64,000 bases of DNA from Abditibacteriaceae bacterium (GTDB lineage: Bacteria; Armatimonadota; Abditibacteriia; Abditibacteriales; Abditibacteriaceae): contig JANPJS010000312.1 in the NCBI GenBank assembly GCA_031425655.1, forward strand, positions 25,062-89,061, in the 5' to 3' direction. A program made the translations under genes and the position numbers. Numbering within the stretch: position 1 is the stretch's first letter; each line of letters starts with the position of its first letter. The notes below the pieces were generated by a model. That model searched no databases, had not been told where the DNA came from, and was given only the letters and a program-made list of their open reading frames with translations. Positions 1 through 64,000 of the stretch are shown here, one piece after another.

Positions 1-291
1 GCCCGGCAAAACGGCGTGCCGGCGAGTGGTGTGTTGAGCGAAGAAACTTCGACTTCAACGTGGGAAAACGCCGCCAATGCCGCCGAAATTTGTCGCGCGC
101 ACGGTTGGAAAAGTGTAATTGTGGTCAGCGAGCCGTTTCATTTGTGGCGGGCGACGCGAAATTTTGAAAAATGCGGCCTGCGAGCTTTCGCGTCGCCATC
201 GCCAAACCGCCCGTGGCGCTTGCGTTTGCAGATGACGCTGCGCGAAGTGCCGGCGGTGCTACGCGATATTCTCGTGCGCCGCGTGTGGTAG
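1..291 (+). CDS. YdcF/DUF218 family protein, 3' part (truncated by window start)
   Basis: Open frame from base 1; motifs E-x-x-S-x-S-T-x-E-N-A and V-V-S-x-x-F-H-x-x-R-A typical of DUF218. Confidence 0.75.
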   Translation, partial: ARQNGVPASGVLSEETSTSTWENAANAAEICRAHGWKSVIVVSEPFHLWRATRNFEKCGLRAFASPSPNRPWRLRLQMTLREVPAVLRDILVRRVW

Positions 292-406
292 CTGATCCCC
301 GATTGAAATCGGGGCCTATTCTTACGAAACCCGCCTGCGCGGGTTATTTCGCAGTCCGCGTAGGCGGACTTTGTTGGGGTAGACCGCGATTTCAATCGGG
401 GTCGGC
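291..406. repeat. REP/REPIN-like palindromic element (CCCCGATTGAAATCGGGG family)
   Basis: Terminal CCCCGATTGAAATCGGGG / CCGCGATTTCAATCGGGG with internal hairpin AGTCCGCGTAGGCGGACT; second copy at 18019-18134. Confidence 0.75.
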
Positions 407-470
407 TTGCGCCGTCCTCGCCGCTCCCGCAAACTTGGCTGGCCGCTTTACTTTCATTTCAGGAGGCATT

Positions 471-1442
471 ATGCCCGTTGTTGATATGTCGTTGGAACGC
501 TTGCGTGAATATCAGGGACGCAACCCCAAACCGCACGATTTTGACTTATTTTGGGATGACGCATTGGCGGAAATGCGCGCTCTCGACCCGCAAATCGAAC
601 TGGTGCCGCATCAAATTAACGCGCCTTTCGCCGAGTGTTTCGATTTATATTTCACGGGCACCGGCGGTGCGCGCGTTCACGCCAAATATCTGCGTCCGAC
701 GGCGGGCGCCGCGCCGCATCCGGCGGTTTTGCAGTTTCACGGCTATTCGGGCAGCAGCGGCGACTGGCACGACAAATTGAGTTGGATCGGGCGCGGCTAC
801 AGCGTGGCGGCATTGGATTGTCGCGGGCAGGGCGGGGCGTCCAACGATGCCGGCGGCGTGTCGGGCAACACTTTGCGCGGCCATATTATTCGCGGTTTGG
901 CCGATGCGCTGAACGGCGAGCCGCGCAAATTGTATTACCGTGACGTGTTTCTCGACACCGCTTTGCTGGCGCGCATCGTGATGGATTTCGAGGAAGTGGA
1001 TGCGCTTCGTGTCGGCGCGATGGGCGGCTCGCAGGGCGGCGGCCTGACTTTGGCCTGCGCGGCGTTAGAGCCAAAAATCAAGCTCGCGGCGCCGACGTTT
1101 CCATTTTTATGCGATTATCAGCGCGTCTGGGAAATGGATTTGGACGTGGCGGCTTATGAGGAACTGCGCCAGTGGTTTCGCCACTTTGATCCGCGCCACG
1201 AGCGCGAAGCGGACGTGTTCACTGCGCTGGGCTACATTGATAACCAACATCTCGCTGCGCGGATTCGCGCGAGGGTTCTGATGCCACTCGGTTTGATAGA
1301 CACGGTTTGCCCACCCAGCACGCAGTTCGCGGCTTTCAATAAAATCACTGCGCCCAAAGATGTGCTGATTTACCCCGATTTCGGCCACGAAGGTTTGCCC
1401 GGCGCGGGCGATATTATTTGGGATTTCATGGGGAATTTGTAA
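471..1442 (+). CDS. Acetyl xylan esterase / cephalosporin-C deacetylase (CE7)
   Basis: FHGY, DCRGQG, GGSQGG nucleophile motif, DTVCPPS, GHE; AGGAGG RBS before ATG 471 (ORF-track start 171 is too far upstream). Confidence 0.92.
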   Translation: MPVVDMSLERLREYQGRNPKPHDFDLFWDDALAEMRALDPQIELVPHQINAPFAECFDLYFTGTGGARVHAKYLRPTAGAAPHPAVLQFHGYSGSSGDWHDKLSWIGRGYSVAALDCRGQGGASNDAGGVSGNTLRGHIIRGLADALNGEPRKLYYRDVFLDTALLARIVMDFEEVDALRVGAMGGSQGGGLTLACAALEPKIKLAAPTFPFLCDYQRVWEMDLDVAAYEELRQWFRHFDPRHEREADVFTALGYIDNQHLAARIRARVLMPLGLIDTVCPPSTQFAAFNKITAPKDVLIYPDFGHEGLPGAGDIIWDFMGNL

Positions 1443-1452
1443 ATGCATACGC

Positions 1453-1496
1453 AAACAGCAACGCCCGCTTCCATGAAGAAGCGGGCGTTGCTGTTT
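1453..1496. terminator. Bidirectional intrinsic terminator
   Basis: AAACAGCAACGCCCGCTTC-loop-GAAGCGGGCGTTGCTGTTT between convergent genes. Confidence 0.75.
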
Positions 1497-1577
1497 CGGT
1501 CGTAATTCCGTCGCAACTTTTGATTTTTGCGTTGCGGTAGACGGCTACGGCGCCATGAAAACCGCTTAATCCCTTTC

Positions 1578-4500
1578 CTATTGCGCCGCTATGGTGAGCG
1601 TTCCGGCGACGATGGCGCGACCTTGCGTGTCGAGCAATTGGGGCCTTGTAATGGTCACGGTATCGCCTTTTTGCAGCGCGCCTTGATGCAAAACCAGTAA
1701 AAGGCTCTGGAAATCAAGGTCGTAACTCATGCCTTCAATGGGAACGGCTTTGCCGTTAACCGTGACGATAAAGCGATTCTTATCCGAAAGCGCGTCTTCG
1801 CTGGGACGTCCGGTGAAGCTCAGTTGCACAGCGTCTTCTTCGGCTAAAGCCCAGGCGCGCGATACCGTAATGCTCGAAGCCGCGATGCGGGACGCCGCCG
1901 GTTTGCTGATAGTAACGCTGATTTGCTTCGCGGCGGTGTTACCGGCTTTGTCGAAGGCGACGGCTTTCAGATAATACAGACCGTTCGCCAGGTCGGTGCC
2001 GGACGGTAGATATTGCGTGCAATTCCAGTTGGTTCCGTTAATAACGGTGGAAATGCCGGTTTCCTGCGGCACCCAGGTCGTGAAGCTCCATCGCTTGTTG
2101 TCGCTGGCGCGGCGAATCACCAAATCCACGCGATCAATGCCGCTTCCGCCTTCGCTGAAGGTTCCGGCAACGCTCGATAGGCCGCTCAGCGTGGCACCGT
2201 TGCCCGGAGTGGAAATGGTAACTGTGGGTGCGGTGCGATCTAATGTGAAGTTCGCCGTCCGAGTTTTGGTCAGCGTCGAATTGTCCAACGCCCGTGCGAT
2301 CAGCGTGTATTTTCCGTCCACTAATTGAGCGCCCAACGGCACGTTGTCATTCCACTGCCAAGTGCCCGAAGACGCGATGTAAGCGGCCTCCACGTAAACG
2401 CGCGTTGCTCCCCACGTTGCGCCGTTCCAGTATTCGGATGTCGTGGTGCCGGTCTTGAGACGCGAAAGCGAAACCGTCACCGAAGCGATTCCACTGCCGT
2501 TTGTGGCCGATGCAGTGCCGTTCGCGCCGGCAAAACCGGTTAGCACGGCATTGTTGGCCGGTGACGTGATGGAGATGGTTGGATACGTCAGCGGATAAGT
2601 GCGCGCCACGATTTGCAGGCCGTTAATGGGCGCTCGTGGTGAAGTGTCGCCGCTGGGGCCGGGCGTTGCGCTGAGCGTAAACGCAGCCCCGCCGAGGTTG
2701 GCGAACTTCACATAATTTCCGGTGCGATTGCTGCCATTGACGTAGCTGCCGTTGAACTGAACGCCCTGAGCATCGGTGTTTTTGTAGCTCAGGCTGCCGA
2801 TTTTGTAAACACCCGACCGCGTGGCGAAACCGTTATCGTCGTCGCAATAAACGTAAACGTCGTAGCCGTTTTGCGTAAAAGCCGCAGGCAAGGTGGAAAC
2901 CGTCACCGTGGTCGTCGTGGTGTTTCCCGTGTTGAGATAGCCCTTCATCATGCGCGCATCGCCGGCAGTTTCGGTGATAGCCGTGTTCCAAATTCCGTTA
3001 GCCGACCATGTGACCGACGCCGTGGAAACCGCGCCGCCGTTTTGTTTCAGCGCGTTCAAAGTGCCGGCTTGCGTGAGGGCATTATTCCAGTTTGAAACGC
3101 GCACGACGCCAGCCAATTCGCCTGCCGCCATCGGCGAGGGAACGCCCGCTGTTTTTCCTCCGACGAAGTCAATGCTGATCGCCATCGTCGGCGCCGTGGG
3201 AGGCGGAGCTGCCGGCTTGGCCGATACTATGTTGGAATCCGGGCCTTGTCCTGCCGCATTTGAGGCCGACACTTTATAAAAATACGTGGTGCCGTTGGTC
3301 AGGCCGGTGTTGGTGTAGGAAGCGGCCGCGACTCTGGCCGCAATAGTCGTAAAAGTTCCCGTCGCCGAAAGCGAGCGCTTGACGCTGTAAAAGGCCGCGT
3401 TCGTCACAGCGTTCCATTTCAGCACGACTTGCGTGTTGCCGGGCGTGGCCGTCAAATTGACGGGCGCGACGGGTTTCGGCTGCGCGCCAAGCAAGCCGAA
3501 AACGTGAATCTCGTTGGAAAATGTGGGCACGTAAACTTTGCCGTTGGCGACTGATACGAACGAAAATTTGGAATACAATCCCAATGCGTCGCGCCCGGCG
3601 TTTTGCTGGCTGTTCCACAATTCTCTGGATAAATCGCTGGCATCGAAGGCGCGCAGCACGCCGGGCACTGTGCCCTGATTGGCGTCGCCGGAAAAGGGCA
3701 TCAGCGACCAGATAATGCCGGTGCCGGGTGAACTTCCATAAGCCGAAAGCGAAAGAAATCCGCCCGGCATTCCATCTTCGGCTGTAAAAGTGCTTTGGGT
3801 AGCCGGTGTGATGTTGAAGCGCCCGTTGACATAGCGAAAGCCCTTCAAAAAGTCTTCTTCGCTCCAACCGTAAATCATCGGGCCAAGATTAGGGCTTTTC
3901 CAATAAACGGGCGAGCCGTGAAAATGGCCGCTGAAAGCTGGAAACGTCTGCACAATCTGGCTGTCATTGTCCGTCCGGTGCTTGCCCATATTGGCGCGAT
4001 CTATTAAGTAAAGCCAGCCGGTTTTGCCGGCGCCCACAATATAGTTGGTTCCGGGCAAAACCAGCGGCCCGGCGCTGCCTAAATCAAGGTCATAACGCTC
4101 CATTTCCTTTTCGTTCCATGGCGTGAAATAATCAAGCACATTAATCGAGGTTTTGTTGGCAGAAGCTGCGAGCTTTACGAAGCTGTCACCGTAATTTTTG
4201 CCGCCGCTATTGGCGTCGAACGTTCCGTTGCCGGTCATCACATAGATATTGCCGCTGGAATCGGCAGCGGGGCCTTGACCCGAAGCCCACAGCGTTGCGC
4301 CCTGACCATCCGGCGCGCCGCACCACGCGAACTTGCGTTGCAAAGTCGTCGCATCGTAACCCACGATCCATCCGTAAAAAGTGTCGGTCGGCGCTTCACC
4401 GGCCACAGCGCCAAAACTGAGATAAATAATGTTGTTCAGCAGCAATAAGGCGGGCCGCTGCCGCGCCAAATTCTGATTGAGCGTCATGACGCCGCCCACG

Positions 4501-5078
4501 CTGCCGATTCCGGTGCCGGGCACACTGGCGTTGACTTGCACCGATGCGGGAATGCCCGCTTTGGGCTGGCCGGTCGCGGCGTCTAAAGCGTTCAGCGTGA
4601 GAATATATTTGCCGTTGCCATCGGCCATTTTGCAGGTGGCGTAAAGCGTATTCGTGGCCGGATCAATGACCGGCGTGGCGATAACGCCATGATAATGTGT
4701 CGTGTAGCCCGCAGGCACCAGGTTGGCCCACCAAATCGGGTTGACGCGCGAAGCATCATCGGCATCGAAGGCCCACATCGTGCCCAATTCGGTGCCGACA
4801 TAAACCAAATTTCTCACGCCCAAACCCGGCACGTTCACGCCGCTGAGAACCAAAGGCTGCGACCAGATTTTGGCATCCACGCTGCGCGAAAACAGCTTGC
4901 CGAATCCACTGACCTTTACATTCGAGGTGTTAAGCGCGGCTTCGCTGAGATTGGCGCCGGTGCGCGCGACATCGTTGTGCTGCGTCAAAACGCTGACTTG
5001 TGCCGGCGCCGGGTTCTGCCAAGCTGACAGCAGCGCAGCGGCGGCAAGAATTACTTTTGTTAATAGATGATGTTTCAT
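1578..5078 (-). CDS. Secreted PQQ-like beta-propeller protein with FN3 and bacterial Ig-like domains
   Basis: Signal peptide; VLTQHNDVARTG start, DLDLGSAGP and VANGKVYVPT motifs of this propeller family; FN3 (YTNTGLTNGTTYFYKVSA); Ig-like repeats (PTISITSP, AFDKAGN). Confidence 0.7.
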   Translation of the reverse strand: MKHHLLTKVILAAAALLSAWQNPAPAQVSVLTQHNDVARTGANLSEAALNTSNVKVSGFGKLFSRSVDAKIWSQPLVLSGVNVPGLGVRNLVYVGTELGTMWAFDADDASRVNPIWWANLVPAGYTTHYHGVIATPVIDPATNTLYATCKMADGNGKYILTLNALDAATGQPKAGIPASVQVNASVPGTGIGSVGGVMTLNQNLARQRPALLLLNNIIYLSFGAVAGEAPTDTFYGWIVGYDATTLQRKFAWCGAPDGQGATLWASGQGPAADSSGNIYVMTGNGTFDANSGGKNYGDSFVKLAASANKTSINVLDYFTPWNEKEMERYDLDLGSAGPLVLPGTNYIVGAGKTGWLYLIDRANMGKHRTDNDSQIVQTFPAFSGHFHGSPVYWKSPNLGPMIYGWSEEDFLKGFRYVNGRFNITPATQSTFTAEDGMPGGFLSLSAYGSSPGTGIIWSLMPFSGDANQGTVPGVLRAFDASDLSRELWNSQQNAGRDALGLYSKFSFVSVANGKVYVPTFSNEIHVFGLLGAQPKPVAPVNLTATPGNTQVVLKWNAVTNAAFYSVKRSLSATGTFTTIAARVAAASYTNTGLTNGTTYFYKVSASNAAGQGPDSNIVSAKPAAPPPTAPTMAISIDFVGGKTAGVPSPMAAGELAGVVRVSNWNNALTQAGTLNALKQNGGAVSTASVTWSANGIWNTAITETAGDARMMKGYLNTGNTTTTTVTVSTLPAAFTQNGYDVYVYCDDDNGFATRSGVYKIGSLSYKNTDAQGVQFNGSYVNGSNRTGNYVKFANLGGAAFTLSATPGPSGDTSPRAPINGLQIVARTYPLTYPTISITSPANNAVLTGFAGANGTASATNGSGIASVTVSLSRLKTGTTTSEYWNGATWGATRVYVEAAYIASSGTWQWNDNVPLGAQLVDGKYTLIARALDNSTLTKTRTANFTLDRTAPTVTISTPGNGATLSGLSSVAGTFSEGGSGIDRVDLVIRRASDNKRWSFTTWVPQETGISTVINGTNWNCTQYLPSGTDLANGLYYLKAVAFDKAGNTAAKQISVTISKPAASRIAASSITVSRAWALAEEDAVQLSFTGRPSEDALSDKNRFIVTVNGKAVPIEGMSYDLDFQSLLLVLHQGALQKGDTVTITRPQLLDTQGRAIVAGTLTIAAQ

Positions 5079-5158
5079 GTTGATTCCTGACGAACAACTC
5101 CGCTATGCGGGATTATTGCCAAGCAAAGATACGCAAAGTTTTGTTCGCTTAAATGGGC

Positions 5159-5989
5159 TTAAATAATGAAGCGATCCGGGTCGAAACCTGCGGTTTTGAA
5201 TTCGGCGGTTGCGCGCCGCGAAAAGCGCATCGGATCGTCTTCGTAGGTTTGCGAAACTTGCAAGAAAAGCTCCACAACACGCGGCAAAGCCAGCGCCATC
5301 GCTTCGAGAACTTCGCTTTGAGTCAAAGGATGCGGCGCGATGCCGGCGGCGAAATTCGTCACGATGGAAACGCCCGCGTAAGAAATGCCGGCTTCGCGCG
5401 CGAGGGTGACTTCGGGCACGCCGGTCATGCCGACCACATCGCCCCATTGGGAAAAAACGCGGATTTCCGCCGGTGTCTCGAAGCGTGGGCCTTCGGCGCA
5501 AACGTAGGTGCCGCCGTCGTGCAAAGCGAGGCCGAGTTGAGATGCGCCATCCAAAAGCAGCGTCCGCAAATTCGGGCAATAAGGCTGTGTAACGTCAATA
5601 TGCACGGCGCCGAAATCGAAGAACGTCTTGGCGCGTGAAACCGTGCAGTCAATGAATTGGTCGAGCAAAACTAAGGTGCCGGGCGGCCACTCTCGGCGCA
5701 TTCCGCCAACCGCCGTGGACGCGAGAATCGCCGTCACGCCGAGCTTTTTCAAAGCCGCGATATTGGCGCGATAATTCACGCGATGCGGCGGCAAATGTCG
5801 TGAAAGGTGCTGCGTTTGCGGGTCGGGGTTGGCATGGCGATGCAAAAACGCGATTTCGTGGCCCTCAAAGCGCGCCAGCGTCACTAAAACGCTGCCATGC
5901 AGTGTGGTCACGATTTCTTCGCGTGCGCCTTCGAGCGGCGAATCTTCGCCGCGCAAATCCACGCCCGTCCCCCCGATAATAGCTAACAT
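5159..5989 (-). CDS. mtnP: S-methyl-5'-thioadenosine/thioinosine phosphorylase (PNP/MTAP family)
   Basis: IIGGTG, PPHRVNYRANI, EGPRFETPAE, VVGMT-PE, VTNFAAG. Confidence 0.85.
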   Translation of the reverse strand: MLAIIGGTGVDLRGEDSPLEGAREEIVTTLHGSVLVTLARFEGHEIAFLHRHANPDPQTQHLSRHLPPHRVNYRANIAALKKLGVTAILASTAVGGMRREWPPGTLVLLDQFIDCTVSRAKTFFDFGAVHIDVTQPYCPNLRTLLLDGASQLGLALHDGGTYVCAEGPRFETPAEIRVFSQWGDVVGMTGVPEVTLAREAGISYAGVSIVTNFAAGIAPHPLTQSEVLEAMALALPRVVELFLQVSQTYEDDPMRFSRRATAEFKTAGFDPDRFII

Positions 5990-5995
5990 TTCAAG

Positions 5996-6064
5996 AGTTA
6001 TGAGTTTTGAATTTTGAGTTATGAGTTTAGTTCACTCAAAATTCATAACTTAAAACTCAAAACT
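5996..6064. repeat. Heptamer-repeat palindrome (AGTTWTG)n / (ACTCAAA)n
   Basis: Left arm agttatg agttttg aattttg agttatg, right arm actcaaa attcata acttaaa actcaaa. Confidence 0.8.
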
Positions 6065-6069
6065 GCCGT

Positions 6070-6231
6070 TCAGTCGTCGTCAATTTTTAGCTGGCGACGG
6101 AATTCGTCGGAAGCTTTGCGAATTTCGCGCATTCCTTTGCCCAACATCTTGGCGAGTTCGGGCAATTTGTCAGGGCCAAACAGCAATAGCACTAACACGA
6201 AGATAACAATAAGTTCGCCTGATCCTGGCAT
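6070..6231 (-). CDS. tatA: Twin-arginine translocase TatA/TatB subunit, 53 aa (absent from the ORF track)
   Basis: Translated by hand: MPGSGELIVIFVLVLLLFGPDKLPELAKMLGKGMREIRKASDEFRRQLKIDDD; TM helix plus FGxxKLP; GAGG RBS. Confidence 0.88.
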   Translation of the reverse strand: MPGSGELIVIFVLVLLLFGPDKLPELAKMLGKGMREIRKASDEFRRQLKIDDD

Positions 6232-6258
6232 ATTTCCTCGCGCGGCGGCGCCGCGATT

Positions 6259-7497
6259 TTATTCAATTTCCGGCCAATCCGTCATCTGGGCCACGACTTT
6301 CTGACCGGATTCCAAGCGCGTCGTGTCGGCGCAAACCACCAGCAGCGCGTTGGCGCGTGTCATGGTGGAAAGGCGTCCGCTGCCTTGATCCCCGGTTAAA
6401 TTCGCTTTCCAGCCATCGCCATCGGGCGCAACCAAAGCGCGCACGAATTCGACTTTGCCCGCTGGAGATTTCAACGGCGCGTCTAATTTTGCGGTTACCT
6501 CAACGCGCCGCAGCGCACGACGGCCCAGCATTTTTAAAAGCGCGGGCCGCACGAACTGCTCGAACGTCACCATCACCGACACAGGATTGCCCGGCAAGCC
6601 GAAAACCGGGACAGTGCGCCCGTCGCTTTTCCATCCGGCAAACATCACAGGCTTGCCCGGTTTCATGGCGATTTTCCAGAAATGCACCGTTGCCTGAGCC
6701 AGCAGCACGTCGCGCACCGGATCGAAATCACCCATCGAAACGCCGCCCGAAGTCACGATGGCATCGCTGCACAGTGCGGCTTCTCGCAACGCTTTTTCAA
6801 ACTCGCCTGTGTCGTCGCCGACGTGCATGAGGCCGGCTTCAGCGCCCGCCGCCTGCACTAAGGCGCTCAGCGTGAACGAATTGGAATCACGAATTTGGCC
6901 CGGTTTCAATGGCTCGCCGGGCGAAACCAGTTCGTCGCCCGTCGTCAAAATCGTCACGCGAGGACGGGAAAAAACTTCGACCTGCGCTTGATTCAAACTC
7001 GCCAGCATTCCCCATTCGGCAGCCCGCACGACGCTTCCGGCCCGCAAAACCGTTTCGCCTCGTCGCACATCGTCGCCGGCGCGCCGGATATTCTGGCCGG
7101 GCCGCGCCGAAGCCAAAATCGCCACACTTTCAGCGTTTTCGTGCGTGTCTTCGCGCATAATCACGGCATCGGCGCCGGGCGGAATCGGCGCGCCGGTCAT
7201 AATTTTGGCGCAGGCGCCGGGTGTGACTTCAACTTGGGAAAAATCTCCCGCCGCGATAGTCTGGACGACGCGCAAAGTGACCGGCGAATTTTCCGAGGCG
7301 GCTTGCACATCAGCGGCGCGCAGAGCGTAGCCGTCCATCGCGGAATTGTCGAAGGGCGGCAAATCAAGCTCGCTCCTGATGTCGCGCGCCAAAGTTTGGC
7401 CCAGCGCATCGGCGTGTGGAATGGTGCGCGCCGTTAAAGTCTGAATATTTTCGAGGATGATTTGCAGCGCCTCATCGGGCGTTACCATTTGGCGCAT
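6259..7497 (-). CDS. moeA: Molybdopterin molybdotransferase
   Basis: PPFDNSAMDGYA, IMTGAPIP, TGDEL, SGGVSMGDFD, MKPGKP, GLPGNPVS. Confidence 0.95.
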   Translation of the reverse strand: MRQMVTPDEALQIILENIQTLTARTIPHADALGQTLARDIRSELDLPPFDNSAMDGYALRAADVQAASENSPVTLRVVQTIAAGDFSQVEVTPGACAKIMTGAPIPPGADAVIMREDTHENAESVAILASARPGQNIRRAGDDVRRGETVLRAGSVVRAAEWGMLASLNQAQVEVFSRPRVTILTTGDELVSPGEPLKPGQIRDSNSFTLSALVQAAGAEAGLMHVGDDTGEFEKALREAALCSDAIVTSGGVSMGDFDPVRDVLLAQATVHFWKIAMKPGKPVMFAGWKSDGRTVPVFGLPGNPVSVMVTFEQFVRPALLKMLGRRALRRVEVTAKLDAPLKSPAGKVEFVRALVAPDGDGWKANLTGDQGSGRLSTMTRANALLVVCADTTRLESGQKVVAQMTDWPEIE

Positions 7498-7517
7498 GAG
7501 AAGAGTTGATCGGAGGT

Positions 7518-7961
7518 TTATTGGCCCGGCGCATCGCCCGATAATCGGCTGCCACCTTCGGCATAGTATCGTGCGAGATCATCGAGATCGTCCATCGCTG
7601 GGTCGGGAACCGGCGGCGCCACGCCCGGCTGCGGCAGGTCATCGCGCGATTCTTTGGGATGCGAAAAGGCGTGGCGCTGCAAATAAAACGCGTAAGCCAA
7701 ACCGAACAAAAACATCACTTCGCTAAAACGCGATAATTGAAAGCGATGCAGACCGCCCCACTCGAAGCTTTCAGCCATGCGCAGCGCCAGCGTAAACGCA
7801 AAAAGCACGCTGGAAATGCACAAAATGCGCCACGAATGCCCAACTTGAGCCGTGCGCAGCAAGCGATACATATCAATTGCCAGCACGGCGGCAACGACAC
7901 TGAAAGCAAACGACAGCAGCGTGAGAAATTGCAGGTAAGCGGCGTTGATATTGTCCAGCAT
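7518..7961 (-). CDS. Hypothetical membrane protein (about 3 TM helices)
   Basis: Hydrophobic segments and acidic tail; co-oriented between ispE and moeA; ATG at 7961. Confidence 0.6.
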   Translation of the reverse strand: MLDNINAAYLQFLTLLSFAFSVVAAVLAIDMYRLLRTAQVGHSWRILCISSVLFAFTLALRMAESFEWGGLHRFQLSRFSEVMFLFGLAYAFYLQRHAFSHPKESRDDLPQPGVAPPVPDPAMDDLDDLARYYAEGGSRLSGDAPGQ

Positions 7962-8001
7962 GAAAGGTTCCCGGCACAGGTTTGCTTGCCTGTATGCTAT
8001 T

Positions 8002-8916
8002 TTAACCCGCTTTCTCTTCGCCGGAAAACCGCACTGCCTGGTCACAGAGCGGAATTGCGGCCACGAACTCTAAATTCAGCTTGTCACGCTGGTTTTCGAG
8101 GTGCGAAACCGCTTTGCGCGCCGCGTTTTCACTGTCGAAAATGCCGAACACCGCCGAGCCGCTCCCTGTCATTTCAGCGCCCAAAGCGCCGTGTTCGAGC
8201 AAGAGATTTTTTAATTGGCCGATGTCGAGGCCGAGATGTTGTGCTGCCGGCGTCAGGTCGTTGCCCAACACTTTCGCCGCCTGTGTTAAGTCGCCGGAGC
8301 GCAGGCAATCCAGCATTCGCGGCGTATGCGCGCTCACAGGCGTTTTCACGAGGCAAACTTCGTCCCACGCTCGAAAAACCGCAGGCGTGGACAATTTTTG
8401 CGGCGGCTGCACGACGACGATCCAGCCCGATAAATCAGGCAAAGGCGACAGTTTTTCACCGATGCCTTCCATTAAAGCGCAGCCACCTTCGAGAAACAGC
8501 GGCACGTCGGCCCCGACCTTCGCGGCTACGAGGTGCAGCGATTTTTCGTCGAGCAAATTCTGGCAGTGGCGGTTAAGCGCTAACAAAGTCGCCGCCGCGT
8601 TGCCGCTGCCGCCGCCCAGTCCGGCGCCCATTGGAATGCGCTTTTCGACATGGATTTGCACGCCGTTAAACTTGTTTTGTCCCAATTTTTCGGCGGCTTC
8701 TCGCCACAGGCGCAGGGCTTTCCAACACAAATTATCTTCGTTGGCAAGGTGTTTTAAATTGCAGGTAATCTCGAATTCGGGCTGGAAATCGAAGGTCAGG
8801 GTGTCCCACAGGCCGATGGTGTGAATCACGCTTTGCAACGCGTGATAGCCATCGCTGCGGCGCGATAAAACATCTAATGTAAGGTTGATTTTGGCTGACG
8901 ATTGAACAGTTATCAC
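8002..8916 (-). CDS. ispE: 4-diphosphocytidyl-2-C-methyl-D-erythritol kinase
   Basis: AKINLTL, DGYH, IPMGAGLGGGSGNAA, GADVP, MTGSGS. Confidence 0.95.
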   Translation of the reverse strand: MITVQSSAKINLTLDVLSRRSDGYHALQSVIHTIGLWDTLTFDFQPEFEITCNLKHLANEDNLCWKALRLWREAAEKLGQNKFNGVQIHVEKRIPMGAGLGGGSGNAAATLLALNRHCQNLLDEKSLHLVAAKVGADVPLFLEGGCALMEGIGEKLSPLPDLSGWIVVVQPPQKLSTPAVFRAWDEVCLVKTPVSAHTPRMLDCLRSGDLTQAAKVLGNDLTPAAQHLGLDIGQLKNLLLEHGALGAEMTGSGSAVFGIFDSENAARKAVSHLENQRDKLNLEFVAAIPLCDQAVRFSGEEKAG

Positions 8917-9027
8917 GCCGGGAGTTTACGAATCAGCACAACGTCATGCCGCAAAAGGAGCTTTGCGGCTGATGTGGAGCAGCGGAGCGGGGCATCAGCC
9001 CCGCTATGAAAGGCATCGCCGTCCACG

Positions 9028-10686
9028 CTACGCATCCGAGCGGCTATCCGTGTCAGATTTGAGGTAGAAAATTCCGGTGCGTGTGCCGATCCACAGGCCT
9101 TCGGGCACGACGCAGAGCGCTTGTGCTTCGGGTTCGAGCCACGGCGCGCGTTCGCGCATCGGCTGCAACTTGCCTTTGGCATCGCGGTGCCAGACGCCTT
9201 TTCGCGTGGCGACGTAAAGTCCGCCCGCGCCGTCGCTATCCAACGCCGTGACGCATTCGCCGCCAAATTCCGGCGCGACTTGCCATTTGAGGCCGTCCCA
9301 ACGCGCCAGACCGCCGACGAAGGTGCCCGCGAAAATTTCGGTGCCGACTTTGGCAAGGCAGGTAATCCAATCGTCGGGCAAACCCAGACGCTCGTCGTGC
9401 CAGCGGATTTTTCCGGTGGCGCGCTCGATTTCGGCGATGCCCCGGCTTTGCGTGGCGAACCATAACGTGTCGCCGTCGGGCAAAAGCGCCATTGGCGGGA
9501 TGCCTTGCAGCGCCGGTAAATTCAAGAAATGCTGCCAAACTCTCCCGTTCCATTCGCTCCAGCCGCCCCATTGTCCGGCAAAAAGGCGCTCGCGGTCGGC
9601 GGCGATAGCTAAAGCCTTTTGGCGGGGCAGCGTGGCGAAGACGTTTTTGTGCCAAGCCGAACCGTCGAAGCTATCTATCTGCCCGCCGCCGTGCCGCACG
9701 AACAGCGTGTTTTGGAACGGCACCATTTGGCGCGGCGCGTTGGACGACAAAGTTTCGGCGTTTGCGTGACGCCAGCCGGCACCGGTGCGAACCGACAGGC
9801 CATCCTCCAAAGTGCTGACGAAAAGCGCGCCTTTGAAAACGAGCATCGCCTGTGCGTTGTGAGCGAACGGCTCGTCGGGTTGCAGATTCTGACGCCATGA
9901 TTCGCCCTCGCGCCGCCAGATTCCCGCGCGGCGTGTGCCCACCCATTGCGGCGTTTTGTCGCCGGCCAATGCGGTGATTTCGCGCGCCTCGTCGGGCACT
10001 TGCAACGAAGCCGGTGCCGGATTCCACTTTTTGCCGTCGGTCAGCCACAGGCCGTCGCCAAAGAGCGCGGCGCATACGTCACGCTCGCGCGGTAGCAGCG
10101 CCGAAACGTGTGTCCCGACTCCGCCCGGCAAGGCCAAAATTTGCACCTGCGCGCTGTCCGAATCGCGTTGCTTTTGTGACGGCGCGGCTTCGCGCGGCGG
10201 CGTGTCAAAGCGTAATCCTGAAAACGTGGCTTCAATCGGAGCGCCGCGCCACAACGCGCTCGCCGTGACGCGCGGCACGCTGCTGCCCGGTTTTGCCGCG
10301 TTTTTGCCCGGCGCGATGGGCGTCCAACGCTCTCCATCGAAAATCGCCTCGCCGCGCGGCGTTTGTGCAACGACCAAGCCGGTTGCGTCCTTGCGAAAGG
10401 CGCGGATTTCGTGGCACGGCAAGCCATCGCGCGTCGTGAATTTGCGCCACGCGCCATCGTTCGTGCGCAACAACAGGCCGCCGCCGGTTGCGGCCCACAG
10501 TGCATCGCCGTCAAGGAATAAAGAAGTCACTTCGCCGGTGCTGCTGAAAACCCGGTCGGCGGCGGGCGGCGGAGCAGGCGAGTAGAGCGGCGCCAGCGCG
10601 CCCCGGCACGACCAGTCTTGCAAAAGCATCGCGCCAAAAAGGGCGACAGGCGCCGCGCGGCGCAGAAGAAAAGTGTTACGGTTCAT
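9028..10686 (-). CDS. Exported beta-propeller protein (two-component-regulator propeller-like repeats)
   Basis: Repeated LW-x-AT-x-x-G, GLP-x-x-x-I and W-x-G-x-x-W blades; hydrophobic N-terminus. Confidence 0.6.
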   Translation of the reverse strand: MNRNTFLLRRAAPVALFGAMLLQDWSCRGALAPLYSPAPPPAADRVFSSTGEVTSLFLDGDALWAATGGGLLLRTNDGAWRKFTTRDGLPCHEIRAFRKDATGLVVAQTPRGEAIFDGERWTPIAPGKNAAKPGSSVPRVTASALWRGAPIEATFSGLRFDTPPREAAPSQKQRDSDSAQVQILALPGGVGTHVSALLPRERDVCAALFGDGLWLTDGKKWNPAPASLQVPDEAREITALAGDKTPQWVGTRRAGIWRREGESWRQNLQPDEPFAHNAQAMLVFKGALFVSTLEDGLSVRTGAGWRHANAETLSSNAPRQMVPFQNTLFVRHGGGQIDSFDGSAWHKNVFATLPRQKALAIAADRERLFAGQWGGWSEWNGRVWQHFLNLPALQGIPPMALLPDGDTLWFATQSRGIAEIERATGKIRWHDERLGLPDDWITCLAKVGTEIFAGTFVGGLARWDGLKWQVAPEFGGECVTALDSDGAGGLYVATRKGVWHRDAKGKLQPMRERAPWLEPEAQALCVVPEGLWIGTRTGIFYLKSDTDSRSDA

Positions 10687-10687
10687 T

Positions 10688-13219
10688 TTATTGCTCCATA
10701 TCCACCGTCACGCTGGTGCGGTTGTGGGCGCGGTCGGTGACGATGTAAGTCACGCTGGCCGCGCGATTGAGGAAGGCGGCGGGCACTTCGGCGAGGGCGA
10801 AAAAGCCATTAGCGTGCTGCGTTGAAGGCGCGAGTTCGATTTTCTCGCCCCACGGGAGCAGCGCGGCAACGCGAGCCGTTTCGTCATCGCCGGCCCATTC
10901 GAGGCGAAGACGCGGCGCGGCGTTTATCGCCAGATTTGCCTTCCCGCTACCCTGCGGCGCCGTCATATCCACGCAGTAGCGCAACTTCAGCGTGCGCCGC
11001 TTGCCGTCTTTGTCCACGATGATGACCGTGATGGTGTAATCGCCTTCGGCGGCGTAAGTCGGAATGTCGAAGCGCGCTTCCCAACGCTTGTTTTGCGCGT
11101 TGAAAACCAGCGTTTTGATCTCGCCGTCCGGCAGCAGCGCGACAATTTGCCGCGCATCCGGCGATGCTGCGATGCTAATCAGCGGGTCGCCCTGACGCAT
11201 GAAATACTCATGCGCGTTGATTTCCGGTTGGTTGGCGTCCACACGCCATTTTTCCCATTGCAGGAATTCCTGTGCGCCGGTGCCCGATTTGGACGCCAGC
11301 GAAGTCAATTCTTCGCGCCATGCAGCGATGCGCGTGGCATCCGGTGCGGCCCGTTTTTCTGCCGTCAGGATACGATGGGCCAGAACGTGCGCTCGCGCGT
11401 GGTAGGCTTGTTGAGGCCGCCAATTGACTCGCCAGTAATCCCATCGCGCTCGCTTGTTCGCGGCGTTAAGTTGATCGAATTTCTTCTGCAATTGCTGCGC
11501 GGTCGCAGCGTTCTGCCGTCCGGCGACGATTTCCTCGCTCAGACGATTGGCTACGGTTTCCAATTCTGCGCGGTCAGCTTGTGCTTGTGCGCGCAGAATA
11601 TAATCTCGCGGCTTTTGGTTCATTTCGCCCGTCAGACGGCGCAGTTGGAGATCGAGGGCGGTCAATCGTTTGCGATTCGGTTTGGCGGCTCGCTTTTCCT
11701 GCACGATTGAGGCGGCGATTTCGTTGGCTGCCCCACCAAATAAAGCACGCGCATTTGTTTGCAAATAGCCCTTTGCGGCAAGCCCTGTGGCCCGCGAAAG
11801 GCGCTCTAATTCGCGCCGAAGCTCGTGTGTGCGTCGGCGATTGGCTGCGGCGTGGCGTTCGCGCACCAGAGCCGTCGCAACTTCGTTCAAGCGCCCGGTA
11901 AGGTGTTCCCGCAAAGCCTGCTGCGGATCGTAACCGGCGGTGCGGCAGGCTTGATCCAACTGCTTTTTCAGGCGGCGTCCGCTCTGGCTGTTTGCGCGGT
12001 TTTGAGACACGGCCAATGCCAATTGGCGGCTAAAAAACTGCACGTCCGCCCACGCCTGCTCGGTTCGATAACGTTGCATTTCCGACTGCGGCACCGCCAG
12101 CCACGAAGCGTATTTGCTCGGCAGTGTGAAGCGATAACTGAGATCAACGACGTGTTCGATGGTGGCAGGCGTGTTGGCCTCCGTCAATTGCGCGATGCGC
12201 CGGGATGCCCACAGCTTGGTCGCAAGATTGTTGTCCTCGCGCGTCTTGCCGAAAATTGCGCTTTGGCGCGCACTCCATTTACCGGATGGCGCCCAGCCCG
12301 ACACAGTGAAAGTCGCCGCGCCGCTGCCTTTATAACGCCCGCAAACGATGACTTCGCGTCCCGCCTGCAAATCCGGCAAACGGGCCGGCAAAACATCATA
12401 AACGCGCACGCCGCTGATGCTTAACGCTGGTCGCCGCAGCGACTGGCCGGCGGTTAATGCCAGAGCGAAGAACCCATCCGGCCCGCCGGACGGCGCCGCG
12501 TAAAGCGCCGCCCGAAGCGATTGCCTTTTGCGAATCAGAGTGACGCGCAGGTTCTGCGGCGCGCGATAATTGGCCTGTGACAAATTCAGATGGAAGCCGT
12601 CGTCCTCACTCGTCACCGGCAAACTGTAGTTGTTCGCCACTTTCTCAATGCTCGCGTCTGGCTTAACCGACACACTGAAATTCAAGGTATCAAGCGTGCC
12701 TTTTCCAGCTTCTTCGGACATCAGAGGGAATTCATAAAAAGCGCCATCCTGAGAAGAACGCAGAGCTTGCGCCAGATGAATTTCCACGCGCAGGTCGGCG
12801 TTTGGCTCGATGGGAAAAATGCGGGCGCGCAGCGTGTCTTTGCCGACCATTTCAACCAGAGCCGGGTCGCGCTGACGAGGCGGCGCCTTGATGTAATTGT
12901 AAATCTGCGCGGCCCGCTCTTTTTCTACGATGCGCGCCACGACTTTTTCTTCGCCATACCAGTAAGCGAAATATGTGGCCGACGCGCCTTTGGGCAGGGC
13001 GTAAATGAAATCGGCCTCGATGCGCTCGGACGTTTCGTTCTGAAAGGTGTAATTCAAGGTCGTCGCGGCAAATTGGCCGCTGATTTTTACGTCGGCCTTC
13101 AATTCCTTCACGCGCAGCGGCGCGGCGTTTTGCCCGTTGGGTTTCAGCAAAATCTGCGCGTTGCCCGCCGAAGCGCAGAGCGCCAATCCCAAACAACCGA
13201 TCAAGATGCGACGAAACAT
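10688..13219 (-). CDS. Secreted VIT (vault protein inter-alpha-trypsin) domain protein
   Basis: Signal peptide; VIT motifs (TFQN..IEADF..LP, A..IY, RDPALVE, ARIFPI); LPDL-AG-GRY and LWA..RI segments. Confidence 0.8.
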   Translation of the reverse strand: MFRRILIGCLGLALCASAGNAQILLKPNGQNAAPLRVKELKADVKISGQFAATTLNYTFQNETSERIEADFIYALPKGASATYFAYWYGEEKVVARIVEKERAAQIYNYIKAPPRQRDPALVEMVGKDTLRARIFPIEPNADLRVEIHLAQALRSSQDGAFYEFPLMSEEAGKGTLDTLNFSVSVKPDASIEKVANNYSLPVTSEDDGFHLNLSQANYRAPQNLRVTLIRKRQSLRAALYAAPSGGPDGFFALALTAGQSLRRPALSISGVRVYDVLPARLPDLQAGREVIVCGRYKGSGAATFTVSGWAPSGKWSARQSAIFGKTREDNNLATKLWASRRIAQLTEANTPATIEHVVDLSYRFTLPSKYASWLAVPQSEMQRYRTEQAWADVQFFSRQLALAVSQNRANSQSGRRLKKQLDQACRTAGYDPQQALREHLTGRLNEVATALVRERHAAANRRRTHELRRELERLSRATGLAAKGYLQTNARALFGGAANEIAASIVQEKRAAKPNRKRLTALDLQLRRLTGEMNQKPRDYILRAQAQADRAELETVANRLSEEIVAGRQNAATAQQLQKKFDQLNAANKRARWDYWRVNWRPQQAYHARAHVLAHRILTAEKRAAPDATRIAAWREELTSLASKSGTGAQEFLQWEKWRVDANQPEINAHEYFMRQGDPLISIAASPDARQIVALLPDGEIKTLVFNAQNKRWEARFDIPTYAAEGDYTITVIIVDKDGKRRTLKLRYCVDMTAPQGSGKANLAINAAPRLRLEWAGDDETARVAALLPWGEKIELAPSTQHANGFFALAEVPAAFLNRAASVTYIVTDRAHNRTSVTVDMEQ

Positions 13220-13308
13220 AACAACCTCACTATAAAATCAGAGATGTCATCTCTTATACACAACAGAGCGCGCCGCTGCAAGGGAAACTTTGCAGCGGCG
13301 CGAAAAAA

Positions 13309-14430
13309 TTAGCGGCGTAGCTTCGAGCGAATAATGACGACAGGTTCGGCGGGAGTTTCGCCGTTCATTAGGGTTTCGAGCATAGTGAAAAGCGCGGCCA
13401 CAATTTCGGCGGGGTCAACTTCGATGAGCGTCAGGTCGTCTTCGTAGCCGTGCAGCGCCGTCGAGCCTTTGTTCAAGTGCGTGGCGATTTTAATATCCTG
13501 GCCGGGACGAATGCCCAGCCGGGCCAGAGCGACTAAAGCGCCGCGCGCCATCATGTCGTCAAGAATTACGATGCCGTCCGGGCGTGCCGTGCTTTCGCCG
13601 CATAATTCGCTGAGGGCGCGAAAACCTTGTTCCTGATTCGATTCCGACGGATGCGCCGGGATAGCCGCGCTGAGTTCGCTTTCGCGCCACACAAGGGCCG
13701 AATCGTAAGGAATGCCGGCTTTTTTGAGCGCATTTTTGAAGGCGTCAAGTTCGGGAAACGATTTTTCGCCCTCAGCCCGGCCCAATCCGCTGCCCTGTGG
13801 AATCAGGAGCGCAACGCGCCCGCAGCCTTGTGCGGCTAAGGTTTTTACGCCCAATCGCACGGTTTCGGCGTGGTCAATTTTCACGCGCCACGGCGCGAGA
13901 TCGGTGTAAGCCAAAGCCGCCATCGGCACGTCTTGCTTTTGCAGCCAGAGCGCGGCTTCGGGATTTTGCTCGCCGACAAAAAGCACGCCGTGCAGTCGCC
14001 GCGCGCGAATCGCTTCGACTAAATCTTCATGCACCGGCGCGCCGCTGGGCGACGGCACGGCCAGAAACATACTGAAACTTTCCTGACCCGCAGCAGCGCG
14101 GCGGCGCGCTTCTTCGACGAGAAGCGATGCGAAAGGCGAGGTGTTCGGTTGAAAAATATCGCGGTCGTAAACCAGTCCTATGGTTTTCTGTTGCAGCCGC
14201 GACGACACGAAAATCCCGACGCCGTGTTTGCGCGTGATGACGTTTTGCGCTTCGAGTTCGCTCAGCGCGCGGTTGAGCGTGACCACACTGACCTGCAATT
14301 CTTCGCAAAGCTGTTGCATGGTCGGAAGGCGCGCTTCGGGGCCGAGTTGATGCGCCAAATCGGTGAGATACGAGGTCAGGGCTTGGGTTTTGGTGCGATG
14401 GGAGAACGGCGAGAGCTTTGGAGTTGCCAT
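13309..14430 (-). CDS. GntR-family HTH regulator with LacI-type sugar-binding domain
   Basis: RLPT..QLCEELQVS..T...AL..LE....I.RKHGVGIFV; PDGI...DD.MA.GA. Confidence 0.85.
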   Translation of the reverse strand: MATPKLSPFSHRTKTQALTSYLTDLAHQLGPEARLPTMQQLCEELQVSVVTLNRALSELEAQNVITRKHGVGIFVSSRLQQKTIGLVYDRDIFQPNTSPFASLLVEEARRRAAAGQESFSMFLAVPSPSGAPVHEDLVEAIRARRLHGVLFVGEQNPEAALWLQKQDVPMAALAYTDLAPWRVKIDHAETVRLGVKTLAAQGCGRVALLIPQGSGLGRAEGEKSFPELDAFKNALKKAGIPYDSALVWRESELSAAIPAHPSESNQEQGFRALSELCGESTARPDGIVILDDMMARGALVALARLGIRPGQDIKIATHLNKGSTALHGYEDDLTLIEVDPAEIVAALFTMLETLMNGETPAEPVVIIRSKLRR

Positions 14431-14520
14431 GATGAATTGATGCGCAGTCTATCGCAAGACTGCCTTCCGCTGCATTCATTTCAGCGTATTTCAGTGCATT
14501 GCGTCAAACCTCGCAAGGCT

Positions 14521-14566
14521 AAAGCAAAGGCCGCCGCTCCTATCGGGAGCGACGGCCTTTGCTTTT
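14521..14566. terminator. Intrinsic terminator
   Basis: AAAGCAAAGGCCGCCGCTCC-loop-GGAGCGACGGCCTTTGCTTT downstream of the DUF1559 gene. Confidence 0.65.
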
Positions 14567-14663
14567 GATGCTGGGCAACTACAAATTGAGCGCGAAGTTA
14601 GCGTCGGGGACGCCAATACGGTTGAAATCAAGGCCGGTTTTTGCGCGGCCTTTTCAGCGAAGC

Positions 14664-15389
14664 CTACCGGTAGTTGTTTGCATCGCCGAATACTCCGTCG
14701 GGGGTATAGTCCAATCCAAGGCGCGCCGGCGCCGCGAGTGCGGCGGGGCCGGCGTTTGTGCCGCCGGTGCCGTTGCCGGTGGTGCCAACGCTTTTAGCCC
14801 ACTTGACGTGACCATCGCCAAAGGCGTAATTGGCGCCTTCCAAATGTCGGTCGGCTATGATGTGACCAGCCTGATCGTCTGTGCTGTTGGCGTCTCCGGC
14901 ATTGGCGTAGCGCCCGACCATGTTGGTCGTGTTCATGGAGAAAATCAGGCACTGAGTGGCAGTGCTGGTGCCTCTGGCGTCAATGACTGTAGGCGATAGC
15001 GCGGCAAAAGGTATGTCTGCTAAAGCGCGGCCAGCGTTTCCACCAAAACCTAAGTTATAGGTATAAGAGAGCGTTCTTCCACCGGTGTTGCTGGGGCAAA
15101 CGAGCACCTGCCTACTCTTGATGTAAGGCTGAATAAGCTGGTGCCAGGCAAAGTGTGGCGACGGGTTGCCGCCGGTGCGAATCGGAACGGACAACTCGTC
15201 GTAATCTTGCGAATACTGAAGCATACCGAGGCCGATTTGCTTGAGATTGTTGGCGCAAGATGACTTGCGCGCATTTTCGCGCGCTCTTGCGAAAACCGGG
15301 AACAAAATCGCGGCGAGCAGCGCGATGATTGCTATGACAACCAGCAGTTCGATCAGCGTGAAGGCGCGGCGTTTGGGATACGAATTCAT
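14664..15389 (-). CDS. DUF1559 prepilin-type N-methylation protein with H-X9-DG motif
   Basis: [49 protein letters not shown]. Confidence 0.92.
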
Positions 15390-15540
15390 GAGAAAACCTC
15401 TTCGAAATTGGATGTTTAATAGGATAACCAGATTACAGGATAATTAAACACGCTTTAAGTAAAATAGCGATCAAGTGCGCCGAAGGTCACCGTAAACGCG
15501 GAGCAGCAAAACGGGGCGCGCCAGAACAATCACGCCGAAT

Positions 15541-15570
15541 AAAACCGCCCCGAAAGTTCGGGGCGGTTTT
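15541..15570. terminator. Intrinsic terminator
   Basis: AAAACCGCCCCGAA-AG-TTCGGGGCGGTTTT. Confidence 0.75.
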
Positions 15571-15596
15571 ATTGTGGCTGTAACCGAGCCTCTCGT

Positions 15597-16436
15597 TTAG
15601 CCCACGCCGCGGCAAATGCCACCGAGCGCAACGTCGCAGTTGGTAGCAGGGATGGTCGTATTTGCATTCCCGTCTCCCACAGTGCCGTCGGTGTCGTAGT
15701 CAATGCCTCGGCTGGCCGGGCCTCGGCGGAATTCACCGGTATAATTGCCCATGCCTCCGAAACCGGGGCCGGCGTAGTTATCATCCACGTAATGAAGCCA
15801 TTTGACATGGCCATCGGCGAAGGCATAGTTGGCGCCGTCTGAATGTTTATCGGCATCAATGGCACCCTCGGTTTCAGCGGCGCCCCCAGTCCATCCGGGC
15901 GAGGCGTTGTGATGGTTCGTGCTGCTGGGGCTAAGTAAATAGCGTCCCACCACAACTTTTCCGGGCGTGCTGGAAGGGCAAAAAAAGGCAAGCGACTGGT
16001 CGGGCTGATTGGCCATGCCGTTGGCGTCAATAAAAAGGGGCGTCTGGCTGGTTTTTTGTATTTCGGCCAGAGCACGCCCGGCTCCGGCCAGCGAAGCGCT
16101 GTAGGTGTAACTGAGCGTGATATTGCCGGCGCTGCTGGGACATTTGAACAGTTGCGAACTCTTGGCGTAAGGCTGAAGAATGTAGCGCCAGTTGAAATGC
16201 CTGCCGGTGGAGAAGCCGGAACTGGAGTAAGGCAGCGAAGTTTCGTCGTAATCTTGCGTGTATTGCATCCACGCCAGGCTCATTTGCTTGAGGTTGTTCG
16301 CGCAACTGGATTTGCGGGCGTTTTCCCTCGCGCGGGCAAAGACGGGAAACAGAATCGCGGCGAGCAACGCGATTATCGCTATCACGACCAGCAATTCGAT
16401 CAGCGTGAAGGCGCGGCGTTGAACAGAATTTGTCAT
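15597..16436 (-). CDS. DUF1559 prepilin-type N-methylation protein with H-X9-DG motif
   Basis: Same N-terminal motif; [16 protein letters not shown]. Confidence 0.92.
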
Positions 16437-16530
16437 GAGTGAACCTCAGAAAGATCAGGCTACTCTTATTATTGCCCATCTTCACATGACCAGAACCGAC
16501 ACTAAGTAATCGTGCCAATATTCTGCGGTG

Positions 16531-16635
16531 ATGTAGGGACGTGATTTATCAAGTCCGCTGCGAAACGTGCTGCGCAATGAAGACGGCCCACGCGCCAGTT
16601 GGTAGGAGCGGACGTGATAAATCATGTCCCTACAT
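16531..16635. repeat. GTAG-type REP doublet (REPIN-like)
   Basis: ATGTAGGGACGTGATTTATCAAGTCCG ... CGGACGTGATAAATCATGTCCCTACAT. Confidence 0.8.
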
Positions 16636-16662
16636 TTTGCCGCTTTGCTTTTTCGTGGTTAC

Positions 16663-17975
16663 CTAAGACATATCGCGGCGAAAAACAGCACCGTGGTCAA
16701 CTTCGCCCACCGTTGTGAAGGAGCCGGCGATGCAAATTGTGTCGTGCGGTGCCGCTAAATCAAGCGCGCGTGTCACTGCCTCGGAGATGGGCACTAAGGT
16801 TTCTACGTCTTCGCAGTGCCGCCGGGCAACGATGGCGAGAAGTTCGGCGGCGGCGCGTGGCGACTGCGATTGCGTGGCGATAACGGTTTTTGCCAGAGGC
16901 GCAAGAAGCTCGGTCATCGCCGCGAAATCTTTATCGGCCAAAATTCCCAGCACTAAAATCAGGTTTTCACGCGGTATTATCAATTCATCGCGCAAAGCGT
17001 GCGCTAAATGCAAAGCGCCGTCGGGATTGTTGCAAACATCGAGAATCACACGCGGATTTTCGCGCACGATTTCCAATCGCCCCGGCACCGTTGCAGAAAC
17101 GAAATTATCGAAAGATGGTGCATGAATCGGCAGGCTATGCTCAGTTTGGAACGCATAAAACGCCGCGAGCGCAGTTTGCCGATTTACGCTCTGAAAACCG
17201 CCGTGGTGAAAATTCGACCGCGAATTTGTAAACGCCAGACACTTTTGGAGATTTTCGGCATCGTTCGACCAAGCGGGAGCTAAAATCGGCCAAAATCGAG
17301 TGCCGCGCGCGTCGCAAAAGGCCTGAAACACGCGCAGAACAGAGTTTTTCGTCTCCGCCGTAACCAAAACGCGGTCGGGGCGAGCGATTTCGACTTTATC
17401 GGCGGCGATGGCTTCGAGCGTATCGCCCAAGCGGTCGCAGTGATCGAGCGCGACGTGCGTAATCACCGAAACCAGTGGATTGGCCACATTCGTCGCGTCC
17501 CAACGCCCGCCTAATCCGACTTCCAAAACTGCGGCGCCCACTTTTTTGCGCGCGAAATGCCAGAGGCCAAGCGCGGTCAGGGCTTCAAACTCCGTCGGTT
17601 GCCCCAATTCGGCGGCGACGGCATCAAGATGCGGCTTCGCATCGTCGAAAAGCGCATCCAATTCTGCATCCGAAATCGCGTCGGGAAAAGGGAGGCCGAC
17701 TTCCGACTTCTGACTTCTGACTTCACAATTCGCAGTCGTTCGTTCCAGCGATACAAATGCGGCGAAGTGTAAAGCCCGATTTCTGCGCCGTCCGCCGCCA
17801 AAAGTTGCGCTAAAAATTCGCAGGTCGAGCCTTTGCCGTTGGTGCCGCCGACTAAAACGTGCGGATAGTTTTGCTGAGGCTGATTGAGGCGCGTCAGAAG
17901 CGCCTGAACACGTTCGAGGCCGGGTTGAATGCCGAAGCGTTGCAGATTTGCGAGATAGTTTTCAAAGCGCGTCAT
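16663..17975 (-). pseudogene. folC: Folylpolyglutamate synthase/dihydrofolate synthase, frameshifted at a heptamer tract (about 17698-17725); may be an assembly artefact
   Basis: N-part has GTNGKGST and YTSPHL; C-part in another frame has TEFE, EVGLGGRWDATN, LDH, PGRLE, DKD, AGS; span 1313 nt is 1 nt short of a codon multiple. Confidence 0.85.
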
Positions 17976-18018
17976 AGATTTTCACAGGGGTATTCAGTTC
18001 TATCTTGGCGGTGCCTAA

Positions 18019-18208
18019 CCCCCGATTAAAATCGAGGTCTACCGCTACAAAGCCGACCTTCGTCGGCTGAACCAAGCAGGGATAGTCCGCGAAGGCGGAC
18101 TTCGTAGCCGTAGACCCCGATTTCAATCGGGGGGCGAGCAGATGATGCCTTAAGTTGATGCCTATGGGGCACGGGACTTCGTAACCATAGACCGCGATTT
18201 AATCGGGG
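18019..18208. repeat. REP/REPIN-like element (same family as 291-406) plus an extra right-hand half
   Basis: CCCCGATTAAAATCGAGGTCTAC ... AGTCCGCGAAGGCGGACT ... GTAGACCCCGATTTCAATCGGGG, then GGACTTCGTAACCATAGACCGCGATTTAATCGGGG. Confidence 0.75.
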
Positions 18209-18297
18209 CCGTATCGCGCCGCACAAGAACGGAATGACCCTGTGGCTTTTCATTTTAGCGATTGCCGATTACGCCTTGCCGCCGCACACTGAAGCGC

Positions 18298-19356
18298 GTG
18301 AACTTATCGGCAATTTTCGACGAAGCTGCCGCGCGGCGCGTGTTTCCCGGCGGCGTTGTCTTCACTGCGCGCGACGACCAAATTCGCGCGCACGAAGCGT
18401 TCGGCACCACGGCCTATGACGCTGCGATTTCCCGTCCTGTCTCGCTCAACACGCTTTACGATGTGGCTTCACTCTCGAAACTCGTCACTCTGACGGCCTT
18501 TCTCGTTGCCAAACGCTCTGCAAATGTCAGCGAAACCGAGCCGCTCGCGCGTTTTTTGCCGGCCTTCGACACCGATGATAAACGCGCCATCACGCTGCGC
18601 CATTTGATGATGCACAGCGCCGGTTTCGGCTTGCATTTACAGCGCTTGCACGGCGAAGAATGCGCGACTTGGATTGAAAAAATCGCTGCGGCGCCTCTCG
18701 AAAACGCTCCCGGCGAAGAAGTGAATTACACCTGCACTGCGTATTTTCTGCTGGCGCGTGTCATCGAAAAATTATGCGGCGAAGCGGCGGATGCCTTTAT
18801 CGAGCGCGAAATTTTTGCGCCGCTGAATTTAAAGCACAGCAGCTTTCAATCCCTTGCGCATTTTTCCTCCGACGAAATCGCACCGACTGAATTGAAAGAT
18901 GATGGCAAACCATGGCACGGCATTGTGCATGATGAAGCCGCGCGACGATGGCAGAGCGAAACCGGCGGCTTTTGCGGCAATGCCGGCCTCTTTTCGACGG
19001 CGGCGGATTTGGCGCGTTTCTGCCGAATGTGGATAAGCGATGGCGAAGATATTTTGCATCCCGACGACGTGCAATCTGCCTTCAACGACACGCGCTTGGA
19101 AAACGATGCGGGCGGCGTTTATCGCGGCTGGGGCTGGCAGTTCGACAACGAAACTCACATGACACGCGATGCGCCGCCGGGAACTGCCGGGCATCAAGGC
19201 TTTACGGGGCCGACGCTGTTTTTGAACCCGCACACGCGCGACATGGTGATCGTCCTCAACAATCGCGTTTATCCGACACGAAACGGCCCGGCGCGCTTTG
19301 TTTATCACCGCCGCATCGCGCACGAGCATTTTTCGAGAGTTGGAGCAATGCCGTAA
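18298..19356 (+). CDS. Serine hydrolase, beta-lactamase/class C-like family
   Basis: ASLSK (SxxK), LRHLMMHSAG, VHD, GNAGLFS, GHQGFTG; start codon uncertain (GTG 18298). Confidence 0.85.
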   Translation: MNLSAIFDEAAARRVFPGGVVFTARDDQIRAHEAFGTTAYDAAISRPVSLNTLYDVASLSKLVTLTAFLVAKRSANVSETEPLARFLPAFDTDDKRAITLRHLMMHSAGFGLHLQRLHGEECATWIEKIAAAPLENAPGEEVNYTCTAYFLLARVIEKLCGEAADAFIEREIFAPLNLKHSSFQSLAHFSSDEIAPTELKDDGKPWHGIVHDEAARRWQSETGGFCGNAGLFSTAADLARFCRMWISDGEDILHPDDVQSAFNDTRLENDAGGVYRGWGWQFDNETHMTRDAPPGTAGHQGFTGPTLFLNPHTRDMVIVLNNRVYPTRNGPARFVYHRRIAHEHFSRVGAMP

Positions 19357-19572
19357 ATTCACCGCAGAGACGCAAAGGGCGCAGAGAAGACACGGAGACA
19401 AGAGAAGGGGAGACACGAAGAGATCATTGCTTGTTCGCTTCCGTGTCTCTTGTCTCCGTGTCTCTTGTCTCCGTGTCTCTTGTCTCCGTGTCTCCGTGTC
19501 TCTTGTCTCCGTGTCTCCGTGTCTCTTGTCTCCGTGTCTTCTCTGCGCCCTCTGCGTCTCTGCGGTGAATTT
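19355..19572. repeat. Compound palindrome: outer (CGCAGAG) 9-mer arms, inner (CCGTGTCT/CTTGTCT)n tandem array
   Basis: AAATTCACCGCAGAGACGCAAAGGGCGCAGAG ... CTCTGCGCCCTCTGCGTCTCTGCGGTGAATTT; tandem array 19441-19539. Confidence 0.9.
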
Positions 19573-20555
19573 TATTGTCCGGCGGCTTTGTAAATTTCGG
19601 CCATGACACGGCTTTCCTCGGCGGCTTCGGCGACGGGCACGAGAGGCACGTTCTGGCCCAATTGCTTATCCCAAAACAACTCAAAAGCGTGCGGCAGAGC
19701 TTCGGGCAATTGCGTCCATTCGCCGCCGTCGGCGCCTTCGACAAGTTCACTGAAATAGCGCACTTTGCCATCGGCGATGATGATTTCGCCCTTCGTGCCG
19801 TGAATTTCGACCGGCGCGTGCAATTTCGGGTCAACCCACGAGGCTTCCATCACGGCCAAAGCGCCGCTTTCGAAAGTGATGATACCGGCGCCGTATTCGT
19901 CAATGTCGCCGTAGCGCCGCGTTGCGGTTCCCACGCTGCCACAGACGCTTTTTACAGCGCCACAGGCCGGAATCATCACCCATAAAATGATGTCCAGCGA
20001 ATGCGCGCCCAAATCGGCGAAACCGCCGCCGCCGGCTTCGTTTTTATCGGCAATCCAGCGCCAATCGGTGTCGAACCAGCCGCCCAAACTTCCCATGTGG
20101 CAGTTGGTGTGGCGCATTCGCGTAATGGTTCCGAGATGCCCGGCTTCCACTTCCTGCTTGATGAACTGCATCGCCGCGCTGCTGCGCTGAAAAAAGCCGG
20201 TCTGGAAAATCACGCCGGCTTTTTCAATCGCCGCCTGCATTTGCGCGGCTTCTTCGCCCGTTGTGGCCAGCGGCTTTTCCGCGAAGATGTGTTTGCCCGC
20301 AATGGCCGCTTTTTCGACCAATTCGAGGTGCCGTGCGGTTTCCGAGCAGATAATAACGGAGGTGATTTCCGAGTCGCTCAAAATCGCGTCCACGTTGTCC
20401 ACGAATGCGGCGTCGAGTTCTTCGGCGCGCTTCTGGCCGCGTTCGGCTTGCCAATCGTAAACCGCTTTGACGCGAATATCTCCGCGCTTTTTGATGGTGT
20501 TGATGAATCCCGGCGTGTGAATGTGCGCCACACCGAGAAAAGCTGTCGTTAACAT
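19572..20555 (-). CDS. Gfo/Idh/MocA family oxidoreductase
   Basis: GKHIFAEKP, GGGGFADLGAHSLD. Confidence 0.9.
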   Translation of the reverse strand: MLTTAFLGVAHIHTPGFINTIKKRGDIRVKAVYDWQAERGQKRAEELDAAFVDNVDAILSDSEITSVIICSETARHLELVEKAAIAGKHIFAEKPLATTGEEAAQMQAAIEKAGVIFQTGFFQRSSAAMQFIKQEVEAGHLGTITRMRHTNCHMGSLGGWFDTDWRWIADKNEAGGGGFADLGAHSLDIILWVMIPACGAVKSVCGSVGTATRRYGDIDEYGAGIITFESGALAVMEASWVDPKLHAPVEIHGTKGEIIIADGKVRYFSELVEGADGGEWTQLPEALPHAFELFWDKQLGQNVPLVPVAEAAEESRVMAEIYKAAGQ

Positions 20556-20624
20556 GAAATAAAACCTTTCGTAAAAATCATCCTAATTTTAACCGACAAA
20601 TGCGCGGCGCGTTATCCTAATCTC

Positions 20625-21620
20625 ATGGAAATCAGCCGTCGTAAATTTTTGGTTTTGGCCGCGAGTCTGCCCGTCGCGGCGTGGGCGGCGCCTTATGGAA
20701 ACACGGCGCGCGATGTCGAAATCTGGCGCGAAAAGTGGCGCGATGCCAAGCGCGACCGCGACGTGCCGGTGAAGTTTTATTATCCGCTGCGTGGCGAAGC
20801 GCCGTATCCAGTCATCGTGTTTTCGCACGGACTGGGCGGTTCGCGCGAAGGCTACGAATATTTGGGCCGCTACTGGGCCGGTCAGGGCTACATTTCGATG
20901 CATGTGCAGCACATCGGCAGCGACGAATCGCTGCTGATAAATCGCGCCGACGTGCGCGCAACTCTGGCCGAAGCCGCCAACGCGCGCAATTCGTTTCAGC
21001 GCGCCCGCGACATTGTTTTTGCCCTCGATCAACTGGCGGCCATGAACGAAGCCGCCGCTTCGCCGTTGCGCGGCAAATTGGATTTAGCGCGCATCGGCAT
21101 GGCCGGCCATTCGTTCGGCGCCAACACCACGCTGCTATCGTGCGGCATGAAGATGGCCGGGCCGCGCGGACAATCTTTTGCCGCGTTCGACCGGCGCATT
21201 AAAGCCGGTTTGGTTCTTAGCCCACCTGCGCCGAGAATGGGCGATTATAACTTGATTTTCGGCGCTATTCGCCTGCCGCTGTTGCACATGACCGGCACAC
21301 GCGACGAAAGCCCCATCGCCGACGTTGGCACCACAGCGGCGATGCGCCGTTTGCCGTTCGACAACATTCGCGGTGCCGACAGCTATTTGCTGACGCTGCA
21401 AAACGGCGATCACATGGTCTTTTCAGGCCGCGCTGCACCGGGCCGCGACACGCGATTGGATGCGCGTCATCACGAACTGATTCTGCAAAGTTCCACCGCG
21501 TTCTGGGACGCTTATTTGCGCGACGACGTAAGAGGCCGTTCGTGGCTGCGCGGCGAATTTGCCGGCGAATTGGGCGATAGCGGCGTTTTCGAGCAAAAAT
21601 CGGCGAAAGCAAAAGCTTAG
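20625..21620 (+). CDS. Tat-exported alpha/beta hydrolase
   Basis: SRRKFL Tat motif; FSHGLGG, GHSFGA, TGTRD, GDHM. Confidence 0.85.
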   Translation: MEISRRKFLVLAASLPVAAWAAPYGNTARDVEIWREKWRDAKRDRDVPVKFYYPLRGEAPYPVIVFSHGLGGSREGYEYLGRYWAGQGYISMHVQHIGSDESLLINRADVRATLAEAANARNSFQRARDIVFALDQLAAMNEAAASPLRGKLDLARIGMAGHSFGANTTLLSCGMKMAGPRGQSFAAFDRRIKAGLVLSPPAPRMGDYNLIFGAIRLPLLHMTGTRDESPIADVGTTAAMRRLPFDNIRGADSYLLTLQNGDHMVFSGRAAPGRDTRLDARHHELILQSSTAFWDAYLRDDVRGRSWLRGEFAGELGDSGVFEQKSAKAKA

Positions 21621-21640
21621 ACGACCTTTAGATTGAACCC

Positions 21641-21811
21641 ATGGCCCTCATTGCTATCGGAGATATTCACGGAAATTATCTCGCCCTAAACGACTTGTTA
21701 ACGAAGGTCACATCGGAACTTGGTGCAGGCGACACACTGGTGTTTTTAGGCGACTACATTGATCGCGGGCCGGACAGCCAAAGCAAGCGTTTCCTCAATT
21801 CCGAATTATAA
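21641..21811 (+). pseudogene. Truncated PPP-family metallophosphoesterase (Ser/Thr phosphatase) N-terminus, 56 aa
   Basis: Translated by hand: MALIAIGDIHGN...TLVFLGDYIDRGPDSQ then stop; no GNHE motif seen. Confidence 0.8.
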
Positions 21812-21972
21812 TTTGCGGCAACCCAAAGAATTTTTTGCTGTCGGAATCATTCCATTTCGCCCTCTTGACGCTGTTTCGCGCCAAAGCTGTCGAACTATAA
21901 TAATTTCAGATTTCATTTTTGACGCATTTGTGCTGCATGAGAGATATGAACAACATCCAAGCTCGGATTTCG

Positions 21973-24900
21973 ATGATGCGACTTCTTGCGAATTTCGCGT
22001 TGACGCTGCTGTTTTGCGCGGTCGCTTCGGCCAAGACCGATTTTAACCGCGATATTCGCCCGATTCTCTCGAATACGTGTTTCGTTTGCCACGGGCCGGA
22101 CGAGGCTCAGCGCAAAGCAAAATTACGCTTGGACGTGCGCGAAAACGCCATCGAGCGCCGCGCTATCGTGCCGGGAAAGCCCGATCAAAGCGAAGCCTTC
22201 AAGCGCCTAATTTCCAAAGACCCGGACGAAAAAATGCCGCCGGCAGAATTTCCTCACACGCTGACGGCGGAGCAAATTTCTACCGTGCGCCAGTGGATTA
22301 CAGAAGGCGCCGAATACAAGGCGCATTGGGCTTACGAAAAGCCGCAGCGCGCGGCGCCGCCGGCGGTGAAAAGCACGAAATGGCCGCGCAACGCGATTGA
22401 CAATTTCATTTTGGCGCGCCTCGAACGCGAAGGATTGCTGCCACAGCCCGAAGCCGACCGATATTCGCTGATTCGCCGCGTTTCGCTCGATTTAACCGGT
22501 CTTCCACCCACGCCCGCCGAAGCCGATGCCTTCGTAGCGGATAAAGCGCCGGACGCTTATGAGCGTGTCGTTGATCGTTTGCTGGCCACGCCGGCGTTTG
22601 GCGAGCATCAAGCGCGTGGTTGGCTCGATTTAGCCCGCTACGCCGATTCCGCCGGTTATGCCGACGATCCGTCGCGCTCTATTTGGGCCTACCGCGATTA
22701 TGTGATTCGCTCCTTCAACGCGAACAAGCCGTTCGACCAATTCACGATTGAACAAATCGCCGGAGATTTATTGCCGAATCCAAGCGATGAGCAGCTTATT
22801 GCCACAGCCTTTCATCGCAACACGATGACGAATAACGAAGGCGGCACCGACGACGAAGAGTTTCGCACCGCCGCCGTCGTAGATCGCGTGAACACCACGA
22901 TGTCGGTGTGGATGGGCACTTCGATGGCCTGCGCGCAGTGCCACACGCACAAATATGATCCGATTACGCAAACCGAATATTTTCGGATGCTGGCCTTTTT
23001 CAACAACACCGCCGACGCCGATAAAAGAGATGAGTCGCCGCTGCATTCCTTCTTAAGCGAAGAGCAAAAAGCGCAACGCGCGGCGTGGGAAACCGAGCGC
23101 GCCGAAGTAGATGCCAAATTGAATAATCCATCGCCTGCCATCGTTACAGCGGCAGAAAAATGGGCGCGCGAATTCCCGTTAAACCTTGATTGGCAGCCGT
23201 TGAAATCGGCGGCGCAAAAAGCGCAATCCGGCGCGGTGATGACGACGCGAGACGACGCTTCGATTATCGTAGCAGGCGGCGCCAAAACGGATAATTACAC
23301 GCTGGAATTGCCGATTACAGCATCAAAACTCACAGCGCTGCGACTCGAAACTGTGCCGGACGAGACGCTGCCGGGCAAAGGGCCGGGCCACGCGGCGGGC
23401 AATTTCGTGGTGACGCGCGTGCGTGCCTCGCTGCAAACGCCGCAAGCGCAAGGCGGCCCGAAAGCGCGTTTTGTGCGCATCGAGTTGCCGGGAAAAGATC
23501 GGCTTTTGCAAGTCGCCGAAGTGCAGATTTTCAGCGGCAATGAAAACATCGCGTTGCGCGGCGCGGCCAGTCAAAGCAGCACTTATGCCGGGGCCGAAGC
23601 GAAGCGCGCCATTGACAGCAACACAGCCGGCGAATACGACAAAAACTCCGTCGCGCACACCTCAGAAGGCGATGCAAATGTGTGGTGGGAAGTGGATTTA
23701 AAGTCGGAGCAAACGCTGGATCGCGTGGTGATCTGGAACCGCACCGAACTTCCCGAACGCTTGCAGGGTTTTCGCGTGGTCGCATTGGACGAAAAACGCC
23801 AAACGGTTTGGGAAAAATCCGGCAACGAAGCACCGCCGATTAGCGCCACCTTTGCACTCAGCGGTGCGCGCGACTTGAAATTTGTGGAAGCCGTCGCCGA
23901 TTTCACGCAGCCGGAATTCGATGCCAAAGACGTATTGGGCGCGCCCGGCGACAAGAAAGATACCAAGCGCGGTTGGGCCATCGGAGGTGCGATAGGTCAG
24001 GCGCACACGCTTTCTTTGTTGACCGAGCAACCGGTTGAAGTTCCGGCGGGCGCCCGATTGATCGTGACCATCGAGCAGCAATCGCCATCCGAGAATCACA
24101 CGTTAGGCCGTTTCCGACTTTCGGCCAGCGCCGACACGCGCGCTGGGGAAAATCTCCGCACGCCACCGCCGATTTTGGCTGCGCTCGCTGCGCCGCCCGA
24201 CAAAGCGCGGACAGAAACCCTGAATCGCTACTACACGCGCCAAATCGCGCCCGAATTGAAACCCGAACGCGAAAAAATTGCTACATTGGCCCGGCAAATC
24301 GAAACTTTAGCGCCGACGACTGTGCCGATTTTGCGCGACCTCGAAGCCGGGAAGCGCCGCAAAACTCAGGTGCAGATTCGCGGTAGCCACCTGATTCTCG
24401 GTGACGAAGTTTCCGAAGGCGTGCCTGTTGCGTTCAATCCGCTGCCGCAAGGCGCGCCGATGAACCGCTTGACTTTTGCGAATTGGCTGGCAGACGAAAA
24501 CAACCCGCTCACCGCGCGCGTGATTGCCAACCGCTTTTGGGAAGATATTTTCGGCATCGGCTTGGTTCGCACCAGCGAGGAATTCGGTGCGCAGGGCGAA
24601 ATGCCTTCGCATCCCGAATTGCTCGATTACTTGGCGACTGAACTTGTGAAAAACAAGTGGAATACCAAGCAGTTTTTGAAGATGCTCGTGACTTCGGCGG
24701 CTTATCGTCAATCGTCGCGCGTCACGGCGCAATTGCTCGAAAAAGACCCGGAAAACCGGCTTTTGGCGCGCGGCCCGCGTTTTCGCATGACCGGCGAAAC
24801 GGTGCGCGATCAAGCGCTTTTTGTCGGCGGATTGCTGTCGCGCAAAATGTATGGCGTGCCGGTGCGCCCGATTCGCCCTTCGTTCGGCTTAAATGCGGCG

Positions 24901-25401
24901 TTCGGCGGCGGCCTCGACTGGCAAACCAGCGCCGGTGAAGACCGCCACCGCCGCGCGCTTTACACCGAACTGCGCCGCACCAGCCCGTATCCGTCGCTGA
25001 CGACCTTCGACGCGCCCAACCGCGAGGTTTGCACTGTGCGTCGTGGGCGAACCAACACGCCTTTGCAAGCACTTGTCACGATGAACGATCCGGTTTTCAT
25101 CGAAGCGGCGCAATCGCTGGCGCGCCGCATGGTGGCGATTGCGGGCACGCCCGCCGAGCGCGTCAATTTCGGGATTCGCGCTTGTCTGACGCGCCCGGCA
25201 CGCGATAACGAGGTGCAACGCCTCTTGGGTTTACACGCCGAATCTTTGGCCCTTTACAAAACCAAACCCGAAAAAGCGCGCGACATGGCGACCAATCCCA
25301 TCGGCGCCGCGCCGCCAAACACCGATATCGCAGACTTGGCAGCGTGGACAACCGTCGCCAACGTGCTGCTGAACTTGGACGAGACTTTGATGAAACGGTG
25401 A
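21973..25401 (+). CDS. Planctomycete cytochrome c domain / DUF1549 / DUF1553 protein with discoidin-like insert
   Basis: CFVCHG and CAQCHTHKYDP heme motifs, RRVSLDLTGLPPT, WLDLARYAD, NPLTARVIANR, PSHPELLDYLA, TPLQAL. Confidence 0.9.
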   Translation: MMRLLANFALTLLFCAVASAKTDFNRDIRPILSNTCFVCHGPDEAQRKAKLRLDVRENAIERRAIVPGKPDQSEAFKRLISKDPDEKMPPAEFPHTLTAEQISTVRQWITEGAEYKAHWAYEKPQRAAPPAVKSTKWPRNAIDNFILARLEREGLLPQPEADRYSLIRRVSLDLTGLPPTPAEADAFVADKAPDAYERVVDRLLATPAFGEHQARGWLDLARYADSAGYADDPSRSIWAYRDYVIRSFNANKPFDQFTIEQIAGDLLPNPSDEQLIATAFHRNTMTNNEGGTDDEEFRTAAVVDRVNTTMSVWMGTSMACAQCHTHKYDPITQTEYFRMLAFFNNTADADKRDESPLHSFLSEEQKAQRAAWETERAEVDAKLNNPSPAIVTAAEKWAREFPLNLDWQPLKSAAQKAQSGAVMTTRDDASIIVAGGAKTDNYTLELPITASKLTALRLETVPDETLPGKGPGHAAGNFVVTRVRASLQTPQAQGGPKARFVRIELPGKDRLLQVAEVQIFSGNENIALRGAASQSSTYAGAEAKRAIDSNTAGEYDKNSVAHTSEGDANVWWEVDLKSEQTLDRVVIWNRTELPERLQGFRVVALDEKRQTVWEKSGNEAPPISATFALSGARDLKFVEAVADFTQPEFDAKDVLGAPGDKKDTKRGWAIGGAIGQAHTLSLLTEQPVEVPAGARLIVTIEQQSPSENHTLGRFRLSASADTRAGENLRTPPPILAALAAPPDKARTETLNRYYTRQIAPELKPEREKIATLARQIETLAPTTVPILRDLEAGKRRKTQVQIRGSHLILGDEVSEGVPVAFNPLPQGAPMNRLTFANWLADENNPLTARVIANRFWEDIFGIGLVRTSEEFGAQGEMPSHPELLDYLATELVKNKWNTKQFLKMLVTSAAYRQSSRVTAQLLEKDPENRLLARGPRFRMTGETVRDQALFVGGLLSRKMYGVPVRPIRPSFGLNAAFGGGLDWQTSAGEDRHRRALYTELRRTSPYPSLTTFDAPNREVCTVRRGRTNTPLQALVTMNDPVFIEAAQSLARRMVAIAGTPAERVNFGIRACLTRPARDNEVQRLLGLHAESLALYKTKPEKARDMATNPIGAAPPNTDIADLAAWTTVANVLLNLDETLMKR

Positions 25402-25402
25402 T

Positions 25403-25515
25403 TTTCAAAGGAACACGGATTTGCGCGGAAACGGCCACAGATTTTCGCAGATCAATCCGAGGAAAAAACCGTGTGAATCCGTGGCCGTTTCCGTGAAACC
25501 CGTGTTCCATTGAAA
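25403..25515. repeat. Palindromic element, TTTCAATGGAACACGGA family
   Basis: TTTCAAAGGAACACGG ... CCGTGTTCCATTGAAA; related copies at 55923, 61065 and 63536. Confidence 0.8.
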
Positions 25516-25517
25516 GT

Positions 25518-26987
25518 ATGAGATTCGATATGCAACCAGACCTCGAAAATTTACAAAACGTCACGCGCCGGCATTTTCTTAAAAGTGCCGGGTGCCTCAG
25601 TCTGGGCGCGATTGCGCTTGATGTGCTGCAAGCGCGCCCCGCTGCCGCCGATGCGATACAAGGCACGATTAATCCGCTGGCGCCGCACAAGCCGCATTTC
25701 GCGCCGAAAATTAAGCGCGTCATTTATCTGCATATGTCGGGCGGGCCGCCGCATCTCGATATTCTCGATTACAAGCCGGAACTGGTCAAACGCGACGGCC
25801 AAAACGCGCCCGATGAGTTCGTAAAAGGGAAAAAGTTCGCCTTCACGAGCGGCACGCCGAAACTGATGGGCACGCCGCGCACCTTTGCGCAGCACGGCAA
25901 AAACGGCTTGTGGCTGTCGGACGCCGTGCCGCATTTTCAAGGCATCGCCGATGAATTGTGCGTGATTAAATCCATGCACACCGACCAGTTCAACCACGCG
26001 CCCGCCGAACTGCTTTTATTTACCGGGTCGCCGCGACAAGGGCGGCCTTCGATGGGTTCGTGGGTGACTTACGGGCTGGGTAGCGAAAACGAAAACTTGC
26101 CCGGCTTCGTAGTGCTAATTAGCAGCGGCGTGCAGCCGAGCGCCGGACAAAGCGCGTGGGGCAGTGGGTTTCTGCCGTCAGTTTTTCAGGGCGTGCAATG
26201 CCGCTCGAAAGGCGATCCGGTGCTTTATGTTTCCGACCCGCCCGGCATGGACAGGGAGCTTCGCCGCAAAACTTTGGACGCGCTGCGCGACCTCAACGCT
26301 GAGCAGGGCCGCGAGATGGGCAACCCGGAAACGCAGACGCGCATCGCGCAATATGAACTGGCGTTTCGGATGCAAACCAGCGTGCCCGAAGTGATGGACA
26401 TCGCGCGCGAACCGCCCGCAACATTAGAAGCCTACGGCGCGCAGCCGGGCGAATCGAGCTTCGCCAACAATTGCCTTTTGGCGCGTCGTTTAGTCGAGCA
26501 GGGCGTGCGCTTCGTGCATCTTTTCGACTGGGGTTGGGATTTTCACGGCACCGGCCCGCAGGAAGACATCCGCGACGGGCTGACCAAAAAAATGACGCGC
26601 ACCGATAAACCCGTCGCGGCACTGATAAAAGACCTCAAACAGCGCGGCCTTCTGGACGACACGTTGATTATTTGGGGCGGAGAATTCGGGCGCACGCCGT
26701 TCCGCGAAGGGCGCACGTCGGGCAGCAGCGTTTTGGGCCGCGACCACTTTCCCGATGCTTTCAGCCTCGTTTTAGCGGGCGGCGGCGTGAAATCCGGCTT
26801 TTCCTACGGCCAAACCGACGAATTGGGCTTTTCCGTCGCCGAAAACCCGGTTCACATCCACGATTTACAAGCCACAATCATGCATTTGCTCGGCTTCGAT
26901 CACGAAAAGCTGACCTATCGCTTTCAAGGCCGCGACTTCCGTTTGAGCGATGTTCACGGCCACGTCGTGAAAGACATTCTGGCATAG
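25518..26987 (+). CDS. DUF1501 domain protein (Tat-like TRRHFL)
   Basis: VIYLHMSGGP, RPSMGSW, CLLARRLVEQGVRFV, GWDFH, GEFGRTP, GRDH. Confidence 0.92.
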   Translation: MRFDMQPDLENLQNVTRRHFLKSAGCLSLGAIALDVLQARPAAADAIQGTINPLAPHKPHFAPKIKRVIYLHMSGGPPHLDILDYKPELVKRDGQNAPDEFVKGKKFAFTSGTPKLMGTPRTFAQHGKNGLWLSDAVPHFQGIADELCVIKSMHTDQFNHAPAELLLFTGSPRQGRPSMGSWVTYGLGSENENLPGFVVLISSGVQPSAGQSAWGSGFLPSVFQGVQCRSKGDPVLYVSDPPGMDRELRRKTLDALRDLNAEQGREMGNPETQTRIAQYELAFRMQTSVPEVMDIAREPPATLEAYGAQPGESSFANNCLLARRLVEQGVRFVHLFDWGWDFHGTGPQEDIRDGLTKKMTRTDKPVAALIKDLKQRGLLDDTLIIWGGEFGRTPFREGRTSGSSVLGRDHFPDAFSLVLAGGGVKSGFSYGQTDELGFSVAENPVHIHDLQATIMHLLGFDHEKLTYRFQGRDFRLSDVHGHVVKDILA

Positions 26988-26992
26988 GCAGA

Positions 26993-27067
26993 TTAACCGC
27001 AGAGAACGCAGAGGGCGCAGAGAATTCTTGAAATCCTCTCTGCGCCCTCTGCGTTCTCTGCGGTTAA
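26993..27067. repeat. Palindromic 9-mer element (CGCAGAG family)
   Basis: TTAACCGCAGAGAACGCAGAGGGCGCAGAG ... CTCTGCGCCCTCTGCGTTCTCTGCGGTTAA between convergent genes. Confidence 0.85.
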
Positions 27068-27073
27068 ATTATG

Positions 27074-28384
27074 CTACGCGGGTGACAATTCGCGTTCGCG
27101 GCGTGCGGTTATTGCGCGGTCTTCGGGCAAGTCGTCGGTTGGCTCGCCGTAAGGCAGGTCTTCGGGCAGCGGCACGAATTCACGAATCCAAGTCCACAAC
27201 TGCGAAAAGTCTTTGCCCACATCGCCGGACAAGCAGTCAGTGATTTGTCCGGCGGCGTCGGGATAGCGTTTGATGACTTGCCCGAACGAGAAATTCGGGT
27301 CGTAGAAGGCGTAAACCAACTTCCGCATATTCTCGACGCTGGCGCGCAGCGTGGCACCGTAAGGTGCGAAGTGCGCGGGCGACAAATCACCTGAAACCAA
27401 TCCTTCATGCACCGATTCGCCCGCCATCATGCCGCTTTTCAAGGCCAGCATCACGCCGCTGCTGAAAACCGGGTCGAGAAACGCGAAGGCATCGCCGACG
27501 AGCAGCAAACCGGGCGCGGCGCAATGGCGCGAATGGCGCGAATATTCGCTGGTGATGAAGTAATCGCCGGTGGATTCGCCCAATGCGAGGTGGGTTTTAA
27601 TCCACTGATTTTCTTCGATTTCGCGCTCGAAAATCGCTTTGGGATCGCGCACGCCATCGCGCGTGAGATACGGGCCTTCGGCGACGACGCCAACGCTGGT
27701 CATCTTATCATGCTGCGGAATGTGCCAGAACCAGCCTTTGTCGGGCACATAAGCGACCGTTGTGTCGCCCTCGTCAATGCCTTCGCCGCGCTGTGAGCCT
27801 TTGTAATACGTCCAGACCGCGATTTTATTGAGATACGGGTCTTGCATCCGCCAGCCCTGACGCACGGCAGAAAACGCTTCTTTTCCGGTGCAGTCGAGCG
27901 TCATTTGGGCGCGATATTCCGTCACGTTGCCGTCTTTATCCAGCGCTTGCGCGCCGGCCACGCGCCCGTCTTCCTTAATGAGCGCGGTGACTTTGGTTTC
28001 TTCGCGCACATGGGCGCCTTTTTCGCGCGCGTTGTCGAGCAGCATCTGGTCGAACTCAGAGCGCAAGACCTGCCACGTTTGCGCGATGGTTTCGCGGTCG
28101 TAGCGGTTGAAAAAGTAAAACGGCTGCGAACGCTTGCCATCCGGCGACACGAAAGTCACGCTGTATTTCTTGACGAAGTTTGAGGCCTTCATCTTGGGAA
28201 TCATGCCGATGCGCTTGAGCGGCTCGAACGTGAAGGGAATCAGTGATTCGCCGATGTGATAGCGCGGAAATTTTTCGCGCTCTAAAACCACGACATTGTG
28301 GCCGTATTCGGCCAAAATCGCCGCTGAGCAGGAGCCGGCGGGGCCGCCGCCGATAATCAGAACGTCGCAAGTGTGTGTGTCCAT
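27074..28384 (-). CDS. Flavin-dependent halogenase-like FAD oxidoreductase
   Basis: GGGPAG, FPRYHIGES, GWFWHIP (WxWxIP), GDAFAFLDPVFSSG. Confidence 0.8.
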   Translation of the reverse strand: MDTHTCDVLIIGGGPAGSCSAAILAEYGHNVVVLEREKFPRYHIGESLIPFTFEPLKRIGMIPKMKASNFVKKYSVTFVSPDGKRSQPFYFFNRYDRETIAQTWQVLRSEFDQMLLDNAREKGAHVREETKVTALIKEDGRVAGAQALDKDGNVTEYRAQMTLDCTGKEAFSAVRQGWRMQDPYLNKIAVWTYYKGSQRGEGIDEGDTTVAYVPDKGWFWHIPQHDKMTSVGVVAEGPYLTRDGVRDPKAIFEREIEENQWIKTHLALGESTGDYFITSEYSRHSRHCAAPGLLLVGDAFAFLDPVFSSGVMLALKSGMMAGESVHEGLVSGDLSPAHFAPYGATLRASVENMRKLVYAFYDPNFSFGQVIKRYPDAAGQITDCLSGDVGKDFSQLWTWIREFVPLPEDLPYGEPTDDLPEDRAITARRERELSPA

Positions 28385-28590
28385 GAGTCAGAAGTTTAAC
28401 CCTTTTCTGAAATAATCTCACGCAGAGATGCTTGAAGTAGACAAATGTTCCGTGCCTTTGTCTCATTCATGACTCATTTTTGTAAAATTTCTCGTAAGCG
28501 CAAAGGCACGCATGAGCAAAGGAGGTTGAAGGAATTGCGGCGCGCGAGTTTTCATAAGACCTTTTTCTTCTTTGGGGCCTTGTGTTTAAG

Positions 28591-28620
28591 TTCAATGCTC
28601 CGCGTTGAGCGGCGTATACT
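28591..28620 (+). promoter_or_regulatory. Candidate sigma70 promoter of the KAP-NACHT operon
   Basis: TTCAAT-18 nt-TATACT, 25 nt upstream of ATG 28646. Confidence 0.35.
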
Positions 28621-28645
28621 TTGAGCGACGTTGATTCCGCCATAA

Positions 28646-30145
28646 ATGGAACGAAGCATGAGCGCATTTTTTACACCGCTGAACGACGAGCCGATTATTG
28701 ACGAGCAAGACCTGCTTGGTCGCCGGACGCTGCTGAACGAAATGAAACACGCCATCGCGGAAGGCACGCCGCCGCACGTCTTCGGAATTCATGGCGACTG
28801 GGGTTCGGGTAAGACGAGTTTTCTCCGGCAATTGCGTTATGAACTCACCGGCGAACGAGTGCTTGGCCCGCACGAAAAGTTGACCGGCAAACAAGAAAAG
28901 CAATCGAAGGATTTCGCTACGACAAACGCGCACGTCACTACGATTTGGTTTGAAGCGTGGCGCTATCAGAATGAATCGGCGCCGATTGTCGCGCTGCTGC
29001 ATGAAATCCGTTCGCAGATGACATGGCGCACTCATGCGGCTGCGCAAAGTAAGCAGCATTTGCAGAAGTATGCTGAAGTGGCGATTCGTGGCGGTTTACT
29101 GCAGATGGAGCAGGTCACGAAGATGATCGGCTTTCAAGCGTCTAAAGTGCAGGACGCGGGAGAAGCGTGGGAGCGCGAGCATCTTGCGGTGACGTTGCCC
29201 TCGGATCAGATTCGCGCTCTGCTGGATGAAGTCTTGGGCCAGTTGCTGCCCTCAACCGGCAATGAAGAATGGGATGATAAGCGCCGTCTCGTGGTATTTA
29301 TTGACGATCTTGACCGTTGCGAGGCGGAAACCGCATTTCGTTTGCTGGAAGGCATTAAGATTTATTTAAATCTCACCCGCTGCGTCTTCGTGTTGGGACT
29401 CAATCAGCGGGAAATTCAGCGTGCGATAGCCAAGTTCATTCCGTCCTATAAGAAAGAGTCGGACGAAGGCGAAGTGCTGATTCGCGCGCAGGAATACATG
29501 GAGAAGCTTTGTGGCAACATTCAGCACTTGCCGCTGCCAACCCCCAGCGCGCAGGCGAAGATTGTCGGGCATTTTCTATCGAATGTCGCCAAAGAGCCGC
29601 GGGCCAAAGACGTGAACGCGGAAATCGTGCGTCTGATTGGCGTAGAACCGTCTCTGCCGGCTAATCCGCGTCGCATTAAAGGGCTGTGTAACACCATCGC
29701 GCGGCTCGTGATGCGCCGCCTGCATAATTTGACCAATGGCGAACCGATTCCCATCGCGGAAGCGCGTGTTGTGCTGCTGGTGGCGAGCCTTTATCAGTTT
29801 CATCCGGCGATTTATCGTGTGCTGGCCAGTGACCTGCGTTTCATTGAGGTTCTAAAACGCAAGGCGCGCGAAGTAAAGCCTGCCGGAGATGCCAAATCGC
29901 CGACGATTCACGCTGTTTTGGACGACCTGCAACTAACCTTTCACCAGCCGCCCAGCGCCGAAAGCTCCGTGACGCCTGCAAGCGCGCCGCCGTCGCCCGA
30001 ATCGCTGTTTGCCGACCCGGCTTATGGAAACGTGCTGCACTGCCAACGCTTTCTCGCCGCTGTCGGCGCCGATGAAATCACCGAACAGCAGTTGCGTCCC
30101 TACGTGTCGGGAAATGAAAACGATGCCGCAAAATTCACCATCTAA
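28646..30145 (+). CDS. KAP-family P-loop NTPase (no TM insert)
   Basis: D.LGR, GIHGDWGSGKTS, WFEAWRY, VVFIDDLDRC, EYMEKL, NPRRIK. Confidence 0.9.
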   Translation: MERSMSAFFTPLNDEPIIDEQDLLGRRTLLNEMKHAIAEGTPPHVFGIHGDWGSGKTSFLRQLRYELTGERVLGPHEKLTGKQEKQSKDFATTNAHVTTIWFEAWRYQNESAPIVALLHEIRSQMTWRTHAAAQSKQHLQKYAEVAIRGGLLQMEQVTKMIGFQASKVQDAGEAWEREHLAVTLPSDQIRALLDEVLGQLLPSTGNEEWDDKRRLVVFIDDLDRCEAETAFRLLEGIKIYLNLTRCVFVLGLNQREIQRAIAKFIPSYKKESDEGEVLIRAQEYMEKLCGNIQHLPLPTPSAQAKIVGHFLSNVAKEPRAKDVNAEIVRLIGVEPSLPANPRRIKGLCNTIARLVMRRLHNLTNGEPIPIAEARVVLLVASLYQFHPAIYRVLASDLRFIEVLKRKAREVKPAGDAKSPTIHAVLDDLQLTFHQPPSAESSVTPASAPPSPESLFADPAYGNVLHCQRFLAAVGADEITEQQLRPYVSGNENDAAKFTI

Positions 30146-32393
30146 ATCGCCAACAATTGAATCCATTCCGGCGCCGCAAAAGCCCGACACCGGCGCGTTT
30201 CTCGACACCTTCAACGACAAAACGCTGCTGGCCTATTTTCGGGCAGTGCACGACTGGCACGGCTATATCAAGTTTCTGGGGTTGCCGGCGCTGATTGAAA
30301 CCAGCCGCGATGTGCCGCTGCGGAACCTTTATGTCGAGCCGCGCTTTGCGGCGCAACACCTGACGCCGGAGAGCTTCGACGACGTGGAGAAAGCGCCGGA
30401 AACGGTGGCGGCGATTGAGGCTTTAAAGCAGCATCAGCGGCTGGTGCTGCTCGGCGATCCGGGGTCGGGCAAGTCTACGCTGGTCAACTGGCTGGCCGAG
30501 TGTTTGACGTTCCCGCTCGCCACGTCGGTGACGAGCGCACTGGGGCCGTTGGTGCCCATTCCGCTGATTCTGCGCGAGTTGCAGATTGACGCCTCGATAA
30601 CGTGGGACGCGCTGATGAAGCAGTTTTTGGAGCGTCCCGTCGCCAAGAGTCTGAAGGAGAACCCCGAAACCCTCGAAACGCTGCTGCAAAGTGGGCAGGC
30701 GTTCGTGATGCTCGACGGCATTGACGAAATCGCCAGCGTGGAAACGCGCCAAGCGTTGCGCGATGCGGTGCATGATGGTTTTCGGCGTTACCTGCGCGCT
30801 CAGTGGCTGCTCACCTCGCGGGTGGTGGGCTATGATGAGGCTTCGTTCAATTTTTCCATCTGGCCGAGTTGGACGAGACAAGGGGAGACTATCCATTGGC
30901 GACTAAAAGAAATAGGTCTCCTCTACGCTGCGCCGTTTAACGACGCACAAATCGAGCAGTTTGCGCGCAATTGGTATCATCAGCACGAGAGTAATCCGCA
31001 TTTGGCGGAGCAAAGCCCGGCGGAGTTTGTCGCGGTCGTCGCGGCGAATCAGGGCATACGGCGGCTGGCGCGCATTCCAAATCTGCTGACGTTTATGGCG
31101 TTGATCCATCGCATTCATGCCGACCTGCCGGATGGCCGTGCGCTGCTTTACGCGAAAGTCTCGGAGGCGTATCTCAATACCATTGATTCGTTTCGCAAAC
31201 TGCCGCTGCCGGTCAACTTCAGCTTAGCCGACAAAGAGCGTTGGCTGGCAGTCGTCGGCTTTCGGATGCAAATGCGCCGCTACGAGGCGACATTAAAAGG
31301 CGAGGCAGCGCAAAGCGAAATCTTAGTGCCGGGCGCCGAGGTGCGGCAATGGCTGGCGGAGGCGATGCGTCCCAAAGTGGGCGACGAAGCGGACAAGACG
31401 GCGGCGGCGCTGCTCGATTACATCGGACGGCGCAGCGGACTGCTGCTGCCGCGCGGTGAAGACCTCTTCGCCTTCCTGCACCTGACGTTTCAGGAATACT
31501 TCGCGGCGCTTTTCATCAAAGAGAAGATCAAGTCGCTGACGTGGATGAGGCGCAACACGGTGACGAACGACGACGACTCGGACACCGCGCTGTCGCGTTT
31601 GCGCGACTACGCCAACTCGACGGTGTGGCAGGAAACGCTGCTGCTGCTCTTCGAGAGTCTTTCCGAAGAAGGCGAATGGCCCGACGACCTGACGCGCCTG
31701 CTCTTTGAAAACGACTTCGACCTGGCCGAGCCGCAGCCGTTGAAACAGCGGTTTGTTTGGAATGAAACCCGGCGCAAACATGCTCATAACGACCAAATGC
31801 AAACGCTGGTGCTGCTGGCAGCGATTTCGGTAGACCCGCACAGCGGCCTCAGCGCCGGACTGCGCCCCGGCGTCTGGCGCGCCTGCTGGCAATGGGAGTT
31901 GGAACGGCAGAAAGAAACGGGAGTAGATACGCCCATCGTCGAGAATCAAGTAGCGTGTGCGTTGATGGCCCCGGTCACCTCCCTGCCGCAGGTGATGACG
32001 CAGTTTGCACAAGCGGCGCAGTTGTCACAGCCGGACTGCTTGTGGCTTGGCTACTGTGTAGGTTTGAATGACGTGACGCCGTTGGCGGCTTTGACCAACC
32101 TGTATTACCTCGTTTTGAGCGACACGGCGGTGAGAGACGTGAGGCCGTTGGCGGCTCTGACCAATCTGTATTACCTCGATTTGAGCAATACGGCGGTGAG
32201 AGACGTGAGGCCGTTAGCGGCGCTGACCGAGCTGGGCTACCTCTCTTTGAGAAACACGGCGGTGAGCGACGTGACGCCATTGGCGGCGCTGACCAATCTG
32301 AAACTTCTCACTTTGAGCGACACGGCGGTGAGCGAGGCTGACGTGGCGGCGTTAAAGAAGAAGTTGCCGCACACCCAGATTAGCGGGCCGTAG
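30123..32393 (+). CDS. NACHT (STAND) NTPase with C-terminal leucine-rich repeats, NLR-like
   Basis: LYV, LGDPGSGKST, VMLDGIDE, LLTSR, PNLL, FLHLTFQEYFAA; four to five 22-aa LRRs; ATG at 30114 or 30123 overlaps the KAP gene end. Confidence 0.88.
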   Translation: MPQNSPSKSPTIESIPAPQKPDTGAFLDTFNDKTLLAYFRAVHDWHGYIKFLGLPALIETSRDVPLRNLYVEPRFAAQHLTPESFDDVEKAPETVAAIEALKQHQRLVLLGDPGSGKSTLVNWLAECLTFPLATSVTSALGPLVPIPLILRELQIDASITWDALMKQFLERPVAKSLKENPETLETLLQSGQAFVMLDGIDEIASVETRQALRDAVHDGFRRYLRAQWLLTSRVVGYDEASFNFSIWPSWTRQGETIHWRLKEIGLLYAAPFNDAQIEQFARNWYHQHESNPHLAEQSPAEFVAVVAANQGIRRLARIPNLLTFMALIHRIHADLPDGRALLYAKVSEAYLNTIDSFRKLPLPVNFSLADKERWLAVVGFRMQMRRYEATLKGEAAQSEILVPGAEVRQWLAEAMRPKVGDEADKTAAALLDYIGRRSGLLLPRGEDLFAFLHLTFQEYFAALFIKEKIKSLTWMRRNTVTNDDDSDTALSRLRDYANSTVWQETLLLLFESLSEEGEWPDDLTRLLFENDFDLAEPQPLKQRFVWNETRRKHAHNDQMQTLVLLAAISVDPHSGLSAGLRPGVWRACWQWELERQKETGVDTPIVENQVACALMAPVTSLPQVMTQFAQAAQLSQPDCLWLGYCVGLNDVTPLAALTNLYYLVLSDTAVRDVRPLAALTNLYYLDLSNTAVRDVRPLAALTELGYLSLRNTAVSDVTPLAALTNLKLLTLSDTAVSEADVAALKKKLPHTQISGP
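32070..32333 (+). repeat. Four 66-bp tandem repeats encoding LRRs
   Basis: Units start at 32070, 32136, 32202 and 32268 (GACGTGASGCCRTTRGCGGC...ACGGCGGTGAG). Confidence 0.9.
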
Positions 32394-32552
32394 CCGAGGC
32401 GAAAATGCGTCCGGCAGCCGCGAAAATCGCGCTGACACGCACGCAATTGATGCTGACAGCCGCGAAAACGAGAGTGGCGCCCGCGAAAAGCGTGCTGACA
32501 CTTACGAAATGGTGTCGGCTGCGGCAAAAATGATGGTGGCAGCGACAAAATG
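32394..32552. repeat. Degenerate 21-bp tandem repeat
   Basis: GAAAA-like anchors at 32401, 32422, 32443, 32464, 32485, 32506, 32526 and 32547. Confidence 0.65.
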
Positions 32553-32766
32553 GGCTTTTGACGAGCGCCTGATGACCCGATTTCGCAAAGACCACGGCGA
32601 ATTCGTGACCGCCTAACAGGGCGCCCGCGTCATCATAGACCGAGCCGGCACCGTCAAAACCAAGCTCGCGCCTGCCACGCCGTAGACATGGAGACACGAA
32701 AAAAGGAGACACGGAAATCATTCCGCGTCTCCTTTTCTTTTCACTGACATCGAAGCGCAATTGAAT

Positions 32767-32814
32767 GTAGGGGCACGCTACGGCGTGCCCGGACACGCCA
32801 TAGCGTGTCGCTAC
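32767..32814. repeat. GTAG-type REP doublet
   Basis: GTAGGGGCACGCTACGGCGTGCCC GGACACGCCATAGCGTGTCGCTAC. Confidence 0.7.
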
Positions 32815-32818
32815 GAAA

Positions 32819-35800
32819 TCAATCTTTCACGCTGAGCCGCGTTTCGTCGGAGATTGCGCGGACTTCCGGTGCATACATCGCGTAGCCGTTGGTCGGCAAA
32901 GCGTGGAAGCGGCCCGGAATCTCGGCGCGCATTCGGTAGCGAAGCACGCGCACGCCTTGCGGCAGATGATCCACGAACAGGGCGACTTTGGTGTCGCGCA
33001 GTTCGACGTTGCTGCACAAGCCGTCGCCCCACGCAGAGCCGCTTCGCAAATCAACGGCTTCAAGGCCCGCCGCTTTCATGTCCTCGAACACCAGATACGA
33101 ATAATCGTTGTCGGCATCGAGCGTGAGTTCGACTTCGATTAAATCGCTGCTGACAAGCGTTGCGCCGTCTTTGATTTCGGTGCGCGTGAACTCTTGCTTC
33201 GGCGGCTCTGCCGGGCGCGGACGCGGGAACGGTGGCATAATGCCGCGTCCGCCCACCGCGATTTTGGCGGACGCAACCGCCGGTGCCGTGGTCGTCGCGG
33301 CGCCTGCGCCTTGCTCCGGTTTCACTTCGGGATTGCGCGTCAACTTGAAGTAGCGGCGTTTGATCGCAATGGCGTTGCCCGACGCTTTGATCGGCTCTTC
33401 GAGCGAGAAGTATTCGCTGGCCGCGCTCCAATACACGTTGCCGCGTCCCTGCTTCTCAATCGTCACTTTGTTGGCGCCGTCTGCAAGGAACAAGTCGCCG
33501 CTGATGAAGCGATTATCGAAGAACAGCATATTGTCGGCGGTGACGCGATAGCTGCGCTTGATGCGGTCGTTCAGCGTGACGGTCAGCGTGTAATCCACAT
33601 CCAGTTCTTTGTTGACGCGCACGTAATCGTTCAAGGCGCTGACGGCCATCGCGGTGGCTTTGGTGCTGCGCCAGTGGTTGCCGCGCGACTTGGTGACCAG
33701 CCATTTCATGCTGCGGTCAACCATCGCGTTTTTCGGGTCAATCTGCAAAAAGGCTTTGAGCGCCCAGGCGTTGGTTTCCACGTCGTCGTTCCACCAATAC
33801 CACCATTGATTCGCCATTTTCCAGCGCGCGGTGCCGTTGGCGGCGTCCACGAGCGCGGTGTTTTCCAGATTGCGAACCATCACGCCGGCTTTGTCTTTTT
33901 CGCCGCTATTGGAAAGCGCCAACGCCAGCAACGCTTGCGAATACGGCGTCAGGCGTTCGCGCTGCGTGAATAAGCGGCCCGCCACGACTTTCTGCGCTGC
34001 ATCGCCCATTTTGCCACGCAGCGACAGCGCGTGCGCCATCCACGTTAAAAGGTGCAGATTGTCTTCGTCCGTCATCTGTTTTTCGAGATAAGCGAAGCCG
34101 CGATTCAAAACGTCGTCGCGCACCTTCACTTCGGCGGCTTTGGCCGTCGCCAATCCCCACATCACATAGGCAGTCATGTATTCGTCGCTCTGCGAGGAGC
34201 CGGGCCACCAGCCCCAGCCGCCGTCGCCGCGCTGCATTCCGTAAAGGCGGTCGAGGCCTTCTTTGGTCATCTGATTGACGACAGCTTGGTCGTAAACCGG
34301 ATTCGAGCCGCGATGCGATGTCCACCACATCCGCGAAGCCATTTGTTGCAAATCGCGCGAATTCGGCATTCCCGTCGGATAGGTGTAGCCGGTATTTTTC
34401 ACGCGCTCGCCGATGGGCGCGGCTTTGGCTTCGGCTTCGTAGGCTTGCGCGCGGGCTTTGAGCGTGGCCAAGTTGACGCCGCTATCGGACAGCGTTTTTT
34501 GCACGAGAACCGTCGGCATAAAGCGCGACAGCGTTTGCTCGACGCAGCCATATGGATAATCGGCCAAATAGGGCAGGGCGTCCATCATCGTGGCCGCGAG
34601 GCTCGGATTAAGCTGCACGTTGAGCGAAGTCGCGCCGAAACGACGCTCTTTGGGCAGATTTATCGTCGCCGTGGCCGAATTCACGCCGTTTTTGAGGACG
34701 CCGCTTTGCGATGCGAAACGCTGGATACCATGCACCAAAACCGGGAAATTCATCTTGACGGCGTCGGCGTCTTCGTCGGTTTGCGCGGTCATTTGCACAT
34801 GGGTGTCGCCGTCGCGCGTGACGTTGACAACCCAGTTCACGCGCGCTTCTTCGCCCGCTTTGACTTCGATAAAGCCGGACGCGGCTTTAAACATTTCGCC
34901 CGTTGCGAGGTTGGTTTCGGGTTTGGCTTCGACTTCCAAACCGCTGCCCAAATCGAGCGCGATTTTGACGCGCTTGGCCGACTTCAAATAGTTGTGGACG
35001 TTGGCTGTTAGCACAACTTGATCGCGCTCTACGAAGAAGCGCGGCGCCTGCAAGCGCACGAGCAGGTTTTTCTTGGTTTCCACGTCGTTTTCGCCCGCGC
35101 CGACTTGCACATTTGGCGTGACGCCGCGCGCCGTGGCGTGCCATTGCGTCAGCGAATCCGGGAAAGTGACTTCGACTTTAGCTGTGCCGCCTTCGGTGAC
35201 GACGGCGGGCGACCAAAACGCGGTTTCGGCGAAGTTGGAGCGCACTTGCGCCGTGGCGAGTTGGGTTTCGCCTGCTTGCCGTTGGTCTTTTTTGTCTCCA
35301 GCCGATTCTTTGCGGGCTGCTTTAGCCATCGTTTCCATCGGCGCTCCGCCGAGTCCGCCGGCAGCCGAAGCCATCGGCGCGGAGGCTGGCATGGCCATCG
35401 CGCTATTCGCGGACACCGCGCCGTCGGCCAGCATAAAGTTCTCGGCGCCGCGCATTCCGAGGCGCCGATTGTAGCGCCCGTAGTAACCAAACTGGCCTGG
35501 CGGCAGGTTCAACTGGCCCAGTTCGTCGGGGAATTCCCAGCCGTGCTGCTCGTAATTCTGGTATTTCTGGTCGTCTTCGGTGTGGCCCTGCGGCTGGCCC
35601 GAACGGTGCGAATCGAGGTTGACCGAGTTGGCGCGGCGCTCGCCGTAATAAAACAAGCGAATGTCCGGCGCGTAGTCTTTTTGAATGTAAAACAGGCTGG
35701 CGTCAATCATCGCCACGCTGACTTCGGCGCGGGCCGGATTGCCTTTCCAGTCTTTCGCAGCGATGGTGAAAGTGCCTTTTTCGCCCGGTTTGTATTCGCT

Positions 35801-38800
35801 TTTGTCGCCTTTTACGGAAATATCGAGGAACTGCTTGGTCGGCGGCACGAAAACTTCCTGCTGCGCCTGATACACCTGAAAATTCTTGACCATCGCGGCG
35901 GCGATGGCGAAGTTCGGGACGTGCCTGTGTTCAATCGGAATCGTGATTTCCTTGCTTTTACCTTCGATGAAAATCACGTCGCGCCGCAAAATATCGCCGC
36001 CCGACTCCTGTGTCAGCAAAACCGTGCTGCCCGGCGAATCGGCGATGAGCAGCACTTTGGCGGTGTCGCCTTCTTCATAATTGCGCTTATCAAGCACAAT
36101 CGTCACGCCTTGCAAGCGGAACTGCGTGTTATTGAGGCCCGGCCCGGCGACCCAGATCGTTGTCGAGCCGACGACTTTGTTGCCCCAATCGTCCGTGCTT
36201 TCCCACGCGATGCGAAAATGCCCGGCGTTGTCGGTCGGCCATGTCCAGATGGCGCGGCCTTTCTCGTCGGTGCGAATTGCTTCTTCGAAAATCTTTTCTT
36301 CTTTGTTATCGGGCAGCAGCTTGTAAACCACCATTTTGCCCGCCGTGCTTTGCGGTTTGTCGTTGGCGTCCTGGGTTACGATTTCGATTTGCACACGGTC
36401 GCCGCTGATGTAATAACCCTGTTTGGCGTTGAGAAACGCGAAATATTGCTGATTCGCCACGCGCACTTCGCCTTGTCCTTCAATCGTGCGGCGGCTGGAA
36501 TCGGTCACTTCGGCTTCGATGGTGTAGAGCGGGTTGGAATAGCGCTGCCACCAATCGGTCTCGGATACCTCTTCGCGCTTCGTCGCAAAGCTCACTTCGG
36601 CGTTACCTTGCGCGTCGGTTTTGACCGTTCCTTCTTTGATGATTTCGCCCGCGCCTTCGCCGCCGATGTTGCGCCGTCCCGTGTTGTAATCGCCGACGCC
36701 CCAGTAGGAATAAAGCCACGCGAACGGCTGCGGGAAGCGATAATTGGCCCACCAACGGCTGCGGCGCACGGTATATTTCACGGTCGCATTCGGGACGGGC
36801 GAGCCGAAATAATACTTCGCGTTGATTTTCGCGGCGACGGTTTCGCCGGGCTTGACGGCGTTGTCGGGCGCGTCTACCGTGACGATAAATTCGGGGCGCT
36901 TATATTCCTCGACGCGAAAGCGATTGGCGCCATGCGCCGCGACGTTTTGTTTGGTTTGCGGAACGTGAGCCTGCACCGTGTATTCGCCGAGTGGTGTTTC
37001 CATCGGCAGCATGAATTCGCCGTTGACGGTGCCGAATTCTGAAGTCGTCAGCTTCTTGGTGAAGATGTTCTCGCCCTTCGGATTTGTTACCGTGACGTTG
37101 ACTTCGACGCCCACCATCGGCGCTTGATCGCCTCCGGCCACGCGCTTCGTGAGAATCTGGCGAAAATAGACTTTTTGATTCGGGCGATAAACCGGGCGGT
37201 CGGTGTAGGAATAAACTTTGGCTTCTTCACGATTGCCGCCGTAATAGCCGCCGTAATAATTGCTGCCGGTCAGCGCGTAACGGTTGCCGACCCACGCGAA
37301 AGCCTGCACTTGCTGCGAGTTGCGATTCGGGCCGCGCACTAATTTTTTCTCGAAGAAGCCGACTTCGCCGCTGGTGCCTTTAGCCAAGTCAACGTGGTTG
37401 GCGCTGTTTTCCCAGTAAGTCTCTTTGAGAATCACGTTCGCGCCGTTAATCGGCGCGCCGCTGCGCGCGTCGGCGACAAAAGCCAGAGCTTCGTCGCGGT
37501 CGGTTTTCTTGAGAATCGCAAGGTCGCTGATGAGCAAAACGCGCGCGGTGCGGATGCCGTCGCCTTCGGCGACAATCGCGTAGGCGCCGAGTTCTTTCAG
37601 CGGCGTGTCAATGGTTTCGTTGACGCCCTGATAATCGCCCTTGTCTTTGGAATTAAACGTCCATTCCCCCGCTTTTTCGCCGAAATACTGGCGCGCGTTG
37701 GCAATGCTGCCGAAGTTGCGATCCCACTCGGTGAATTGAAGATTCGGCTGGTTCAGTTTGGCGTCCTGCGCGATGATTTTCTCAAGCTGCACGCGATAAG
37801 CGGTGAACTTCACGCTTTTTAAATTGCGCGTATTGACCGTGATTTTCGCGGCTTCGCCGGGCTTTTGCTGGCCCATCGTGTCTAATGAGATTTCGCGCCG
37901 CGTAATCTGCTGGATTTGCGCTCTGGCGTCGCTCGTCCACTTCGATTTGGGGAATTTATCCAGTAATTCGCGGTAAGCGGCCAGCGACTTGACTTGATCG
38001 CCGTTTTGCTGATGCGTTTGCGCGATGAGAATGAGAACGCGGTCGGCAATCGGGTCGCGCGGGAACTTTTCAATCACTTCGCGCCAAATGGGAATCGCTT
38101 CGAGATGATCGAAGGGATATTCGCGCGTGATATAAGTCTTTTTATCGGGGTCATACCAGTTGGCCCAGCCTTGCATTTGCTGGCGATAGGCGCGCACGAA
38201 CATCCCTTTGGCCAGCAGCGAAAGAACGGTATCGTGCTTGTCGGCGCCTTGATCTAAAGCGCGGATTTCGTTGTAAAGATAAAGAACTTTGGTCGGCAGA
38301 TTCCATTTTGGGTCGTAAGGCAAGCTTTGGTCAACGGTTTCGTCGAGCTTTTTGCGCCCGTCTTTCCACGCTTTTTCGAGCGCCTCGATGAATTTGCTTT
38401 GCTCGCGCGTCGGCAAATAAGCGGCGAGATCGAAATTGAGATCGTTTTCTTCATCCCACGCCATCGGGTGAATCGCCACCAAATAGCGACGGGTTTTGGC
38501 CCATTCGCGCTCTTGCTGCGCCTGCACTTTAGCTTTCTCGAAATAGTCGAGCGTGGCCTGCGCGTCTTCTTCGCCGAGATAAACCTGCACCGGCTTTTCG
38601 GCGCCTTCGACTTTAGGATAATCCTGCCCGCGATAGGTTTTGCCGCCGACTTTGTAGCCTTGATGCGGCACGACGGTGTAAAGCCGGCCCAGCCAGTAAT
38701 AAATGCGCGCTTTCCACTCGGTTTTGCCGAGCAGAGTGTTGGCTGAAGCGAACGCCTCGTCCCACTTTTCGGTTTTGCCCAGGGAAACCGCGATGCGATA

Positions 38801-38995
38801 TTCGATTTCTTCGCGGTCGCGCACGGCGCCGGCAACCAGCGCCGCCCGGTAAAGTTCGAGCGCGCGGGCGTAGCTTTTCTCGTTCCACGCGGCGTCGGCT
38901 TGTTTCACAACGTCCTCCTGCGCGCTTGCCGGTCGCGGCAAAAACAGCGCGCCGAGCAAGGCCAAAAATATCATCCAAAGCGTTAAGCGTTTCAT
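32819..38995 (-). CDS. Bacterial alpha-2-macroglobulin family protein with N-terminal TPR region
   Basis: TDRPVYRP, VEEYKRPEF, VRSNFAETAFW, FPDSLTQW, PYGCVEQT (thioester CxEQ), DGGWGWW, RAEIPGRFHALP..AMYAPE. Confidence 0.93.
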   Translation of the reverse strand: MKRLTLWMIFLALLGALFLPRPASAQEDVVKQADAAWNEKSYARALELYRAALVAGAVRDREEIEYRIAVSLGKTEKWDEAFASANTLLGKTEWKARIYYWLGRLYTVVPHQGYKVGGKTYRGQDYPKVEGAEKPVQVYLGEEDAQATLDYFEKAKVQAQQEREWAKTRRYLVAIHPMAWDEENDLNFDLAAYLPTREQSKFIEALEKAWKDGRKKLDETVDQSLPYDPKWNLPTKVLYLYNEIRALDQGADKHDTVLSLLAKGMFVRAYRQQMQGWANWYDPDKKTYITREYPFDHLEAIPIWREVIEKFPRDPIADRVLILIAQTHQQNGDQVKSLAAYRELLDKFPKSKWTSDARAQIQQITRREISLDTMGQQKPGEAAKITVNTRNLKSVKFTAYRVQLEKIIAQDAKLNQPNLQFTEWDRNFGSIANARQYFGEKAGEWTFNSKDKGDYQGVNETIDTPLKELGAYAIVAEGDGIRTARVLLISDLAILKKTDRDEALAFVADARSGAPINGANVILKETYWENSANHVDLAKGTSGEVGFFEKKLVRGPNRNSQQVQAFAWVGNRYALTGSNYYGGYYGGNREEAKVYSYTDRPVYRPNQKVYFRQILTKRVAGGDQAPMVGVEVNVTVTNPKGENIFTKKLTTSEFGTVNGEFMLPMETPLGEYTVQAHVPQTKQNVAAHGANRFRVEEYKRPEFIVTVDAPDNAVKPGETVAAKINAKYYFGSPVPNATVKYTVRRSRWWANYRFPQPFAWLYSYWGVGDYNTGRRNIGGEGAGEIIKEGTVKTDAQGNAEVSFATKREEVSETDWWQRYSNPLYTIEAEVTDSSRRTIEGQGEVRVANQQYFAFLNAKQGYYISGDRVQIEIVTQDANDKPQSTAGKMVVYKLLPDNKEEKIFEEAIRTDEKGRAIWTWPTDNAGHFRIAWESTDDWGNKVVGSTTIWVAGPGLNNTQFRLQGVTIVLDKRNYEEGDTAKVLLIADSPGSTVLLTQESGGDILRRDVIFIEGKSKEITIPIEHRHVPNFAIAAAMVKNFQVYQAQQEVFVPPTKQFLDISVKGDKSEYKPGEKGTFTIAAKDWKGNPARAEVSVAMIDASLFYIQKDYAPDIRLFYYGERRANSVNLDSHRSGQPQGHTEDDQKYQNYEQHGWEFPDELGQLNLPPGQFGYYGRYNRRLGMRGAENFMLADGAVSANSAMAMPASAPMASAAGGLGGAPMETMAKAARKESAGDKKDQRQAGETQLATAQVRSNFAETAFWSPAVVTEGGTAKVEVTFPDSLTQWHATARGVTPNVQVGAGENDVETKKNLLVRLQAPRFFVERDQVVLTANVHNYLKSAKRVKIALDLGSGLEVEAKPETNLATGEMFKAASGFIEVKAGEEARVNWVVNVTRDGDTHVQMTAQTDEDADAVKMNFPVLVHGIQRFASQSGVLKNGVNSATATINLPKERRFGATSLNVQLNPSLAATMMDALPYLADYPYGCVEQTLSRFMPTVLVQKTLSDSGVNLATLKARAQAYEAEAKAAPIGERVKNTGYTYPTGMPNSRDLQQMASRMWWTSHRGSNPVYDQAVVNQMTKEGLDRLYGMQRGDGGWGWWPGSSQSDEYMTAYVMWGLATAKAAEVKVRDDVLNRGFAYLEKQMTDEDNLHLLTWMAHALSLRGKMGDAAQKVVAGRLFTQRERLTPYSQALLALALSNSGEKDKAGVMVRNLENTALVDAANGTARWKMANQWWYWWNDDVETNAWALKAFLQIDPKNAMVDRSMKWLVTKSRGNHWRSTKATAMAVSALNDYVRVNKELDVDYTLTVTLNDRIKRSYRVTADNMLFFDNRFISGDLFLADGANKVTIEKQGRGNVYWSAASEYFSLEEPIKASGNAIAIKRRYFKLTRNPEVKPEQGAGAATTTAPAVASAKIAVGGRGIMPPFPRPRPAEPPKQEFTRTEIKDGATLVSSDLIEVELTLDADNDYSYLVFEDMKAAGLEAVDLRSGSAWGDGLCSNVELRDTKVALFVDHLPQGVRVLRYRMRAEIPGRFHALPTNGYAMYAPEVRAISDETRLSVKD

Positions 38996-39302
38996 TGCAG
39001 TTCCTTTTCTAAACGCGATTTGTGACCGGCGAGATGAGGCTTGTGTTCCACCGCGCCAGTTTAACCGTGCTGGCAGACGCAGCGCGGCGGCGCGCTGTGG
39101 TCAAGTCGAAGCACGCTATCGCTGGTAGGAAGTGGAAATCGAGCGGTCAAAGCTGGAAATTGACCGGTCGAAATGGGAAATCGCCTGTCAGCTTTGCAAA
39201 TGCAGACGCCAGACGTGAGAAAGCTGTCTCCAAAAGGTGGGCAGCCATAGATTAACGAATAGAGTGGCGTTGGGACAGGACTAAGAGGATGAGTGTGGTA
39301 TC

Positions 39303-39503
39303 TGTCATTCCGCGCGGGCGCCCTCTGGGCAGGGCAATCGCATTAGAAAATTGGGAGGCCAAAGAGAGTGTCATTCCGAGCGGAGTTTCGAGTCCTGCCC
39401 AAAGGGCACCCGGCGAGAAATGCAGTCGAGGAATGACAGCCTTTTGCTGTTCTCAAATCCTAATGCGATTGCCCTGCCCAGAGGGCGCCCGCGCGGAACG
39501 ACA
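39303..39503. repeat. Nested TGTCATTCCG-type palindromic element
   Basis: Outer arms TGTCATTCCGCGCGGGCGCCCTCTGGGCAGGGCAATCGCATTAG and its reverse complement; inner TGTCATTCCGAG...GGAATGACA at 39369-39438. Confidence 0.8.
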
Positions 39504-39539
39504 CTCGCTGTTGCCACCACTTGCGTTCGTGCTGTCGCG

Positions 39540-40031
39540 TCACACTCTCACTTCAAAGCGCAAATGCACTCTATCGAGGAGTGTGGCGGGCTGGTTGTAA
39601 TTGTTCAGTTCCCAAAGCAGCAGATTGAGCACGTGAACCCCTGGGTGCATGACGGAAGGCAGGCGATGTCCCATTTCCAGTCTCACGCGCTCGCCCGGTC
39701 TCACCGCGAACATCTGCGAACTCAGCATCGGCCAGTCAGTGTCTCTGGCGGCGAGGCCGTCCACCGGGTTCTCAAACAGGCAGCCTGGCCCAAAGAAGGC
39801 GGTGATGGTCAACTGCGTCCCAATTCTATCACCGTTGTTATCCACCCAACTCCAGTAACGCATGAACTCACCGGGCTTTGGGTTGTCCCACATATTCGAC
39901 CAAAAGTGAGGGCCGCCCACGGCTACCGTCTGCAGGTCGGCCACGTGTAGGGACTCAAATTCCTCTGTCTGCGCCTCCGCTTGGAATTGCGCCATTTCCG
40001 TCTCTCGGTCTGTGTAAGGCTGCGTGTTCAT
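39540..40031 (-). CDS. Hypothetical protein with double-glycine-leader-like N-terminus
   Basis: AAAGGAG RBS; acidic N-terminus ending FESLHVADLQTVAVGG. Confidence 0.55.
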   Translation of the reverse strand: MNTQPYTDRETEMAQFQAEAQTEEFESLHVADLQTVAVGGPHFWSNMWDNPKPGEFMRYWSWVDNNGDRIGTQLTITAFFGPGCLFENPVDGLAARDTDWPMLSSQMFAVRPGERVRLEMGHRLPSVMHPGVHVLNLLLWELNNYNQPATLLDRVHLRFEVRV

Positions 40032-40219
40032 GGTTCGCTCCTTTGTGATGTGGGGCCTATTGAATTACTGCAACTGCCTCGTCGTCGCCCCAGACACGGG
40101 CGATGGCAGTCTAAACCTTCTCAAAGCGCGTTACCAATTCGCGGCTTAATCCAGCCTTCACTTTGCGAGGAGCAGCCATATTGATAACCTCACGCAGAGT
40201 TTTGGTGGGAAAGGAAAAC

Positions 40220-41266
40220 ATGAAAAAAGTGAAAGTCGGAATTGTGGGCATGGGCATCGGGCGGCCCAACGCGCAGGCGATTGAAGCCAATCCGCGCGGC
40301 GAAGTGGCCGCGTTGTGCGACCTCGACACGGCGCGCATGGACGATTTTGAAAAAGATTTGGGCCACGAAGTCAAGAAATATACCGACTTCAAAGAAATGT
40401 GTCGCGACAAAGAATTGGACGCGATTTTCGTCGGCACACCGAACCAGTTGCACGTTCCGATTGGCCTCGAAGCCATCAAAAACGGCAAGCACCTCATGAT
40501 TACCAAGCCGCTTGCCGATTCGCTGGGCGCCGCGCAAAAAATCGTTAAAGCCGCCGAAGCCGCAGGCGTGGTCAACATGATGTCGCTCAGCACGCGCTTT
40601 GGCCCCGGCTGCCGCTATTTGCACAAGCAGAAAGACGCGGGCGTTTTCGGCGACATTTATTATGCGCGGGCGCGCAGCGTGCGTCGCAGCGGTATTCCGG
40701 CGTGGAACATGGGGTTTCTGCACGCCGGCGGCGGCGCCTTCCGCGATATGGGCGTTCACGTTTTGGATGCCAGTTGGGCGCTGCTCGGACTCCCGCAGCC
40801 GGTTTCGGTGACGGGCGTAGCGGGCGCGAAATTCGGCCCGCGCGGGCAGGGCTACATGAATTACGAGGCGATTGACAAGAAGATTTACTCGCAATACGCC
40901 GCCGATGATTACGGCGGCGGTTTTATTCGCTTTGAAAACGGCGCGGGGCTGCAAGTCGAGAGTTTCTGGGCCTGCCACAACGCCGACGAGTTTCAAATCG
41001 AGCTGTTCGGTAGCGAAGGCGGCGCGAAATTATCGCCGCTCACGATTTATAAAACCGTGGACGGCGCGCCGGTTGACAGCGTCGTGAAACTGCCGCAGCG
41101 CGTGAAAAACGAAGACTGGCAGAACATCGCCGACCATTTCATCGCGTGCATCGCCGACGGCCAAAAATGCGAAGCGCCACTGCGTCACGGAATGCAAGTG
41201 CAGGAAATGATGGAAGCTCTCTTGAAAAGCGGCGAAACCGGCAAAGAAGTGCGCTTGGCGAAGTAA
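40220..41266 (+). CDS. Gfo/Idh/MocA family oxidoreductase
   Basis: VGIVGMG, GTPNQLH, GKHLMITKP, GGGAFRDMGVHVLD; AAGGA RBS before ATG 40220. Confidence 0.9.
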   Translation: MKKVKVGIVGMGIGRPNAQAIEANPRGEVAALCDLDTARMDDFEKDLGHEVKKYTDFKEMCRDKELDAIFVGTPNQLHVPIGLEAIKNGKHLMITKPLADSLGAAQKIVKAAEAAGVVNMMSLSTRFGPGCRYLHKQKDAGVFGDIYYARARSVRRSGIPAWNMGFLHAGGGAFRDMGVHVLDASWALLGLPQPVSVTGVAGAKFGPRGQGYMNYEAIDKKIYSQYAADDYGGGFIRFENGAGLQVESFWACHNADEFQIELFGSEGGAKLSPLTIYKTVDGAPVDSVVKLPQRVKNEDWQNIADHFIACIADGQKCEAPLRHGMQVQEMMEALLKSGETGKEVRLAK

Positions 41267-41320
41267 TGGCCTTCATTTTCGGATGAGAAATGGGCGGCGC
41301 GGTGGCACAGCAGCGAATTA

Positions 41321-42595
41321 ATGAAAGTTTCGATTTGTAACCCATTGTGCCGCACGCCGCTCGCGCTGATCGTAGACGATTCGTGCCCGGTTATTAACCT
41401 CGCGTATTATTGGATTAAGCAACGGCACGAATGGAAACAACGCCATCATCCCGGCATCGCGCCCGAAGCATGGGAAGGCGACGCGGCCAAAGTGGAAGCG
41501 ATGCCGCGAACCATTCCCGCCGATTTTGCGGCAAAATGGGGCGAGTGGTGTGGCGAACAGGGCGTCAAGGGCAAATTCAGCCTGATTCCATTCCCGGCAG
41601 GCGTCGGCAGAATTGATCAGGGTTTTGACGATTTTTCACGCGCCGAATTAGAAAATTGGCTCCGAGTCTCGCGCGAAATCATCGCGCCGAACTTCGATCT
41701 CACGCCCGAAGTGCTGACGCATACGCACGTTGTTGACCTCAAAACCGGGTGCCTGACTGAAGAATGGGAGCAGGTCGAATGGGTTGATCCGCCGGTCGAA
41801 CGCTTAACCGAATACATCCGCGCGGCGATGCAGATGTTGAAAAACGTGGGCATTTCTTGCGAAGGCGTGACCAGTCCCGGCGCCTTCGGAAAAAAGCGCG
41901 AATCGGCTTATGCGAAGGCCGTTCTGGATGCGGTGCTTGCGGTTAACGGCAACGCGCGCCCGTTTTATTTTCTGTGGCTCAAAGACGACGAAATGCCCGA
42001 TGTTCCGCTGTGGCACATCGAAAAAGAACGTGGAATTGCTATCGCCAGCATCGTGAGTTGCGCGGGCGACTGGTTCGGCGGATGGACGGGCTGCGATGCC
42101 GGCGATCCCGACCTTTTCATTACCGAAGATTTGCAAGGCGGGCGCTTGCCGCCCGTTTTGCACGCGGAGCGTCCGTGCATTTTGACCGGACATTGGCCCG
42201 GCTTTTACTTTGGCGGCGAAGAGGTCGGTTTTGATGTTCTCAAAGAAGTCAAGCGCCGCCTTGATTTTTTCGACCCGGACGGCACGCGCACGCTGTGGAT
42301 GAAAACCAGCGAAATCGGACATTACGAAATGGCGCGTCAACTCAGCGAGATTTCCAACGAAGTGAGTGACGCGGGGTCGGAAACCATCGCCATCCGCACG
42401 CAATTCCCGACGGCGTGCTTCACGGTTGCGCTTGATGCGAAGCTGCGGCGCGTTCAAATTAATGGCCGCGATTTGCGCGAAGTGCAATCGAAACGCGATT
42501 TTCAAAATGGCACGTTTTACATCGAAGGCCGCCAAACGCTTGTCGCTTTCGATTTGCCGACTGGGCGCACCGATATTCGATGCGACAAGGTCTAA
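41321..42595 (+). CDS. Hypothetical protein, possibly polysaccharide-deacetylase-like barrel
   Basis: Long ORF in co-oriented run; VDD, THTH and GHW residues resemble NodB-like metal sites (weak). Confidence 0.5.
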   Translation: MKVSICNPLCRTPLALIVDDSCPVINLAYYWIKQRHEWKQRHHPGIAPEAWEGDAAKVEAMPRTIPADFAAKWGEWCGEQGVKGKFSLIPFPAGVGRIDQGFDDFSRAELENWLRVSREIIAPNFDLTPEVLTHTHVVDLKTGCLTEEWEQVEWVDPPVERLTEYIRAAMQMLKNVGISCEGVTSPGAFGKKRESAYAKAVLDAVLAVNGNARPFYFLWLKDDEMPDVPLWHIEKERGIAIASIVSCAGDWFGGWTGCDAGDPDLFITEDLQGGRLPPVLHAERPCILTGHWPGFYFGGEEVGFDVLKEVKRRLDFFDPDGTRTLWMKTSEIGHYEMARQLSEISNEVSDAGSETIAIRTQFPTACFTVALDAKLRRVQINGRDLREVQSKRDFQNGTFYIEGRQTLVAFDLPTGRTDIRCDKV

Positions 42596-42606
42596 AGCAG
42601 CAATTT

Positions 42607-44895
42607 ATGACTAACTTCCACTTCAAACCGGCGGCGCTCGTGACGTTATGCGCGCTGGCCAATGTGACCGGTTGCGCTTATGCTCAAGAGCCGTCGCCTT
42701 CGGCCCTTCCCGCCGGAACCGTTCGCCAAATCAAAGTGCTGCCGGATAAGGCCGCCGATACTTCTACGCTGCAATCCATCGTGCAAAGCGTGACGCGCGG
42801 CGCCAAAACCAACGACGAAAAGGCCATTGCGCTTTACAATTTTGCAACGCTGGCGAACTATCATCGCGCTTATCCCAGCGAGCCGAACGGCGTCGAGGCG
42901 TTGAAGCAGTTCAACGTCTACGGTTGGAGCTTGTGCGGCGGTTTGCATTCGGGTTTGGGCGCCCTTTATCGCGCGATGGGCTGGGAATGGCGCTTCGTCG
43001 GCTGGAACAACCCCGGACACACCACTATCGAGGCCAAATACGACGGCCAATGGCATTATCTCGACACGTTTTTGAAGTTCTACGTTTGGAAAAAAGACCC
43101 CAACGCGCCCGGCGGACGCACCATCGCCAGCCAAGACGACATCAAGCGCGAACCTTCGCTGGTAACCAACTTAATCTTCGATAAATCGCGCAAAGTCTAT
43201 TATCAGCCGAACGACCAATTCGAGATTATCAACGAAAAAGCCAACTGGCTGGCGCCGGCCTTTCTGGTGTGCGGCGACGAAGTTTCGGGCGTTTTAAGCG
43301 GCATCAAAAGCAACAGCTTAGCGGGCAGTCCGACCTCGTGGGAAAGCATTAAATTCGATGGGCCTTACTCGACCGACGTGAATTTGGCGCCCGGCACTTC
43401 GCTGACGCTGAATTGGAAGGCGGACGCCGACGCGTATTGGTGGGACGGTCACAACGAAGCGCCTGGCCACACCTGCGGCAACAAAGACTATCGTAATTCG
43501 CCGGTTTTGGGGCCGATTTTAGAGCCGTATATTGGCTCCGGCGGCGCCACGCGCGGCTACGCCAACGGCACCTTGTTAATCGCGCCCGACTTGTCCAAAG
43601 CCTCTGTTCTTTCGAGTTTGGCGATGCACGACAATGTGCAATGGGAAGCGGGCCGTTTAGTGCCCAAAGACGCCGCGAAGCCCGCCTCGATCACGCTGCG
43701 TTTGCAGTCGCCTTATGTGATGACACGCGCGACGGGTTCGGCGACCGGCGCTGATAAAGCCGAACTTTCCAGCGATGGCGGCAAAAGTTGGAAAGCCATT
43801 CAATTGACGGATTTTTCAAAAGAATCGCGCGGCCAGTATGACGTTTTGGTGCGCCTCGCTTTTGGCAAGGCGTTGACGGCTTTGCGCTTGGAAGCGACCG
43901 TCCAGCACAATCGTTCGGTTGCGCCTTATCTTTCGCCCGGCAAAAACGTGGTGGCGGTTTCCGCCGAAGACGTGAAGCAGTTGGGCGATAACCGTTTGGT
44001 AGTGACTTACGCTTATCAACTCGGCTTCCGCTCGAAATCGTTCGAGGAAATCGCCGAGCGCGATGCCAATGTCGGTCAGGGACTTTATGCGACGTGGTCG
44101 CCAACCACAACTGTTATTCAGAAAGAGTTCACGTCGCAAGATTTGCCGGCCAATATCACTATTGATGTGCCGACAACCAAAGGCAAATATGCGGTTTATC
44201 CGCGAATGCTGTTCATGCGCCGCGAGATCGTGCCTGCTGGCTCCAAGCCGCTGCCTTTGCCCGAAGGCGCCATCGCGCCGCGTAGCGCGCCGGATGATGA
44301 TCTGAAAGAAATGCCCAACCCGTTTCTTATTGGCACCAATTTGCCGCCGGTTAAAGTGGCGAGGCCCACGACGACGCGCCGCATCGCTTTGCAGACGAGC
44401 CACGCCGTCGGAAATAAAGGCGAAGTGTTCCCCTCCGACCATGTGCTGCGCTGGTATAAGGACAGCAGCGTGATTTCAGTTCTGCTCATCGGCGGCGAGA
44501 TTAAAGATTTGCCGTCGCCGCGCGCCATCGCCGGAGCGCGTCTGGTGCTGCCGGTTGCGCTGGGACACGAAAAAGCGCCCACTCGCTTAGATGTCGTGGC
44601 GCTCAATCAGGCTTTTGCGCCCAATGTGGCTTATGATTTGAAGAATTTGGGCGACGCGATGGGCACGGTCACCATCGCTCAGCAGCCCGCCGGACTGGCC
44701 GCATATAATCCGCCGAAAGAATATAAGGTAGATGTGACGCGCTATGTCAAAACTTTAGCCGCCGGAGAAACGAAGTTCGCGGGTTGTGCGCTGCGTGTTG
44801 TGCCGGATAAAAGCGTGGATGACGGCTGGACAGTCAAAGCGCAACTCGCTAAAGGCGCGCCGCTTTACTTGGAAGTGGATGTCTACGCTGATTAA
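42607..44895 (+). CDS. Secreted transglutaminase-like (Cys-His-Asp) domain protein
   Basis: Signal peptide; TNDEKAIALYNF, SLCGG, PGHT, YDGQWHYLD. Confidence 0.65.
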   Translation: MTNFHFKPAALVTLCALANVTGCAYAQEPSPSALPAGTVRQIKVLPDKAADTSTLQSIVQSVTRGAKTNDEKAIALYNFATLANYHRAYPSEPNGVEALKQFNVYGWSLCGGLHSGLGALYRAMGWEWRFVGWNNPGHTTIEAKYDGQWHYLDTFLKFYVWKKDPNAPGGRTIASQDDIKREPSLVTNLIFDKSRKVYYQPNDQFEIINEKANWLAPAFLVCGDEVSGVLSGIKSNSLAGSPTSWESIKFDGPYSTDVNLAPGTSLTLNWKADADAYWWDGHNEAPGHTCGNKDYRNSPVLGPILEPYIGSGGATRGYANGTLLIAPDLSKASVLSSLAMHDNVQWEAGRLVPKDAAKPASITLRLQSPYVMTRATGSATGADKAELSSDGGKSWKAIQLTDFSKESRGQYDVLVRLAFGKALTALRLEATVQHNRSVAPYLSPGKNVVAVSAEDVKQLGDNRLVVTYAYQLGFRSKSFEEIAERDANVGQGLYATWSPTTTVIQKEFTSQDLPANITIDVPTTKGKYAVYPRMLFMRREIVPAGSKPLPLPEGAIAPRSAPDDDLKEMPNPFLIGTNLPPVKVARPTTTRRIALQTSHAVGNKGEVFPSDHVLRWYKDSSVISVLLIGGEIKDLPSPRAIAGARLVLPVALGHEKAPTRLDVVALNQAFAPNVAYDLKNLGDAMGTVTIAQQPAGLAAYNPPKEYKVDVTRYVKTLAAGETKFAGCALRVVPDKSVDDGWTVKAQLAKGAPLYLEVDVYAD

Positions 44896-44947
44896 CCGCA
44901 GTGATGCGCCGGAGCCGATTGTCTCTGAAAGTTGCGACCCTGGCGAC

Positions 44948-44985
44948 AAAAAGGCCGCTTTCCTCGAAAGGAAAGCGGCCTTTTT
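44948..44985. terminator. Bidirectional intrinsic terminator
   Basis: AAAAAGGCCGCTTTCCT-CGAA-AGGAAAGCGGCCTTTTT. Confidence 0.85.
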
Positions 44986-45001
44986 AAGTTTTCTCAAGAA
45001 C

Positions 45002-45073
45002 TGGGCGATGCAGGTTTCGAACCTGCGACCTCCTCGGTGTGAACGAGGCGCTCTCCCACTGAGCTAATCGCCC
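45002..45073 (-). tRNA. tRNA-Val (anticodon CAC), CCA not encoded
   Basis: GGGCGATTAGCTCAGTGGGAGAGCGCCTCGTTCACACCGAGGAGGTCGCAGGTTCGAAACCTGCATCGCCCA folds as a cloverleaf. Confidence 0.95.
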
Positions 45074-45093
45074 GGACTGTCAATGCTTGAAGA

Positions 45094-45122
45094 ATTATAG
45101 CGAGGCGAGGCTTCTTTTTCAA
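45094..45122 (-). promoter_or_regulatory. Sigma70 promoter of tRNA-Val
   Basis: TTGAAA-17 nt-TATAAT on the minus strand. Confidence 0.7.
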
Positions 45123-45243
45123 GCAGGGCAAACGCATTGCCCTGCTAACCCCGATTTCAACCGGAAGAAAAGAGCTATGCGTTCGCCCTCTTTCAAGTTT
45201 CAGCCACGGCGCCGAAAATGGCGCTTCGTTAAAATCTCTCCTT

Positions 45244-47712
45244 GTGGAATCGCGCACGCTCCGAATTCTCGAACTCGACAAAGTGATCGCAAAACTCGAC
45301 GCGCAGGCATCGAGTGCGCCCGGTCGCGCGCGGGTTGCGGCATTGGCGCCCGTTTCGCGCGCCGACGAAGCACGCAAGCGATTGGCGGAAACGGGTGAAG
45401 CGCGCCGCTTCATCGCCGCCGGCGCGCAGCCGCTTTTCGGCGGCCTGAGCGACGTTGGTGAACAATTGCAGCGCGCCGCAACACGCGCTCTGCTCGAAGC
45501 CGAAGACTTGCTCGCCGTCGCTTTGATGGCCGGTTGCGCGCGGCGTCTGCGCGAACTGGTTTTGGGGCGCGAGGCCGAAGATTATCCGATTCTGCATCGC
45601 CGCGTTCACTGGCTGGTGCCACATCCTGAAATTGAAAAAGCCATCACGTCGGCGATTGATGAAACGAGCGGCGAAGTCAAAGATGACGCTTTGCTGCGAT
45701 TGCTTAAAGCGCGGCGTGCCATGCGCACGGCGCAAAACGATATTCAGGAACGCCTGCGCCGTATGCTCTCTGATCCAAACGTCCAATCGGCGTTGCAGGA
45801 CGCCTTCGTGACCGTGCGCGACGGGCGCTATTGCTTGCCGGTGCGCTCCGACCGGCGTTCGCAAGTGCCGGGCATCGTCCACGACCGCAGCGGCAGCGGA
45901 GGCGCGCTTTTCGTCGAGCCGCAAGCCGTTGTCGAATTGAATAATCGCATCCGCGAACTTGTGGCCGAAGAGCGCGAAGCGATTTTAGAGATTCTCGGCA
46001 ACCTCTCAACGCGCGTCGGCGCGGCCAAAGACGACCTGTCCGCGATGCTCGAAGCCGCCGGCGACCTTGATTTCTGGTTCGCCAAAGCGCGACTTTCGCT
46101 GGCCATGAACGCAATCGAGCCGCTTCTCGATGACGACCCGAAACAAAGCGGCCTTTGCCTGCTTCAAGCGCGCCACCCTTTGATTGAAAACCCGGTGCCT
46201 AACGATATTTATTTAGGGACGCTGAGTGACGAGTTACGATTGACGAATGACGAGTCCACAGAGACAGAGGGAAACTCGTCACTCGTAACTCGTAACTCGT
46301 CACTGTTCGATGTTCTGCTCATCACCGGGCCGAACACGGGTGGCAAAACCGTGGTGATTAAAACGCTGGGGCTACTCACTTTGATGGCCGCCTGCGGCTT
46401 GCACATTCCGGCGAATGCGGGCAGCCGATTGGCGATTCCCGGCGCGATTTACGCCGATATTGGCGACGAGCAAAGCATCGAGCAGTCGCTTTCGACCTTC
46501 AGTTCGCATATCAAGCAGATTATTCATATTTTGCGGCGCGCGGGCGCGGGCGACTTGGTTTTGTTGGATGAAGTGGGCGCCGGCACCGATCCCGACGAAG
46601 GCGCGGCTTTGGCGAAATCGGTTTTGCGCGTTTTGGCGCGGCGCGGCGTGCGCGTTTTAGCGACGACGCATTACGGCGAATTAAAGCAATTCGCGCTCAG
46701 CGCCGAGCGCTTCAAAAATGCCAGCGTCGAATTCGACACGCAAACGCTGCGACCGACCTATCGTTTACGCATCGGCGTGCCCGGCGCCAGCAATGCTTTG
46801 GACATCGCAGCGCGTCTGGGAATGCCGCCGGAATTGGTGCAACGCGCGCGGCGTTATTTAGGCAAAGCGCGCTCGGAAGCCGAAACCGCGACGGTGCGCC
46901 TTGAGGAAACGCAGCGCGAACTCGAAGAGCAGCGCTTGGCCGCCGCCCGCGAGCGCGCCGAAGCCGAAAAGCTGCGCCGCGATTATGAAAAGCGTCTGGC
47001 CAAACTCGAATCGCGCGTGGACAAAGAACTCGAAGACGCGCAGCGCGAAGCCGCCCAAACCGTGCGCAAGGCGCAGGATGAGGCTAACGCGATTTTGCGC
47101 GAGCTACGCGGTGCCTCGTCCGGCGGGCGCGAATCGAAGCAAACCGAAGCGGCGCGCACGCGCTTGAAAACCTTGCGCGAGCGTGTGGACGCCGGGCAGG
47201 ACAAAAAAATCACGCGCGAAATTGCGCCACTGTCTGCACCACGCCTGCCGAATCCCTATCCGAAAAACGGTGAAACCGTGCGTTTGCGTTCGCTCAATCG
47301 TGAGGGCATTTTGCTGTCGCAGCCGAATCAAAATAAAGTGGAAGTGCGCGTCGGCGCGCTCAAAGTGCAGGTTGCCGCTCACGATGTCGAAGTCGTCGAG
47401 CAGCCACGCATCACGGCGGGCGGTGTGGCGGCGCTGCGACTTTCCAAAGCGGTCAGCGTGCCCGAAGAACTCAATCTTATTGGCAAAACCACCGACGAAG
47501 CCTTGCCGGAACTGGAAAAATATCTCGACGACGCGATTTTGGCCGAAGCCGAAGAAGTGCGCATCGTGCATGGCAAAGGCAGCGGGGTTTTGCGCGCGGC
47601 TGTGCAACGATTTTTAGGTCGCACGCGCGCCGTCCGCGAATTTCATCCGGCGCCGCCGCATTTAGGCGGCGAAGGCGCAACTATCGCGGTTTTGTCCGGC
47701 CCGGACGCTTAA
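45244..47712 (+). CDS. mutS2: Endonuclease MutS2
   Basis: HDRSGSG..FVEP, ARHPL, ITGPNTGGKT, DIGDEQSIEQSLSTFS, LLDEVGAGTDP.EG, C-terminal Smr (IVHGKGSGVLR). Confidence 0.95.
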   Translation: MESRTLRILELDKVIAKLDAQASSAPGRARVAALAPVSRADEARKRLAETGEARRFIAAGAQPLFGGLSDVGEQLQRAATRALLEAEDLLAVALMAGCARRLRELVLGREAEDYPILHRRVHWLVPHPEIEKAITSAIDETSGEVKDDALLRLLKARRAMRTAQNDIQERLRRMLSDPNVQSALQDAFVTVRDGRYCLPVRSDRRSQVPGIVHDRSGSGGALFVEPQAVVELNNRIRELVAEEREAILEILGNLSTRVGAAKDDLSAMLEAAGDLDFWFAKARLSLAMNAIEPLLDDDPKQSGLCLLQARHPLIENPVPNDIYLGTLSDELRLTNDESTETEGNSSLVTRNSSLFDVLLITGPNTGGKTVVIKTLGLLTLMAACGLHIPANAGSRLAIPGAIYADIGDEQSIEQSLSTFSSHIKQIIHILRRAGAGDLVLLDEVGAGTDPDEGAALAKSVLRVLARRGVRVLATTHYGELKQFALSAERFKNASVEFDTQTLRPTYRLRIGVPGASNALDIAARLGMPPELVQRARRYLGKARSEAETATVRLEETQRELEEQRLAAARERAEAEKLRRDYEKRLAKLESRVDKELEDAQREAAQTVRKAQDEANAILRELRGASSGGRESKQTEAARTRLKTLRERVDAGQDKKITREIAPLSAPRLPNPYPKNGETVRLRSLNREGILLSQPNQNKVEVRVGALKVQVAAHDVEVVEQPRITAGGVAALRLSKAVSVPEELNLIGKTTDEALPELEKYLDDAILAEAEEVRIVHGKGSGVLRAAVQRFLGRTRAVREFHPAPPHLGGEGATIAVLSGPDA
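46225..46304. repeat. Heptamer palindrome inserted in frame within mutS2
   Basis: AGTGACGAGTTACGATTGACGAATGACGAGT ... ACTCGTCACTCGTAACTCGTAACTCGTCACT. Confidence 0.88.
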
Positions 47713-47745
47713 CTCATTCCCGTAAAGAATGGAATCGGCGATTGG

Positions 47746-47850
47746 TGTAGGGACGCAACCTGTTGCGTCCTCTGCCGCGCCCATAACGTGTTGCCCAATG
47801 CATAACGTGAAGAGGCGCAAAACAAAGGCGCAACAGGTTCCGCCCCGACA
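47746..47850. repeat. Degenerate GTAG-type REP doublet
   Basis: TGTAGGGACGCAACCTGTTGCGTCC ... GGCGCAACAGGTTCCGCCCCGACA. Confidence 0.6.
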
Positions 47851-47856
47851 ATAGGC

Positions 47857-49713
47857 TCACGCGCTGTTTTTGTCAGCCCGGCGCCACGAGCGGTTCATGC
47901 GCCGGTTTAAATCGAACAAAATCACGCAGCCCATGCCGAAAATCACCGCGATGGAACGCAGCGCGTGCCACGGACTATAGGCTAAAACGTATTCATTAGC
48001 GACTTGATTCTGATATTGATAATCCCACGGACTAATGAGGGCGCCGAGCGCAAAAAATGGATGCCAAATCGCCGTTTCGTATTCAAAATCATTGCTGGGA
48101 GCCAGCCAATTTTGGATTATCGGCACCACGACCAGCCACACGAGTAGGGAAATGACCGCCAGCGCCATCGCGCTGACGGTGCTGCTGCATCGCCACGAAA
48201 GCCACAATCCCCACGCCGAAAAAAAGAACGCGCTGGCGCTCAGCAACAAGACCATCAGCACGGCGTAATCGAAGGCCGGGCCGTAATCGTTGTTGGTCTG
48301 CGACTCGCCGAATTGCAGCCAGCGCACGCACGGCGCCAAAAGCGGCGCGACCACCAAAAACAGGCTGCCGGCCATGATTAAGGGCGCGACGACTTTGCCG
48401 AAAATGATGTGGCGCGGCTCCATCAGCGATAAATGCAGCATTTCCCATGTGCCGTTTTCGCGTTCGCGCGATAAGGCTCCGGCGCCCATCAAAGGCACCG
48501 CGAGAGACATCAAAAACAAGCCCAATCCGCACGTCATGGCCCAGATCATGGTGCGCGAACGTGGCTCGGTCAGCACGTATAAAATGCTCCAGACATAAGC
48601 CAAAAGCCCAATTCCGGCAAAAACATACATGAATATCGAGGCGCGTTTGGGAAAGCGCCGCATACGCAGTTTGCCTTTGACTTCGCGCTGCAAGACCGGA
48701 TTCTGAAAATGCACGAGCTGTGCGAGGGGCATTTCCAAAACCGCGCGGGCCGTGCGCTCGGTTGGCTGCTGCGCAACGGCTTGCGGAGCCGGCGCGGCCA
48801 TCCACCGAAAGCGCCCGCCGCGAAAATTTAAATAACGCTTGCGCTCCATCCATTGCCCCAAATCGAAGTTGCGCCCGACTCCGCGCGCCGCTCCTCGCAG
48901 CAGCAAAAGCGAAGTCAGCAGCCAGACGGCGAGCGTAAACCACTGAGGATGAAAAAATTCAAAAGCGCTGCCAAATGTGGAGGCTGTCAAATCGTAAGCC
49001 TCGAAGCCGTCGAAAATCGCCATTTGAGCGCGCAGTGGGTTGAGGATGGTTAGTGCCGAGGCGAGAGCTTCGCCGACATCCTCCAGCCACAGAGGCAAGC
49101 TCACGATGTCACGACGTGTGATTCTCCAGATGTCGTAAGCGTAGCCGCTTGCCAGACCGCAAAGCACGATGGCAATCATGACGTTGCGAAAAGCGGCCAG
49201 ACTGCGCCGCGCGCGGGCCGAGAAAAACAAGCCCGCCGACGCGCAAAGCAATATCATCATCGCTTGCAGCGCAAGGGATTTAACGAATTCTTCGGGCGAA
49301 ACGCCGCCCATCATAAAGCACACGCCCATCACCGGCGCCACGGCCAACATCAGCAAAAGCGTGAAGGCAATCAGCGCCGCCAACTTGCCGCCGATGATGC
49401 GCGCCGAAGTCAATCCCGATAATTGCAAGGCTTCGAGCAAGCCGCGTTCGCGCTCCGCCGAAACGACCGAAGCCGCTAAAATCGGCACGACCAGCATCCA
49501 CGCCGTCATTTGCAAAATCTGCATGGCGCGAAAGATTTGATGCCCGCCTTCGCTAATCGAAACTGCGCCGGCCAAGTCGGCGGCAGCAGTGTCAGTGTAA
49601 GCCCAGCCCAGCAAGCAGGCTAACGACATGGCATAGAAAAACAGCAGCGCGAACGGTCGCCAACTGCGCCATCGCACTTGGGATTCGCGTTTGAAAACTG
49701 GGTTGAATTCCAT
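47857..49713 (-). CDS. Double-domain ABC-2-type permease
   Basis: Two NPV..RE and two ERE.G..E.L.L...I..GK motifs; many TM helices. Confidence 0.8.
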   Translation of the reverse strand: MEFNPVFKRESQVRWRSWRPFALLFFYAMSLACLLGWAYTDTAAADLAGAVSISEGGHQIFRAMQILQMTAWMLVVPILAASVVSAERERGLLEALQLSGLTSARIIGGKLAALIAFTLLLMLAVAPVMGVCFMMGGVSPEEFVKSLALQAMMILLCASAGLFFSARARRSLAAFRNVMIAIVLCGLASGYAYDIWRITRRDIVSLPLWLEDVGEALASALTILNPLRAQMAIFDGFEAYDLTASTFGSAFEFFHPQWFTLAVWLLTSLLLLRGAARGVGRNFDLGQWMERKRYLNFRGGRFRWMAAPAPQAVAQQPTERTARAVLEMPLAQLVHFQNPVLQREVKGKLRMRRFPKRASIFMYVFAGIGLLAYVWSILYVLTEPRSRTMIWAMTCGLGLFLMSLAVPLMGAGALSRERENGTWEMLHLSLMEPRHIIFGKVVAPLIMAGSLFLVVAPLLAPCVRWLQFGESQTNNDYGPAFDYAVLMVLLLSASAFFFSAWGLWLSWRCSSTVSAMALAVISLLVWLVVVPIIQNWLAPSNDFEYETAIWHPFFALGALISPWDYQYQNQVANEYVLAYSPWHALRSIAVIFGMGCVILFDLNRRMNRSWRRADKNSA

Positions 49714-49721
49714 AATAAGTT

Positions 49722-49893
49722 GGCAGACGGCGGACGGCGGGCGGCAGGCGGCAGACGGCGGGAGGCAGTGAAATCGAAAGCGTGGCGGAAATGCGCAGAA
49801 GTTGTATTTTCGCCAAATCGCTTGTCCGCCTCCTGCCTCCTACCTCCTGCCTCCTGCCTCCTGCCTCCCGCCGTCCGCCGTCCGCCGTCCGCC
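49722..49893. repeat. Heptamer-repeat palindrome (GGCRGRC)n / (CCTCCTG, CCGTCCG)n
   Basis: ggcagac ggcggac ggcgggc ggcaggc ... cctcctg cctccta cctcctg ... ccgtccg ccgtccg. Confidence 0.85.
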
Positions 49894-51468
49894 TCACTTT
49901 TCCTTTGGCGCGTCGCGCAGGATTCGATGCGTGGCCAGCAGCAATAGTTCGCCTGCGACGAGAAGCGCGCTGGCGGCGCCCAAAGCCGCAAGCGGCGAAA
50001 AATGCCACGCGATGTAGACCGGCGCAAAACACTGCGCCAACACGAGGCTAATCACCGTCCAGTTGGTCGCCGTCGCGCTTTTTGGCACGACTGCCGACCA
50101 GAACAAGCCGATATTGGCCCACAGCCACGCTTCGGCGAAAACCACAAGCACGGTCGTGACAGCGGTTTCGGGCGACACGCCGCCGAATAAGCAGGGCAAC
50201 AGTCCGGGCAGAAGAAACAGCGACCAGTAACCGCAGCCAAAAAGCACGCCCCACAACTTGCCGCCGATGATTTCGCGTGCCGTCAGCGGCGTCAGCCAGA
50301 GCGCCTGCCAGTGTCCGGCTTCGCGTTCGCCGGACAGCAGCGAGGCGGCGGGAATCGCCGCCGTAATCACCACTGCAAAAAGCCACGGATAAACGATCAG
50401 CCACCATACAACGTTACGGCTTTCGGAACTGAACCACGCCAGCGCCGAAAGCGGCATCACATAGAAGCAATATGCCAGCATCAACAAACTCGGCCCGGCT
50501 TCAGTGCTCCCGACTTTGTAACCCGAAGCCAACTTGACACGCGCCCGCGCCGTGCGCTGCATCACGGGATTTTCAAAGCGCAGCCACGCCGGAGCATCGC
50601 GGCGCTGCTTTACGCCTACGATTTCGCCGCTTGGCCCGACTTGCCGTGCGGGCGCAGTTGAGGGCGTGGCAAAAACCGCTCGCTTTTCCGGTTCCAGCAC
50701 GGCGCCCACGCCGCGCCCCGCGTAGCGCACCCGCTCGATGGTAACCAGAGCATGAAGCGCCAGATAGCTGAGCAAGCTGACCGGCGTCAAGTCGGTGCCG
50801 CCGCCGACAATTTTTGAAAATGCCCACAGCGGGCTGACGAGAATATCAACGATTGAGGCGAACGGCTGCAAGATGAGGAATACGATTTGCCACACCGCCG
50901 CCGCGCGCAAAGCCGCGCCGATGGCGCCTCCACTGCGCCGGCTCCACGCCGAGACCGCTAAGCCGATGGCCGCGCCCGAAGCCGCCGCGCCCGCGTGCAA
51001 CACGAAGGCCGCGAAAAACTCAACCGGGGAAACTCCGCCCAACAAAAAGCAAATCGCGATGGCCGGCAGAGGCACTAAAAGCAGCAAAACCACCAGCGAC
51101 ATCGCGCTCAGCCATTTGCCCCACGCGATGCTGCGCGGGTGCATTTGCGTCAAAACCACGCCTTCGAGCAAGCCGTTTTCGCGCTCGCCGGAAATGCTGC
51201 CCGCCGTCAGCGCCGGGCCTAAAACCAGCCACGCGAAAAGCTGCGTATTGGTCAACGTCTCGAAAATATCGCGGCTCAGCGTCGTCGAAAAATCCGCCTC
51301 GCCTCGATAAGTCGCCGAAAGGCACTGCAAAGCCACTCCGCCCACTAAAATCGTGGCGTAGGCGGCGACCAAAACGAACGCGACCGGATGTCGCCAGCGC
51401 GCCTGCATTTCGCGCCACAGCACGGGATTCGCATCCTGAAAAAAGTCTTGGCGGAATCGTGAAAACAA
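49894..51468 (-). CDS. Double-domain ABC-2-type permease
   Basis: NPVLWRE, GERENGLLE..GK, second NPV and GEREAG..GK; start uncertain (TTG 51468 chosen to avoid overlap). Confidence 0.78.
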   Translation of the reverse strand: MFSRFRQDFFQDANPVLWREMQARWRHPVAFVLVAAYATILVGGVALQCLSATYRGEADFSTTLSRDIFETLTNTQLFAWLVLGPALTAGSISGERENGLLEGVVLTQMHPRSIAWGKWLSAMSLVVLLLLVPLPAIAICFLLGGVSPVEFFAAFVLHAGAAASGAAIGLAVSAWSRRSGGAIGAALRAAAVWQIVFLILQPFASIVDILVSPLWAFSKIVGGGTDLTPVSLLSYLALHALVTIERVRYAGRGVGAVLEPEKRAVFATPSTAPARQVGPSGEIVGVKQRRDAPAWLRFENPVMQRTARARVKLASGYKVGSTEAGPSLLMLAYCFYVMPLSALAWFSSESRNVVWWLIVYPWLFAVVITAAIPAASLLSGEREAGHWQALWLTPLTAREIIGGKLWGVLFGCGYWSLFLLPGLLPCLFGGVSPETAVTTVLVVFAEAWLWANIGLFWSAVVPKSATATNWTVISLVLAQCFAPVYIAWHFSPLAALGAASALLVAGELLLLATHRILRDAPKEK

Positions 51469-51472
51469 GGCT

Positions 51473-52615
51473 TTAACTCTGCGCGAAAGTCGCGCAATGC
51501 CGCTCGATGGCGCTGATAATTTGCTGCTCGTCGGCGTTAACCACGCCGTCAAGCCCGGCTACGCGACGGCACTGCGCCAAAAGCGCAACCGAAAAATCGC
51601 AGTCCAGTTGTGCCAGCAATTCAGCCGGCGAATGCGGCTGCCCAAACTCGTCGGCCATGACTTGCAGTGCCGCATCGCCCAGCCCCGACAAGCGCAGTCC
51701 ACCTTCGATTTGCGCCCACGCCAAACCGGGATTCCCGGCCCGCGCGATGTGCGCCAAAACCCGATGAAAAACTTCGTCCTGCCGCGCGGCGTGCTCCAAA
51801 TAAGCATCGCTTTTCGCCTGCAAATCGCCCGGAGAATTGTCGCCGAATTTTTGCGATTGCGCTTCGTAATAATGCCGCGCGGCGTGGCCCAGCGTGAAAA
51901 TCATCAGCGCGTTGGTGCCCGCGCCGATGGCGGCGCCGACGAACGGCATTTGTTTCGAGGCGGCTTTTGCCCCGACTTCCTGGGCGATTTTGCGCGCGGC
52001 TAATTTTCGTCCTAAAACCCCGGCGGCTTTGGCACCGCCGAACGCCACGCCGAAAATAGCCGCGATTTCGCCTTGCCGCGCCGGATCGCGCAAATCGAGA
52101 TCGTAAGCGGCGGCGATTTGATAGGCCAACTCGGCTTGCAACGTCGCGCAAAGCGTCCAATCGAGCGGCGCGAGCAACAGCGAAACGCCGGGCACCGCGC
52201 TCGTTGCCAGTCCGATGCTGCCGGCGTAAAGCGCCTTCTTTTGCGTCAAGCGCGCCGCGATTTGGCCCGGCGTTTCGCCCAGATGGCGCGCCCGCATTTC
52301 CGCGACGGCGGTCTTTGCCGCTTCGATGTCCACTTTGTCCAAAGCATCCACCAAAGCGGCGGCGCCAAGTGGTCGCAGCCATTTGAGCAAATGCGGATGC
52401 TCGCGCAGCAATCGCACGCCGGCGCTGCCCGCATTCGTGGCAGCTTCTAAAGCGGCGCCGGCTTTGCCTGCCGCGCCGTGCAACAATCGCCCGGCACCCG
52501 CTCCGGCGATTTTCGCACCTCGTTCAGCGGCGCTTATCAACGCACCGGCGCGGCGCGGTTTTGAGTTTGGCGGGTCTGTGGAATCGGAAGGTGAATTGTG
52601 CGTGTCGTCGGACAT
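51473..52615 (-). CDS. EcsC/DUF697-like protein with TerB-like C-terminus
   Basis: QAELAYQIAAAY..D, PFVGAAIGAGTN...LG..A..YY; C-terminal VAGLDGVVNADEQQII. Confidence 0.65.
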   Translation of the reverse strand: MSDDTHNSPSDSTDPPNSKPRRAGALISAAERGAKIAGAGAGRLLHGAAGKAGAALEAATNAGSAGVRLLREHPHLLKWLRPLGAAALVDALDKVDIEAAKTAVAEMRARHLGETPGQIAARLTQKKALYAGSIGLATSAVPGVSLLLAPLDWTLCATLQAELAYQIAAAYDLDLRDPARQGEIAAIFGVAFGGAKAAGVLGRKLAARKIAQEVGAKAASKQMPFVGAAIGAGTNALMIFTLGHAARHYYEAQSQKFGDNSPGDLQAKSDAYLEHAARQDEVFHRVLAHIARAGNPGLAWAQIEGGLRLSGLGDAALQVMADEFGQPHSPAELLAQLDCDFSVALLAQCRRVAGLDGVVNADEQQIISAIERHCATFAQS

Positions 52616-52624
52616 AAGAAGCCT

Positions 52625-54754
52625 TTATTTTTCGTCGCGGAATTTCTGACGCATCAGCGCCGCGAGAATCAGTAACAATATCGTGCCGGTCATCAACATG
52701 GTCAGAGGAGAAAGCAAAATGCCGCGCTGCTCTTCACGAAAGTTTTCCATCGCGTCGCGGTATTGGGCATCAAATGTTGCTTGCTGTTCGCGCAAACTCC
52801 GCTTCTCTTTTTCAACTAGAGCGACATAAGCTCGCCACTCTTCTTTAGGAAAATAAGACCGCTGTCGCTCATAGTAACTGGGTGAAGGGGGCGGCACGAC
52901 GTTACGAAACGGCTCAGCCTTCACCAGACCATCAAGCGCGATGATCGGCGACCTAAATGCGTTGCCAAAAGGAACAGTCATCGCGATGGCTAAAAACGCT
53001 CCGCTCACGAGGCTGAGGCCCACCGCTAACGGCGTGCGACGACTCAGCCATGAGATAAACAACGCCGCGCAACCGGCAGCAAAAGCCGTGCTGAGCAAGA
53101 TGCCGAGAACCACCGCAAAATGCCAGAGCGTGAATGTGATTTGGTTTTGGTAGCCTCTGAAACTGATGACTTCGGCGTTTCCCAGACATAGCCAAAACGC
53201 GGGCCACAAAGGCAGCGAAAGCGCGACGATTCCGATGACTAACGGCCAGATTTTGCCATGCAAAATCTGGCCGGGTTGCAGCAGCGTCATTTTCAAGCCT
53301 TCCCACGTTCCGCCTTCGCGTTCGCGCGTAAAAGCGCCCGCGCCCGAAACGCTGGCATAAAGCGTCAGCAGCGCCAATCCGAGATAAGAAAAGCGTTTCC
53401 ATGCCTCGTCACGATGCAGTCCTTCCATCACGTCGGCCAGCGTTTGAATATAAAACAGCAGCGGCACCACGACCAAAGCGGCGCGGATAATCCACAACCA
53501 CCACGCTCCGGCGCGCAAGCGAGTTTTGCCGCGCAGTTCGCGTCCGAACACCGGATTGTCGAAGCTGCGCCCCGACAAGAGCGGCATTTCTGCGAACAAC
53601 GCCTGCCGCGCCTTGCGGCCCATCGCGCTTTGCTTACCCGAATTTCGCCGTTCGAGGCGCTTTTTCCAGCGCGCCACCCAATCGCGGCGCACGAAAGTCG
53701 GGTCGGGCAGCAGCTTTTTGGTGCCGCGCACCGCAAGCGCGAAAAACAACAGCGACAAGGCCGCCAGCGCCGCCAGATTTAACGCCCACTGCGATTCACG
53801 ATCTATAGTGGTGTAGGGCGGCACCCAGACTGGCGCCGGAATCACAATTTTAGTGTTGCCGTTGCGCATAGTCGGCACCGCGAAGCCGCCGGGGAAACCC
53901 CCGTAAGCGGGTGCAAATGGCGCGTCTTCGTCGTTCTCGCGCGTTGGCCATTGGAATTCTGCGCCATTGAAACCGTTCATCGCCCACGCCGGATGCGCGA
54001 GTTCGGCCACGGCGCAAGCGCGTTTCAGCATCAACGGCAGAGTCTCGAAAAACTGCGGTTTGGCACTGGAAAACGCGGCCACACTCGTCCAGATCACGAG
54101 AAACAGCAGAGTATCACGCAAGGCCGCCGCCGGACGATGGCGGCGACTGGAAAAATACAATCCGAGAACCGAGCCAAAAACCGCAGTCAGAGCGATAGTC
54201 AGGCTCATGCGCGCGAAATCCTGCGGCGTGAAGCCGCCGAAGAAAAAGCAAATCGCCGTGACGGGAAGCGGCACCAAAAACAGCAGCGCCATAAACGAAA
54301 GAATAGAAAGCCACTTGCCCAGCACCACGCGCCGCGCCGGCAGATTCGCCATTTGCAAGGCTTCGAGCAATCCGCGTTCGCGCTCGCCGGCGATGGCTCC
54401 CGCCGCCGTCGCCGGCGCGATGAGCAGCCATGTCATAACTTGCAGCAGCGCTAATCCGAAGAATAAATCGCGCCCCAATACCGCCATTTGGCCGCCGACG
54501 GAAACAGTGGAAACCACAGCGGGGGGTGGGAATCCGGCTATTGCCGGGCCGCTGAAAATTTGCTGCTCTTCAAAACTGGTCGGCGCTTTATCGGCGTAAG
54601 TCAGCGCCATGCCGAGTGCCAGCGGCGCGGCGTAGAAAAACAACGTCAAAAACGCCGCCGGACGCCGCCAGCGAGCGCGCAATTCGCGGCGAAAAACCGG
54701 ATTCGGCTCGCAAAGCGATCTGACTATTTCAATCAAACGAGCGGCAAAACGCAT
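52625..54754 (-). CDS. Double-domain ABC-2-type permease
   Basis: NPVFRRE, GERERGLLE..GK, NPVFGRE, REREGGTWE..GK. Confidence 0.8.
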   Translation of the reverse strand: MRFAARLIEIVRSLCEPNPVFRRELRARWRRPAAFLTLFFYAAPLALGMALTYADKAPTSFEEQQIFSGPAIAGFPPPAVVSTVSVGGQMAVLGRDLFFGLALLQVMTWLLIAPATAAGAIAGERERGLLEALQMANLPARRVVLGKWLSILSFMALLFLVPLPVTAICFFFGGFTPQDFARMSLTIALTAVFGSVLGLYFSSRRHRPAAALRDTLLFLVIWTSVAAFSSAKPQFFETLPLMLKRACAVAELAHPAWAMNGFNGAEFQWPTRENDEDAPFAPAYGGFPGGFAVPTMRNGNTKIVIPAPVWVPPYTTIDRESQWALNLAALAALSLLFFALAVRGTKKLLPDPTFVRRDWVARWKKRLERRNSGKQSAMGRKARQALFAEMPLLSGRSFDNPVFGRELRGKTRLRAGAWWLWIIRAALVVVPLLFYIQTLADVMEGLHRDEAWKRFSYLGLALLTLYASVSGAGAFTREREGGTWEGLKMTLLQPGQILHGKIWPLVIGIVALSLPLWPAFWLCLGNAEVISFRGYQNQITFTLWHFAVVLGILLSTAFAAGCAALFISWLSRRTPLAVGLSLVSGAFLAIAMTVPFGNAFRSPIIALDGLVKAEPFRNVVPPPSPSYYERQRSYFPKEEWRAYVALVEKEKRSLREQQATFDAQYRDAMENFREEQRGILLSPLTMLMTGTILLLILAALMRQKFRDEK

Positions 54755-54826
54755 GATGATTTTCTTGAAGAACTCTGTGCATTATAAGGCTTGCCGGTGT
54801 GCGGCGCGCTGTTCGGGTGAATGGCA

Positions 54827-54935
54827 CCCGCCCATAAATGGGCAGGCTGAAACACGAAGCCCTGCCGGGCTATGCCAAAGTCCCTGAACAGTCTCGAAGA
54901 GGCTTTGTATCTCAGCCCGCCCCTTCATGGGCGGG
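54827..54935. repeat. REP-like palindromic element
   Basis: CCCGCCCATAAATGGGCAGGCTGA ... TCAGCCCGCCCCTTCATGGGCGGG. Confidence 0.6.
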
Positions 54936-55001
54936 CGGCACTCGCTGTGCGGCACTCGCTATAATGATTCCCAACCTTACCTCACTTTCTACGGAGACTT
55001 A

Positions 55002-55904
55002 ATGGCCTCTCTCGATGATTTGCAAGCCCGTTTTTCCGCCGTCCATGGCGTGACTTTTGAAGCCGGATTCGGCGGTTTGCCGCGCGTGACGATTCGCACT
55101 GCGGCCTGCGAAGCCGACATTTATTTGCACGGCGCGCACATCACGCACTTTCAGCCCGCCGGGCATCATCCCGTGCTGTTTCTCAGTGCCAAAAGCGAAT
55201 TTGATGCGACGAAACCGATTCGTGGTGGCGTGCCGGTGATTTTTCCGTGGTTTGGTCCCAACGCCGCCGATTCGCAGTCGCCGATGCACGGTCTGGCGCG
55301 TTTGAGGCAATGGGAAGTAGAAAATGTTCGTTCCGATGGCGAAAACGTCACGCTGATTTTACGTTTATCGCCTGAAAACGCGCCGTCCGGCTGGCCTGAA
55401 GGCTGTTCGTTGGGCTATGAAATCACGCTGGGAAGCTCGCTGCGTTTGTCGCTGCGCGTGGAAAACGCGGGCGACCAAACGCTGAGATTTGAAGAAGCTT
55501 TGCACACATATTTCGCAGTCGGCGATGCGCGGCAAATCGAAATCGAAGGGCTGCGTGACACGATTTTCGTGGATAAAACCGATAATTTTGCCGAAAAAAC
55601 GCAGTTGGAACGCCTGCTGCGCCTCAGCGCCGAAACCGACCGCGTTTACCGCGAAACTGAGGCCACCTGCATCATCCACGACGAGGCCAACGCGCGGCGC
55701 ATTATCGTGGCGAAGCAGAATTCCAACAGCACCGTGGTCTGGAATCCGTGGATTGCCAAAGCCGCCGCGCTGCCCGATTTCGGCGACGGCGAATGGCCTT
55801 TCATGGTCTGCGTCGAAACCTGCAACGTCGGCGACGGTGCTGTAGAACTCGCGCCGGGCGCCGCGCACGAAATGACGGCAGAAATCAGTGTCGAAAAAGT
55901 TTGA
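55002..55904 (+). CDS. D-hexose-6-phosphate mutarotase (aldose 1-epimerase family)
   Basis: IRGGVPVIFPWFG, HGLAR, ALHTYF, ETDRVY, VVWNPW, MVCVE; GGAG RBS. Confidence 0.92.
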   Translation: MASLDDLQARFSAVHGVTFEAGFGGLPRVTIRTAACEADIYLHGAHITHFQPAGHHPVLFLSAKSEFDATKPIRGGVPVIFPWFGPNAADSQSPMHGLARLRQWEVENVRSDGENVTLILRLSPENAPSGWPEGCSLGYEITLGSSLRLSLRVENAGDQTLRFEEALHTYFAVGDARQIEIEGLRDTIFVDKTDNFAEKTQLERLLRLSAETDRVYRETEATCIIHDEANARRIIVAKQNSNSTVVWNPWIAKAAALPDFGDGEWPFMVCVETCNVGDGAVELAPGAAHEMTAEISVEKV

Positions 55905-55922
55905 ATTCTATGAAGTCCAAAA

Positions 55923-56062
55923 CTTTCAATGGAACACGGAGCTTCGCTACGCGGAAACGGCCACGGGTTGACACGGATTTTTCTTTGGATTGATCTGTGA
56001 AAATCCGCGTTAATCCGTGTGAATCCGTGGTTGTTTCTGTGAAATCCATATTCCATTGAAAG
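55923..56062. repeat. Palindromic element, TTTCAATGGAACACGGA family
   Basis: CTTTCAATGGAACACGG ... TTCCATTGAAAG with internal CACGGAT/ATCCGTG units. Confidence 0.8.
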
Positions 56063-56081
56063 CTTTGGCGTTGATTTACAC

Positions 56082-58829
56082 ATGAAAAACTTCATTTTCT
56101 CCCTCGCTTTGGTTTTCGCTGTTCCGGCTCACGCCGCCGAAGTGCTTTACGTCGCGCCGGGTGGCAGCGATGCGTGGAGCGGCAGGTTGGAAAAGCCTAA
56201 TAAAGCCAAAACCGATGGGCCGTTGGCGTCGCCGCAAGGTGCCCGTGACGCGGCGCGCAAGCTAAAAGCCGTCGAAACCAATGGCATCATCGTGCAGTTT
56301 TTGCCCGGCACTTATCAAATGACGGCGCCGCTGACGTTGGACGCGCAAGACGCGAATGTCGAATGGCGCGGGCTGGATAAAAACACACGGATTTCCGGCG
56401 GCAGAGCAGTCGGCGGCTGGACGCCCGTTACGGACGCGGCGATTTTAGCGCGTTTGCCGGAAAATGCGCGCGGCAGCGTGCGGCAAACGGGTCTTACGGC
56501 GCAGGGCATCACCGAGTTCGGCAAATTGGCGCGGCGTGGCTTCAGCAAGCCCGTTGTCGAATCGCATCTTGAACTTTTCTGGAACGACCAGCCGATGACC
56601 CTTGCGCGCTGGCCGAACGCGGGCGAAAAACAGCCGTATGCGCGTGTTGCGGCCTTGCCCGGCGGTCAGGACGGCCTGACGTTCGGAGCCGACGAAAACA
56701 CCGCGCCGCGTTTGCAAAAGTGGGCGCAGGAAAGCGATCCGTGGCTGTTTGGCTACTGGTTTCACGATTGGGCCGATGAATATATTCCCGCCGCGAAAAT
56801 TGACGCGGCGGCCAAAACTTTGACGATTCCTGATCCGAAACCGGCTTTTGGGTTGAAGCTGAAACAGCGATTCTACGCTTTGAATATGCTTTCGGAACTG
56901 GATGAGGCGGGCGAGTATTATCTGGATCGCGCCAGTGGCATATTGTATTTTTGGCCGCCTTCTGCCGTCGGCGCGGCTTACGTTTCCATCGCGCCTTCGC
57001 TTTTAAACATTCAAAACAGCGTTAATATTCGCTTTAGCCATCTGACTTTCGAGGGCACGCGCGGCACCGCCGTCAGCGTGCGCGATTCCAAACAGGTCGT
57101 TTTTTCTTCGTGCGTGCTACGCAATTTGGGCAACGCGGCGATCAACGTCAACGGCGGAGAGCGCTGTCTCATCGCGGGCAACGATATTTACAATTGCGGC
57201 GACGGCGGCGTGAATCTCAGCGGCGGCGACCGCAAAACTCTGGCGCGTTGCGACCACGAAGCGAGCAACAATCACATCTGGAATTTTAGCCGTTGGAGCC
57301 GCACTTATCGCCCGGCGGTTGGCGTGAACGGCGTCGGAGTTTCGGTGTCGCACAACCTTTTGCACGACGGCCCGCACGATGCGATTCAACTGGGCGGCAA
57401 CGATCATCTCATCGAATACAACGAGGTTCACAGCGTGGCTTACGACACCGGCGATGTCGGCGCTTTTTACATGGGCCGCGACTGGACGGCGCGCGGCACC
57501 GTGATTCGCCACAATTATTTTCATCACGTTCAGGGGCCGGGAACTTACGGCGCGATGGGCGTTTATTTGGACGATCAAGCCAGCGGCATTACCATGTCCG
57601 GCAACCTGTTCTACAAAGTCTCGCGCGCGGTTTTCATCGGTGGCGGCGACGATAACCTTGTGGACAACAACATCTTCGTGGACTGCGTGCCGAGCGTGCA
57701 TATTGACGCGCGCGGCATGGGCTGGCAGAAGCCCGCTACCGACGATTTAAAAGGCGAACTGCGCACACGCCTCAACGCCATGCCATATCAAAACGACCTG
57801 TGGAAAACGCGCTATCCGCTGCTGCTGAACGTGCTGGAAGACAACCCGAACGCGCCCAAACGCAATCTGGTGCAACATAATATCGCCGTCGGCGGCAAAT
57901 GGGACGATGTCGAAAAGAAGGGCGCCGAATGGCAAATTTTCAAAGACAACTTCGTCACCGCCGACCCGCGCTACAAAGCCGGTTTGCCTGCCGCGCCGCG
58001 CGCCGTAGATTTCAAGGCGCTCAACAAAACCAACGGATTGGTCAACGGTTTTCAAGCGATTCCTTTGGAGCTAATCGGCCTGCGGAAAATGGGCGCGGGC
58101 GGAAAAGGCGATCAGCGCGCGACGTGGCCCGTAGTTCATGCGCCGCGCGTTATGCCGCAAGACGAGGAAAGCGTCGAAAAAGCTGCGTCCGTCGTGAAAG
58201 GCTTGGCGCCGGTTTTCAAAGTGGCGAAAGCGCAAGCCGTGCCCGCCGTTGACGGCGCCATCAACGCTGCTGAATGGAACGGCGCCAACGTAAAAGACGC
58301 GCTGCTTCTGGAGCAAAATTATGACGGCGCCAAAGCCAAACCGACGAGTTTGGCTTGGATTGAACACTCGCAAGCCGGCCTTTGGCTGGCGATTGACAAC
58401 GCGACCGACCCCAATGCCACGCTGCGCAAAGGCGACACTTGGGGCGAAGACGACGCGGTTGAAATCGCCATCCGTTTGGAAACCTTTCGTCTGGACTCCT
58501 TGAGCCGCGTGGCGACGGTTTATCGCGGCTTTCCGTCCGGCAACTGGCACGTCAGCGACGAAAATGGGTTGCCCAATGACCTTGTCAACGCGGCGAAAAT
58601 CGGTGTGAAATACGCGGCCCGCGCTGTCGAACAAGGCCGCTGGACGGCGGAATGGTTCCTTCCGTGGAGTTCGCTTGGACTCAACGGCGCTCCGGCGCCG
58701 GGCACACGCTTCGCCTTCAACTTGACGGCGCGCAAACCGGCGGGCGACCTGTGGCTGATGTGGCGCGGCACGCAAGGCAACAGCTTTTTGGTCGAGAGAG
58801 CAGGTGTTTTGGAAATCGCGGGGCCATAA
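56082..58829 (+). CDS. Secreted right-handed beta-helix protein with C-terminal CBM9-like domain (putative glycoside hydrolase)
   Basis: YVAPGGSDAWSG..DGPLAS, LARWPN, ELDEAGEYYLD, beta-helix repeats, D.GAFY, GVYLDD; C-terminal DDAVEI, WTAEW..PW. Confidence 0.75.
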   Translation: MKNFIFSLALVFAVPAHAAEVLYVAPGGSDAWSGRLEKPNKAKTDGPLASPQGARDAARKLKAVETNGIIVQFLPGTYQMTAPLTLDAQDANVEWRGLDKNTRISGGRAVGGWTPVTDAAILARLPENARGSVRQTGLTAQGITEFGKLARRGFSKPVVESHLELFWNDQPMTLARWPNAGEKQPYARVAALPGGQDGLTFGADENTAPRLQKWAQESDPWLFGYWFHDWADEYIPAAKIDAAAKTLTIPDPKPAFGLKLKQRFYALNMLSELDEAGEYYLDRASGILYFWPPSAVGAAYVSIAPSLLNIQNSVNIRFSHLTFEGTRGTAVSVRDSKQVVFSSCVLRNLGNAAINVNGGERCLIAGNDIYNCGDGGVNLSGGDRKTLARCDHEASNNHIWNFSRWSRTYRPAVGVNGVGVSVSHNLLHDGPHDAIQLGGNDHLIEYNEVHSVAYDTGDVGAFYMGRDWTARGTVIRHNYFHHVQGPGTYGAMGVYLDDQASGITMSGNLFYKVSRAVFIGGGDDNLVDNNIFVDCVPSVHIDARGMGWQKPATDDLKGELRTRLNAMPYQNDLWKTRYPLLLNVLEDNPNAPKRNLVQHNIAVGGKWDDVEKKGAEWQIFKDNFVTADPRYKAGLPAAPRAVDFKALNKTNGLVNGFQAIPLELIGLRKMGAGGKGDQRATWPVVHAPRVMPQDEESVEKAASVVKGLAPVFKVAKAQAVPAVDGAINAAEWNGANVKDALLLEQNYDGAKAKPTSLAWIEHSQAGLWLAIDNATDPNATLRKGDTWGEDDAVEIAIRLETFRLDSLSRVATVYRGFPSGNWHVSDENGLPNDLVNAAKIGVKYAARAVEQGRWTAEWFLPWSSLGLNGAPAPGTRFAFNLTARKPAGDLWLMWRGTQGNSFLVERAGVLEIAGP

Positions 58830-58851
58830 ATGCCCGCGCGAAGGAGCAACC

Positions 58852-59793
58852 ATGCAGGTATTCAAATTCACGTTGGTAATCGCGGGCGCGCTTTGCGTTT
58901 TGGGCGGCGCGGCGAAGGCGCAGGACGACATCGCCAAACTCAGCGACGAGTTCGACAGTGAAGCATCCGCCGCGCAATGGCAGCACATTCATCGTGTGGA
59001 AGGCTGGAACGCCGACCAACTCGAACTCTTCGACATCAACAAGGTTTACAAGGGACATTGTGCCATGATGCCGTTCTCCAGCGGTTGGTATCAAGACTGG
59101 CGCGGCGCTCTGGTTTTCAAGCCTATAAAGGGCGACTTTGTGATGACCACGAAAGTAAAAGTAACCGGGCGCGATGGCAAAAGTGCGCCGCGCTCGCTAT
59201 TTTCGCTGGCCGGGATCATGGTGCGTGCGCCGCGTAACATCACGCCTCAGACGTGGCAGCCGGGCGGCGAGAATCATGTTTTTGTATCGTTGGGCGTTGC
59301 GCTGCAACCGGGCATCTATTCTTACGAATTCAAGTCAACGCGCCACAGCAAGTCGGATATGAAATTCCCGGCGGCCAATGCCAACGAGTCGCAATTGCAA
59401 ATCGCGCGCATCGGCGCAGCGGCCATCGTGCTGGTGAAAACCGACCAGACGGCATGGCGCATTTTGGCGCGTTTTGCTCGCCCTGATTTGCCCGACGAAG
59501 TGCAGGCCGGCATGACTCTCGGCACCGACTGGCCTACCGTAGAAAAAGTGCCGCCGCGCCAGCACAACGCGATGGTGATTCGCAATGGCAGACCGGATTT
59601 AGGCGCGCTTTACGATTACTTGCGCTTTCGCCGACCTGTGGTTCCTGCTGCTTTGCAGGGCCGCGATTTGTCGAATCCCAACGAAGTTTCCGACGCCGAT
59701 TTGCTGCGCTTTTTAGGCGAAACGGCAGCGATTGGAAGTGGCAGCGCAACCCAACCGGCGACGGGCTTCGCGGCAGGAGCAGCGGCTCCTTGA
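58852..59793 (+). CDS. Secreted hypothetical protein (possible concanavalin-like/DUF1349 fold)
   Basis: AAGGAG RBS, signal peptide, GDFVMTTKV, AGIMVR, LPDEVQAG. Confidence 0.55.
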   Translation: MQVFKFTLVIAGALCVLGGAAKAQDDIAKLSDEFDSEASAAQWQHIHRVEGWNADQLELFDINKVYKGHCAMMPFSSGWYQDWRGALVFKPIKGDFVMTTKVKVTGRDGKSAPRSLFSLAGIMVRAPRNITPQTWQPGGENHVFVSLGVALQPGIYSYEFKSTRHSKSDMKFPAANANESQLQIARIGAAAIVLVKTDQTAWRILARFARPDLPDEVQAGMTLGTDWPTVEKVPPRQHNAMVIRNGRPDLGALYDYLRFRRPVVPAALQGRDLSNPNEVSDADLLRFLGETAAIGSGSATQPATGFAAGAAAP

Positions 59794-61043
59794 TGCGGAA
59801 TTTTGGACGAATTGCCGTCTTGCGGCTCGTGTCTTTCGTTGGTTTAGCGGTTTTCGCGGCGACGGCTCGCGCCCAAATTCCCGCACCCGAATCGGGTTTC
59901 GTGCAGCCGGGCATTGACGTTTTAGCCACGCGCGACTTCGATATTTTACGCGGCCAACGCGTCGGTTTGGTGACGAATCAGACGGGCAAAACGCGCGGCG
60001 GGCGTGCCACCATTGACGTTTTGCGTGCCGCGCCCGGCGTGCAGCTTGTCGCGCTTTACGCGCCCGAACACGGCGTGCGCGGCGAAATCGCGGCGGGCGC
60101 GCACGTCAAAAGCTACCACGATAAAGCCAGCGGATTGCCCGTTTTTTCGCTTTACGGCGCGACGCGCAAACCGACGCCCGCAATGCTGCGCGGCGTGCAA
60201 ATTCTGGTTTTCGATATTCAGGAAATCGGTGCCCGCTCCTACACGTTTTGCGCGACCTTGAAAAACTGTTTGGAAGCCTGCGCTGAGCAGAAAATCGCCT
60301 TCGTGGTGCTGGATCGTCCGAACCCGCTCGGCAGCGCAGTCGAAGGCAACATTCCGACGCAGTTTTCGTTCGTGTGTCCGGCGCCGATTCCTTACCGTCA
60401 CGGTCTGACGATGGGCGAACTGGCCCGTTTTTTCAACGCGCGCCTGAAAACGCCGGCCACGTTAGGCGTGGTGCCGATGCTCAATTATCGGCGCGCGATG
60501 ACATGGGCGCAAACCGGCCTGTCGTGGACGAAAACCAGCCCCAATATTCCGCTTGCGCGCTCGGCTTATTTTTATCAGGCGACGGGTTTATTAGGCGAGT
60601 TGCCGCCGCTTTCGATTGGCATCGGCACGCCGTGGCCCTTTGAATTGGCCGGTGCGCCCGGCTTGAACGCCGCGAAATTCGCACAAGAGCTTAATCGTCG
60701 CCGCTTGCCCGGTTGGGATTTTGAAGCCTTCGCGTGGACGCCGGTCAAAGGCCGTTTCGCGCGAAAACGCTGCTCCGGCGTAAAAATTCGTCTCACGGAC
60801 GCGGCACTGGCCCAGGCCACGCGCCTCGACTTTGAAATCTTCGATGCCGTGCGCCGCATCGCGCCCAAAACGGCGTTTTTTAATTCGGCGCGGCACAACG
60901 CCATGTTCGACAAAGTCTGCGGCAGCGGGCAAATCCGCCGCGCCATGCAACTCGGCCAATCTGCGAGCGAAATCTGGCGATTATGGAACAACGGCGCCGC
61001 GAATTTTGTTAAACAGTCCTCGCAATATTGGATGTATGAATAG
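59793..61043 (+). CDS. namZ: Exo-beta-N-acetylmuramidase NamZ family (DUF1343)
   Basis: VGLVTNQTG, PEHG, SLYG..RKPT, FDIQEIGARSYT, LDRPNP, RHGLTMGELA, SPNIP. Confidence 0.88.
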   Translation: MRNFGRIAVLRLVSFVGLAVFAATARAQIPAPESGFVQPGIDVLATRDFDILRGQRVGLVTNQTGKTRGGRATIDVLRAAPGVQLVALYAPEHGVRGEIAAGAHVKSYHDKASGLPVFSLYGATRKPTPAMLRGVQILVFDIQEIGARSYTFCATLKNCLEACAEQKIAFVVLDRPNPLGSAVEGNIPTQFSFVCPAPIPYRHGLTMGELARFFNARLKTPATLGVVPMLNYRRAMTWAQTGLSWTKTSPNIPLARSAYFYQATGLLGELPPLSIGIGTPWPFELAGAPGLNAAKFAQELNRRRLPGWDFEAFAWTPVKGRFARKRCSGVKIRLTDAALAQATRLDFEIFDAVRRIAPKTAFFNSARHNAMFDKVCGSGQIRRAMQLGQSASEIWRLWNNGAANFVKQSSQYWMYE

Positions 61044-61064
61044 GATTTGGTCGGAGATTTAGGT

Positions 61065-61203
61065 GCTTTCAATGGAACACGGAGGCTTCGCCTATCCTGC
61101 CCAAAGGGCGCCCGAAACGACACGGATTAACACGGATTTTTGGATTGATCTGTGAAAATCTGTGTCGTTTCCGTGTGCCGAAGGCCCGTGTTCCATTGAA
61201 AGC
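61065..61203. repeat. Palindromic element, TTTCAATGGAACACGGA family
   Basis: GCTTTCAATGGAACACGG ... CCGTGTTCCATTGAAAGC. Confidence 0.8.
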
Positions 61204-61225
61204 GACGTTTTTTAGAAAGGAAATC

Positions 61226-62518
61226 ATGCGATACAAACAACTTTCTGCATCGTTTTTTAAGGCCAACCGCGAGCGTTTAGCGGCGCAATTGCCGCCGAAG
61301 TCGCTGGCGATTTTCAACGCCAATGACATCATGCCGACTAACGCCGACGGCGACATGGGCTTTCGGCAAAACAGCGATTTGTATTATTTATCGGGCGTGG
61401 ATCAGGAAGAAACGATTCTCGTTTTGTTTCCCTCGGCGCACGACGAAGAACGGCGAGAGCTTTTGTTTCTGCGCGAAACCAGTGAAGAAATCGCTATTTG
61501 GGAAGGCGACAAGCTGACTAAAGAACAAGCGCGCGAAGCGACCGGCATCGAAAAAGTGCATTGGCTGAGCGAGTTTCCGCGCATCTTCCGCGAATTGATG
61601 TTCGAGGCCGAAACGATTTATCTCAATCACAACGAGCATCGCCGTGCCGGCAGCCCCGTCGAATCGCGCGACCGCCGCTTTATTGCGCAAATTCGCGGCG
61701 ATTTTCCGTTGCATCATCTGGCACGCGTGGCGCCGCTGATGCACCGTTTGCGCATGACGAAATCGCCCGAAGAAATTGATGCCATCCGTGAAGCAACGCG
61801 CATTACCGAGGCCGGTTTTCGCCGCATTTTGCCTTTTGTCAAAGCGGGCGTGTGGGAATATGAAATCGAGGCCGAACTGATTCACGAATACGTGCGGCAA
61901 CGTTCGAGCGGCTTCGCGTATTCACCAATTATCGCGTCCGGCAAAAACGCCTGCGTGCTGCATTATATTTCCAACGATAAGCAATGCGGCGACGGCGAAT
62001 TGCTGTTAATGGACGTGGCTGCCGAATACGGCAACTATTTTTCGGATATGACGCGCACGATTCCCGTCAATGGCCGTTTCACGCCGCGTCAGCGCGCGGT
62101 TTACGACGCGGTTTTGCGGATTTTGCGCGCCTGCTCGCAAAGGCTGCGGCCCGGCGTGAATCATAAAGAATACCAGAAAGAAATAGAAAAGCTGATGGAA
62201 AGCGAACTTATCGGCCTCGGTTTGCTGGATAAGGCCGAAGTCGAAAAGCAGGACAAAGACAAGCCGCTTTTCAAGAAGTATTTTATGCACGGCGTTTCGC
62301 ATCACATCGGCTTGGACGTGCATGATGTCGCCGACCCGCATCTGCCTTTGGCCGAAGGTATGCTTCTCACGGTTGAGCCAGGCATTTATATTCGTGAGGA
62401 AAATTTAGCCGTGCGCTTGGAAAACCTGATTCTCATCGGCAAAGACGGCAACGAAGATTTAATGGCCGGCGTGCCGCTCGAAGCCGAAGAAATCGAAGCC
62501 TTGATGAACACACGCTGA
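61226..62518 (+). CDS. pepP: Xaa-Pro aminopeptidase (M24B)
   Basis: FRQNSDLYYLSG, VLHY, SDMTRT, HGVSHHIGLDVHD, TVEPGIY, VRLE. Confidence 0.9.
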   Translation: MRYKQLSASFFKANRERLAAQLPPKSLAIFNANDIMPTNADGDMGFRQNSDLYYLSGVDQEETILVLFPSAHDEERRELLFLRETSEEIAIWEGDKLTKEQAREATGIEKVHWLSEFPRIFRELMFEAETIYLNHNEHRRAGSPVESRDRRFIAQIRGDFPLHHLARVAPLMHRLRMTKSPEEIDAIREATRITEAGFRRILPFVKAGVWEYEIEAELIHEYVRQRSSGFAYSPIIASGKNACVLHYISNDKQCGDGELLLMDVAAEYGNYFSDMTRTIPVNGRFTPRQRAVYDAVLRILRACSQRLRPGVNHKEYQKEIEKLMESELIGLGLLDKAEVEKQDKDKPLFKKYFMHGVSHHIGLDVHDVADPHLPLAEGMLLTVEPGIYIREENLAVRLENLILIGKDGNEDLMAGVPLEAEEIEALMNTR

Positions 62519-62520
62519 TT

Positions 62521-62587
62521 TTTCACCACAAAGACACGAAGGCACAAAGAGGAAATTTCTTTGTGCCTTCGTGTCTTTGTGGTGAAA
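62521..62587. repeat. Palindromic CACAAAG-type element
   Basis: TTTCACCACAAAGACACGAAGGCACAAAGA ... TCTTTGTGCCTTCGTGTCTTTGTGGTGAAA between convergent genes. Confidence 0.85.
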
Positions 62588-62589
62588 GT

Positions 62590-63480
62590 TTAATTTTCCG
62601 CCTCGTAAGTGCGGAAACCGCGCACCATCAGGCCTTTTTGCTGGCTTTTGCGCGCTTCGGCGGCTCGTTTTTCGGCGGCTTTGCGGTTTTCGGCAGAGGT
62701 GGCGTTGATCGTCACGTAATCGTCGGGACGGCGATAGCGATGGATAAAAACCGGGCGCGGGCCTTGAGAATGATTTTCTTTCGAGCCGTGAATCGTTTTG
62801 TAGTGAAAGAAAATCGAGTCGCCGGCATCGCCACACAAAGGCAGCGCGCTTTCCCACGGCCATTCGTCCTCGTCGAGGCCAAGATGCGAAAACGTATCAA
62901 CGTGGCGCAGTGTGCCCAGATTGTGCGAGCCGGGAACAACGTGCAGGGCGCCGTTGGTTAAATCGGTATTCACGCAGTAATTAAGGACGCCGACCGGGCC
63001 GTCGAAACGGTGATCGAAGTAGGCCGCGTCCTGATGCAAATGCTTGGGATGACCGCCGACCGGCTCTTTATAAAGGCACTGGCCGTCCATAAATAATTCC
63101 ACGTTGGCGCCGATGATGGCTTGCACAATATCGAGCAGCTTTTCATCGAAAGCCGAGCGGAAAAACGCGCCGCTGGTGTTGTAGCGCAGCGCCAGCACCA
63201 TGATTTGCTTGTCGCGGTCGAAGTTGGCGGGTGCGGGCAAAAAGAGCGTGCCGTCGGGCGTAGTCCAGCCTTCTTTAACTTGTTTCGCCTGACCGAGCAG
63301 CGCCAGCGATTGCTGCACCGTTGCGGCGATGTCGCGGTTGATTGCTTCGAGATACGGCTTCATCAAGCCGCGCACAATAAGCGCGCCGTGTTGCCGATAA
63401 ATCGCGGCGGCGCGCGTGGCGTCGAGGTCGTCGGCGAAAACTTCGAGGTCTTGAATGTTGACGGTTGGCGCTGTTGTCAT
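62590..63480 (-). CDS. Phytanoyl-CoA dioxygenase (PhyH) family Fe(II)/2OG enzyme
   Basis: HQD, NGALHVVPGSH, GD..FFH..IHGS..N, R; ATG 63480 (the track extension runs through a repeat element). Confidence 0.88.
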   Translation of the reverse strand: MTTAPTVNIQDLEVFADDLDATRAAAIYRQHGALIVRGLMKPYLEAINRDIAATVQQSLALLGQAKQVKEGWTTPDGTLFLPAPANFDRDKQIMVLALRYNTSGAFFRSAFDEKLLDIVQAIIGANVELFMDGQCLYKEPVGGHPKHLHQDAAYFDHRFDGPVGVLNYCVNTDLTNGALHVVPGSHNLGTLRHVDTFSHLGLDEDEWPWESALPLCGDAGDSIFFHYKTIHGSKENHSQGPRPVFIHRYRRPDDYVTINATSAENRKAAEKRAAEARKSQQKGLMVRGFRTYEAEN

Positions 63481-63493
63481 TTTGTTCGTCCTT

Positions 63494-63707
63494 AGAAGCT
63501 GTCTGAGAATAGCCATTAATCGTGAGTTGAGCCGCTTTTTAATAGGACGCGGAGCTTCGCTTCGCGGAAACAGCTTTGATTTTCGCGGTTTTACCGGCAA
63601 ATTCCAAAAAACGGCGAAAATCCGCGCATGAAATCCGCGAAGCGAAGCTCCGCGTCCCATTGAAAGCGGCTCAACTCAGGATTAATGACTCTTCTCAGAC
63701 AGCTTCT
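63494..63707. repeat. Three-layer nested inverted repeat (MITE-like)
   Basis: AGAAGCTGTCTGAGAA/TTCTCAGACAGCTTCT, then CATTAATCGTGAGTTGAGCCGC/GCGGCTCAACTCAGGATTAATG, then a variant of the TTTCAATGGAAC family. Confidence 0.8.
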
Positions 63708-63862
63708 GAGCGTGGAAACGACACGGATTTTCGGAAACGACACAGATTTTAGCAAGGTAACCCGGAATTAGCCGCAAAATCCGCGCGAAAAAGCGTCGTG
63801 CCGGACTTCGCTTCCGGCAAAACCTCGCGGGTTTGAGAGTCTCCAAACGTGGAACTTATGAA

Positions 63863-64000
63863 CTCACCTTACGCGGTCAGGCTGTGATAGAGGCCGCTGC
63901 GTGGTTGGATTTGAGTTCGTTGAGTTGTCGAAAGGCGGTTTGGAGGGCCGCTTGATAAAGTTTGGCTTTGAGTGCGAAGTGATTGAGATGGGTTGCGATG
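63863..64000 (-). mobile_element. 3' end of a probable IS701-family transposase (stop at 63877) with adjacent candidate terminal repeat
   Basis: Translated by hand: ...IATHLNHFALKAKLYQAALQTAFRQLNELKSNHAAASITA*, resembling IS701-type C-termini as I recall them; followed by GCGTAAGGTGAG. Confidence 0.55.

What the first reader, a model, noticed from the sequence alone, without database searches (positions are those of the whole stretch)
28646..32393. Candidate new defence system: KAP NTPase coupled to an effector-less NACHT-LRR (NLR-like) protein
Seen: two overlapping co-oriented genes with their own candidate promoter, divergent from the left neighbour and convergent with the right, with repeat and remnant debris at the right edge. 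Gene 1 is a soluble KAP NTPase with intact Walker A/B. Gene 2 has intact NACHT motifs and C-terminal LRRs, but only about 110 aa before Walker A and no recognisable nuclease, TIR, SIR2, caspase or TM effector. Known: KAP NTPases include the phage-exclusion protein PifA, bacterial NACHT/STAND proteins act in anti-phage defence, and NACHT plus LRR is the animal NLR layout. Inference: a two-NTPase sensor/executor pair in which the LRR senses a ligand and the KAP protein carries out the response. I do not recognise this pairing as a named system.
Basis: partly seen in the sequence, partly recalled or inferred. Interest (0 to 1): 0.82.

Follow-up and report, generated by a model that had tools for sequence, protein, structure and literature searches.

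The report
NLR-like sensor with separate KAP partner
Two overlapping bacterial genes, an ATPase and an immune-receptor-like protein that lacks its own killing domain, travel together as one cassette across distant bacteria and prophages, and relatives that carry a built-in killing domain drop the ATPase, so the ATPase probably supplies the missing output of an undescribed anti-phage system.

Summary
Window 28646-30145 encodes a soluble KAP NTPase and 30123-32393 a NACHT-LRR whose predicted fold matches NLRC4, NOD2 and NLRP3. Its N-terminal 110 residues are part of the NACHT module, not an effector. The pair is a conserved cassette: 22 of 22 distinct scorable loci of this NACHT subfamily with a short N-terminus have the KAP directly upstream, and 0 of 4 with a fused caspase, DUF4062 or calcineurin-like phosphoesterase do. 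These fusions arose separately (AU test). The two proteins co-diverge, the LRR concave face changes fastest, and four copies sit in prophage cargo positions. No PADLOC or NCBIfam model fits the pair, and ten paper searches found no description. Best reading (0.55): an NLR-like sensor with the KAP as its effector in trans, acting by abortive infection. Not shown: binding, trigger, target or any phenotype. The cellular loci are not in recognisable defence islands, and effector-less bNACHT01 protects alone. This scan noted the same pairing twice before on other DNA (e1-2931576, e1-2388458).

The parts
28646..30145 (+). Gene 1: soluble KAP-family P-loop NTPase (499 aa; alternative start 28661), a bare NTPase module with no appended enzyme domain; proposed effector in trans
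   Evidence: Pfam PF07693 1.3e-29; AF2 pLDDT 88; best fold RdrA, VIA Z 17.3, rmsd 4.0, 324 aligned, model 27-479
28793..28816 (+). KAP Walker A, G50-T57
   Evidence: G50, G53, G55, K56 invariant in 36 of 36 paired KAPs
29291..29317 (+). KAP Walker B region, V216-R224 (VVFIDDLDR)
   Evidence: D220, D221, D223, R224 in 36 of 36
30123..32393 (+). Gene 2: NACHT-LRR, NLR-like (756 aa), overlapping gene 1 by 23 nt; proposed sensor
   Evidence: Pfam NACHT 6e-9, LRR_4 2e-10; AF2 pLDDT 88; Foldseek best NLRC4 8e-15, then NLRP9, NOD2, NLRP3
30123..30437 (+). Pre-Walker-A segment (aa 1-105): about 31 residues of leader plus the helix and strand that belong to the NACHT module; carries F26 and W45, which effector-fused relatives lose
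   Evidence: Model residues from 32/33 align with NLRP3 from 134/135, NOD2 from 200, NLRC4 from 99; kept in fused relatives; W45 in 90% of 103 short forms and 0 of 16 fused
30453..30476 (+). NACHT Walker A, G111-S118
   Evidence: G111, G116, K117 in 36 of 36
30714..30728 (+). NACHT Walker B, D198-E202
   Evidence: D198, D201, E202 in 36 of 36
31479..31481 (+). Winged-helix His453, by motif the counterpart of NLRC4 H443
   Evidence: 36 of 36; role of H443 from Kibby et al. passages; the equivalence is inferred from the FxHL[ST]FQE motif, not from a residue-level superposition
32028..32390 (+). LRR domain: 5 repeat strands plus a terminal strand, internalin-type 22-aa repeats; concave-face residues vary fastest
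28385..28645 (.). Intergenic region shared with the divergent halogenase-like gene; must hold the cassette's promoter, none recognised
   Evidence: no site here at the scan's threshold
32394..32818 (.). Right-edge spacer: degenerate ~21-nt-period repeats (32399-32510), frame piece with an internal stop (about 32560-32690), hairpin 32701-32736, short palindrome with copies on contig C284; not part of the conserved cassette
   Evidence: L001 and other loci have different flanks

Best explanation
A two-gene anti-phage cassette built like an NLR whose effector is a separate protein. (1) The LRR domain binds a phage protein, or a phage-altered host protein, on its concave face [inferred from domain layout and variability]. 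(2) The NACHT module leaves its ADP-bound closed state and oligomerises, as NLRC4 and bacterial NACHT proteins do [inferred from intact motifs, fold and family knowledge]. (3) The oligomer recruits the co-translated KAP NTPase and nucleates its ring [inferred from the swap pattern; binding not tested]. (4) The activated KAP stops the infected cell, most plausibly by heavy ATP turnover or by acting on a membrane or housekeeping target, as PifA and Tmn do [least certain step]. Shown here: anatomy, conserved pairing, co-divergence, mutual exclusion of KAP and fused effectors, fastest change in the LRR, prophage carriage.
For: Pairing: all loci were reached by NACHT queries. 22 of 22 distinct short-N-terminus loci with upstream DNA have the subfamily KAP directly upstream on the same strand; spacing is -23 to +16 nt in 17 of the 18 measured and 357 nt in L013. 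0 of 4 effector-fused loci have it (L003 caspase, L008 and L010 DUF4062, L132 phosphoesterase), and the 97%-complete genome G048 lacks the KAP altogether. Controls: 0 of 66 more distant NACHT loci have a KAP hit, and 0 of 18 distant viral KAP loci have a NACHT hit. In 401 genomes of the phylum, KAP is in 9 and NACHT in 10, and all 9 are among the 10. The three fusion types lie in separate places among KAP-paired sequences. One clade is rejected for fused forms (p-AU 7e-62) and for paired forms (2e-72) on 28 of the 62 rows. Co-divergence: Mantel rho 0.92 over 36 pairs and 0.71 over the 12 locus-verified ones, 0 of 2000 shuffles as high. More distant KAP domains occupy the N-terminal effector slot of NACHT-FGS, NACHT and NB-ARC-TPR proteins (P0249, P0250, P0245, P0247, P0251). 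LRR: window against L001, 2 of 20 concave positions are identical, against 52% of 73 other LRR positions and 69% of the core. Over 322 repeats the concave positions have entropy 3.1-3.9 bits and differ between adjacent repeats in 64-80% of cases. Prophages: L110-L112 lie just after an integrase, with an S24 repressor further downstream in L110 and L111; L113 lies after tail and lysis genes. Patchy spread, about 2.5% of genomes, with unrelated flanks. Literature: PifA, a KAP without TM helices, aborts T7 infection (PMC13001434, passages). A KAP-related NTPase is predicted as a variable effector beside caspase, TIR and HD domains in APE systems (10.64898/2026.10.19.760177, passage).
Against: No phenotype, trigger or target is known. 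0 of 99 neighbouring ORFs scanned is a credible defence gene; 5 had generic domain hits. The KAP has no enzyme domain beyond the NTPase, and its closest solved fold, RdrA, is a scaffold for a separate effector. Effector-less bNACHT01 protects alone (Kibby et al.), so lack of an effector does not force a partner. The four fused loci stand for only three events, and L003 and L010 have under 1 kb upstream. For the other fused proteins (13 of the 14; P0159 is L003's protein) no locus was seen. 24 of the 36 pairs in the co-divergence test rest on equal contig lengths. W45 is absent from 11 of 36 paired NACHTs, mostly the divergent ones, including all prophage copies. dN/dS is below 1 in every LRR class and dS is near saturation, so positive selection is not shown. 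Co-divergence is expected of any co-inherited operon.
Confidence: 0.55

Rival explanations
1. Defence cassette with the roles reversed or shifted: the NACHT-LRR oligomer is itself the toxic output, as effector-less bNACHT01 appears to be, and the KAP is its regulator (inhibitor, disassembly motor or guarded decoy whose disturbance by phage releases the NLR).
For: bNACHT01 has no fused effector, is not in an operon and protects. The KAP is a bare AAA+-like module, comes first in the operon and is the most conserved part in the prophage copies (91% against 74% core identity in L110/L111), as a guarded or regulatory component might be.
Against: It does not explain why the KAP is lost exactly when caspase, DUF4062 or phosphoesterase domains are gained, three separate times: those proteins would still need the regulator. 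A fast-changing LRR face fits direct ligand sensing better than guarding a conserved partner.
Confidence: 0.18
2. Two-step or two-sensor switch: the KAP senses or scaffolds, like RdrA, QatA or PifA, and the two NTPases together recruit an unlinked host protein that is the real effector.
For: The closest solved fold is RdrA, a heptameric scaffold for a separate effector. All 36 KAPs score weakly on QatA. Neither protein has a recognisable enzyme effector. A two-step NTPase cascade is proposed for STAND-ParA systems.
Against: No third gene is conserved beside the pair. The cassette moves between distant phyla and into Pseudomonas prophages, which is hard if it needs a specific host partner.
Confidence: 0.15
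3. Not phage defence: a signalling or other conflict module (against plasmids, predators or competitors, or for programmed death in aggregates).
For: No defence-island context in the cellular loci. Defence and non-defence STAND clades are interspersed (PMC13581612, passage).
Against: Prophage cargo positions, patchy presence (10 of 401), interchange with immune-type effector domains, and a hypervariable LRR face all fit invader sensing.
Confidence: 0.1
4. Chance neighbours or an assembly or annotation artefact.
For: None found; the right flank holds debris.
Against: 22 of 22 adjacency, co-divergence and purifying selection on both genes (dN 0.05 against dS 1.10 for KAP in L110/L111).
Confidence: 0.01

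Closest known systems
Bacterial NLR-related proteins (bNACHT; Kibby et al., bioRxiv 10.1101/2022.07.19.500537), especially LRR-bearing bNACHT16 and effector-less bNACHT01
   Same: NACHT module with intact Walker motifs and winged-helix His; C-terminal LRR sensor; relatives carry caspase and calcineurin-like effectors, both named in that paper's effector list.
   Different: bNACHTs are described as single genes, rarely in poorly conserved operons, and 'KAP' does not occur in the main text. Here the effector-less form always has a dedicated KAP gene. Whether bNACHT16 belongs to this subfamily was not tested; its sequence and the supplements were not available.
Avs/STAND pattern-recognition receptors (Lee et al. 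2026, PMC13581612)
   Same: Sensor-NTPase-effector layout with exchangeable N-terminal effectors; some are prophage-encoded.
   Different: The passages read describe N-terminal effector domains. 'KAP' and 'LRR' occur neither in the main text nor in the 7 supplements searched; three further supplementary files were too large to read.
KAP-family defence NTPases: PifA, QatA, PDC-S20; and RdrA of RADAR
   Same: KAP NTPase domain without TM helices; weak profile hits to PDC-S20 (7e-25), QatA (9e-18), PifA (7e-16) over the NTPase part only; fold closest to RdrA (Z 17.3).
   Different: Far below the QatA cut-off (76 against 600 bits). No QatB-D, RdrB or PifC genes nearby. RdrA has over 780 residues with an extra C-terminal layer. 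None of these is partnered with an NLR-like protein in the texts read.
Animal NLRs (NLRC4, NOD2, NLRP3) with adaptor or effector recruited in trans
   Same: NACHT-LRR fold over nearly the whole length.
   Different: No CARD or PYD; only about 31 residues precede the NACHT module; the partner is an NTPase. Recruitment through death-fold domains in animals is recalled, not from a call.
nSTAND2 two-gene STAND operons and KAP-for-STAND displacement (Kaur et al. 2021, PMC8195603); Orc/CDC6-KAP neighbourhoods (PMC10853773)
   Same: Mobile operons of two or more P-loop NTPases predicted as counter-invader systems (passages).
   Different: There both NTPases are STANDs with one inactive and fused to GT4 or HEPN, or the KAP replaces the STAND, or Orc/CDC6 copies are present. 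Here an active KAP and an active NACHT-LRR stand alone.

Membership tests
KAP NTPase family | Pfam KAP_NTPase above the curated cut-off | tested here: met
   103.8 bits against 20
KAP NTPase family | Intact Walker A and Walker B with following D-x-D-R and later Y-x-x-K and N-P-R motifs (motif names recalled) | tested here: met
   K56, D220, D221, D223, R224, Y284, K287, R342 in 36 of 36
KAP NTPase family | TM helices (present in many members, absent in PifA) | tested here: not met
   Highest hydropathy 1.41 here; 34 of 36 paired KAPs under 1.6. Soluble type, like PifA
Bacterial NACHT / NLR-related proteins (bNACHT) | NACHT module with Walker A/B, sensor Arg, helical-domain Pro and winged-helix His | tested here: met
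   Pfam NACHT 36.4 bits against 26.7; residues in 36 of 36; fold NLRC4/NOD2/NLRP3
Bacterial NACHT / NLR-related proteins (bNACHT) | C-terminal repeat sensor | tested here: met
   LRR_4 41 bits against 27
Bacterial NACHT / NLR-related proteins (bNACHT) | Fused N-terminal effector or adaptor (usual, except clade 14) | tested here: not met
   Residues 32-105 align with the NLR NACHT module and are kept in fused relatives; only about 31 residues remain
Bacterial NACHT / NLR-related proteins (bNACHT) | Anti-phage activity | not testable with these tools
   Needs plaque assays
Qat (QatABCD) | QatA equivalog score and qatB, qatC, qatD in the operon | tested here: not met
   76 against 600 bits; no Qat hits among 99 neighbours; gene 2 has no Qat hit
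RADAR | RdrA plus adenosine deaminase RdrB | tested here: not met
   Fold resembles RdrA, but no RdrA or RdrB profile hit, and the partner is a NACHT-LRR
PifA / PDC-S20 (single-gene KAP systems) | Full-length match to the profile | tested here: not met
   PDC-S20 positions 17-236 of 464, PifA 68-233 of 720 only
Catalogued Avs / PADLOC STAND systems | Match of the STAND protein to a system profile | tested here: not met
   1 of 36 members has any PADLOC hit at 1e-5, a generic mad8; EruA hit covers 40 residues of the P-loop only, 35 against 1000 bits. The library dates from 2023 and lacks later Avs families
Catalogued Avs / PADLOC STAND systems | Membership of one of the 90 defence STAND families of Lee et al. 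2026 | tested here: inconclusive
   No hit for KAP, LRR, WP_155772343, brassicacearum or Haloferula in 7 supplements; the clade tables may lie in the 3 unread files

The most novel reading that the evidence does not exclude
A widespread, undescribed class of bacterial NLR in which the effector slot is filled in trans by a second P-loop NTPase: ligand-bound NACHT-LRR oligomers nucleate a KAP ring that is itself the killing machine, and this KAP partner has been exchanged repeatedly for fused caspase, DUF4062 and phosphoesterase domains. It would be a natural bacterial model of a sensor NLR coupled to a separate NTPase executor, and would show that a bare KAP module is an effector.
Probability: 0.4. 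Interest if true: 0.82.

Novelty: new variant of a known kind. Interest (0 to 1): 0.64.

Why it matters
Bacterial NLR-like proteins are understood as single chains of sensor, NTPase switch and fused effector. This family shows a separate NTPase gene taking the effector's place, and swapping with three classical effector types. If the KAP is the executor, this explains how an effector-less NACHT-LRR can act and gives a switchable handle on the old question of how soluble KAP proteins such as PifA arrest infected cells. Compact copies in Pseudomonas prophages (WP_081339731.1, WP_155772343.1) make it testable at once, and an LRR sensor with a hypervariable face is a close bacterial parallel of animal and plant NLR recognition.

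Tried and rejected
Hidden effector in the N-terminal 110 aa: rejected. Hidden enzyme domain in the KAP C-terminus: none seen, the RdrA alignment spans model 27-479, but the C-terminal part was not folded and searched alone. Fusion of this KAP subfamily to its NACHT-LRR: none among 42 hits of 960-2740 aa (best 166 bits; weak evidence by the tool's own note), and the best 150 representatives are 245-559 aa. Promoter: not found. Defence-island context: not found; 99 chosen neighbours of 16 paired loci were scanned, not all ORFs. Positive selection on the LRR: not shown, dS is saturated, and my repeat pattern caught only 1-2 repeats in the prophage proteins, so their concave-face counts are not used. 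Plasmids: 1 distant KAP and 3 distant NACHT records. INPHARED phages: 1 distant hit. E. coli genomes: no DNA match to L110. The single-protein scan of genome contigs gave only 2 loci, so loci from other phyla came from metagenomes and viral contigs. The first AU test on all 62 rows did not finish; it was run on 28 rows chosen to cover every group, with most long branches left out. The careful tree did not finish, so one search is the quick tree. Expression: no RNA holder listed. Papers not held: Kibby et al. Cell version and Aravind et al. 2004. Own genome: one KAP match only; one distant NACHT on C148 and LRRs on C193. Searches of earlier scan findings by sequence, by place and by swap words gave nothing.
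Full report
Observation. The two genes are as described. Gene 1 (28646-30145, 499 aa) is a KAP NTPase (Pfam 1.3e-29) and gene 2 (30123-32393, 756 aa) a NACHT protein with C-terminal LRRs. They overlap by 23 nt. The upstream halogenase-like gene is divergent and the downstream alpha-2-macroglobulin gene convergent. G+C is close to the flanks (0.55 and 0.59 against 0.58-0.59), so this is no compositional island. No promoter was recognised upstream. The closest relatives come from records titled Abditibacteriaceae. The genome holds one KAP match.

Anatomy. The KAP model (pLDDT 88) is a bare NTPase module without TM helices. Its closest solved structure is RdrA of RADAR (Foldseek 1e-5; VIA Z 17.3, 324 residues, next non-RdrA hit Z 14.2). 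The NACHT-LRR model (pLDDT 88) matches NLRC4, NLRP9, NOD2 and NLRP3. From residue 32 or 33 it aligns with the NLR NACHT module (NLRP3 from 134/135, which I recall as the FISNA region). The same segment is present in relatives that carry fused effectors. The N-terminal 110 residues are therefore not an effector. Catalytic and switch residues of both proteins are invariant in 36 of 36 pairs.

Conservation of the pair. The KAP defines a large subfamily: 1631 hits at E 0.001 among 8000 candidates, the best 120 at 36% identity or more, and at least 150 clusters at 50% identity scoring 353 bits or more. The NACHT search gave 1015 hits among 7998 candidates. The two independent top-120 lists share 25 contig lengths, the window's included; one pair has consecutive locus tags, JXQ75_14715 and JXQ75_14720. 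At DNA level, 14 of 80 metagenome loci belong to the NACHT subfamily; the other 66 score at most 268 bits and none has a KAP hit. Of the 14, 10 of 10 short forms have the KAP directly upstream (L005 and L006 are near-duplicates with a split KAP; L009 is frameshifted; L013 has a 357-nt gap), 3 are effector-fused without KAP, and L015 cannot be scored. In 401 genomes of the phylum the KAP occurs in 9 and the NACHT in 10. Eight show adjacency on one contig, G237 is cut by contig ends, and the tenth, G048, has a phosphoesterase-fused NACHT-LRR and no KAP. Class-level searches of 228, 68, 31 and 71 genomes, which overlap the first set, added one pair, G530, with a frameshift early in the NACHT. Among 22 viral KAP loci, the 4 of this subfamily are all followed by the NACHT-LRR and the 18 distant ones never; L142 begins inside the cassette. 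Total: 22 of 22 against 0 of 4 (Fisher 7e-5, which overstates because kin are not independent). Named hosts include Haloferula and Chthoniobacterales (KAP), Phycisphaerae and Pseudomonas brassicacearum (both genes), and Hydrogenedentes, Acidobacteriota and Gemmataceae (NACHT).

The swap. 14 of the 120 best NACHT hits have a long N-terminus: caspase (2), DUF4062 (7) or calcineurin-like phosphoesterase (5). On the tree of 62 cores the three types lie in separate places among KAP-paired sequences, and caspase-fused P0134 is the sister of KAP-paired P0132 (quick tree with several long branches). On 28 of these rows a single clade is rejected for fused forms and for paired forms. The direction of each swap is not fixed by this. 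Of 198 positions conserved in at least 70% of 103 short forms, three collapse in the 16 fused forms: W45 (90% against 0%), F26 (82% against 12%) and P224. F26 and W45 are candidates for a docking surface, but W45 is missing in 11 of 36 paired proteins, the divergent ones, and the change could reflect packing of the fused linker. Other KAP subfamilies are fused at the N-terminus of NACHT-FGS, NACHT and NB-ARC-TPR proteins, which shows that a KAP can occupy the effector slot.

Signs of conflict. The partners co-diverge. Both are under purifying selection, and the LRR changes fastest. The concave positions of the repeat are the most variable across 322 repeats and between the window and L001 (2 of 20 identical). 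Repeat number varies from 0 to 15 by a strict pattern that misses divergent repeats. Three prophage copies follow the integrase and one follows tail and lysis genes; I recall these as typical cargo sites. Against this, cellular copies sit among housekeeping genes: no credible defence gene among 99 neighbours, and no conserved third gene.

Mechanism. Most likely (0.55) the LRR senses an invader ligand, the NACHT oligomerises, and the KAP is recruited as effector and arrests the cell. The precedents are PifA, which lacks TM helices yet causes depolarisation and nucleotide leakage, and Tmn, which turns over ATP on sensing (PMC13001434, passages), plus the prediction of a KAP-related NTPase as an exchangeable effector in APE systems (10.64898/2026.10.19.760177, passage). 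Rivals are the KAP as regulator or decoy of a self-toxic NLR (0.18), the KAP as sensor or scaffold with an unlinked host effector (0.15), and a role other than phage defence (0.10). The step from KAP activation to cell arrest is the weakest.

Comparison with what is known. Gene 2 is a member of the bacterial NACHT (NLR-related) family and gene 1 of the KAP family. The pair fits no PADLOC 2023 or NCBIfam 2026 model. Ten full-text searches found no description of a KAP plus NACHT-LRR operon. What I saw of each paper: Kibby et al. bioRxiv, passages and the whole Supplementary Discussion, no 'KAP' in the main text, supplements not seen; Kaur et al. 2021, passages; the DGR preprint 10.1101/2023.09.22.558884, passages; Lee et al. 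2026, abstract, passages and 7 supplements searched, 3 files unread; PMC10853773, one passage; the Tmn and ParA preprints, passages; RADAR, abstract and outline. The library lacks most subscription papers, and the unread supplements may list this clade.

Earlier notes. Two earlier findings of this scan describe the same pairing on other DNA. I had written my reading before opening them. They are not independent evidence, and their figure of eleven phyla was not checked here.

Verdict. A real, conserved and apparently undescribed two-gene variant of bacterial NLR-related systems, with good comparative evidence that the KAP fills the effector slot and no functional evidence yet. Novelty: new variant of a known kind. 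Interest 0.64.

Noticed in passing
L097:6382-7800 (-), L098, L021:9501-10772: KAP-paired NACHTs whose LRR is replaced by low-complexity short repeats (Ser-Leu/Ser-Arg runs, Arg-Ala-Leu-Asp runs); no Pfam match for L097 and L021.
   Followed up: partly
L003:640-4401: Caspase-fused NACHT-LRR of this subfamily with a Pepco gene directly upstream in place of the KAP.
   Followed up: partly
P0249, P0250, P0245, P0247, P0251, P0254: Single-chain proteins with an N-terminal KAP domain before NACHT(-FGS), NB-ARC-TPR or TIR-STAND-TPR; distant from this KAP subfamily.
   Followed up: partly
L027, L028, L034, L040, L041, L052, L063, L064, L065: Tandem clusters of two or three distant NACHT genes in metagenome loci, without KAP.
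   Followed up: no
window 32819-38995 (-): 2058-aa bacterial alpha-2-macroglobulin with N-terminal TPR-like region, convergent with the cassette.
   Followed up: no
window 32394-32818: Degenerate ~21-nt repeats, a frame piece with an internal stop and no paralogue in the genome, and a short palindrome with copies on contig C284.
   Followed up: partly
L099:1103-5818 (G000:C148): A second, distant 1571-aa NACHT protein with a long N-terminus in the window's own genome, no KAP beside it.
   Followed up: no
L133:2003-6223 and L097:10804-13767: Large ORFs (1407 and 988 aa) next to cassettes with no Pfam or PADLOC match.
   Followed up: no
L005, L006, L009, L010, L138: Five loci carry a frameshift or stop in one partner or in the fused gene; sequencing error or decay was not told apart.
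   Followed up: no
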